Made by a program: the position numbers and the translations under genes. Shown piece after piece: positions 1 to 64,000 of a stretch of DNA of 64,000 nucleotides. The stretch is from Piromyces finnis finn (taxonomy: Eukaryota; Fungi; Neocallimastigomycota), in assembly GCA_002104945.1 (NCBI GenBank), contig MCFH01000022.1:434001-498000 (forward strand), read 5' to 3'. Under the pieces are notes generated by a model. The model had not been told where the DNA came from. It did no database searches and saw only the letters and a program-made list of their open reading frames with translations. The stretch's first letter is position 1, and the number at the start of each line of letters is the position of its first letter.

Positions 1-1493
1 ATATCATCAGTATCAAAAAAATTGCTACAAAAACAGCATCTTTTATCAACATTTTTTTCCATATCAACATCATAATTATCTATTGAAATATTTTCTTTGA
101 TATCTTCATTATCTTTATTATTATTCTCATTTTCTATTTGATTTTCTTTAAATTCATTTTTTATACTATCTAAGTTAAAAATACTAGTATTATTATTTTC
201 GCCATTATTATTACTACTATTATTATTATTGTTGTTGTTGTTGTTACTATTTTTATTTATTGATGTTACTTCAGACTGCATACTGTTCACTTTCTTTTTT
301 TTAAGATATATACTGCCTTTAAAAAAGTTACGATATTTCGAATTTTTGTCAAGAAATAATTTTTCTTTTTCCTCCTTTAGTTTTAAATAATGCTTTATTA
401 ATTCATCAATTTTTTCTAAGTAAGTTCTTTTAATTGATATACATTCTTTAAGATGTATTGCTTTTTCCTCATAAATTGGCCATGGTTTCAAACAACAAAA
501 GCATACATTTTGATTTAAAATAAAATTTATTTTTTCTTTAAAAAAAAAATGATCTGGTTCAATTTTTGAAAAACAATGTATAATATGTAAACATAAATCA
601 ATTATATTTGAAAAACTATTATCTTCCTCACAAATTTTACATTCAAATTGATTCTTATCACTTGGTAATCTTGATATATTTGTTGATTCTATATCATTAA
701 GGGTATTGGTAATAAATTCATTTTGAATGGTGTCAGTGTTAATATATTCATTAAGTTCTCTTTCCTTGTCTAATCTTTCATTACTATTATTATTTTTAAT
801 ATTCTTGTAAAATGATGAAATCTTCTTATCTTCTTTTTTTACACCAAAATTGGTTTTGCCATCTTTCCTAAGAGATGAATCAATACATAAATTTACATGT
901 TTTTCACGTTCGGACAAAGTATAAAAATCTAAACAAATATTGCATATTGGACATTTTTGTGATTCATATGTATATGTATTATCAGAAATCAAATCTTCAT
1001 TCTGTTTTCCTATATTAATATTTTCAATAGTGCTTTCATTTTTTTCATTGTTAACATTCTTTTCAATTAATACTTCATTATTATTAGAATTAAGTATATT
1101 ATTTTCCTGTTTTATATATTTTGATTCATCACCATTATACACATTTTCACTTTTATCTGTATTATTAGTATTTGAATTTACTTTCTTTTTTTCATTGTTT
1201 TTAAAAAAGGATAATGCAAAAAGATTTTGAGAACTTTTTTTATTTTTTTTATTTTTTTTATTTGAACTTAATTTTAGCTTTTTTCTATCCACTTTTATGG
1301 AAAGAACATCCTTCTTATTTTCAACAACCTTATTTAAAAAAAAAGGAGATCTTTTTAGATTATTATTTTCATTTTTTACACTATTCAGAGTATTTCGAAT
1401 ATTTGTATTATCTTCTAAATTATTAAATGAATTTCCTAATTTATCATCATCTTTTTCTATCAATTGTTTTTTAAAATCAAAATGTTCTTCCAT
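1..1493 (-). CDS. Partial CDS running off the left edge; Asn/Lys-rich protein with two tandem C2HC (UBZ4-like) zinc fingers; SLX4-like (alternative: SNM1A/Pso2-like)
   Basis: Manual translation from ATG 1493 (MEEHFDFKKQLIEK...). It is in frame with CKICEEDNSFSNIIDLCLHIIHC (C-x2-C-x14-H-x3-C) and CFCCLKPWPIYEEKAIHLKEC (C-x2-C-x12-H-x3-C) at 641-441. No stop was found in the segments translated down to position 1. It is missing from the ORF track, probably because no stop falls inside the window. Confidence refers to it being coding; the family call is weaker. Confidence 0.7.
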   Translation of the reverse strand, partial: MEEHFDFKKQLIEKDDDKLGNSFNNLEDNTNIRNTLNSVKNENNNLKRSPFFLNKVVENKKDVLSIKVDRKKLKLSSNKKNKKNKKSSQNLFALSFFKNNEKKKVNSNTNNTDKSENVYNGDESKYIKQENNILNSNNNEVLIEKNVNNEKNESTIENINIGKQNEDLISDNTYTYESQKCPICNICLDFYTLSEREKHVNLCIDSSLRKDGKTNFGVKKEDKKISSFYKNIKNNNSNERLDKERELNEYINTDTIQNEFITNTLNDIESTNISRLPSDKNQFECKICEEDNSFSNIIDLCLHIIHCFSKIEPDHFFFKEKINFILNQNVCFCCLKPWPIYEEKAIHLKECISIKRTYLEKIDELIKHYLKLKEEKEKLFLDKNSKYRNFFKGSIYLKKKKVNSMQSEVTSINKNSNNNNNNNNNSSNNNGENNNTSIFNLDSIKNEFKENQIENENNNKDNEDIKENISIDNYDVDMEKNVDKRCCFCSNFFDTDD

Positions 1494-1942
1494 TATAAAA
1501 TGAAGACAATTATATATTTTAATATTTTTATTGCATTTATTATTATTTTTTTTAATATCTTACTTTCTTATAATACTTATTAATAAAATTTATCTTTTTA
1601 TCAATTAAATTTTAATAAATTGGAAAGTAATTTAATTTCTAAACACAATATTCATAATTAAAAAAAAAATATTTCATTATTGTTACAGAATTAAAATTTT
1701 ATTTATATTATAAATTGAATAATTTACAAGGTTAGGAAATCATAAAAAAAAAAAAAAGATTTAATATTAATATTAAAAAAATCTTTTTAAGTATTAAATG
1801 ATTTGTAAATGAAACTTAATTATAATATATAATATTGTTAAGTATAAATAGATATTTTGTTATTTTATATATAATTAAATATTGAATCTTAATTGGTATA
1901 TATTTATTCAAAATCTTTATGTTTAGATGTGTAGGTTATATT

Positions 1943-4900
1943 TTAAAAGTTTGAACTTAAAAGTAAGTCTGTTTCTTTCTTACTCAAAGAACTAGTATCT
2001 ACATCGCATATTAATATTTTATTAGTTTTAGGATCAACCGTTATATTAAATTCGACATCTTCTTTTAGATCATCATTTTTATCATTTGATTCACTTAATA
2101 CTTTATTATTATCGACATTTTCTTTAAACGAGTTTTCCTTATTTCCTTTTTTGGTAAATGATACTTGTTTTTGCTTCTTATTATTAATACCAAGGTCTTT
2201 TTTATTAACAGATACATTCGTTATAATACTTGATTTTCTTGAAATTTCTGGTAATAATTTTGGTTGTTCTAATCGTTTGTATAATTTTCGTTGAGTAAGT
2301 GTACTTATTTGTTTATTATATTTATCTATTTCTTTCTCTAAATCAGAAATCTGAATTCTTTTCTCAATAACTTCTTTTCTCAAATTATTTATTTCTCTAT
2401 TCAATTGAAATTTTTTGATATATAAACCAACAAATTAAAAAAAAAAAATTATATTTGTAATAATAATAATATAAATTAGAATCAATAATTACCCAATAAT
2501 AATATTTCCTTCATTAATTGTGTTTCTATTTTCATTATTTCTTTTATTTTCAATGTTTCTTATTTTCTTTTTAAGCATATCTACTGTACATTGATAGAAA
2601 TTGTATTTTTTCATCATATTCTTTTCATCATCAAATTTATATGGATCAAACATTGAATTATTATCAAAAAATGAATGATGGAATGCCAATACATGTTTCT
2701 TTATTAATTCATAATATTTATTTATTAGAATTGTAGTTTTTATTAATATTTAGTATTATATAAATTTTTTTAACAATTTATAGGAATAAATAATATTTTC
2801 CTTAAATTAATACCTTCAATTTATGTGGATCATCTATATCCTTTCGAGCTTCAATTAATTTTTGCCTAATTTTTTTCAATAATTTCGCATAAAAGTTAGA
2901 AATATCATTATATTCTTTAAATTCATCTTTTTTAGAATAAAATTTTATTTGAACATTTTTCTTTTGAGAGTCCAATAAGATATATTGATATTGATAATCA
3001 TGTAACTCATCAGACATTTGCTATTAAATTAAAATAATATAATTTAAAAAATTATTAGTAGTTAATAATATATGTGGATTCATTAAAAATAAATATATTA
3101 TTATAAATTATGTATTTAAAGATATTATATATTTACTGAATACTGGGTAGTGAATTTCACTAGTTCATTTTGTCTAGGCTCTATCTGCTTTTTTAATTCT
3201 GAAAGTTTATATTCTAAAACGAATTTAAATTTTTCTAATTCATGATTCTTCTTTTGAAGATCATAAATTCTTTTTTCTTTTTCATGAATAGTATCATCAC
3301 GATTATTCATCTATATAAATATATTTTCAATAAATTATTTTTATTAATAAATGATAAATAATCATATATTGAATATTATTGAAAATAATATGGTTTAATA
3401 ATAATTCTATTTTTAAATATATTTACTTCTTGTTTAACATTTTCAATATCATTTTCAAGATTATGTATAATATTTTGTAGTTTTTTTTCTTCTAAACTAA
3501 CTGTAGCCAAATTTTGTTTATGGTAATTAATTTCTTTAATTATTTCATTATATTGGTTTTTCATATCAAGATTTTCTAGTTTAACTTTTTCTAAAAGTTC
3601 TTTCTCCTTTATAATTTTCTTTTCAAATATATATTGAATTTTTAATGTATCCTTTTCAATATTATCATCAATTTCTATTAAACTTTCATTATAATTTTGT
3701 TCATTATCCTTTATTTCTTTTTTTAACTAAAAATTAATATATAGTTTTGAATAATTAAATATGCAAATTTTTATTATCTAATGATATATTTAATAAAATT
3801 ATTATTTATTTATTAATCCGTACTGCTATTATTTCTTTATTTTTTTCATTAATCTTTCTTTGATAATATTCCTTAAGATATTTTATTTTATTCACATGTT
3901 GATCCTTTATCCTTTCAATTTCTTCTTTCCAATTTGATTCAACTCTTTCAATTTCTTTTTCAAGTTTATTATATTTCGTATTTTCATTATTTAATTTAAT
4001 TTTATAGTTTGCTTTTATATCCTATAACAATATAAACGGTTAATACATATTTTATTTATTTTTATTTTAATATATCGTTATTTTTTAAACTCACGTTAAT
4101 TTCTTTTTCTTTTTTTTCTTTATTATCGTATAATGTATTTTGATATTTAATATTATTTTCTGTTAGTTCGTTTTTAATTTTCTCAGAAATCTAATTTTTA
4201 ATTATAAAAGGAATAAATTTATTTTTAATTTTTAATATATATTAGTATATTAGTATAATTATGAATTACCAATTCATAATTTTTAACGTCCTTTTCATAA
4301 TTCTCATTAAGAATCTTTATATGCTCTTCATTCTCTTTCTTTTTTGATTCAAGTTCTTCGTCCTTCTTTTGAATCATTATCTATATCAATTATTATATTT
4401 TTTATTAATAATTTTTGATAATTATATCACTTTTAACAAAATCTATAAAATTAATATTTATAATATTATACATTGACTTTTTTCTTCAATTTATTAATAA
4501 TATCTGTTTTTGTTTGTAAATCTACTTTTGTTATAAGCATCTAATATTTTAAATTTTAACAAAACAATATTATAATTAATTATATGGAATAAAATTTAAT
4601 TATTATATTTTCAGATATTACTTCTTCCGAATAATATTTTTTTGCATTTTGTTTTTGGCTTAAAGAATTATCATATATTGAATTTTCTTTTAAACTAATA
4701 ATTGATAAACATCCATCTTCACTGCATGAGAATATTAAACTATCATCGTCTGAAATTGCTAATTTCGAAATTCTTTTGGAATGAACACTTATATCATAAT
4801 AGGATATTAATTGTTCATTATCTTTATTTATATGGATAATTCTGATTATTCCAGCATTTGTTGCTTTTATTATATTTTTAATATTCAATTATATTATTTA

Positions 4901-6162
4901 TCAATAAAATATCAAAATTAATCATTCATAATTTATTAATATCAATATATTTACTTACAGCCAATGATTATATTTCCTGAATTACTTATACATACTGTAT
5001 ATAAAAATATATATAAAGTGTTAACGTTTTAAAGTTACTATTATATAATAAATAACTATATTTAAATATTACAGTTGTTTAATTCAATTGATTGTGGTAT
5101 TTGACATAAAAGATCTTTATCATTAAATTTCTTTAAGTATATTATTTATATTAAAATATTAGATATTAGATTTAACTTTTTAATTTTAAACTGTATATTT
5201 AATTTTTAACTAATTAAAAATTTAATTCTTACCCATATTTTCCCTTCTTTTTCTGAAATATAAAGATATTTATATTTCGGTGTAAATACACCACTTATAA
5301 ATTGATGCCCTGGAATAGTTAATGTATTTTCCTTTTTTTTTTCATTAATACTCCATACACATATAGTACCTTCTGTATCACATGAAAAAAGCTTAAGATC
5401 ATTATTAGACCAATATATACATCTTACTTTAGATGCATGACCACGAATAATCCATAAGATACTATAAGTCCAAGATGAATAAATTTGGATTGTTGATCCA
5501 TGAGTTACAGCAAAGAACTATTTGTATTATATATTTTTATAATTATATTGTATTAATATTATATATTTTCATAGAAAATATTATAAATAAAATTATTATC
5601 ATTTATGTACCTGACCACCATGACTAAATTTACACTTTAAAAATAAAATATATTGAATGAAAGAAAAGAAATAATAATGTTATTTTTATTCTATTTATAT
5701 TATATTATAATATTTGAAATAAAAAATTGTAATATTATATAATTACTTGTCTACATCCTATAATATTTGCTGACCAATGTTCATAAAAATCATTATGAAG
5801 AATTGTCATAATTTTTATAGAATTATTGAAACCAACTAAAATAAATAAACCGTTTGGATGCAATGATAAACTATTGATATTATTAATCATATTTTATTTT
5901 AAAATTATTTTAAGTTCATTATTTTCAACAAATAATGTTTTAATGACTATTAATTATATTAATCATTTTCTTTACTAACCATACAGGTTCTTGATCATAT
6001 TGCTTTATTACTTCTACAAAATTTTCTCTATAGTTCCATATTCTTATAGTTTTATCCGTACTACATGTAACTATAATTGGTTTCCAAATGCATGTATCCA
6101 TATCAATAATGGAACCATTATGGAAAGGTTGAATAAGATGTTCATATCCTTGATCAATATTC

Positions 6163-6259
<97 letters not shown>

Positions 6260-7873
6260 GTTATTATTATTATTATTATTATTGTTATTATTATTATTAT
6301 TATTATTATTTAAAAAAAAATTGAAAAAAATATGAGACATACTTTTTCAATATCAACATAAACTTGAATATAATAAACTTGATTATTTTCTAGAGTAACA
6401 AGTAATCCTTTTTTATTAACATGTACTGCAATTGTTTTAACAGCTGAATTTTCTAATGTTTCATCATGATTTTTTCTATAATAACCCATATTATCTTCTA
6501 TCTTTTCAAAAACTGAAATAACTCCTGAGCCATTACCAATTGCAAATCCTGTAGAAAATGGTACTATTGCTGTAATTTTTACTTGTTTAGCGTATTGTTC
6601 AGATAAAATTTGTTCACGACTTGAACTAATATCAATAGTTGAAATAAATTCGCCATTCTCATAAATTAATATTTTTTCATTTTCTGTTCCTATAATAATT
6701 CTACTTTTACTAACCCATGTATGGCATACACATTTATATTCAGTTCTAATTTGATTAACCAATTTTAATGTATTTTCTACATAACGATAAACTCTTAGAA
6801 TTGATGATCCAATTACGGATATTAATACTAAAGATGTTTCATAATTATTAACAGCAACTTGTAAAATTTCACCTCCATAATTATTTGAAGTTTTAACAAC
6901 ACCCAATTTTTTTCCTTTATTCCATAACCAAAAATACAAAAACCTAAAATTTAATATATAATAGAATATTCAATTTCTATATCTTTTTTTTTTTTTCTTT
7001 ATGACTTTCCTAAATTATTATATATTTTTAATAATAATAATAATAATAGTAAAAGTAAATACCAATCAGGACCACCAGATTGTGCTAATATACAAGCTTT
7101 ATCATTTGAAAAAATAATATCAATAAATTCCTAGTATTAAAAAAAAAAGTACAAAATATAATATATATTTAAACATTTAAAATTTGATGGGAAAAAAAAA
7201 ATGTATGAGTTAAATATATATCATATATAAAAATAAATAATATACAGAAGATGTATCATTTCCATATAAAATTTTTTTCTTTCTTGGACTATTGATATCA
7301 AATATTTCTATTAATGGTATATTTTCACATGTCCTCATAGCAACAGCAATATATGGATAGCATACTTCCATTACATTTATATTATATTTTGTATTATCTT
7401 GAAGTATTTTATTTAAAAGGGATTCATCTTTTTGCGGAGAACCTTCATTTAAAAAATCAAAATAATAATTATATGAATATATTGGTATAAACGTTTGTGT
7501 TTGACTTTCCTTATTGTATAAAACAAAATTAGATCCAGCTATATATAAAACTGTTGAATCTTCTAAACATGCTATACTTTTCTTATAATATTAACAATAT
7601 ATTAAAATATTAATTAAATCATATTTTGTTGATGATTATTGATTATATTTAAATTTATAATTACTTTAATATTATTTTGAATACCATAGATAAAGCTTTT
7701 TTTATTATATAAGAAAATAATATATATGTAATGATTAAAAAAATAATAATAATAAATAATAGTTATTATTTTTTCTCTTTTCAAATAATGTTGATATTTT
7801 TAAATTTTTATATGAACCTCTGTGAAACAGAAAATGGTTTATTTTTTAATTTTGAAAAGTTTGTCATTTCCAT
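1943..7873 (-). CDS. CFAP57: Cilia- and flagella-associated protein 57 (WDR65); N-terminal WD40 repeats plus C-terminal coiled coil; multi-exon
   Basis: Exon peptides [60 protein letters not shown] and [17 protein letters not shown] match CFAP57 motifs as I recall them. Putative start MEMTNFSK at 7873, stop at 1943, with many short GT-AG introns. Confidence 0.9.
6165..6310. repeat. (TTA)n/(AAT)n microsatellite making up most of one CFAP57 intron
   Basis: Near-perfect trinucleotide run between the donor (GAAAAA|gtatgt) and the acceptor (aacag|AATATTGATC) on the minus strand. Confidence 0.95.
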
Positions 7874-8593
7874 TTTGAATAATATTATTTTTTTTATTTT
7901 TTTATACTTATATTAATTATTATTGTATTATATCATATTTCTTTACTTTGAAATGTTATGAATATAAATAAAAAAAAAAAAAAAAAAAGGATTTAATTCC
8001 AATAATATATTCAAAAAATTAAAAGATGAAAAATGTAAATTAATTTATCAGAGACACTTTCATTATTATTTAAACTTTTTAAAAATATTTTTTTGATTTT
8101 TTATTTAATTCCTCGGAATATTATATAGTTTTATAATAAATAAAGTTGATAATTAATTAATGAAAAGTTGTAAGCGAAAATGAATAATTTTAACCACATT
8201 TTCAAATGATAGAGAAAAGTGGAGAAACAAAACAAGTTCTGGTATTCAATTTTTATATTTATATTTATACTTAAATTCATTTATATTCTAATAAAATTAT
8301 TAATGTTTATTATTTAATATTTATAATATTTATGAAATAAATAACAAAATCTATAATTAACTTTTCAATGTAAAAATTGAAATTACTAAAATATTAATAA
8401 TGAATCTATTGTTATCATTGAATGTAATGTAATATCTTCCTTAAAAAATAATATACTATTTATATATTAAAATCAAAAATAAAAAAAAATAGTAATAATA
8501 AATATTAAAATCATTTAATATATATAAATAACTAAATTGATAATATAATAAACTTGAATGGTAATTAATAAAGGAATAAACCATTAATCCAGC

Positions 8594-11421
8594 TCAGTTT
8601 TTCCAACTATAGAAAATATTATATAATAATAATATATTTTAAGTATTTTAATTAGTATATATTGATTTAATTTTTTAACTATAAAAGATATATTTAAATT
8701 ATTCTCTCCTCTTTTTTTTTTTTTCTTCATAGGTAAATGAACTTACATCTTTAATTTACGATCTCTTCCTCCACTAGCAACTTTATCACCTCGAGGACTC
8801 CAATCTACACTAAAGACTTCATCTTGATGTCCAGGTAAATCAAACTTTAATTTTTTGTTTTTAAGATCCCAAATCTTTAATGTAGAATCTTTACTACCAC
8901 TTAATAACATTCTACTATCAGATGACCAACAAACTTGATAAACAGCACCAACATGACCACGTAATGTAGTAAGGAATCTTTATAATATTATTATAATTTT
9001 AAATATTAATGAATATAATTGTAGATAGATTTTTTAAGATTATTTGTTTTTATGGTACTTACTTTCCTGTTTTACCATCCCATAATTTAATAGATTTATC
9101 GAAACTTGCACTTGCAATTAAACGACCATCTGGAGAGTAACTTACATGATTTACTGGTTGTTGATGACCTATACATATAAATCATAAATATTATTTTAAT
9201 AAATAATTTATTAAACTTGATTAAAATAGAATTAATATTCCATAAAAAAAAAAAAAGCATCTTTTAATTACCAGTCATTCTAGCAATTGGTCTCTTATTT
9301 TTAGATGGTTCCCATAAAAACATTGTAAAATCATCTGAACATGAAACTAATCTTTCTGGTTCCTTCTTTTTGACTTCTAAATATCTTTGAAGTGCAGCTT
9401 GTTGTGCTGTATTTAAATATATATGAATTAAACTAAATAAGTTCATTTTCAATAGAAATATTATTATAATAATTTATATACCTGCTTCCTTTGTTGAATA
9501 ATGTGTTCCTTTATGATCAAAACAACCGCTTCTGAGAATAAATTCAGTACTTAAAGTAAGATGATTAACCTTTAGGTTGTTATAATTAAATTATAAAATT
9601 TAATTATGATGTTAAAACTATTTATTTCTTTCTTATAATAATAATTTATTAAATTTTCTTTTAAATTCTTACCCAGTGACCATGACCATCTAACGATCTA
9701 ACAAGTTTTCCCTATTTATATACATTTTATAATTTATTGATTTGATTTTAAAAATAAAAAAAACGATTTAATATTAAAAAAATTAATATTAAAAAAAAAA
9801 AAAGAATATTTAAAATATTATTATTAAGATTTACTAACATCCTTAGCATCCCAAACTTTAATTGTTTTATCTCTTGATGCTGAATAAATTAAACCTTCAC
9901 CACCCCATTTAACACACATTACTGGGGCAGTATGAGTACCAAAAGTCATTAAAACTTTTCTAGTCTTAGCATCCCATATTTTTACTGTACCATCCTTTGA
10001 TGAACTAGCAAATCTATTACATTCAGCATTACTGTTTTGCATTTAAATATTATTTTTATTTTTAAAAGATGATTAATTATTTTATTTTATTAATATATAT
10101 ATATATATATTAATATTATTACCTGTGCATTGGTTCCCATGAAATACTAGTAATACAATTTCTGTGAGCTTTAAGGGCATCGCCAATTGCTTTACCAGTT
10201 TTTGGATTCCATAATCTTATCTGATATTAAAAATATAATTAATTAATATATCATAATGATTTATACAAAATATATATATATATAATTAATATTTTAAATA
10301 CTTACAGTTTTATCCATACTACCTGAGGCTAAAATATTACCATCTGGAGACCAAGCAACAGTTTCTACCCAATTTGTGTGACCAGTTAATGTAAATTGTG
10401 GAGTTTCGGTATTTAAATCCCAGATTCTTACAGTTTTATCACCTTTTATATTTATTAATATATATTTGAATTATAAATAAAACTTCTTTTCTTATAATAA
10501 TAAATTAAAATAAATTCTAATTACCTGAACCAGAAGCTAATTGAGAACCATCTGGACTGAATACAACAGATAATATAGCTTCGGTATGACCTTTTTTTTA
10601 TGATTTTTATTTTTTAAAAATTAATTCGAATTTCCAATTTATAAAAATTTAAATTTCAAGAATATTTATTAAAAAAGTTTTTTTTTTTTTTTTTTTTTTT
10701 CAATTTCTTTTATTAACCTGATAATGTAGAAGAACAACGAGTAACAGCTCTAACTTTAAAAACAGCTTGTGGTTGATATAAAATTTTAATAACATTTTCA
10801 GTGGATTTATTTTGACCTTTGATAACATCTTTGTAAATTCCCGATATAATTTCTTGTTCATCGACAAAGAAAGAATATGGTAATGGATCATCCTAGTTCA
10901 TATATAAAAGCATTATTATAATATAGTCTATTAATAATCTTATTTGGAATAATAACAACAACAATAATAATAATAATAACTATAAGTATGTTTTGTATTA
11001 TAATTTTCAAAGGGTTTGAATTTTTAATGCTTTTAATGATATTCAATTTACTAAAATTTCAATAAAATTATAAAATTTATAAATGCTTCTAAATAAATTA
11101 TCCCTCATTAAAAAGATAAAACAAGACAAATTATTTAAAATTTTAAATCTTTGAATATTCTCTTTAAATTAACCCTTTATTCATATATTAGTATTTTTAT
11201 AAACTAGAAATATTTACTTCTTGATTTAATAATTGATTTAATAAAAGTTGTAATTCCTCTGTAGTTGTTGCAATAGGTAAATTTAAAGCTGGAGTTTCAA
11301 AGTCACCTTCAGCACTTTGAAATTGTGCTACAATATGTCCTGTTGGTTGTTCCTCTTCTGGAACACTATTTTTAGCATTTGGATTTAAAGGTCTCTTTTC
11401 ATGAAACTTTGTTTCTCCCAT
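8594..11421 (-). CDS. NLE1: Notchless / ribosome assembly protein 4 (NLE domain plus WD40 repeats); multi-exon
   Basis: N-terminal [12 protein letters not shown]...[20 protein letters not shown] (NLE domain), plus [37 protein letters not shown] and [17 protein letters not shown]. Ends ...RDRKLKIWKN* with TGA at 8596-8594. Confidence 0.93.
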
Positions 11422-11633
11422 TTTTTTTTTTTTTTTTGTTTAAATATTAATAATAGACAAACTAAATATAATAATGATAAATATAATACCAGTAATATTT
11501 ATAAAATAATAAAAAAAAATAATTATTTAATTATATAATAATATAATTAATAACTATTGTTTAAAAATTATTAAAATTTAAAATTACTGTTAAAAAAAAA
11601 AAGTAAATTATAAAATATAAAATTTTTATTTCA

Positions 11634-11645
11634 TTTGGCCAATCA
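11634..11645 (+). promoter_or_regulatory. Putative CCAAT box (TTTGGCCAATCA) about 210 bp upstream of the NLE1 start
   Basis: Matches the NF-Y/HAP consensus RRCCAATCA. The identical 12-mer recurs at 12951-12962. Confidence 0.45.
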
Positions 11646-11847
11646 AAACCTCAATTTCAATTTTTAAAAATTTCTAATATTAAATTTTAAATTATTTATT
11701 AAAATTTTTATTTAGGATAAATAATGGTTTTATTATAATAGAGTAATTAACATTTTTCTTTAATAAATATTTATGAATTTTCTAAATTGAATTTAAATTA
11801 AATTGTAAATAGTCTATAATGTTTTTAATGTTTTATCTATAATCAAC

Positions 11848-12700
11848 TTAATCAGAATCGTTGTTATAGTAATCATCATCCTTTTCTATGTTTTTTGGTT
11901 TTCCTTTCTTTTCTTTCTTCATGTAATTTAATATCTTTTTTTTTTTTTTTTTTTTTTTGTGAAATGAAATAATGAATTAAAATAAATAAAAAGTTTAGTT
12001 ATTTAATTTTTTTTTTAATATTAATTATATTAGAAATTATTAAATAATATTTACTTCATTTATATTATCATTTTGTTTTTCGGATGATAATGAGGTAGTA
12101 AAGTAAGAAAAATTAAAATCTTCATTTTCAGCTTCAATATTGGCTTTATTTTCATGACGTTCTATAGTAATTTAAATTTATATAAAAATTAATTATATTA
12201 TTTTAATTATTTCATTTAATTTTATTTATCTTTTAAATAATTATATAATCTTTTAATTTCTGATTAACCAATATATTTCTTAAATTATACATACTTAATG
12301 GATTAATTGATATTTCTTCTATATATCTTTCTTTTTCTTTAAGTTCTATATTTTGTTTTATTTGATTCTTTTTAAATTTTCTTAAACTAGATTTTGTTCC
12401 TGCTACTGACTTTCTCTTTTTAATTTTTTTTGCTGTGGTGGTTGGGATATCTTTGCTACTTGATTCCTTACTTACTATATTTGAAGTGATTTTTTTTGAA
12501 ATTGGATTTGATGAGGAATTTAATCCTTTATTTTTTTTTGTTTCCTTTAAAAGTTGATTTAAAGCTAAAAAAAAAAGAATAAATTAAAATTATTTATAAA
12601 AATAGGAATATTAATTTTTAATATTCCCTTACAATAAGAAATACGTTTAAAACAATTTTATAATAGAGAGCTAACCTTTTTTGGATAATGCTAAAGACAT
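11848..12700 (-). CDS. Small Lys-rich multi-exon protein; possible RRT14/AROS-like nucleolar factor
   Basis: Exons join as MSLALSKK|ALNQLLKETKKIKGLNSSSNP...KKIKKRKSVAGTKSSLRKFKK...|...KKEKKGKPKNIEKDDDYYNNDSD*. The family call rests only on size, basicity and a loose N-terminal resemblance. Confidence 0.5.
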
Positions 12701-12950
12701 CTTTGACTCTTTATATATAAAATTAAAATATACAATAATTATAAATTAAAATTTTCTAAAAATTAATAACTTTTTTTTATTTTGAATGTGTGTTTATTCT
12801 ATTTATGCGTGTATTTCTTATTTCTTTCTAGATATAAAATATTGTTTTATAAATGAAAATGCCTTCTTCCCAAAAATACCATAAATATTGAAGTTTTTAA
12901 AAAAAATTCTCAAAAAATTTAATAAAAAAAGTTTATATAAATAATTAAAT

Positions 12951-12962
12951 TTTGGCCAATCA
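12951..12962 (+). promoter_or_regulatory. Putative CCAAT box (TTTGGCCAATCA) in a head-to-head intergenic region
   Basis: Lies near the middle of the 448-bp gap between divergent ATGs at 12700 (-) and 13149 (+). Identical to 11634-11645. Confidence 0.45.
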
Positions 12963-13148
12963 TTATTTTAAAATCAAAAACTAAAACTATCTTTCTTTTT
13001 TTTTTTTTATTAATAAAAATAATTTTTAATATTTTAAATTTATATAATAAACGAGTTAATTATATAGAGGAATAAATATTTATTATTATAAAGAGAAATA
13101 AATTTATTCATAATATTTGTTTTATCAAGTTAAATACAAAAAGTAAAT

Positions 13149-13639
13149 ATGGGTAAAAACGCCAAACTTTACAAAAGAGCAACTAGAAAAGAAAAAGAAA
13201 AAATGAAAATTGCTAAAAATTCTTTGGGTGATAATAAAGTATTAGAAATGAAGATGAAAAAATTGGAAGAAAATCGTAAAAAGAAACAAGAAAGAATGAA
13301 AAAAAATAATAAAGCAACTAAAGAAGAAGAAAAAGATAATAATGACGATATTATGACGGATGGACCAGTATCTTCATTCCGTCAAATGCAACAACAAAGA
13401 AAAATGACAAGTGTTGAAAAGCATGAACAAAAATACCCAGGATTAAAAGTAACCATATATTTACATAAATTTATATATTTTATACAATTAATAATTTTAA
13501 TATTTTAATATAAAAAAATGTTTTGTTAATTCAACTTTTATATTGATATTAAATTAAAATTAAAAAGGGAAGAGTCGATTATGTTGATTTAATGTATAAG
13601 AAAAAAACCTACAAACCAGCTCCAGGAATTATCAACTAA
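13149..13639 (+). CDS. Small basic uncharacterised protein, two exons
   Basis: ORF MGKNAKLYKRATRKEKEK...KYPGLK, donor gtaacc at about 13450, then a second exon GRVDYVDLMYKKKTYKPAPGIIN* ending at 13639. Function unknown; the composition suggests a nuclear or nucleolar protein. Confidence 0.7.
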
Positions 13640-14501
13640 TATAGAAATTATTTATTATCAATACATGCCTTTAAAGCAACAAAATAATTTAAAGTGTATT
13701 ACATAGTAATATTTATTTAACAAATTCTATTGAGCATTCGCATAAATTTCATGAAACTATACTATTATTTATTCATTTCTTTCTTTTTATATCTAATGTA
13801 TCTCTAATTATCTGAAATTATACAAATTATTTTTTAACAAACCACATTAATAAAATAACTTTAATTATTACTAAAAATAATGAATAAAATTAATTTTATT
13901 TCCTTTTTTTATATTACATTGATATTTTGATAGTTACATTATCTTTTTAATTCCTCTGTTTCATTTTTACCTATTTATTTTTTTTCTAATCTCTATAATT
14001 AAAAAAATTTTTAAATCTTTTTACCAATCAAAATTTTTGATTTTATATTTTTTAAATTTTTTTTTAAAAAAAAAAATATTGATAATTAAAAATTTTTAAA
14101 ATAGAGTCATAGAGTATTATTAAAAGAATTTTTATAATATGTTTTTTTATTATTTTGAAAATGATTTTACTATAAATTTTAAAAGAAATCTTTTTTAAAA
14201 TATATATATTGATATTTATTTGCTAATAAATATAAAAAATATAAAATAAACAAAAGGAGAAAACTAATTTATTAAATTTTTTTTATAAACTTATTTATTC
14301 AGTAATCTATATAATTATTTATCATTATTAAAATTTATGAAAATAAAATAAGATAAAGTTCAACAATTCAATATAACTTTTAAATTTATTTATGTAATTT
14401 ATAATTTATCAAAAATATACAATATATATATTTTTAATATTTATACTTTGTTTTATATTCAAAATTTTATCAAAATATTAATTGATTAAATATTCGGGAA
14501 A

Positions 14502-16903
14502 ATGGCAAGTAAAGTTGGAGGAAAGTTTAAGGTAATTTATAAACTAACAATTTTATAATTCAGATAATTAAATAACTAAACTTTATATATATATATCAAT
14601 TTAATATTGTAATAATAATAATATATGTATATATATATATAATTTATTAATTATTAAATCAATAAATTTATTAATGGGTAACAGAAAAGAAAACAAGTGG
14701 ATGATTTATTAAATAATAAAAAAAATATTGAAAAAAAGTACGGTAGTACGAAAACAAATGGTAGTGAAAAGAGTTCTAAAAATAAAAAAAGAAAACTAAG
14801 TAATAGTAGTAATAATAGTAATAACTATACAATATTATATGAAAATGGTAATAGCAATAAAAGAAAAAGAAAAAATAGTAACAATGATGATTTCATACCC
14901 TTAAAAAGCAAAAAACAAAAGGAACCAAAAATAGATTATAGAAAGAAAAAATTACATAAGAAGGCAAGAGAACAAAAAAGAAAAGAAAAAGAACGTCAAA
15001 AAAGAGAAATTTACGAAAATGATTTGTCTAATGATATAGATTTATACGAATTAGACAATGATTTCTTATTGAGAAATGAAAATAACAACAATAAATCCAA
15101 TAAAAGTAAAAAGAATAAGAATAATAATGGTTCAGGACCTTTATGGGCACCATTTAAACGTTATTCAGGAACATTTGAAGAACGTTTACACGAAGAAATA
15201 TTAGATTTTGTAAAATATATTACCCCTAATACATCAGAAATTAATACTAGACTTTATACAATTGATAAATTAAGAGAAAAGCTCCACCATCGTTTTCCAG
15301 ATAGTAAAATTGAATGTTTTGGTAGTTTTTCAACAGGTTTATTTTTGCCAACAAGTGATTTAGATATCGTAGTATACCGTCCTGGTGGAGATAAAAATTC
15401 AGCATCCTATGCTGCTAATCCAACACAAGGAAATCAAAGTAAAAATTTAAATAAAATTGCAAGACATATTCGAAGTAATGGTTTCTTCATTAATAAAGTA
15501 ATTCGTCATTCCAGAATACCCATTATCAAAGCTGAAGTAAGTTGTTGCTGTTGTTGTTTTTTTATGAATACCATCATTAATTATATTTTTTTTAAAAAAA
15601 AAAAAATATAAATATATATATGTATTTCTAAACATATCCTTCTTTATATATAATATCTAAAATAATAATACCTGAAAATGCATAATATTACTACTAAAAT
15701 ATAAAGGACGATTTAACACATTATTCCATTGATATTTCATATAATCAAGAATCCGGCGTACCAGCAATTAAATACATAAAACAAAATATAAAAAAATATC
15801 CAGCATTAAAACCACTAGTATATATATTAAAACATTTCCTTTATATAAATGATATGAATGAAGTATTTACAGGAGGTTTAGGTTCATTTTCAGTTGTATG
15901 CCTAGTACTTTCATTTCTTAAATTCTACACAAAAATATTTTACGAAAAAGAAGAAGGAGATTGTGAACTCCCAGAAAACCTAGGAACTCTTCTTATCAAC
16001 TTTTTATACCTATTTGGTGGTGGTTTTGACTACGAAAATATCGGTATATCCGTTAATGATGGTACATTTTATAAAAAAATGGATAAAGGATTTTATAATT
16101 TCAAGCAACGTTCTTTACTATCATTAGAAGATCCAATTATGCCTGGAAATGATTTAACCAAAGGTTCCCATCGAATTTTAGAAATTTCACGAGCATGGAA
16201 ACATGCCTTAGATCTTCTTCGCAGAGGAGAAGAAAAAGATATTAATAAAATAAAAAAGAATCAACCTTCTCTTTTAGCCAAAATTCTTTATTTTGATAAT
16301 GAAGAAATTAGAAGAAGAAAACAAATTCGTGAATATATCTATCCAAAAGTAATACAAAGAACCGGTAACAAATACAGCACAACACCAGAATCATCTGAAA
16401 ATGAAGAAGAAGATTCTCAAATGGATAATGATGAATTGAATAGTAATGAAAACTCAGCATCATCAAACAACGATTCTCAAGCTTCAATCCATAATTCGAA
16501 AAAACGTAAATTAGATGAACTTGATGATGATGAAAAAGAAGATGAAGAAGAAGAAGAAGAAGATGATGATGATGATGATGATGATGACATATCAGTACCA
16601 TCTGATAAAGATGATGATGAATATATACCAGTTGATTCAGAAGAAGATGATGATGATGATGATGATGCCAATAGTGATGAATTAACAAATCCACCATTAA
16701 ATGATGACGATGAAATATATGAATATGTTAGTGATAATGATGAAGAAAATAGTGATATTAATGATGATGAATATGATGAATATATAACAAAACAAGAAGA
16801 TGATGAGGTAGATGAAGAATTTGATAAAGAACTCTATGATAAATTAGGCGAAACTTTTTTAGATGAAGATAACATTAATATTGATGATATATTATACAAA
16901 TAA
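14502..16903 (+). CDS. TRF4: Non-canonical poly(A) polymerase Trf4/Trf5/PAPD5 (TRAMP complex); three exons, acidic C-terminal tail
   Basis: Nucleotidyltransferase motif FGSFSTGLFLPTSDLDIV, plus RLHEEILDFVKYITP, NEVFTGGLGSFSVV and PAP-associated LSLEDPIMPGNDLTKGS. Exons at about 14502-14531, 14684-15536 and 15707-16903. Confidence 0.92.
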
Positions 16904-18447
16904 AAAAAAGTTTTTTTTTTTTTTAACAAACTACATTGGATTAATACGACAGAAACAACGTAATATTAATTAATATTAACTCTATCCCTTTTTTTTTTTT
17001 TTTTATTTTTTTTTCTTTTTCTAATATCCTTAGTATTTCTATTTTTATTATATATATATATTTTTTATTTTATTAGTATGATAATATTAATAATTATTAT
17101 TAGAAAATTAAATAGAAACATAGTTTCCTCTTTTTCCCACACCCTCCAATATATAATTTAATTTATAAAATTAAAAGATAAAATAGATGTATTATTTAAT
17201 TCATAGAATTATATAGAAAATGGCAGATATTTAAATTAGATTAAAAAAAAAATTGATCTAATATTTACAATAGAAATAAATATAAATATTTTTTTTAATC
17301 ATCAAATAAAATAATTAATAAAACATTCATTAATCATTAAAAAATAATAATAAGGATAAATATCTTTGTAAAATAAAAAAGAATATTAAAAGTTATTATT
17401 ATCCTTTTTTTTTTTCTATTTTTTTAATCAAAAAAGGGTAATAAAGAATAATGGTTAGGACTTTCAATCGATAGAATTTTCTCCATCCATTTTTTATTAA
17501 ATAATTTTTAGATTTTTCTATTTTTCTATTTTATATAAGGATTAAAAGAAATATTTATGTTATTATGACAAAAAAAAAAAGTTATAGAAATAACACTATT
17601 ATAAACACAATTCTATGCAAATTACTTCAATAAAAACAATATGAAAATAATATATTAAAATAATAAAAATTAATTTATTCGAAATATATATATATAAATA
17701 TATAAACATAAACATAAAAATCATTATTAGAATTGGAATGAAATATATAAAATGTAAAAAGTTTGATGATATAATGTTTTTTTTTTTTTTTTATTTATTT
17801 ATTTTTATTTTATTACTACTCTAAAACAACAATGTAATTCATTTTATCTATTTTAAAAATATTAAGAGTCTATTTTACTATTCAATATTACTATCATTGT
17901 ATTATTATACATTATCATTAGTAGAAATACAATAAAAAAAAAAACATTACACCTTTTTGTGATATAGGACAAACAAAAATATTAATAGTTTTTATAAATA
18001 TCTTGTTTTATCATTCTTGTTGAAACAATTATAATAAAAAAAATGATTTAAAGTTTTTTTAAATACTATTTTATTATTGATGGTATTTAAATTATATGTT
18101 TTATATTATATTTGAGCTTATTCAAAATATAATGATAACAATTATTATTTATTTATTTATTTATTTATTAGTGATTCATAGTTTAATTTGTAGTTGAGAA
18201 AATAATTTTTTTTAATATAATTAGTAAGTTTATAGAATACAATGTATATATATTATATTAATATAGATTTCAATATACCAATGGGCAATGGGAATCGTAT
18301 TTACAATAGTATTCAAAAAAAAAAAAAAAAGCATAGTAATATCAAAAATATCTTAATAAAGGAGTTTATTTTGGGATAACCATTAATACTTGCTCTTATT
18401 TTTAAAGAATAAACTTGATGATTATTCTAAAAATGAATTTATATTCT

Positions 18448-19734
18448 CTAATTTTTTGTCATAGCTTTTCTAACATTTTCAATGAATGGGTCTGTTTCAA
18501 CCATACCTGCAAAATAAACATATTTAATACGTTTACAATTGGCTAAGGCTCTTCCCATTATTTCAGCAATTTCATTTTCATCATTCAAGAAGGCACCACA
18601 TCCAATTTTTCCTAGAACTAAAGTATCTGCTTCTGCCATCTCTGCCCCCTTAATCAAATTACTGAATTTTTCATATACCCAATCTACATAATTTAAATGA
18701 GAATCTACAATAACTCTAATTCTGTCTTTTTCGAAATCTAGAAAATTTTTAAATTTCAATTCCTTTTTCAGTTTTTTTTCTTTATATTTATCCTGTAGTA
18801 GTTTTGCCTTTAATATTATAGAAATAGTTTTGACTACACTAAATTCACCTTTTAAGTATTGATTTGCAAATTCTTTGAGTTTATTTACTGGATAAAAAAT
18901 AGTAATTTTCCCTACAGTGCGACTCACTGATTCACTTAATGCTCTTTGCCCTATATTTTTATCTTCATACAAAGTGGAAATGATATTACTAATATTACTA
19001 TATATTAACTCTCCATCCTTTTCCTCGCTATAACCTATCAATGAAGCACCGATTGGATCTTTATTTATACCAGTATTAAAGCTAGGCATTGAAAAAAAAG
19101 CATAAGAAACTTCAACAATTTTGTCCTTTGGTAATTTAACCATACTTTTACAATGACTAACATTATGAGTTATTAATAAATTAGTGAGAATATAACCGTA
19201 AGAGGGGTTTATAAAATTTGGATTTTCATAATCATCTATATTTAGGGAATAACGTTTTTGATTTGCTTTATATATACTATCATTATCATTATTGATCCTT
19301 TTTACGCCAAAATTCTCTCCAAGATAGCCATATATTTCAGGGGCCATAAGTATTGTTTGCTCTTCTTGTGTCCATGCAGGATTACTATTTGTTATGTATA
19401 TGCCACCTACATTTGTTGCATCAGCAAAAATCAAAACCACCACTTTTTTTCCGGTTTGGGCTAGTTTTAGAGCTGCTGGTCCACTATAATCTTCAATTGC
19501 TGTTAATATCGGTAAATATTTTTCTTTTGTAAAAGATTTTTCTTTACTTAAACGACGACAATTAATCAAGCTTATTCTATTAAAGTGAGGATAAAATATT
19601 TTTTGAGATTCTTGATCTGCTGTGAAAGCCGCAAAGGCTCTTGTAGTTGTTCCAGTTTCCGGAAGATTTTTATAAATTGAATCAAAATCAGGTGTTTCTA
19701 TATAAGATTTTTCTATTAAATGTTCAGAATTCAT
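18448..19734 (-). CDS. Intronless microbial-type PARG-like macrodomain protein (DUF2263/TIGR02452-like), 428 aa
   Basis: VLIFADATNVGG-x9-TQEEQ resembles the PARG catalytic GGG-x6-8-QEE loop. LVLGKIGCGAFLND resembles the LVLGAWGCGVF.N motif of DUF2263 proteins. Single uninterrupted ORF. Confidence 0.75.
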   Translation of the reverse strand: MNSEHLIEKSYIETPDFDSIYKNLPETGTTTRAFAAFTADQESQKIFYPHFNRISLINCRRLSKEKSFTKEKYLPILTAIEDYSGPAALKLAQTGKKVVVLIFADATNVGGIYITNSNPAWTQEEQTILMAPEIYGYLGENFGVKRINNDNDSIYKANQKRYSLNIDDYENPNFINPSYGYILTNLLITHNVSHCKSMVKLPKDKIVEVSYAFFSMPSFNTGINKDPIGASLIGYSEEKDGELIYSNISNIISTLYEDKNIGQRALSESVSRTVGKITIFYPVNKLKEFANQYLKGEFSVVKTISIILKAKLLQDKYKEKKLKKELKFKNFLDFEKDRIRVIVDSHLNYVDWVYEKFSNLIKGAEMAEADTLVLGKIGCGAFLNDENEIAEIMGRALANCKRIKYVYFAGMVETDPFIENVRKAMTKN

Positions 19735-21896
19735 TTTAATATTTTTATTTTAATGAATATTGTAAGGGAAGTAGATTAATTAATTTCATTTAGTAATAAT
19801 TTTTTATATCATACAAAATAATAAGTTTTATAATTACAATTTCGACTAATAAAATATTTTAGGCTTTTAAAATGCAATATTATAAAATATTTATTTTTTG
19901 AAATTTATTACTATTAAATTGAAAGAGTATTTTAGAATATGTAAATGCAAAATATATAAAGACTATTAATATTATTTATTTGTAAAGGCAATGGCCTTTA
20001 AAATTTTAAAAAAAAATATTTATTATTTAGTAAAGCATCCATTTTTCATTTATTAAATAAATATTAAAATTTCCGGGTTTTATAAGTTTTATAATGTATT
20101 AAGTTGTAATGTAAATGTAAATAAAATTTATTTTTAATTAAATATCTTTACATTATTATAAAAAGTTTGATCGGTCGGTCAGTTTAGTGTAAAATAGATA
20201 TTAAGTAGAATTTTCAATAAAGAAATGGAAATACTATGAATACACTACTAAACATTTTTTTTCATAATTATTTACAATATATACATTAAATGTTTTTCTT
20301 TTTTTAAAAAAATAAAACTAAGAATTAAATAGATTATTAAAAGTTAAAAAAGTTTTTGAGTCCATATTTGTAAAATTGAATTTTTGAATATCAAAAAAAA
20401 AAAAAAAAAAAAAAAAGATGAAGTATAATATAATTTTGTTTTTTATTTTATAAGAAAAACTTAATTATCAAAGTTTAGTGTTACACTGTTGTTTATATAA
20501 AATTCAATAAAAAGTCATGGTGGTAATAAAAATTTTTATGGTTAGACTTTATAATGCCTCTGCCTGGGAATGAATTTATAGGTGAAAAATACTTAAATGC
20601 TAGTGTCATAATAAATATTGAAAACAAAATATAAAAGTTTAAAAAGTTATTTTTCCATAGAGTAATGATTATATAGTATTCTTTAAGTTTTGATAAATAT
20701 TATAGCTTCCTTATAAAAGTTATTCATTCAAGTTTTTTTTTCATAACTTGATTAAAAACCAACCTTTTCTCTTCATTATTGTGTAACATAAAATGATCAT
20801 TATAATTTTATATTATTCAAAATATATTCATAATATATTTGCAAATATATTGATGAAACAATTTATGTTACAAAATTATTAAATTTTTATTTTTTTTTTT
20901 TAAAAATTAAATCGTTTATTTTGGGTAGGGAAAAGTTTCAAAATAATTTTTAGAGAACACAAGCAATAGAATAATACATTAACAATAAAATAACCAAAAA
21001 ACAAAACATACACAAAAATTTATTTTGTATCATTTATTTATTGTAAAAAAAAAAAGTCTAGAGCTAAAGTCTACAACTTAAAACATACATTGAATATTGA
21101 ACCATTCCAAGTAAAGGAAAGAAATACTAAATGTAATGTATATGTTCAAAGAGTGCGGCGGTAATTTAAAATTTAGTTACAACCAAATTACAATTTTTTG
21201 GTGTAAATTTCATATCATTTAATTTATATTGATATAAATATATATTTTGATATTAAACTATTTTAAAGTATATATAATATAATAAATAATATAACAAATA
21301 TATGTTATTAAGATTACATGATTACATACATTGGTGGTTATCACAACTATTCACAACATTATTGGGTTATTATCTCTTATTTTATATTCAATATACTTTT
21401 AAATTTTATTTATTATAATTTATTAAGCAATTTACTTTTTTTTTTTTTCATTATATCTTTCCATTTAACAAACTAAAACTATACTTAATAAAGTGTAAGC
21501 TTATTATTTAAAATAGAATAATAATGAATAACAAATAAAGTAACTGCATATTCAAATCCTGACATCTTTCCTGTGTTTACTTGCGTACACTGTGGTAATA
21601 AAAATCTAATAATTTTATTAATAAAAAATGGTTTATATTGAATTAAAAAAAGTTTTTTGTTTCAATCATATAATATAGTCACAAGCCACGCCAATGCACT
21701 CTAATATTATATATTAATACTTATTATCATATATATAGTGATATCAAGCCATGATTCATTTTTTCACCATATAAATATTAAATATTCATCATTTTATGAT
21801 ATTTTTAAACCAGAATAAAAAGTATACCATTAAAACTTTTTTATTTTTCTTTGATTCATAAATGTATAAAGCATTATTTAATAATAAAATAATGGA

Positions 21897-22058
<162 letters not shown>

Positions 22059-24739
22059 TTAATAATAGAAAATTGACAATTAAAAACCAATTAAATAATA
22101 AAAAGTTCCCATTATTAAAAAAAAAAGGATTGATAATATTGAGTAAAACTTAATAAATATCTAAAAAAAAAAGAATTTTAAAAAATAGTATAATCAATCA
22201 ATCAATGATAATAAATATAATTTTCTTCTTTTTCTATGTCATTTTACTTTTAATTTATTTTCATATAAAAAAAGGGGGAATTTTTTTAAATAAATCAATG
22301 ACAATTTAATTTTTATTTATCATGGAATTATTATTAATAATAAATAAACTTTAAATATAAATTAAAAAAACGTTTAAACAAAAAATATATATTAAAAATT
22401 CAAACTTTAAAAATTATAAAAATAAACATAAAGTGATTTATATTATTCCAAATCTCCATAGAGATAAACTCTATATTCATTTAATAAAAAAGAGGAAATT
22501 ATAATATATTTTTATTTCATTTTTGTATATCTTTGTATGTATTATATATATTTATTTATTATTTGGATGGGTTGTTATTTAGGTAACGCTAATTTTATTC
22601 TCTTTATTATTATTATTATTGCTATATTAGTACTATTCGTAAAATACATATAATTAATACACTACTCTTCCTATATAATTTTTTTTAGTATATCAAAAAG
22701 ATTAGTACTATTCCTATATAATTTTTCTTTAGTATGTTAAAAGGATAACATCCATTAATAACGAAATCAATAGTTTGCTTTTGATATTGCTTCTTTTTAA
22801 TTTATAATAATTTCTTTATTACTGATCTTAAATTATTTATATTGACAAAAATGGTATTTTCATTTCTATACTTTTATTAAACTATTACACTACATGAATA
22901 TAACAATTTTTATATTTTCATAGCAACTAAATAATAAAAAGCCTTTTACAAAATATATTTTTTTTATAATAACTGCTCTTTATATTTTTTAGTGTTTGAT
23001 TATAGGAAATTAAGCTAAATTTTAAAAAAAATGTTATTTATTTTGTTTGATTAGGAAATTAACTATTAATGAAATCTTCTTATTTTAATATTACACAAAT
23101 ATTAAATTTGTAATCCAAAACAAATAAAATAAATGAATTTAATTAAATATTAACATTTTGTTTTATGAAATAATATTCTAAATGTTAATTAATGTAACCA
23201 ATGATTAAATAATTTATATTTTAATCAAATGAAAAAACTTTATTTATTATTATAATATACTACTTTTATTGTTTTGTGTTACAATATTAAATGAATACTG
23301 ACAAAAAATAGAAATCCAAGCATTTTTCTTTTCAACATAACACAAACTTTAATAGAATCAATTAACATTACCAATATATTATTATATGTTTAATAATATA
23401 AGTAAGTGACTACTTATTACATTTAATTTTTTTGTCTTGTGTTATAAATAATATATCATATTAGAGTATAATATAATTTTAATATATTTCATATATTTAA
23501 TTATTAATTATAGTATTATCATAATATATATTAATAAAATATATTTTTAATAGATATAATTATATCTATTCATATATAAATAATTAACACTTTATATTCC
23601 AGAATTGCAAGACTTTTTGGTATATAAAAGTAAACAAAAATAGTATTTAATATAAAATGTAATAAATTTTATATTAAAATAATATATTTATATTGATATA
23701 AATGTAATATTTAATATATATTATATAATAGTTATTTATAATTATTCTATCAACATTAGATAATATCATAATGTATTATTAAAATAAATACTATTTTTAT
23801 TATTATTACTACCATTATAATCATCATTATTATTTAGTAACATAACAAAAATAAGAATACTAATTATTCTTTTTCATTTTTTATTCTTTTATATTTAATT
23901 CTAGATGCTTATAATTTTATTAATTATAATTTAGTTTTCTTATTTGTCAAACATTTTTAATACAATTTAATATATTAATATATCATAACAATATATTAAT
24001 AAATATATTACCTTAATTAATTTTTTTTGTAATATTGTAAATTTGAATAAAATAAAATAAAAGAATTTTTTCTTTTTTTTTTTTTTTTTTATTTTAAATA
24101 ATAAATATAAGAGGAAAGTTAATAAAAAGATAATCAATTTTAAATTTAAAAACTATTAAAAAAATAGTGTATATTAAAATAGTTTTTTTTTTTTTACTTT
24201 TTTGAAATAAATAACAATACTATTACAAAATATAACTTAAATATAAGTCCAGAATATTATATTTAAGTTATTTACAATATATATTATTCTTTTTTTCCAA
24301 AACAAGAACATTTTTACGATTAAAAAATAAACCAAATTTTATATTATTATTCCGCCTAATTTAATTTAAATAATGTAAATATTAAAATTATTTTATATAT
24401 ATATGATGGATCGAATAAAGTAACCAAAAAAAATTACAGAAAGATAAAAAAATTTTAGAATAATAAAGGATCATTGAAAGAAAAAGAGTAATAATAAATA
24501 AATAAATAAATAAAAAATAAACAATAAACAAATTTTTGTTTTTTTAAAATGTAAAAAAAAATAAGACAACAAATCAAAGTGTTATTAATAGATTATAAAA
24601 GAATTGAAAAAAAAAAAGGAATTACAAATATATGTTTTTCAAAGAATAATAAAAAATGATTAATAAATATAGAGTTGAATGGATAAAAATATTAACATTT
24701 CTATATATAATAATTTTATAATAGAAATAGATACCAAAA

Positions 24740-25979
24740 ATGAATGATATTATGGAAAGAATCGCCTTCACTCGTAAGGAGGTCGAACATTTAAAAGAAA
24801 AAATTAGACAAAAGAAAATTTCTTTATATGATACAACTTGTAAGTAAAGAAAAAATTATTAGTTAATAAGTAAATAAAAATATATATTTTTTTATAATTT
24901 TTAAAAATAAGCATAAATAATATTAAGTACATGAAATTGTTTTTTTGCATAATATAGTGAAAAAAATTGCTAATGAATTAGAACCATTACCACATGTTGA
25001 CATGAAGGTTCGTCGTACCTTAAAGGGTCATTTAGCTAAAATTTATGCAATGCATTGGTCTAGTGATAATCAACACTTAATTAGTGCTTCTCAAGATGGT
25101 AAATTAATTGGTTGGGATACTTACACTACAAACAAAATATATGCCATTCCACTTAGATCATCATGGGTTATGACTTGTGCTTACTCACCTTCAAGAAATT
25201 TAGTTGCTTGTGGTGGTTTAGATAATATTTGTACAATTTATAACTTAAGAACCAAGGATGGTAATATAAAAATTGCCAGAGAACTTTCTAGTCATGTTGG
25301 TTATTTATCATGCTGTAGATTCTTAAATGATAACCAAATTATTACAAGTTCTGGTGATTCTACTTGTATATTATGGGATATCAGTGCTGATGCCAAAATT
25401 CAAGAATTCACTGATCATACTGGTGATGTTATGAGTATATCTTTATCCCCAAATAATAATATATTTGTTAGTGGTGCTTGTGATGCTACTGCTAAAATTT
25501 GGGATATGCGTAGTGGTAAGTGTGTACAAACTTTCACTGGTCATGAATCAGATATTAACTCTGTTGAGTTCTTCCCAAGTGGTGAAGCTATTGGTACTGG
25601 TTCAGATGATACTACTTGCCGTTTATTCGATTTACGTGCCGATAATGAAATGATTCAATATGCTCAAGGAGGAGCTAGTGGTATTACTTCTATTGCCTTC
25701 TCTATCTCAGGGCGTTTATTATTTGCTGGTTATGATGATTGCACTTGTAGTGTCTGGGATACAATGAAGGGCGATCGTATCGGTATATTGAACGGACATG
25801 ATAACCGTGTTAGTTGTTTAGGTGTTTCTGGTGACGGTATGGCTTTATGTACTGGTAGTTGGGATGCCAACTTAAAGGTAATATAAAAATAGTTAAATAG
25901 TGTTAATTTTAAAAATATATCGATGAAATAATTAATTATTAATTTCATTATTTTTAATATATTTTAGATTTGGGTATAA
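24740..25979 (+). CDS. GNB1: Heterotrimeric G-protein beta subunit; three exons
   Basis: Contains [40 protein letters not shown] and [24 protein letters not shown]. Coiled-coil exon 1 [22 protein letters not shown] (24740-24840), exon 2 at 24958-25878, last exon IWV* at 25968-25979. Confidence 0.96.
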
Positions 25980-27195
25980 GCTCAATCAAAGAAAATATCC
26001 ATCTTCCACCAAAAAATTGCTAATCTAAAATTTACAGTTAAAAATATATATAGACAAAAATTATAATTTTTAAAAATTAATTAATATATTAGTATTATTT
26101 AATATTCGCTAGAATAAAACAAAGAAATCAAAATAATTTAATTTCTTCCAATAATTTCAATATATAAATATTAAAAAAAAGAAAAAGAAATTAATATTTT
26201 TCAATATCTACCTTATAAAAAAATATTAAAATAATATATTAAGGAAAAAAAGAATAAATAGCTAAAAATAAGAATGTATTTTATTATTATTAAATATAAA
26301 TTCTATTGAAAGTAAAAAGAATTATATGTTTAGAAAAAATTAAAAAAAAAAAAAGAAAAAAAGAAATTTTTAATAGTAAAAAAAAAAAAATCCAACGCAA
26401 CAATAATTTTAAATAATTATTGCTAGTAATACTAAATTATTAGATTATATATCTTTAGATAAAAATTGTAAATAAAAAAAAAAAAAATTTAAAAAAAAAA
26501 ATTTTTTTTTGGAAGAATTAAAAGAATATTTTATTTATGTATTTTATATATTTTAATCCTATGTAAAAGGATTTATATAAAACTTTTTTTAATATATTAT
26601 TAGTTAGTAAATAATATTTTGTTTATTGCTTTATTACAAATTTTGCAGTAATAAAAAATAGAAATTATATTACTTTTTTTTTTTTTTTAAAACAAAAAGT
26701 AGAAATCCTTAATGGTACTAATTTAATAACCACAAACATAAAATAGAAAAAAACGTATTTTTATTTTTTTATTTTTTATAAAACAAAAAAAATTTATAAA
26801 CTTAATAAAATAATAAAAAAATTTTTAAAAAAAAATAATATTTAAAATTTTATTAATTAAGGATGAATAGTAAATTAATATTTAAACTTTAATTTATTTT
26901 TATTAAAAGTTTTTAATTTATTTTAAAAGATGTTTTTTTATTTTTCTTTAATTTATTATATATATTTTCTTTTCAAAGTAATTATTTTTTTTTTTTTTTT
27001 AAACATATTTTTCAAAATAATAAGCAAGTTAAAAAAAAAAAAACCTATTTCTTTATTAATAAAATTCGAAGAAATATATGTTTAAAAATTAAAGTGTTTA
27101 TAAAAGAAAAAAGGAAAGAATTTTTTTTTTTTTTTTTAATTTTTATATATACATAATAATAATTAAAACCATAGTCAACATAAAGTGTTTAGAAG

Positions 27196-30100
27196 ATGCT
27201 ATCAAATACAAATTTGAATAGTTTTAATTCTATTAAAAATGATCAAGTAATATCAACCTATCAGGATCAACAAATTAATAGTATTCAAAACTCTTATGCT
27301 TTACCTTTTCGAGAACCATCAAATACACTTCCATTATATAATTCTAATTATAATGAAAAGTTGAATCATTCAAATGTTTTATCTAATAATTATACGATTA
27401 TAAATGATAATAACAACTTTCCTTTTAATAATATACAAAATAATTCAACAATTAAAGTTAATGAAAATGTTAATAATAACTTGACAAATGAAATTGAAAT
27501 GAATTTGATATGTGGAGAGGTATAATATTATTTATATTTTTAAATTTTTTTTTTTTAAAAAAAAAAAAAAAATTATTGATTGTTACGTATTTATTCAAAA
27601 TAGTCAGGATAATAAAAAAAAAACATATAAATATTACATATTTCTTTATATATATAAAATTAATTTCAAATATATATTAATTAAAAGTATATATATTTTA
27701 TAATCTATCTCTATCTACATAATTAAAATATTAAAAGTATTTAAAATATGCCAATTATACTTCAACACTTAATGAATTTGAAGTAGAATGTAAGAAACGT
27801 GGATTATACCATGATTTTCAAAAAGACCTTCATTCTAAAGATGTTGATAATAATAAAAAAAATGAAATATATGTATGTACTAAATAGAAATATAATTTTT
27901 AATGAAAAATGAGAAGATATAAAATGACTAATATTCTTAATTCTTTTATATATATTGATTATTAATAAAAAAAATATTATATAATATTTATTTATTAGAA
28001 TTTATTATTAAATTTCTTTCATCAAGGAAATAGAAATGGATTTATGGATATATGGTTAAAGATACTACCTGATTCTACTCGACAAGTAGATACTATTGCT
28101 CAAAAATTAGAATTTAATTTAAATGTTTACTTTGCTATCTATCCTATTCATGATTATGTTGATCTTAATAAATCCATTGTAACTATTTTTAAAAATATAG
28201 GAAATATCATTATATTATATTTAAAGAATCTAATTTTTTTTTCTTCCTCACCATGTATATATATATTATCTCATTTTTTTTTTTAAAAAAAAATGATCAA
28301 AAATATTTATTTTTAAAAGACATTAGACATTAATACCACCATGATGGAATTTAAAAAGTATTTGGAAAATAATAGTACAAAATTATCTCAATCACAACAA
28401 TGTATTCCATTTTATGCTTTACCCTATATACCCAACCCTAAAAATCATTCATTATTTAAAGAAACATTTACAGAACAATGGGTTTTAAATTTACAAGATC
28501 AATTAAAATTATTTATTAATTCATTATTAAACACTTCCCAAAAACCTAGACTCTATACACTTTTACAAGGAAATGTAAATATTTATAATAAACATTTAAT
28601 TATAATTGTCTTTTTTTATTTATTTATATTTATATTTATATGTATTTTGAAAATAATTAAAAATAATAATAGAAAGTTGATAAATCAACAAAGGAAAAAG
28701 GTAAAATTATTACATAGTAATGATTTTAATTTTATAATTAATTTTTTTTTTATTTATTAGACTATTTATTAGAAATTGAAAATTATAAAAATGAAATATC
28801 TAATTTTAAAATGGATAAAGAAACTATTGAAAAAAAATTCAGTAATCTTAAAGTAAATATATTAAATATAATATATAAATTATATTTAATCATTAAATTT
28901 TTATATTTAATATCTATAAAACTTAAAAAAAGAATGATTATAAAAATTTAGTTTCAATTTCCTCTGAATTAGTAAAAATAATAAATGCTTCAATGAATGG
29001 TGAACAGGTAAATCAAAAATTAATTTTATAATTAAAAATATGTTTATATATATATATATATATATTTCTTATTTAATAATTTTAAAATATTTATTTCTTA
29101 TCTTTTCATAATTATTATTATTATTATTATTAATTATTATTAACAAAAACAAATAATAATTAAAAAAGATATTACCTTCTTTTATTAATGATATATATCG
29201 TCAAATAGCAATATTTCAACAAAAGGTGATTAACTATAGACTTATTTCATTACTATACATAATAATTTATTATTCTATAAATGAGAAACCTTTTTACTTA
29301 AATATATTTAAATATTAATTTATTAAATAATATTAAAATTTTTGTATTTATATTTTTCGTATAAAGAATATGGAAGATTATGATAATGATTATGATAGTG
29401 TAAAAATATCCAAACCTATATCTAACCCATCAATATATGGTAATAATAATGAGGTTAGTAAAGATATGAGTGTTAATCCTATGCTTCTTTCTCCTTTATA
29501 TGATAAATCTGGCAGAATAAATTCAAATACATCCAATACCCTATTTAAAACCAATTCTATCCTATCTTCTAATTTAAATCAACCATTTCAAAAAATAAGG
29601 TTAGATTCAGAAACTCAAAACCCATCATTATTAATGAATCATGAATTTCAAAAAGTTCCTTATCAAAATCAAAATGAACGTGTAATTTCTTGGATAAATG
29701 AATCCGATATTAATAAAGATTTTATTCATTTTAACTATCATCAAATTATTAATGATTTGAAAAACTTAAATGATGATCAAAATTTGGTTAAACTTATACA
29801 AGCGTTAAGATTGGTAATTAATTTTAGTTTTAATTTTTAATTATTATACCCAAAAGATTTTACAGATATTCTATTTATCTATATAAATAGTTTTTTTTAA
29901 TACTATTTATTTAATCAAAAAAAAAAAAAAAGAATTAGAAATTATGATATTCTTATTAGATATTTAATTTGTTTTTTTTTCTATTAAATTATTATATCAT
30001 TTATAAATAAATATTAACATTAATTATCTACGATAAAAAAAAAAGAATTTATCAAGGGCTCATTCAAATGGAAAAAGAAGAGAAATTTTATCTACTTATA

Positions 30101-32719
30101 TTCAAAATGATATTTTAGATATAAAGAATAAAACAACACCAAATGTATATAAATTTGAAAAGATAAATTAAAATTTGATAGATAATCTATAGTATAATTT
30201 AAAAATTATTATAAGTTTTATTTTATTTTATTTTTATTTTTATTTTTTTTTTTTGAAAAAAAGGTCTATATATTAATATATTAATATCAATAATTTTTTC
30301 TTTAGGTTATCACTCGATTATTAAAATATTCAAGTGAGGTGGTTCATATTCAACTATTTAAATTACTTAATATTATTTGTACAGATAGTATAGGAAGAGA
30401 ATATTTAATAGGATTTTGTTCCAATATTATTGAAAATTTAATTACCATTTTATTTAGTTTTAAAACTTTTACCGATTCTATTTTCTTTAAAAATATTCTT
30501 GCTGTTCTTCAAAAATTAAGTTTAAGGTATAGAATTCAGAAAAGTTTTTCGTTTCTTTTTTTTTTTTTTTAAAAAATAAAGAAAATAATTCATTTATAAT
30601 ATCTCAATTAGATATACATATATATAAAAAGAAAATTTTTTGAATAGTTTTATTTGTAAAATAAAGGAAAAGAATTATTTTTTTATCATATATTAAAAGG
30701 AATGCATTTCATAATATATATTTCTTATATTATTAATATATTTCTATTTTTTTTATTTTATTCTAATTGATATAAAGACGAAAAGCTCAATCCCTAATGA
30801 TAAAAGAAAATTTAATTGAATTTATTACTGAATTTCTTGGTACCAATGAGAATTCTAATAATTATATTTCAGAGGAAACATTAGAATATTGTATTGCCTT
30901 ACTTATGAATTTGTGCCTTAGAACTGAAGGAAAAAGAAGATGCTGTCATCGTTCTAAAGAGATTTTAAAAATACTCAATAATCATATTGAACATGATAAT
31001 CAACAAGTATATATCATTTATATTATATATTTATATTTTATATACATATTTAGATAATTTCTTAAAACCACAAAAAAAAAAAATTAAATAAATTATATAT
31101 ATATATATATATTTATTCTAATCTATTTCTTAATTATATATAATAATAGATAAAAACTTATATAAACGGCACATTATATAATTTATTTACTGAACATATC
31201 ATAAGAGAACAGGCAAAATCTATGGGAATGCCAGATCTTTTACAGTATTTAATAAGCGTAAGTGATATTCAAATTAAGAAACAATTAGAATTTGTACTGG
31301 AACAATTAAATTCAGGTATTTTTTTATTTTGTTTTATTAATTAGTAGATGATTTTAAAATTTAATATTAAAAATATTTTAAAACTATTTAAATATAATAT
31401 TAAATGATTTTTTTTTTAAAAGATGAAATTATCGATAATTATGATTTAATCTCAGAAGATGGTGAAGAAGATGATAAAGAGGATTTGAATGATAATGTAT
31501 TTTATTTTTTATTAATAATATATTTAATATAGAAATTTAAAGAATTGAAAAATTAATAATATATTATAATGATCATTATTATATTATTCAATAGGAAATA
31601 CCAGAAATAGATGAGAATTTAGTTATAAATGATCTTGCAGAAGATGAAAATGAAGAATTTGGTTATGAATTATTACATAAAAAGTATCCTGTTAATAATT
31701 CCTTAAAACAGGAATTAAAACAAATGATACCAACATCAGTAAGCGACATATTACCATATTAAAATATTTTAATATTAATATAAAATTGAGTTGTATATGA
31801 AAATAAATATATATTTAATTTATATTCCATTTTAACATTATATCATATTTTATTATTATTATTTAATATTTAAAATTATAAAAAAAAAAAAAAAAGCCTG
31901 AAAAAGAATATGTTAAAGATGAAGTTTTTAAAAGAACAAATGTGACTGTTGCCAAGGCAAAACCAAAAAGTAAATTTAATTGAATTGAATAAATAATTAA
32001 TTATATCAATTGTTTTATTAATATAATTTATTAATATTTCTTTTTTATTATATAAAGATAATTATCAATCATCAATTAATAATAATGGTATTATCATTAA
32101 TAATATTGTTACAAATGCAACAATTGATAATACTAATATTCAAAATGATAATGATTTAAATGGTTCTAATTATAAATCATTTATTACAAAAGACACTACC
32201 CCACATAAAACCCAACAAACTCCTATAATTAAAAATAAAAGACATAACAAAGTAATTATAATTCGTTTTTTATTTAAAATTTTTTATATAAAAAAATTTT
32301 TTTTATAATTTTTAAATGTATCTATATTAAATATCTTTTAAAAAAAATAATTTATTTATTATAAGAAACCAACAAATGAAGATTATATAAAAATGCAAAC
32401 TATAAAACCACATCCTCCATTAGAATCAGTCATGAAAAAAGTGAAAGAAAAAACTGGAATTAGTAGTGAGGAAGAGTATGTTTATTTTTTTTTTTTAAAA
32501 AAAAAAACAATACAATTCAAGAAATAGGATTTATTCATAATTTAATTATCTTTTTAAATAATATATTATTATAGGTTAAAAGAATATTATCAAGCATTTA
32601 CTTCAAATCCACGTATTGCAAGAACTCCTGTAGAATCAATTTCTCTAAATTCTATATCTACTACATCAAAAAGTACTTTACCAGATATAAGACAAAATTC
32701 ATCTTTTAATCGTTCTTAA
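27196..32719 (+). CDS. ARMC9: LisH domain-containing ARMC9 (ciliary protein); multi-exon
   Basis: Contains QKLEFNLNVYFAIYPIH, PFYALPYIPNPKNHSLFKETF, LIQALR, LEYCIALLMNLCLRTEGKRRC, YINGTLY and NPRIARTP, all matching ARMC9 motifs as I recall them. The start codon is tentative; stop at 32717-32719. Confidence 0.88.
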
Positions 32720-33738
32720 AATTTTTAAACTATATAATTATACCATAAATTATTATATTTCATTAATAAACTCTATTTATATATAGATTTTTTTTTTTAA
32801 TTGATACCAATAATACTTCGTATATTTATTATTATTATTATTTTTTTATCTTTAATTGTATTTTAGATAAATACGAATAAAAAAATACTAAAAATAATAA
32901 AAATAATAAAGATAATAAATAATCAAAATATAAAATGTTATAGTATAATTAATATACTATTCTATTATCATAAAGTCAATTTTTATAGTAACCTTCCAAT
33001 ATTTAATATTCAAATTATCCTTAAAAAATTAAATTAAAATTTTAATATTAAAGATGTCACTTTTAATTTCAAATTCAGAGACATTGATAGTATGACTTTC
33101 ACGTGTATTGTCATATAATTAATACGGAAAAATTCATTATTAAATTTTTTGTATATATTTTTTTTAAATAAAATAAAAAAAAATAAAGGTTTATATCGTA
33201 TAAAATATTAAGTTTATTTTAGTAAGTAATTCTAATGATTATGGTTTAATTAAAGTAATTAAAGTTTTTGTACTAAAATATTAAATTTGTTTTTTTTTTT
33301 TTAATTTTAAAATAATAAATTAAACTTGTTTTTTTTTTATTTTTTCTTTTCTTTATCTAAAAATATTGAACTTTTGTATGTATATATATAAAGTTAAATA
33401 ATATATATATATATTTTGTATATAAATTATTATCATTATATTCCTTTTATAAAAAAAATTATATATATACATAAATTTATTAAGAAAACTAATTTTTAAA
33501 GGTGAATAATAAAAGATATAGAATGCTTTTCAAATTATAATATTAATTAAGCATTGTCTCTCCTCCTCAATATACTTTACAATTAGAAAGAAATTTTATA
33601 CATCCATTTGTAAAAAAAATATTTTATTTAATTATTCAATTCTATCATAATACACCAAAAAATTTAAAAAAAGAAAAGTACATATAATTGAACATAATTG
33701 AACGTGAAATATTAAAAGTGATATAATAATTATAATGC

Positions 33739-33870
<132 letters not shown>

Positions 33871-34059
33871 TATCAATTAATAATAAATTAATGTTAAAAA
33901 ACCAATATTAGAAAAAGACATAAGCATGAGATATTGATATATTCATATATTCACATAATACTAACATTTTTTATTTAATATATTTTATATTATTTTACAT
34001 TTTTTTTTGTTTTATTAATTATATATATATATATTAAAAAAATATAGTAAAAATAAAAA

Positions 34060-36263
34060 ATGAGACAATTTAAAAAGTTTTATATCATTGCCTTAATGGT
34101 AATAGTATGTAGTGTACAAAATTCATATGCTAGAAGAAGAAAAATATTTAGAAGAGATGCATCAAATTCATGTAGAAAGGCTTACATCATTGCAAGAACA
34201 ACTGAAAAGTTATGTCATATTGATATTACATCTCTTGATGGTTATAGTAATGATGTTTTAGAAGAAAAATGCTCCAATAATGGTTGTTTTAAGTATGTAT
34301 TATTAAATTAAAAAAAAAAAAAAATTTTTTTTTTTATTTTTTCTTTCATATATATATGTATATTTATTTATATAACATATTTGATAATACAATAATAGAA
34401 AAACTCTTGATGCTTATAAAAATTTTGATGAAATGTGTAAAAATAATGAAGTTCGTAATAAGGAAATGTTATTACAACATATTAATTCCTTTAATTCTAT
34501 TATCTGTAAAAAAACTGGAAATGGTAAGTTAAATGATTGAAGATGAAAAATAAAAAAATCTATACACCAGAATTATATATATAGATTATATCTGAAAAAT
34601 AATATAGGAAGAAAAGAAAATATTTATTAATCATATAATTTTATTGAATTTTACATAAAAGACTTCTGTTTAAGTAAGATTAATGAGTTTATTCATTCTA
34701 ATCCAAGTACCAAAAAGGACCTTGGTATGTGTGAAAATGATTGTATTTCAAGTATTTATTCTACAATTGGTAATGGTATCGTTTCAGTTCCAAATTTCTT
34801 AAGAAATGATATTATTCGTGCTAATCTCCTTTGTTCTAAAGTTCCAGTATGTTTTATTTTTTATTTTATTTTTTTTTAAATACATTTTACTAATTATATA
34901 TATAATTAAAATATATAATTATAATTTATTTAATTTTTTGTATCATAAACGGATGGTCATCAACAAAAACAATAATTTAAATTAAATATCATCAAAATAT
35001 AATAATCATATAGGGAAAGAGAAAGTATTGTATTGAAAAACTTGAAGATTTCAGAAAGGAAGAAAATTATGAAAAGAAAATGAATATTTATTGTGATTCA
35101 TTATGTGTACAAAAAGTTTTATGGAAAGAACAAAGTGAATATAAATTAACCTACAATTTAGATTCTTCACTTGAATCAATTATATCTAATTTCACTGATA
35201 GTGCCTGTTTATATAATGGTGAAAATAGATGTGGTGAATTTCTTCTTAAAATTCTTAATAATGATTATAGTTGTTCTGGATTAAGATATCCAAGAGTTTT
35301 CCCATTCTCTGGTAATTACACCATTTGTAATCAAGAAATTAAGGAAATTATAAATGAATATGGTACCTGTGTTAATTCTTTATTCAGTAATAAAAGTGGT
35401 GATTGGCTTAATTTATTCACTGAAATTAATAGATATGCCAAAACTCGTAGACTAAAGAATTTCTCTGTTTTCCAAAATCAATCAATTTGTAAGTTTTTTA
35501 TTTTATTTTATTTTATTGTATATATAAAGAAAATTTCCTTTTCTTTTTCTTTTTTTCCCTTTTATCTATTATATCTATTATTTATTATTAATTAATTATA
35601 GCTATTTAATTAATATATATATTTGTTTCATTTTAAAAAAAATCATATTTTAGTTTTTAATTATTAAAAATGATTTATTCTAATTCTATATTTACAAATA
35701 TTAATATATATTTATTTTATTTTATTTTATTTTATTTTATAATAATTGATTTTTAGATGAAGAAATATTTAACAGAACATATAAAATTGAAAACTTCAAT
35801 TGGGATTGGTATCAATCCAATGATAGAGCTGTATCTGTTTATATTATTAATTCAATTGCTGCTCATTTAGGAATCACAGTAAATATTTATAATATTTTTA
35901 GTATTATGTGAAAAACAAAACAAAATAAGATAAAGAAAAAAAAAGTATAAATATATAATATATAAATTTATTCTTATTTTATTTCTTTTTTTTTTTTTTT
36001 TTTTTATATGAATTAAGCCTTCTATGATTAGTGGTCAAGGTTATAATGAATATTCTGTTATGATTAAAGGTTTAACTAAAAAACAACAAAAAGAATTAGA
36101 TGACGATCATACAATGAGTTTAACTATGTTCTCAGGACAAATTGATTTTGAAGCTTTGATTGATGCTACTAAAGGTTTTACTATTAATGGTGGTCATATG
36201 ATCCTACCGAATATGATCACTATCTTTGTTTTCACATTAACTTTACTTTTTTTAATTTTTTAA
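34060..36263 (+). CDS. Secreted Cys-rich protein with probable C-terminal GPI-anchor signal; about six exons
   Basis: N-terminal hydrophobic signal FYIIALMVIVCSVQNSYA, a dibasic RR/RRD site and repeated Cys modules. Ends ...TINGGHMILPNMITIFVFTLTLLFLIF*. Exons are joined by canonical GT-AG sites. Confidence 0.75.
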
Positions 36264-36629
36264 AATGAATACTAAATAATAACAAAACAATTATTTAATA
36301 ATTATATACATATATAAAAAAAATGTATAAAATATTTTTTTTTTTTTTATTCATTAAATTATAATTAATATATATTTAATGTTTTTTTTAATTACGTTAA
36401 AATTTTTTCAATAGCAATAACTATAGTAATAAAATAATAATAATAAATCATATTATTGTATAATATTTTTTAATATAGTTTACTATTTTTTACTTTTTAT
36501 TTTTTTTTAAAAAAAGAATTCATAATCAGAAATATATACAATTATATCATTATTATTTTTTTAGTAATAATTTCATATTTTATTTCACATGAGTTTATTT
36601 TATAATATATTCATTTTTATAAAATAGTT

Positions 36630-39575
36630 ATTCAAGAGAGTCCAAGAGACATGTATAATTATTATTATTGTTACTTTCGCGTTCCGTTTCAATATTTGAT
36701 CCATTCAGTCTATTAAATTATGTTGTATTACAAAATTAGAAAAAAAAAAAAAGCACAATATATGAAAATTATTTATATATATTTATATATTTACGATTTA
36801 ATTTCAGAAATTTTAGAATTACTATTTTTAATATCTTTTTTATTATATAAAAATAAAAATAAAATTAATTTTCTTCTCTTTTGAATGTAATATTTAAATG
36901 ATTATAAACTTTTTTTTTTCCTGTCTGTATTATATATCATATTTTTAAAATATTGATTATAATTATTATTTTTTATGAATACCTTTTTTATCAATAAAGT
37001 GGAATTTTTTTATACTATCCTTATTAATTCCATTATTTGATATTGACTTTTGTTTTTCATTTTCATATATATTATCTTGAAGTATTTCATCTTTTTTATC
37101 GATAATAACAAATTTATTATGGTCGCTAAAACTGAGATTTCTTTTATCAGAATAATTTGATAACGTATGATATGATGTTGAATATGCCGCTGATGATTGA
37201 TTAATTGAAGGCTCTTTATTGAGAGATACATTTCTTTTATATGATGAATCTTTATTAATAGAATTCGATGTATTATATAAGGAGACTTTATTAAAAGAAG
37301 AAGCTTTATTTAAAGTTATAGGTTTTTTTGAAGTAATTTTATTAATTTTAAAATTATCAGAAATTGCTTCTTTTCTATAATTATTTCTTAAACTACTTTT
37401 AAAATAACCATTTTCATCATAATCAATACAATTATTGCTATTATTTGTCACAATAAATTCACCATTTTCATCTACATCAGAAATTTTGGGTATATTTAAA
37501 TTGTCATTTGTTTCGAATGATAAATTTTTAGAATATGTATTAAATTTTGTATTTTTTAACATTGATTTAATTGGTGAATATTTATTATCATAAATAATAT
37601 AACTATTACGATTATTTAAATAATCCATATTAATACTATTTTCACTTCTGGTGTAACTTCGATTAAATGAATTATTTGGATTATAATGATGTGGAGATCT
37701 TTATTATATTAATTTTTTTTAAAATATATAAATCATTACTAAATATTTATATTTTGTCTTTTTTTTTTATTTTATGTTTATTTTTTAATATATTACCTAT
37801 TATACTTGTTGTTGTTATTAACATTGTCATAAAAATCACGGTTTATATAATAATCATCTTGATAATTATTAAAATCATTATTTTTTTTAGTATTTATAAA
37901 ACTATGTTGGTTTTTAATAGAACTATTAGAATAGTCAAAACTATTACTACTTCTTGGATGGAAATAAGAGTTAGATTCGTAGTTTTCATTCATTTTTCTA
38001 AATGAAACATTTTGACTAAATTGATTTTGATTATATAATTTTTCTTGATTGTCATCAAAAATGTCAGTATCAGTTCCAACACATTTATTAAACTTTGGAA
38101 TACAAAGTTTAGTATATACAAACTTTTCATTATATTCCCTTTAAGTATTATTAATAATAGATTAATTGAAGAAGAGATATCATTAATAATACAATATATA
38201 ATTATTTTGCAAATTAATTTTTTTTTATATTAAAGTTTTTAAAAATTACTTGAATACTTCTCTATTAATTAAATCTTTATCTTGAACTAAACTCACGCAT
38301 AAATTAACAATTATATGAAGCTTCATAATAAAAAAGTGTTTTTAATTATTTGAAATAATTAATATAATGAAAACATTTCTTTTTATATATATATAATGTA
38401 TAATGTATTATCCCTACTGTTGTACTAATTATTAATCCTTGAAATAAATATTTACACCAATTTTCCTGCCTAGCTTGTGAAATATATAAAAGATGTAGCG
38501 GTGAATAGTAACTATATAAAATATTTTTATTTTTATCAGAATAATGCATTGTATACATATACATATATTTTCGAGTTTATTATAATGATATATTACCAAA
38601 ATAAATTAAGTGAAAAAAAAGGTGGATCCCATATTTTTATATACATATACTTTTTATTAATGTCATTGAAATTTCTGTTGCCAATACTGTTGTGTTTTTC
38701 TACCATGCTTTTTTGATATTTTCCATAATATTTTTTATAGAAAGGATAGCTATTATTTTTAAAAGGAATTTTTTCAGCAATTGAAACTTTTTGTATTTAA
38801 TGTGTTTTTAACAGAAAATATAATCTTACTATATTATTCCCCAATATGTAGTAGCCCAATTTGGAACATATTCATTTATATCACTTATTATAATTCTTTT
38901 CTTGATGGATAAGTCCTGTTGTAAATATGAAAAAATAACTTTTAAATTAATAAACTTAATTGTTATTTGACATTAATATTTTTTTATTTGAAAATTTTAT
39001 TTTTTTTTTTACATCTAAATTTGAATAATATATTTGGTATTTTTTTTTATTAAAGAAAACTATAAAGGTGTTTATAAAACAGATAATATAGTTTATATAA
39101 ATAATAAATTTAAAAATTGAATAGTAATTTATAATTGAATATTCAATGTTGGAATTGTTTTGTATTTGTATTTGTGAAAATATAAAAGATGCATTTAAAA
39201 TTATCGAAGATACAATGCTTAATTTATGTTTTACTTCACTATTTTCTTCTGTTTATTTTAGTATATACATATTAATAATAATGAAATTTCTGTTAATTTT
39301 TTTTTTTTTTTTTTTAGAGTTCTTCATTAATTAAAAATTGAATATAATTTATTTCCAAATAATGTTGTACCTGCTTGATACATTATTTTTTTTAAATATT
39401 AAAATAATATCATAAATAATATATATTTGTTATTAAATGAACATTGATATAGATTTGTATTTATGTAAATTATTGAAATAAAATTTAAAATGGACAGTAA
39501 ATGTTTTCCTTAACATAATACCATACTTTAATTCCTATTTCATAACTTTGAAAAAGAAATTTGAAAATTAGGCAT
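36630..39575 (-). CDS. Nur1/Mug154-like (DUF2418) inner nuclear membrane protein with long Asn/Ser-rich C-terminal tail; multi-exon, both ends uncertain
   Basis: Spliced exons give IWDPPFFSLNLFC|YYSPLHLLY...|LHIIVNLCVSLVQDKDLINREVFK|EYNEKFVYTKL...CVGTDTD. This resembles the family pattern W.P...l.LF..FSP.H followed by D..ii..EV..EY..KFV. It continues in frame into ORFs 37793-37993 and 36966-37628. Confidence 0.65.
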
Positions 39576-40262
39576 TTCTGAATTATGATTGGATAAAATA
39601 TAAAATTTTAAATTTATATAACTTAAATAATTAAATTTTTATTAAACATGATTAAGGGTTAAGAATTTCATTTATCAATTTAATTAATCATCAAGGTTCA
39701 TTAATATTTTATATATTAAATAATTAATTTATATATATATTTTTTTTATATTTTTATGTTTAAATTTGTGTTATAAAGGAATTAAAAACATTGTTGAATT
39801 TAAGAATAACAAATCCTTAATAAAATAGTTTAATTATTAACTATTTTTTAGTCAAATTCAATTATAGGATATAATTTATTTTATATAATTTTAAAATAAT
39901 CTATAAAATATTTAATTAAAATACATAAATAATATTAACTATTTTAATTTTATTAAATAACTAAATATTAAAAAGGAAAATCTTTTTTTTTTTATTATGT
40001 TAATAATTTTAAATTATAATTATAATAAAATTCATATCAATAAATATTATTATAATGTTTTATAAATTCAAATATAAATACTATTAAATTAAAAAACTTA
40101 CAAGTATTCCCATATTATTATTGTTTTTTAATTTTATGTAATTTTATATTTTCATTTTACATTTTTTTTTTAAAAAAAAATATAAATTATCAAAAGTGTT
40201 ATCATAAATAATTTTATGAAGTTTGAATTTAGTTTTTAAATACATATATATTCAATAGCAAA

Positions 40263-45495
<5,233 letters not shown>

Positions 45496-46988
45496 AGTAG
45501 AAATGCCCATTAAAATTTTTTATAATTAGTAAATAAAATTTTTTTAGTAAAAAATACAAAAAAAAAAAAAGTTAAAAAAAAAATAAAAAAATAAAAACAA
45601 TATAAAATAAAATTATAATTTTATTATGATCTTTTAATAAAAAACTTTTCCAAAATCTATTTAATTTCTTTAATATATATATATATTATTTTAATTTTTA
45701 ATATTACTCCTACTAATATTAATTATGAAATTATTCTATTGTGATTTATATATATTTTTCAAAAAATTTTATATTTTGAATTTAGTTTTTTAAATATTTC
45801 TATAAATATTTCTATATATCTATTTATTCCGTTTTTCTTTTTCAAATTTTTGGTTAATATAAAAATTTACTTTCTATAAGAATTAATAAATAAAACTAAC
45901 TCTTTAACCTATTTATACTTTTTAAAACCTTATACTTTTTACATGGTAAAAAAATTATAAAAATCTTAAACTTAAATTACTCTACTTATTATATTTTTAT
46001 TATTATTATTATTATTTATCATAATTAATTCTATAAATTTAATTATAATAATATTTTTAATAAAAAGTAACTATTATATTATTATTATTTATATTTGTGT
46101 CTGTTATCGTAATAATAATAGTCTATTATTAACAAACTTTAAAATAATAAAAAAAAAAAGTTAAAAAACGTGTTATATTAATTTTTTAGTAAAATAATAT
46201 TTTAATTAATTCTAATAAAATTAAATAGTTTTAAAATTATTAAAATTATGTATCTATTAATTTCGAATATTTATTAGTATATTAAAAAAGTAGATTTTAT
46301 TTCAATTAGAAAAGTTAAATAATTAATAATAATCAGTAAATATATAAATATTCTTAAAACTATTTATATGATTATTAATCCAAATGTTTAACATTTGGAA
46401 TATAAAACATATAAGATGATTTTATTCATATGAAATTCAAATTTCCATATTTTTTGAAGGTTGAGATTAAATTTATCTTAAATTTTTAATTTATTAATTT
46501 TTGAGTAAATTTATTTGTTTCGCAAATTAATGTAACACAAAAAACAATAATGTAAGTATAAATTTTATAAATTAACAAGCCACAATAAAATAAGTATATA
46601 AAATAAACTCTATAATATAAAACAAAATTAACTCAAAATAGGCTAAAAAAAATTTCCCAAAAAAAATATAATATAATATTTAATTTTATTATAATATTAT
46701 ATTAAAAAATATTTTAATCATTATTGTAATATTAAATTTAATTTATTATTAATTTTTAACATTCACTAAAAAGAAAAGTAAATCTTATTTGTAATTTGTA
46801 ACAAAAAAAATATTTAAAAATTAAGGTTTAACTTATGATAATTATATTAACCATCATTTTATTTTATTACTAATTTTTAAATTACTAATACTTAAATAGT
46901 AGCTTTTATTATTGAAAAGGATATTATTACTTATATTAATTATGAAATGAATAGCTTTCATTATATAAAGTTATATTATAATTTTTAT

Positions 46989-47067
46989 TGATCATCAAAG
47001 AAAAATGAATATTTTATTATGTTGTTTACTGATCATCAAAGAAAAATGAATATTTTATTACGTTGTT
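46989..47067. repeat. Tandem duplication, 41-bp period, about two copies
   Basis: TGATCATCAAAGAAAAATGAATATTTTATTA(T/C)GTTGTT starts at 46989 and again at 47030. Confidence 0.9.
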
Positions 47068-47767
47068 AAGGTAAAATTTTCATTAGTTTTTTTTTTTACT
47101 ATTATACCAAATTATTCTCATTTACTTTTATATTAGTATTACTTTAAATTTTAATTATTTTACTATTATTCTTTTAACTTTTTTTCTTTATAATAATAAA
47201 TTTTTAATTTATTATAATTATTAATTTCTGTTTTTTGTTTTTTATATATATTTAATAGATTTTAATATAAAATTAAAAAAAAAATAAATAAAAAAAAATA
47301 TTTATATACAATTTATTATTAATTATTTTGGAATAAATCTTATTTGTTTCTATTTTAAAATTGATCTACATTTATTAATTTATTTATTATTAATTTATAT
47401 TTTATTAAAAAATATATGAAATAATTAAATAAAATGATATATTATTAATTATATAAATTAAAAAGTGATAATTTTTCCCAATTATTAATAAATAAGGTTT
47501 TGTTTTAATATTAAAAATAAAATAATAAAGTTTATTTAGTATAATAATTAAAATTTAATTTTAGTAAAATTTTAAAAATAAGAGGAATACAAAAATATAA
47601 AAATAAATCATATATAAAAGAATAAATGTATTTATAAAAAAAAAAATTTAAAATTAAAATAATTAAATATAAATATAAAAGGAAAAATAATAGAAAATAA
47701 TATTTGTAGAAATTATAATTTATTTGTATAGTAAAAATTTTTTTATTAAAATTAATAAAATATAATA

Positions 47768-48721
47768 ATGGGTTCTGGTGAAGGAGGATGTTTTAATGGA
47801 AAAGGAAAGTGTTGTTGCTTTTTCTTTTTATCAGAAAAATATGCCGAAGTTTTAGCAACTGTTTTTATGATTGTAAGAAGAATAAAAAAAATTCATATAG
47901 TAATAAAAAAAGTCTTATAAAGAAAACATAATAATATATAATATATATAATATATAAATAAATAGGGAATTTGTGCAGGTACTCACTTTTTAAATATTAT
48001 GATTCATGAAGAAATTGGTACCTTCTTATCAACAGTTGCCTATATATTTGATTCAACAGTACTTGTATCACTTATTGTATTCCTTGTCGGTCTTTTTATT
48101 GTAAATATTATAAAAAATAAAATATTAATAATTAAAATAAGATTATATGAGGTATTAATTTGATATATTTTTATATTTATATATATTAAAAAAAAAAGCA
48201 AAAAAAGCCATTATTAAAGCAAGTAACAATCGTATTTGCAGTTTACATATTCTTTTCTCTTTCATGTTTCTGTTGTAATTTCATTACATTAATTTTTGGT
48301 GACTGTTATCGTGAAACTTACAACTTATTTACAGTATACAAAGACTATTATATTGAAGCTAATCCAAATACTGAATTAGATGAAAATGAAATTAAAAGTA
48401 ATATTAAAAAGAAGTTCTATATTGAAGCTATTTTACATATTTTCTCATTAGGTTTTTTGGTAAGTAATTTCATTATTTAAAATCTATATTTTTTTATTTT
48501 ACATATTGTTAATATTTTTTTTTAAAAAAAAATAAAAAAAGATTTATTATTATGTCGTAACAAGTTCATATGTTGAAAAAATTAGTCAAGATGGTGATGA
48601 ATATAGTCGTAAAATCCTTGAAAGTAGTCATCCTAAAAACACTACTGGAAATAGTTATAACTATAACCAAAGTAAAAATAGTAATAGTACTTTCAACACT
48701 TCAAAGAGTGTTGGTGTTTAA
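47768..48721 (+). CDS. Small 4-TM membrane protein with N-terminal Cys cluster; four exons
   Basis: MGSGEGGCFNGKGKCCCFFF...VLATVFMI|GICAGTHF...VSLIVFLVGLFI|...VTIVFAVYIFFSLSCFCCNFITLIFG...YIEAILHIFSLGFL|IYYYVVTSS...KSVGV*. Four hydrophobic segments and canonical splice sites. Confidence 0.7.
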
Positions 48722-49309
48722 ATTTAAAGTTTAAATTTAAAGCAGTCTTAATGAAAGTAAATTTAATATAGAAATAGGTATTATTATTATAATACAAAGA
48801 TATTTATGTATTAGTGAATTTCTTTCAAAAAATATAGAAATAATTTTTATAGAAAAATTATTATTAATATAATTATTAAATAATATATATAATAATTAAT
48901 ATTATTAATAATAATAGAAAAAATTAAAAAGATATAATAATAACATTATGATAATTATAATATTATTTCTTTAATATTTTTTTTAATAATATTTATTTAA
49001 AAGAGATAATATAAAATAATATATAATGTACAAAAAAAAAAAAGAAATTTTAAAAAAGAAAGTAATAAAAATTACTTAAACATGAAAAAATGTAAATAAA
49101 TAAAAAAAAAATAAAATAAAAAAAAAAAAAAAACAAGTTAAAAGTTATTTTAATATATATAAATATAAATATATTATTTTTTCTTATTAAAAACTGTCTT
49201 GTTTAATCTTATAAAGAAATAATTTATAAAAATTTCTAATAAAAAATAAATTATATCTTTATAATAAAATTTTGTTAAAAAATTATTTTTCTAAAAATTG
49301 TTTTTCTGA

Positions 49310-50290
49310 TAAGTGAATATAATTCTATTCCTCCTATGTCTCATTACTCTTGGGCCAAAGAATCTTGTTCACTACATAAGAAGCTTATGAAAATAAATAT
49401 TAAAAGTACTAAAGATATTAGAGAATATTATTGGAATAATAGTAGCCTAAATAATGGAAGTAAAGCCCTCAGATATACTAACAACAAATTCCTTAATTCA
49501 AATCGCCTAATGCATATCGGTCTCAACAAACCTCACTTAAATTTAGGAATTACCTGGATTATTCGTATTCGATGCGGTTATGAAAATACTACCCGAATTG
49601 CTATTGCCAGTAATAGAGTTACTCCTGACTGCCCTCGTGTCTGTCCATGTTGCGGATATGACGAACAATCTTTTTACCATTGGATATTAGAATGTTCTGC
49701 ATTCTCTGAATACAGAGCTTCTTCACTTAGCTTTCTTGACGATCTTTTTACCCTTTTTTACAATAAATATAAGAATAAATTCATCACATACTTACTCCCC
49801 AAAACGGAAGTAAGAAAAACAATTTATAACTATATTTTTACGTTCCTTCTTGGTGGAACTTTAGCTTATGATGAGCTACAAATCGATAAGGCGGAACAAA
49901 GACATTTGAATGAACAGCTTTACAGTTCATCGGGGTCTCATGTTCCATATGTAGAGGGTCTCGCGGCTTTTCTTACTAAAACAATCCCTATCATTAGTAG
50001 CTCTATGAAGCTACTTTTTGATAGGTTTAGTAAGACACCTAACGTAATCAAGAGCGCCGACGTCGTACCGATATGGCAAAGGATCATTTCCAATGTTCCG
50101 TACACAGGGTTCAATGTTAGTATTTCCTAAAATTCGAATGAAAACATTATGAACTCATGGGAGAGTTTAGTGGACACCACACTATCACACCTGATGTTAC
50201 TTCTTTTTTTTATTTCATTTAATTTATTAGGTAGGGACCAATCCCACACAGTACAAATTGCAGAGTTCATTGAACTTTTATGCAACTTAA
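49310..50290 (+). mobile_element. 5'-truncated non-LTR retrotransposon (LINE) fragment: post-RT region with CCHC zinc knuckle and 3' UTR
   Basis: Intronless ORF 49336-50130 with IRIRCGY...CPCCGYDEQSFYHWILEC (C-x2-C-x8-H-x4-C). GC content is visibly higher than the flanks and codon use is unlike host genes. No RT core is present, and no clear TSD or poly(A) tail was found. Confidence 0.75.
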
Positions 50291-50611
50291 ATAATTATTT
50301 TATATTATTTTATATTTATATTTTTATTTATATATATTTTATTATTTTTATTTATTATTTATTATATCAATATCAATATGTATTATCACCTAATGTTATG
50401 TAATATCTCAAATTAAATAAATAAATAAAATATGTGTATTCTCTTCCTAGTCTAAAAAAAAAAAAATATAATTATTTTTAATAATAAATACAGGTGTAGC
50501 AATTAAAATATGATAAAAATAAAACAATATAGAAATAAATTTGTTATTTTTAAATTTTTATTTGAATATATTTTTTATTTTAAATTAAATGTATTACAAT
50601 TTTCAATTCTA

Positions 50612-53131
50612 TTAATTTGCACATGATTCAGTTTTACTTCCATTCCCTACATGTGTAGTATTTTTTATATTACTTGTATATATATTACTGGACTTGTTGA
50701 GCATACTCATACTTTTTAATTTTGATCTTAAAGCAACATATTGAGTAATATCTGTACCATTAGAATCAATCATATCAAATCCAGGTTTAGTAATAAGTAA
50801 ATGAACTCTTGAACCAATTAATATATAAACACATGCAAAATGAAGGAAACAATTGAAAAGAATTGTTAAAAAGAAATATAGTGGATAATTTTTACCGTCC
50901 AGTTTTTTAATTAATTCATTAACAAGATAGTCAGAAATGTTTGTACTGAATATTACAAATGTATAACAAATGTCACCAAATTTTTTTGAATGACTTCCAG
51001 TAGCAATAATCATAAATATAAGAGCAATAAACTATTTTATTTATTTTAAAATTATTTAAATAAAGAAATTAGTATAAACCATTTTTCAAATAATTATAAA
51101 TTAATAATTAACAATAAATAAAAAATTATTAAATATTGTTTTAGTACTATTTGCTATTTGTAAAATAAAAATATAATATAATATAACATAATATTTATAT
51201 GATATAAAAAAGTTACTACTTACAACAAAACCAAGGTATGCTTGATATACTTTATTTAGAGATTGATAATTACTGTATTCTCCAACAGGAATACGAGAAT
51301 AACCAATTGAACCAATTGCTTCATAGAAAAATTCACACGAAAATATAATAACTACCTTGTATATAACTGCAATACTAATTGCAGTCATAATACTATATAA
51401 TAAACGCTTATTATCTAATTTATTTGACATAATCGACTTTGTTTTGAAAATACAATAAATACGATAAGCAACTGCAAACATTGGAATATAAATTAGATTT
51501 GTACCAAGTGCTTCAATTACAACAAAAATTTTAATTTTAGCAATTGAGTATGACGGAATATATTTCAATAACTTTATCATATTTAAAGCACATCCTCCTA
51601 CAATTAAATTACAAAACACCGGTGATATAACCTTAATATAAGGATGATTTCTTAATCTATAAGCCATATAAATTATAAATAAACAGAATATAATTGTTAA
51701 AACAATTATGGAGATAGATAATATTCCAAATAAACCTAAGTTAGAAGTAATTAATTCATTCAAGTTTTTAAAAATTAAATTTATATTAATAACATTATTA
51801 TATTGTATAAAATTTCTAATTTTTAATGGAAGAAGACATAATATTTCATAAAATGGTACCATATATTTTGACTTAAATATATCTCTTATATATAATTTCT
51901 TAGTTTTTTCCATGGTACTACATATAACTGGATTATCATTACAATAGGTTTGCATGTCTTCGTCTGAATCTTTTTTAGTAAAATCAAATGTTGGAATACA
52001 ACCAAATTCATCAGCACGTAAAAGTTGTATTTTCTTATCTGTAAGGATAAGTGCGATTTCTGCGAGTATTTCTGGTTTAATATCACTATACTTATTGGCA
52101 ACTAAAAGTTTATGATTAGTTACACTCTGATGTTTTGGTAAAGGTGTCATAGGAAGATCAACATTATTGTATTTTAATTTTTTAAATATAATATTATGAG
52201 ATGCTTTTGCTTTAAAAAAAGTTGATCCATTTGTCATATACTCGTAAAATGCATTATCTAGAGTTAAATCAAATGTTTCTTTTATTTGATTAGAGTAACT
52301 TTTAACAAAATTTTTGAAATTCTTTAACAAAGAATTGGAAGTATTATTATAAAATAATTTCATATGATCTGGGTCATAATCTGGTGATAAATTGAATTTA
52401 TCACTTGCATATTCAACAAAAAGATTTAATAAATCATTATCGTCAGAAACTGAAATGATTTGGGGTTGAGAATTTTTTTTTAAATTTACTATTAAATCAT
52501 CCCATGTATAACTTTCCATATTATTTATTAATTCTTGGGTATTCTTATAGTTTGGATCTAGCTCATCAAGATGGTAGTAAAATACATTAAAATCATTTTC
52601 ATAAGGAATGCCAATTAATTTTTTTTTATATATACCATAACTTAAACTTTTAGGATCATGAAATTCGAGATCTTTCATGTCAATATATTTGGAGAGATCA
52701 TGAAATAATTCAAGAGATGGATATCTATGTCCAACATTTTTATGAATTATATTACTTTGTATTGTGGCCATTTCATTAAATAAAATTCTTTCGTCAAGCA
52801 CTACCATATCATAACTTTTATCTTTTAATTTTTTAGATAAAAAATTCATGTAATCAAGAGCCATAGAGTTATAATGTGGATCACTTGGTGGATAAGGATA
52901 AAATAGAAAATTTACTTCATAATCTTTAAGTATTTCATTATCTTTAACTTTTTCGTTAAAATATCCACTTAAATATTCTATATATTTGTCTTGATATTCA
53001 TAAGTTTTAAATGTTTCAGATATATCAATTTGTTTTAAACATACTTTAATTCTTTTCTTTTCAGATTTTACAGTAACTAATAATAAAGATATCAAAAAAA
53101 ATAGAAGGAATCTTTTAAATTTTTGAGTCAT
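50612..53131 (-). CDS. Class C-like GPCR with N-terminal sugar-type solute-binding domain (receptor 1); exons 53131-51224 and 51031-50612
   Basis: Signal peptide, SBP motifs (DMVVLD, LIGIPYENDFNVFYYH, TWDDL) and seven hydrophobic segments. HPYIKVISPVFCNLIVGG and AYRIYCIFK resemble the TM2 and TM3 motifs of 7tm_3 receptors. One intron falls within TM5. Confidence 0.85.
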
Positions 53132-53617
53132 TTTTTATAACATTTAGTTAATATTTAATAAATTTAAATAACAAGAAATGTAAGGATATCTTTTTTTATC
53201 ATGGATATTTTTGATTTTATATTATAAAAATTTTGTAATAAAATATATATGTCTTTAATGTTTAATAATAAAAATAATTTTATAATATGAAAATAGTTTA
53301 TATAAAATTTGTGTTAGAATTTATTATAATAATTTTCTTCACCATTTTTCAAAAAAATAAATAAAATAAAATTAATATAATAAAATATTATATTGGTTTA
53401 GCTTTCAATAATTATATTCAGTAATAAAAAGTTTATAAATTCTATTAATAAACTGTGATATGATATATCCACATCTTTTTTTAATCAAATTAATCAAAAT
53501 TAATTGTTTTTCCTAAATTCTATTTTTTATTTTTACATTTTAATTTTTAGGATAATTATATTATCATAAGTTTAAATTTTAAATTTTTCCATTAATATTT
53601 TTCCATGATACTATTTA

Positions 53618-56015
53618 TTAAACTCTTTCTGTATATATATTAGATTTACGTTTAATATATTTTAAAGTACTTATTCTATTTTTTAATTTAAATCTTAATC
53701 CAATATATTGTGTGGCATCATTATAACTGTTTGTATTACTTTGACTTGTATTTTTTTCAGAGTTGGGGTATAATAAAATTAGTACAATTCTTGATACTAC
53801 CAAAACATAAACGCAACTAAAATGAAGGAAACAATTAAAAAGAATAGTTAAAAAAAAGTATAAAGGATAGTTATCTCCACCATCTAATTTTGTTATTAGG
53901 CGTTCAACAAGAAAATCTGATATATTTGTACTGAAAATAACGAACGTATAACAAATATCACCAAAATTCTTAGATCTACTTCCAGTAGCAATAATCATGA
54001 ATATTAATAAAATAAACTATTTAAATTTGAAAAAATAATAATTTTAATAAATATTATTTTTAATTTTTTATATATTATTTTCTTTAAATAATAGTACGTA
54101 CAACAAATGTTAGGTATATTTGATAAATTTTATTGAATAGTTCATTATTTGAATAATTTCCTACGGGAATGCGGGCATACGTAACAGAACCGATTGCTGT
54201 GTAATAAAAGCTACATGTAAAAACAATTACTATTTTATAAATAACAGCAATACTAATTGCGGAGAAAATACCTATTAAAAGACGTTTATTATTTAAAGAA
54301 TTTGACATAAATGATTTTGTTTTGTATATACGGAAAATACGATATGCAACTGCAAACATTGGAATATAAATTAAATTTGTTCCAAGAGTTTCAAGAATAA
54401 GAAATATCTTAATTTTTCCACGGGAATAGGGAGGAATGAATTTTAATAATTTTATCATATTTAAAATACACCCAATAACAATTAAATTACAAAATATGGG
54501 TGATATAACTTTAATGTATGGATGTTCTTTTAATTTGTATGTCATATAAATAACAAAACAACAGAATACAATGACTAATATGGTAAGAATTATTGATAAT
54601 ACTCCATATACTCCTAAATTATCGGTAATAAATTCATTCACATTTTTTAATGAGAATTCTATATATTTAATATCATTTGTAATAAAAAAGTTTTTAAATC
54701 GGATTGGAATAAAGCATAATATTTCATAAAATGGTACCATTGTGTCAGAACTAAAAATATCTCTAATATAAAGTTTTTCCACTTTATCCATTGCATCACA
54801 AATAACTGGATTATTATTGCAATAATCTTGTAAATCTTGATCGGAATCCTTTTTAGTGAAATCAAATGTTGGAATACTTCCATATTTTTCAGCACGGAAT
54901 AATTGTGCTTCTTTATCGGTAAGAATGAGAGCCACTTCAGCAAGAAGATCAGGTTTAATATCACTATATTTATTTGCAACTAAATATTTATTTGTTGTAG
55001 CACTTTGATATTTTGGAGGAAGAGATAAAGGAATTCCATCGTTTCCATATTTCGATTTAAAAAGGAAGTTATGAGAAGCCTTTGCTTTAAAGAATGTTGA
55101 ATTTTTTGTTAAGAAGGATGAATATGCATCATCTAAAGAAGTACGAGCTGCTTTTATTGGCTCATTATTAGGTGAAAATGATTTTACTAAATCACGAAAT
55201 TTTGTATAAAAATCTGTAGATTCTTCATCATCATAGAATATCTTAATATAATCTGGATTATATTCTGGAGATAAAGTATGTATATTATTTGTATATTCAA
55301 TTACGAAATTTAACACATCATTGTCATCACCCAATGCAAGTACAAAAGGTTGAGAATTCTTTTCCATTTTTTCCAATAAAGATTCCCATGTAAAATCTTT
55401 CATGTTTTCTACTAATGCCATTGTGTCACTGCCATTTGCATTTGAATTTTCACCATCTTTATGATAATACAATACATCGAAATCGTATTCAAACGGAATA
55501 CCATAAATTTTTTTCTTATACATTCCATAACTTAAAATTTTTGGATCATGAAATTCTAGATCATCCTTATTAATATATTTGGTTAAGTCGTGTAATAATT
55601 CAAGAGAAGGTTGTCTAAATTTAGTTTCTTTAAAAATTCTTTCAGATTCCATTAAAGCGATATCATTAAATAAAATTCTTTCATCAAGCAGTATCATATC
55701 ATATTCTTTTCTAGGCAATACTTTAGCCAAATCATTCATATAATCAAATGGTACTGATTGACCATTAGTTTCAACAGGAATATATGGATAAAAATAGATA
55801 TCGAGTTCATAATTATTAAGTCTTTCATTATCTTTTACTTTTTCTACAAAATAATTATTTAATTCATTTCTATACTTTTCCCAATCATCATGTAGTACAG
55901 TTCTAGGCATATCAGGTTGTTTTATACATATTTTGATTCTTTGTTTTTTAGCAAAAACTGTAATAAAAACAAAAAATAAAATAAAATATAAACCAGAAAT
56001 ATTTCGAAGTCTCAT
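53618..56015 (-). CDS. SBP-class C-like GPCR (receptor 2); exons 56015-54102 and 54016-53618
   Basis: Same architecture and intron position as receptor 1, with IYGIPFEYDFDVLYYHKD, FTWESL and HPYIKVISPIFCNLIVIG. Confidence 0.85.
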
Positions 56016-59000
56016 TATCCAATTTTGTTATTAAAATTAAAAATATTTTTAATATATATATTTCTTTTATTTTATTTTATTAAAATATATTAAAAAATTA
56101 TGTATATAATTTACATTTAAATAAAGTTTTAATATGTTTTTTACTTTTTTTTCTATTTATTATTCATAATTTTAGTATAACTATTTTTTTTATTTAAAGA
56201 TTGATATTATATTTATATTTCATATGTATTTTATAAATATCTTACTCATAATAATCACATCATAAATAAAAACATTATACTTAATAATAATAAAATATAT
56301 AAAATGGTAAATAAATAGAGAATTTGAAATAAAACATATTTCAAACAGTATATATAAAGATATATAGAATATAGAAAAAATATGTTAAAATTTTTCCTAA
56401 ATTATATCTAATAATATAAAGAAATAATTATTTTAAAATAATAGAAAAAAATTCATTTAGACATGAAATTAAATTATTTAGCTAACTTGAAATCAGAGAA
56501 ACCATTTTTGACCTTTATTTAAAAAATTTTTCTAGATCTAGAGAAGAATTTAACATTAATGATACAATTTATTATAAATATGTATATTATACATGTAATA
56601 AATAAAATATCATAAATATATAAAGATTCTCTTAATTATGAAACAAAAATATTTAAATAAATCGAAAATAATTATAAATCAATAAAAATAGTTTATTAGT
56701 TTATATACTATGTAGTTTTATTTATAAAGAATTAAATTTTATTATATAAATTTCTAATTCAAAACTTTATTATGTATATTTCTCTCTTTTCTAAATATCA
56801 AAAAATATTTTTTTTGACAATTTATACTATATAAACTCATTTTTAAGCAAGAACTTTTTTAAGACAAAGTACTTTTTAATCTATTTTTTTACTAATTAGC
56901 TTGATTCAATAACTAATTTCCAATGATAATTTTAAAAATAAAAATTAGGAAAAAATTTATAGTTCGATAATAATAAAAATAAGTATTTAGACTCTCTCTC
57001 AAAACTTTATTTATTTTATTTATTTAATTTAAAAAAAATAATTTAACATGAATCAAAAAATAAAAATAAAAGTTACAAAAATAAAATCTAAAGAACATTT
57101 TATTATATAAATTCATGAAATGAATAGCTGCACAAAAATTTATATTGAATATTTTCTTTCATAGTTTATTTATTCATTATATAGTAATTTTTTATATCTA
57201 TTTTATCTATAATATATTTATTATAAGTATTTAGTTTCGTTTTATCCTATTTAATAAAAAAAGATGAAAAAATAAATATGATAATAAATGAGGAAAATAT
57301 AAATATTTAAAACCAAAATTTAGAATCTAAAATTTATTTATATTTAGAAATTTATTTTTATTTTTATAATAATATTTTATTATTTAACTTAATAAAATAT
57401 TTAAATTTGATTTATCATTTTTTTTAAAATATTATAAATAAAAACAATTAATAAAAAAAAAAAAAAAAGAATTAAAAAAATATAAAAATTTAATAGCGTA
57501 TTTATATATATTTATATATGCTAATAATTATCTTTTATTAATTATTACTTATAACTTTGCGTTTAGGGAATATAATAAAATGAAAATTCGAAACACTTCA
57601 AAAATATTCCTACTTTTTATAACTTGTCTATTTACGACTATTTATGCTAATAAACAAAGAATCAAAATATGTATAAAACAACCTGATATGCCTAGAACTG
57701 TACTACATGATGATTGGGAAAAGTATAGAAATGAATTAAATAATTATTTTGTAGAAAAAGTAAAAGATAATGAAAGACTTAATAATTATGAACTCGATAT
57801 CTATTTTTATCCATATATTCCTGTTGAAACTAATGGTCAATCAGTACCATTTGATTATATGAATGATTTGGCTAAAGTATTGCCTAGAAAAGAATATGAT
57901 ATGATACTGCTTGATGAAAGAATTTTATTTAATGATATCGCTTTAATGGAATCTGAAAGAATTTTTAAAGAAACTAAATTTAGACAACCTTCTCTTGAAT
58001 TATTACACGACTTAACCAAATATATTAATAAGGATGATCTAGAATTTCATGATCCAAAAATTTTAAGTTATGGAATGTATAAGAAAAAAATTTATGGTAT
58101 TCCGTTTGAATACGATTTCGATGTATTGTATTATCATAAAGATGGTGAAAATTCAAATGCAAATGGCAGTGACACAATGGCATTAGTAGAAAACATGAAA
58201 GATTTTACATGGGAATCTTTATTGGAAAAAATGGAAAAGAATTCTCAACCTTTTGTACTTGCATTGGGTGATGACAATGATGTGTTAAATTTCGTAATTG
58301 AATATACAAATAATATACATACTTTATCTCCAGAATATAATCCAGATTATATTAAGATATTCTATGATGATGAAGAATCTACAGATTTTTATACAAAATT
58401 TCGTGATTTAGTAAAATCATTTTCACCTAATAATGAGCCAATAAAAGCAGCTCGTACTTCTTTAGATGATGCATATTCATCCTTCTTAACAAAAAATTCA
58501 ACATTCTTTAAAGCAAAGGCTTCTCATAACTTCCTTTTTAAATCGAAATATGGAAACGATGGAATTCCTTTATCTCTTCCTCCAAAATATCAAAGTGCTA
58601 CAACAAATAAATATTTAGTTGCAAATAAATATAGTGATATTAAACCTGATCTTCTTGCTGAAGTGGCTCTCATTCTTACCGATAAAGAAGCACAATTATT
58701 CCGTGCTGAAAAATATGGAAGTATTCCAACATTTGATTTCACTAAAAAGGATTCCGATCAAGATTTACAAGATTATTGCAATAATAATCCAGTTATTTGT
58801 GATGCAATGGATAAAGTGGAAAAACTTTATATTAGAGATATTTTTAGTTCTGACACAATGGTACCATTTTATGAAATATTATGTTTTATTCCAATCCGAT
58901 TTAAAAACTTTTTTATTACAAATGATATTAAATATATAGAATTCTCATTAAAAAATGTGAATGAATTTATTACCGATAATTTAGGAGTATATGGAGTATT

Positions 59001-59316
59001 ATCAATAATTCTTACCATATTAGTCATTGTATTCTGTTGTTTTGTTATTTATATGACATACAAATTAAAAGAACATCCATACATTAAAGTTATATCACCC
59101 ATATTTTGTAATTTAATTGTTATTGGGTGTATTTTAAATACTATAAAAGTATTAAAATTCATTCCTCCCTATTCCCGTGGAAAAATTAAGATATTTCTTA
59201 TTCTTGAAACTATTGGAACAAATTTAATTTATATTCCAATGTTTGCAGTTGCATATCGTATTTTCCGTATATACAAAACAAAATCATTTATGTCAAATTC
59301 TTTAAATAATAAACGT
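54282..59316. repeat. Large inverted repeat: arms 54282-55946 and 57652-59316 (1665 bp each), spacer 1705 bp
   Basis: The arms are reverse complements with a constant coordinate sum (113598) at both ends. The encoded 555-aa segments differ at only three residues, and I noticed five nucleotide differences without checking every base. Confidence 0.95.
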
Positions 59317-60038
59317 TTATTTATTTGTGTGATAGTAACAATTTCTCTATCAGTAATTTACAAATCAGTAATTGCAATATTCTGTAGACTTTATTATGAA
59401 TCTGTTGGTTCTGTTAGATATGCCCGTATCCCAATTGGATACTATACAAATCATGAAACTTTGGATAAAATATATCAAGTATATCTCACAATTATTGTAT
59501 GTATTATCAATTTATTTAAATTAAAAATCATAATAAAATAGTTGGATGCGTAATAATATTATAATAGTAATTAAATACTCATGTCATTTTTTTCTTATAT
59601 ATATATATTTAGTTTATTTCTCTTTTATTTATGATTATTGCTACTGGAAGCCGGTCCAAGAAATTTGGTGATGTTTGTTATACATTTGTTATCTTCGGTA
59701 CAAATATATCAGATTTTCTTGTTGAACGCCTAATAACAAGATTAGATGGTAAAGAGTATTATCCTTTGTATTTCTTTGTTACAGTATTCTTTAACTGTTT
59801 ACTTCATTTTATTTGTGTTTATATTTTGGTTGGATCAAGAATTCATTTACTTATTAATAATCCCAATTTTGATTTTGTTAGTAGTAGTAATGGTACTACC
59901 AATGCTTCAGATGCTTCCCAGTATGTTGCATTAAGATCAAGAATAAGAAGTATGAGTATAGTTAAAAGATACAGTAGTATGATATCTACTAAAAATAGTG
60001 GCTATTCACAAACAAAGAGCGGAAGTACTATAAGATAA
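57580..60038 (+). CDS. SBP-class C-like GPCR (receptor 3); exons 57580-59496 and 59613-60038
   Basis: Same architecture. The ectodomain to TM3 is near-identical to receptor 2; the signal peptide, TM4-7 and tail differ. Confidence 0.85.
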
Positions 60039-60774
60039 AAAAGTAGTACTTTTTCATTTAAAATATATTGTTAAAAAAACCAATACTTTACCTATTTAAT
60101 CTTTTCATTATAAAATGGAATATACCAGTGTAAAAAAATTAAACTTTATTGTATTAATATTTCAGTATTATATATAAGTCATTATTATTAATACTTTTAG
60201 TTTTATATAATTAAAAAAAAGTTGATATTGAAATGAAATTATTGTAAATATAATTATTTTAAATTTTCAAAAGATTAAATTTGAATAATAAATGATATAC
60301 AATAATTCTACAAAATATATTTTGAAAATCTAATTATAAATTGAGATAAAATTTTTTTATTTTTTTTATAAATAAAGAAATTAAAATCATATTTCTTATC
60401 ATAGTTTGAGTGTGTGTTTATAAAAATATTATTAAATTAGTAAAATTCTTAATTTCATATTCTAATGAAAAAATCAATACTTATTATTGAAACCTATAAT
60501 TCAAGTATAATTCATCTTTGGAATTACTTATATCATATTATTATATATAAAATTCTTTATAGAGTAAATGTTTATTTTTATAATAAACAGTAATTTTTGT
60601 AATAGTAATTAATAATTCAAAAACCACAATGTTTTATAAGTTATTATTATGAATATACTAGTTCTATATGATGTATTGTATCCCAATAAATTAAATAATA
60701 ATTCAAATTATAAAATATTGAATAAAATATATCATTCATATCATATAATCTTTATACGTATTTTATTATCCGTC

Positions 60775-60915
60775 TTATTAAAATTTAAAATTAAAATATA
60801 TTTAATGATATAACTTTTATTTTATTAAAATTTAAAATTAAAATATATTTAATGATATAACTTTTATTTTATTAAAATTTAAAATTAAAATATATTTAAT
60901 GATATAACTTTTATT
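60775..60915. repeat. Minisatellite, 3 x 47 bp
   Basis: TTATTAAAATTTAAAATTAAAATATATTTAATGATATAACTTTTATT starts at 60775, 60822 and 60869. Confidence 0.92.
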
Positions 60916-61584
60916 TTAAGAGGATCAGGACTTTTTTTCACATATCTCAGATACCCTTTAATATATTTTATAAACATCAGAGAATAAAAAGAATAAACAC
61001 CATCAAAAATTTTTATTATTTACTTCTAAAGAAATGTCTTACAATTAAAAAGAAAAGAAGAAAAAATAATTTTGGTTCATTTAGAATAACAAATTCAAAT
61101 TATTATGAATAAATGAGTTATTTCAATAAATTAAAAATCAAAATATAAAGATTTAAATTTATCATAATAATTATTATTAATATCATTATAATAATAGTAA
61201 TACTAAAAATAAATAAAAAAAATAGGAAGAATTTATTATAAAAAAATAAACTATTAAAGTTTTAATTGTAATTTTAAAAAAAAAAAAAAAAAACCCAAAA
61301 TTTATATATAATTTTAATAATTATCCTACTATTATATCTTATTGGATAAATAGAATATAAAAATATTTAAATATAATTTATAATTAATAAAATTTCTTTC
61401 TTTTAAAACAAAAAAATTAACTTTTTCAAATTTTAATGAATGGAGTATAATTATATTTAAAAAAAAAAAACAATTGTTTATTATGTACCGATTTAATATA
61501 TTAAACACTTACTAATAATTTTTTTAATAATATAAATACCTTTTATATTTAAAAGAGTATTAACTTATATTACAAAACAGTATA

Positions 61585-64000
61585 ATGGGAATAAAATTTT
61601 CAAAAATATTTTTTTTCATTTTAATTTATCTATCTTCCGTTTTATGTGAAGAGAATCAAAAAATAAAAATATGCATTAAACAACAAGATATGACAGATTC
61701 AGTATCATTTGAATACTGGGAAAACTATAAAAATGAATTAAAAAATTACTTTGCAGAAAAAGTAAAAGATAATGAAAAACTTAATAATTATGAACTTGAT
61801 ATATATTTCTATCCGTACTTAGTTGAAACTGATGGGCAATCTAAAATCTTTGACTATATTAATAATTTAGTAGATGGTCTAAGTAACAAAGAATATGATA
61901 TGATAATACTTGATGAAAGAATATTATTTAATGATATAGCATTAATGGAATCTGAATGGATTTACAAAAATATAAATTATAGACAACCATCACTAGAATT
62001 ATTACATGATTTATCTGAATATATTAATAAAAAAGATTTAAATTTCCATGATCCAAAGGTTTTAAGTTATGGGATGAATGAAAATAAAATTTATGGTATT
62101 CCTTTTGAATATGATTTCGATGTATTGTATTATCATAAAGATGGTGAAATTTCAAATGAAAATAGTGATACATTGACGTTAATAGAGAATATGGAAGATT
62201 ATACATGGGAATCTTTATTAAAACAAATGGATAAAAATGGTCAATCTCTTAGAGTTTCATTGAGTGACGATAATGACTTATTAAATTTCATAATTGAATA
62301 TACAAGTAATAATTATAAATTGTCTGTAAAAAACAATCCAAATTATATGAAATTATTTTATAATGAGTCTTCATCAACTTATTATACTAAATTACGTGAT
62401 TTAGTAAAATCATTTTCCCAAAATAAGGATGTAAAAAGTGCTATTGAATCAACATTAAATGACGCATATAATAGCTTTTTGGCGAAAAATTCAACATTCT
62501 TTAAAGCAAAGGCTTCTCATAACTTCCTTTTTAAATCGAAATATGGAAACGATGGAATTCCTTTATCTCTTCCTCCAAAATATCAAAGTGCTACAACAAA
62601 TAAATATTTAGTTGCAAATAAATATAGTGATATTAAACCTGATCTTCTTGCTGAAGTGGCTCTCATTCTTACCGATAAGGAAGCACAATTATTCCGTGCT
62701 GAAAAATATGGAAGTATTCCAACATTTGATTTCACTAAAAAAGATTCCGATCAATATTTACAAGATTATTGCAATAATAATCCAGTTATTTGTGATGCAA
62801 TGGATAAAATGGAAAAACTTTATATTAGAGATATTTTTAGTTCTGACACAATGGTACCATTTTATGAAATATTATGTTTTATTCCAATCCGATTTAAAAA
62901 TTATTTTTTATCTAATGATCTTGAATACATAAAAAGCTCTTTACAAAATGTGAATGAATTTGTTACAAGTAATTTAGGTATATATGGAACATTATCTAAA
63001 ATATCTGTTTTATTTGTTATTGGATTTTGTTGTTATGTAATTTTTATGACATACATATTAAAAGAACATCCATATATCAAAGTTATGTCACCACCATATT
63101 GTAATTTAATTGTCATAGGATGTATTTTAAATATGATTAAATTAATGAAATTTAATCCACCATATACACTTAAAAAAATAAAAACATATCTTTTTATTGA
63201 GACCCTCAGTACTAGTTTAATTTTCATTCCAATGTTTGTAATTATTTATCGAATTTATTATATATACAAAACAAAATCACTCCCTAAAAAATCTACATAT
63301 AAAACACTTTTTTTAATTTGTGTAATAGCAGCTATTTTTGTAGGAGTTATTTATAATGTGGCTATTATTTTTAACAATAAATTTTATTACGAAACAGTTG
63401 GTTCTGTTAGTGATACACGTATTCCAATAGGATATTTTTCAAATTACGAAACGTTAAATAAAATTTATAATGGATATCTTACAATTATTGTATGTATTAT
63501 ACTGTAATTTATTATTTAAAATCAAAAATCTTTCATAATAATATTTATTTATCAAGTGCTAACCTTTAATTTTTTTTCATATAGTTCATTACTATTTTCA
63601 TAATGGCTATTTATACCGGAACTTTATCAAAAAGATTTTTGGATATTTCATATATATTTGTTATTTACACTACAAATATTGCTGATTATATTGTTGAACG
63701 TTTAATAACAAGATTGAAGGGTAGTATGTATTATCCTATGTTTATTCTCTTAATAGTTTTATTTCATTGTATTGTTCATTTCAATTGTGTTTATCTTTTG
63801 ATTGGGTTAAGAATTTACTTTATTAAAAAAAATCCAAGATATAATTTTGATAATATTTATAATACAAATGTTGCACAACTCATTCCATTGAAATATAAAA
63901 CAAAAACTATGAGTGTATTTAGAAGATTTAGTGTTTTATCGTCAACAAGTAGTTTTAATAATAATCCTTCTATTAGAAGTGGTGGAGCAAGTGGTTATAA
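61585..64000 (+). CDS. SBP-class C-like GPCR (receptor 4); exon 1 at 61585-63489, exon 2 from 63585 open to the window end
   Basis: Same architecture and intron position. Exon 2 reads FITIFIMAIYTGTLSKRFLDISYIFVIY...YYPMFILLIVLFHCIVHF... with no stop before 64000. Confidence 0.85.

Follow-up and report, generated by a model that had tools for sequence, protein, structure and literature searches.

A near-identical sensor block in two inverted, otherwise diverged receptor genes of Piromyces finnis: a probable case of interlocus gene conversion

How do two neighbouring receptor genes come to carry nearly the same sensor half while their signal peptides, introns, remaining membrane helices and cytoplasmic tails have diverged? 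This question is raised by a locus of the anaerobic gut fungus Piromyces finnis, analysed here in a window of 64,000 nucleotides (contig MCFH01000022.1, positions 434,001 to 498,000), in which two genes of a six-gene array of class C GPCRs lie side by side in inverted orientation.

Two head-to-head receptor genes and their shared block

The first gene, R2 (BCR36DRAFT_412519; 53618–56015, minus strand), consists of exon 1 (56015 down to 54102), an intron of 85 nt (54101 to 54017, GTACGT...TAG) and exon 2 (54016 to 53618, stop codon included). The second, R3 (BCR36DRAFT_327504; 57580–60038, plus strand), is built from exon 1 (57580–59496), an intron of 116 nt (59497–59612, GTATGT...TAG) and exon 2 (59613–60038, again with its stop codon). 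Both models were derived from open reading frames and their translations, the splice sites being set with the public protein P0001; exons were searched separately, and full-length comparisons were made with the public proteins P0001 and P0002. Both genes are intact, have canonical splice sites and are present as public gene models. The sequence-only reading of this DNA had described the pair as inverted, which holds and can be stated more precisely as a head-to-head arrangement with R2 on the minus and R3 on the plus strand. Two further receptor genes flank the pair in the window: R1 (50612–53131, minus strand; ORFs 53131 to 51101 and 51013 to 50612), which is a mosaic with R5, a gene located 14 kb from R1 and just beyond the window, and R4 (61585–64000, plus strand), with an exon 1 ORF at 61585–63507 and a second exon that starts at about 63600 and continues beyond the window end.

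Ungapped comparison of 54282–55946 with the reverse complement of 57652–59316 gave five mismatches in 1665 bp (99.7 % identity), just as that reading had proposed. The two arms, on the minus strand in R2 (codons 24–578) and on the plus strand in R3 (codons 25–579), account in each gene for the 5' four-fifths of exon 1; both are free of indels, with uninterrupted ORFs. The block starts with K-Q-R-I-K directly past the hydrophobic signal peptide and ends with ...N-N-K-R-L, which in the AlphaFold2 (AF2) model of R3 corresponds to the end of intracellular loop 2 (ICL2) and the first two to three residues of TM4. Residue mapping and model thus agree with the extent claimed before, from just after the signal peptide to about TM4, and the block comprises the whole solute-binding-protein (SBP) ectodomain, TM1–3 and ICL2. 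Its edges are sharp and in register with the reading frame: nucleotide identity between R2 and R3 drops to 64–76 % directly past the 3' end of the block and to about 50 % across the signal-peptide codons. The five differences (R2 coordinates 54386, 54449, 54456, 54457 and 54714) all fall within 433 bp at its 3' end, for which a uniform spread gives a chance of about 0.001, and four of them form a cluster in TM2–TM3 (54386–54457, minus strand; M/T, L/V and L/I changes), with the family-typical bases in R2 and unusual ones in R3.

Between the arms lies a unique spacer of 1705 bp (55947–57651), which contains both signal-peptide coding pieces (55947–56015, minus strand, for R2; 57580–57651, plus strand, for R3) and, between the two start codons, a divergent intergenic region of 1564 bp inside which both promoters are presumed to lie. 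No ORF of at least 60 aa was found in the spacer, and a search of it for inverted homology, as the trace of an old palindrome, returned AT-rich chance matches only. We therefore discounted the 71–77 % 'identity' that MAFFT reported upstream of R2 and R3, which reflects alignment inflation in DNA of 85 % A+T.

The membrane part of the receptors is readily recognized, as exon 1 alone reached 37.2 bits (R2) and 35.8 bits (R3) with Pfam 7tm_3 (PF00003; cut-off 33.5). In a profile search of the PDB, the family profile matched the 7TM domain of GABA-B2 with E = 6.7e-9, and GABA-B receptor 7TM structures (PDB 6wiv, 6uo8 and others) were the best profile match to this part. The sequence signal of the ectodomain is weak: SBP_bac_8 reached 16.4 bits (cut-off 27), profile matches in the PDB had E values of about 0.1, and a single-sequence search of PDB sequences with the ectodomain gave nothing useful. 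The fold was assigned by structure prediction and Foldseek. The AF2 model of R3 (pLDDT 84.9) shows an SBP ectodomain and seven TM helices, and its ectodomain matched oligosaccharide SBPs with target TM-scores of 0.6–0.71 and E values of about 1e-10, the best folds being the sophoro-oligosaccharide-binding protein 5ysf, MalE3 of T. maritima (6dtq), the trehalose/maltose-binding protein 1eu8 and the cello-oligosaccharide-binding protein CbpB (7x0i). The ectodomain of R2 and R3 is thus predicted to be a type II oligosaccharide SBP fold, related at 11–16 % sequence identity to bacterial ABC-transporter oligosaccharide-binding proteins and here fused to a GPCR. Like GABA-B, the receptors have no cysteine-rich domain between ectodomain and TM1, whereas the ectodomain of GABA-B is a type I Venus flytrap (ANF). 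A sugar ligand and G-protein coupling are putative properties, suggested by this resemblance of folds.

Diverged genes with a near-identical block

A segment-by-segment comparison of synonymous divergence, a check already named in the sequence-only reading, separates the block clearly from its surroundings. In the block dS is 0.005, as opposed to 1.01 in the signal peptide, 1.00 in the rest of exon 1 (TM4–ECL2), 0.58 in TM5–7 and 0.78 in the tail. The introns of R2 (85 nt) and R3 (116 nt) gave no alignment with each other. On the protein level, R2 and R3 share 66 % identity in TM4–7 and 33 % in the tail, and the translations end as read before, in ...KRKSNIYTERV for R2 and ...SQTKSGSTIR for R3. 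The earlier description of signal peptides, upstream DNA, introns, TM4–7 and tails as diverged is thereby borne out by flanking dS values of 0.6–1.0 and by unalignable introns and spacer DNA. Because synonymous sites show the excess of similarity too, purifying selection cannot explain the identity of the block.

The adjacent and inverted position of the two genes is what a recent inverted duplication of a whole gene or larger segment would leave behind, if the ends had then diverged fast. The data make this extremely improbable: selection cannot produce a 100- to 200-fold synonymous step between block (0.005) and flanks (about 0.6–1.0), introns and upstream DNA cannot be aligned, and the 3' half of R3 resembles genes of another contig more closely than it does R2. 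Near identity through introns, UTRs and flanks, by which a whole-gene duplication would be recognized, was not found. The sequence-only reading had likewise considered a recent whole-gene duplication unlikely, and the flank dS together with the diverged introns and upstream DNA excludes it. That R2 and R3 are not simply young sisters is also suggested by TM4–7, where R3 is 80.5 % identical to the two C156 genes (C156a and C156b) and 75.1 % to R2; the branch support for this incongruence is weak (0.70 on 445 nt).

An assembly or polishing artefact, in which truly more diverged arms were homogenised by the read-correction or consensus steps of long-read assembly, has also to be weighed. The assembly (56.46 Mb in 232 contigs) is presumably a PacBio CLR assembly and reportedly goes back to Haitjema et al. 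in 2017; in assemblies of this kind, local repeat overlaps can blur small differences between paralogs, and the occurrence of several near-identical blocks in the family might indicate a systematic effect. Such blurring, however, needs copies that are within a few per cent of each other and cannot turn a divergence of about 25–50 % into 0.3 % and at the same time leave borders that are exact to the base and in phase with the codons. Five substitutions still separate the arms, so that the assembler evidently kept the copies apart; the arms are free of indels with both ORFs intact, and the flanks of each arm are unique on both sides, so reads of a few kilobases anchor unambiguously. A palindrome from a missing adapter is ruled out, as spacer and outer flanks are not inverted copies. 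We consider an artefactual origin quite improbable; if consensus steps did mix the two copies, the effect would go no further than an overstated identity of the arms, whose true divergence could then be somewhat higher.

We favour the explanation that R2 and R3 are old paralogs, the block of which was homogenised by ectopic (interlocus) gene conversion, and assign it a probability of roughly 0.8. An older paralog pair with conversion between inverted arms had also been the proposal of the sequence-only reading, and the step in dS as well as the diverged introns and upstream DNA speak in its favour. In a site-permutation test, the longest concordant run of R2 and R3 spanned 672 polymorphic sites, a length that was reached in none of 2000 shuffles; the GENECONV-type check suggested earlier thus comes out positive. 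As a possible course of events, a DNA break in one copy would have been repaired on the template of its inverted neighbour, at a distance of about 1.7 kb, whereby at least 1.66 kb covering ectodomain, TM1–3 and ICL2 would have been copied. The two ends of the tract, at the signal-peptide codons and at TM4, would mark the places where the copies became too unlike to pair. Both this repair mechanism and the timing of the conversion are deduced from the pattern that it would have left.

The direction of transfer may have been from R3 to R2, although we lean only weakly that way and the observations conflict: the affinities of the block to R4 and the C156 genes fit the 3' half of R3 slightly better, whereas R2 carries the family-typical base at four of the five differing sites. 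No ortholog suited to dating the event was found, the nearest homolog outside P. finnis being 65 % identical (N. californiae) and that of Piromyces sp. E2 57 %.

Probable recurrent conversion within the receptor family

The R2–R3 pair is not special in its family. R4 contains a patch of 416 bp (62485–62900, plus strand), detected by comparison and permutation test, that is 99 % identical to both genes, with four mismatches to R3 (58492–58907) and five to R2 (54691–55106); outside this patch, R4 is 72–86 % identical to R2 and R3. At site 54714 (R2 coordinate), R3 and R4 share a base from which R2 differs. Similar tracts of about 1.5 and 2.5 kb were found in two gene pairs on other contigs, C156a–b and C162a–b. 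The permutation test again returned 0 of 2000 shuffles for R2/R3–R4, R1–R5, C156a–b and C162a–b, so that at least four tracts exist besides that of R2 and R3. One more candidate, a permutation-significant run of 37 bp between R2 and R5 in TM6, was rejected as conversion, since it lies in a peptide that is more conserved than any other in the family. With similar tracts between other members, the family evolves as a patchwork that is partly concerted, and conversion is recurrent.

The end points of these tracts differ between family pairs: the 5' ends vary, and some tracts take in TM4–7 and the intron. The tail is spared in all three near-identical pairs (R2–R3, C156a–b and C162a–b) as well as in R1–R5. 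In unconverted paralogs, identity drops from 81–90 % (TM3/ICL2) to 64–76 % (TM4) exactly at the 3' edge of the block, and at its 5' edge the signal-peptide region becomes unalignable. As the edges match these family-wide drops in homology, they can be accounted for without invoking selection on a 'module', and together with the at least four other tracts they allow the pattern to be explained by ordinary homology-limited conversion.

Comparable examples of interlocus conversion are FKS1/FKS2 in Candida glabrata (PMC12006411), paralogs in Caenorhabditis (PMC3966223) and long-lasting mammalian gene pairs (PMC2720389). R2 and R3 share with such cases a sharp tract of near identity in linked paralogs, diverged flanks, significance in a GENECONV-type test, recurrence within the family and the close spacing that favours the process. 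Unlike those examples, the tract comprises a whole ligand-binding domain plus TM1–3 and lies in inverted orientation. Class C GPCRs of gut fungi with type II SBP ectodomains have been catalogued by Seppala et al. 2016 (PMC5168858) and Krishnan et al. 2012 (PMC3251606), with P. finnis as one of three species covered, and R2 and R3 show the catalogued architecture of signal peptide, sugar-type SBP domain and 7tm_3 membrane domain. No mention of mosaic or near-identical paralog blocks was found in these two papers, nor did the searchable literature yield a report of gene conversion for Neocallimastigomycota, anaerobic gut fungi or their receptor genes. R2–R3 thus adds a further case to an established process, in a receptor family that had already been described.

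One sensor and two output halves

Judging from their sequences, R2 and R3 are now expected to recognize a common ligand, while their promoters, signal peptides, TM4–7 and tails have stayed distinct. Selection might keep conversion within the sensor half, so that one ligand specificity is coupled to two 7TM/tail halves or two promoters, perhaps in a heterodimer. The rewiring of sugar sensing that the sequence-only reading had put forward as a possibility would be of this kind. Class C GPCRs function as dimers, which fits a heterodimer of R2 and R3, and the tail is the part that conversion has left out in the three near-identical pairs and in R1–R5, with TM4–7 and tails differing between R2 and R3. 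Still, we regard such selection as unlikely. The 5' end points are unlike among pairs, and TM4–7 and the intron are inside some tracts; the tails, which bear indels and are less conserved than any other part of the gene, would halt an extending heteroduplex even if no selection acted. Between the tails of R2 and R3, a dN/dS of about 1.0–1.06, driven mainly by the atypical R2 tail, indicates little constraint, and of the cytoplasmic loops, ICL2 is identical and ICL3 differs in two of seven residues.

The sequence arrangement would also permit the inverted arms to serve as a recombination flip, or selection to maintain identical ectodomains for a heterodimer, both of which we rate as very unlikely. 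If the flip were real, a crossover between the arms would invert the spacer and give each TM4–7/tail half the promoter and signal peptide of the other, with both reading frames left intact, and would thereby act as a reversible switch of which output half stands under which regulation.

For work on these receptors, homology-limited conversion as the preferred reading has practical consequences. Short-read RNA-seq is blind to the difference between R2 and R3 across four-fifths of the transcript, and receptor trees and ortholog assignments mislead unless they are built by segment. Searches for ligands can take R2 and R3 as a single ectodomain, and the two genes represent a natural same-sensor pair that may be used to probe the contribution of TM4–7 and tail. 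The expanded arrays of sugar receptors in anaerobic gut fungi would thus not be evolving gene by gene, but by kilobase pieces, whole ligand-binding domains included, that are copied between neighbours.

The receptor array and its architecture

The Piromyces finnis assembly comprises 56.46 Mb on 232 contigs; the window has a G+C content of ~19 %, and the proteins encoded in it are identical to annotated P. finnis proteins. Its final 14 kb harbor four paralogous two-exon genes, namely R1 (53131 to 50612, minus strand), R2 (56015 to 53618, minus strand; public model P0001, BCR36DRAFT_412519), R3 (57580 to 60038, plus strand; public model P0002, BCR36DRAFT_327504) and R4, which starts at 61585 on the plus strand and continues past the window end, directly followed there by R5 and R6, both on the minus strand. 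R2 and R3 are arranged head-to-head with their start codons 1564 bp apart. Full-length comparisons were made with the public proteins P0001 and P0002, while exons were searched one by one; alignment of the two models places the splice junction inside transmembrane helix (TM) 5.

The public model of R2 begins with M-I-F-A-K-K and lacks a signal peptide, whereas an uninterrupted reading frame from the ATG at 56015 supplies a typical hydrophobic one (55947-56015), so the 5' end of BCR36DRAFT_412519 looks mis-modelled, with a spurious mini-exon joined to an AG within the signal-peptide codons. R6 (L011:4828-7059, minus strand) is a more distant sixth paralog, ~42 % identical to R3, that appears to be devoid of the TM5 intron, as just ~10 nt separate its exon-1-like and exon-2-like matches.

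Exon 1 of R1, R2 and R3 passed the cut-off for Pfam 7tm_3, the class C GPCR family, with that of R4 scoring slightly below it (30.4 versus 33.5 bits), and a profile from 34 family members matched the GABA-B2 7TM domain at E = 6.7e-9. Sequence searches gave weak evidence for the ectodomain, with a score under the cut-off for SBP_bac_8 and PDB profile matches to sugar solute-binding proteins (SBPs) at E ~0.1 only. In the AlphaFold2 model of P0002 (pTM 0.80, mean pLDDT 84.9), the R3 ectodomain matches bacterial oligosaccharide-binding proteins with target TM-scores up to 0.71, among them a sophoro-oligosaccharide binding protein (5ysf), MalE3 (6dtq), a trehalose/maltose binding protein (1eu8) and the cello-oligosaccharide binding protein CbpB. 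The model places TM1 to TM7 at residues 469-495, 507-527, 533-567, 577-601, 625-653, 661-682 and 686-721, with a hairpin as extracellular loop (ECL) 2 and a low-confidence tail after TM7. The predicted architecture is that of a class C GPCR with a type II SBP domain, as catalogued for gut fungi including P. finnis (Seppala et al. 2016, PMC5168858).

A near-identical block shared by R2 and R3

A repeat search returned the inverted pair 54065-55984 / 57614-59533, within which base-by-base comparison delimits a core of 1665 bp (54282-55946 versus the reverse complement of 57652-59316) that is 99.7 % identical as assembled, with mismatches at 54386, 54449, 54456, 54457 and 54714. Identity declines abruptly at both edges, to 64-76 % beyond the 3' end and ~50 % across the signal-peptide codons. 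Based on the helix positions of the R3 model, the block covers residues 25-579, i.e. the ectodomain, TM1-3, intracellular loop (ICL) 2 and a few residues at the start of TM4. The sequence-only reading had described this block, and it likewise holds for the two tails it quoted, which our translation reproduces, and for diverged introns and upstream DNA: the introns (85 nt in R2, 116 nt in R3) do not align, and the spacer between the arms showed no inverted similarity past AT-rich chance level.

Blurring of more diverged arms in a long-read consensus could hide a real divergence of a few per cent. Against this stand arm edges that are base-sharp and in frame, the five substitutions still telling the arms apart, the absence of indels in either arm, unique DNA on both flanks of both arms and a non-palindromic spacer. 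The 25-50 % by which the flanks differ is beyond the reach of such blurring, so that conversion would remain the qualitative conclusion.

Segment-wise Nei-Gojobori estimates for R2 versus R3 gave a dS of 0.005 (dN 0.003) for the block, compared to 1.01 for the signal-peptide codons, 1.00 for the rest of exon 1 (TM4-ECL2), 0.58 for TM5-7 (exon 2) and 0.78 for the tail. Low dS thus does not extend uniformly into the flanks. A 100- to 200-fold difference in dS between block and flanks, present on both sides and in register, rules out both selection and a recent whole-gene copy for R2-R3. In a nine-gene alignment the longest concordant run of polymorphic sites between both genes was 672, which was equalled in 0 of 2000 site shuffles. 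Across the unconverted TM4-7, R3 is closer to C156a and C156b, a paralog pair on another contig (80.5 %), than to R2 (75.1 %), by which R2 and R3 are judged to be an old pair, with tree support of only 0.70 for the R3-C156 grouping. The data support gene conversion between old paralogs rather than a young duplicate, in agreement with the sequence-only reading.

All five differences are confined to the last 433 bp at the 3' end of the block (probability ~0.001 if spread uniformly), and four of them fall inside 72 bp of TM2-TM3, three changing amino acids (M/T, L/V, L/I). This distribution would fit two nested events, the younger one restricted to 54715-55946 and the older one longer, but also a patchy repair of mismatches or substitutions that R3 acquired after the conversion. 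One line of evidence weakly favors R3 as donor, in that the nearest relatives of the block (R4, C156) match the affinities of the 3' half of R3 slightly better and the R3 tail is family-typical, while that of R2 is aberrant. The alleles point the opposite way: at the four TM2-TM3 sites R2 carries the family-typical and R3 the unusual base; at 54714 R3 equals R4 and R2 is the odd one.

Among unconverted paralogs, nucleotide identity is 81-90 % in TM3/ICL2 and 64-76 % in TM4; the signal-peptide region is unalignable, and the K-Q-R-I-K-I-C motif directly after it is conserved. Judged from these values, both tract ends are points of homology failure, as heteroduplex-limited conversion predicts, so that no selection has to be invoked for their match with domain borders.

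Further conversion tracts in the family

The same nine-gene alignment and permutation test revealed further tracts, so R2-R3 is not unique. R4 carries a 416-bp patch (62485-62900, corresponding to R3 58492-58907) with four mismatches to R3 and five to R2, while being 72-86 % identical to both outside of it. R1 and R5, in direct orientation 14 kb apart and flanking R2-R4, are 91-100 % identical from TM1 across the intron to TM7, with an additional 97-100 % patch in the C-terminal SBP lobe and 67-86 % identity in the remaining ectodomain. The mosaic of R1 (50612-53131) and R5 (L008, G000:C135:498019-502615) is the reverse of that of R2-R3. C156a and C156b share ~1.5 kb at ~100 % identity and are diverged in the 5' 300 nt, intron and tail. 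The tandem genes C162a and C162b (L006 and L007, G000:C162:536443-545899), in direct orientation, are 99.8 % identical over 2.5 kb, a block that starts ~100 nt upstream of the ATG, includes the intron and stops where TM7 ends, leaving the tails diverged; this pair reads as the same phenomenon as R2-R3 in direct orientation. The R4 patch was verified, and the C156 and C162 mosaics were independently established. Tract end points vary between pairs, and the cytoplasmic tail, the least conserved gene part with indels, is spared in every one.

A stretch of ~400 bp in the C-terminal SBP lobe (R2 54691-55106, R3 58492-58907, R4 62485-62900 and the R1/R5 equivalents) is near-identical in two independent groups, R2/R3/R4 and R1/R5, and may be a local recombination hotspot. 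C156a and C156b (L004:1429-4012 and L005:1387-3936; G000:C156:871762-879732) have a common in-frame TGA at the SBP-TM1 linker (..PFYEIE*YIPIRF..), and C156b has an extra frame break within the SBP part. These genes would be either pseudogenes under continuing homogenisation or a route to stand-alone secreted SBP proteins, which reportedly occur in gut fungi; P0023, a P. finnis protein of 399 aa that lacks a 7TM domain, may be a model of this kind.

That linked gene families undergo interlocus gene conversion is textbook knowledge (e.g. PMC3966223, PMC2720389; for fungi PMC12006411); for receptor genes of anaerobic fungi, our literature search returned no account of it. With the process known, the receptor family published and the genes already annotated, R2-R3 is a clean new example.

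Functional reading of the mosaic receptors

Judging by their block, R2 and R3 are now expected to share one ligand specificity, while retaining different signal peptides and presumably different promoters. In class C receptors ICL2, ICL3 and the tail govern G-protein coupling. ICL2 is identical in R2 and R3 and ICL3 differs at two of seven residues; amino-acid identity is 66 % in TM4-7 and 33 % in the tails, where dN/dS is ~1. The tails of most paralogs carry a conserved motif, N-P-x-F-D ... Q-Y-V-A-L-R-S. As a description of the two sequences, "one sensor, two outputs" is accurate; the proposal that the arrangement serves to rewire sugar sensing found no support in the present analysis. Since the mosaic pattern is family-wide, it argues for R2-R3 being a neutral by-product of recombination.
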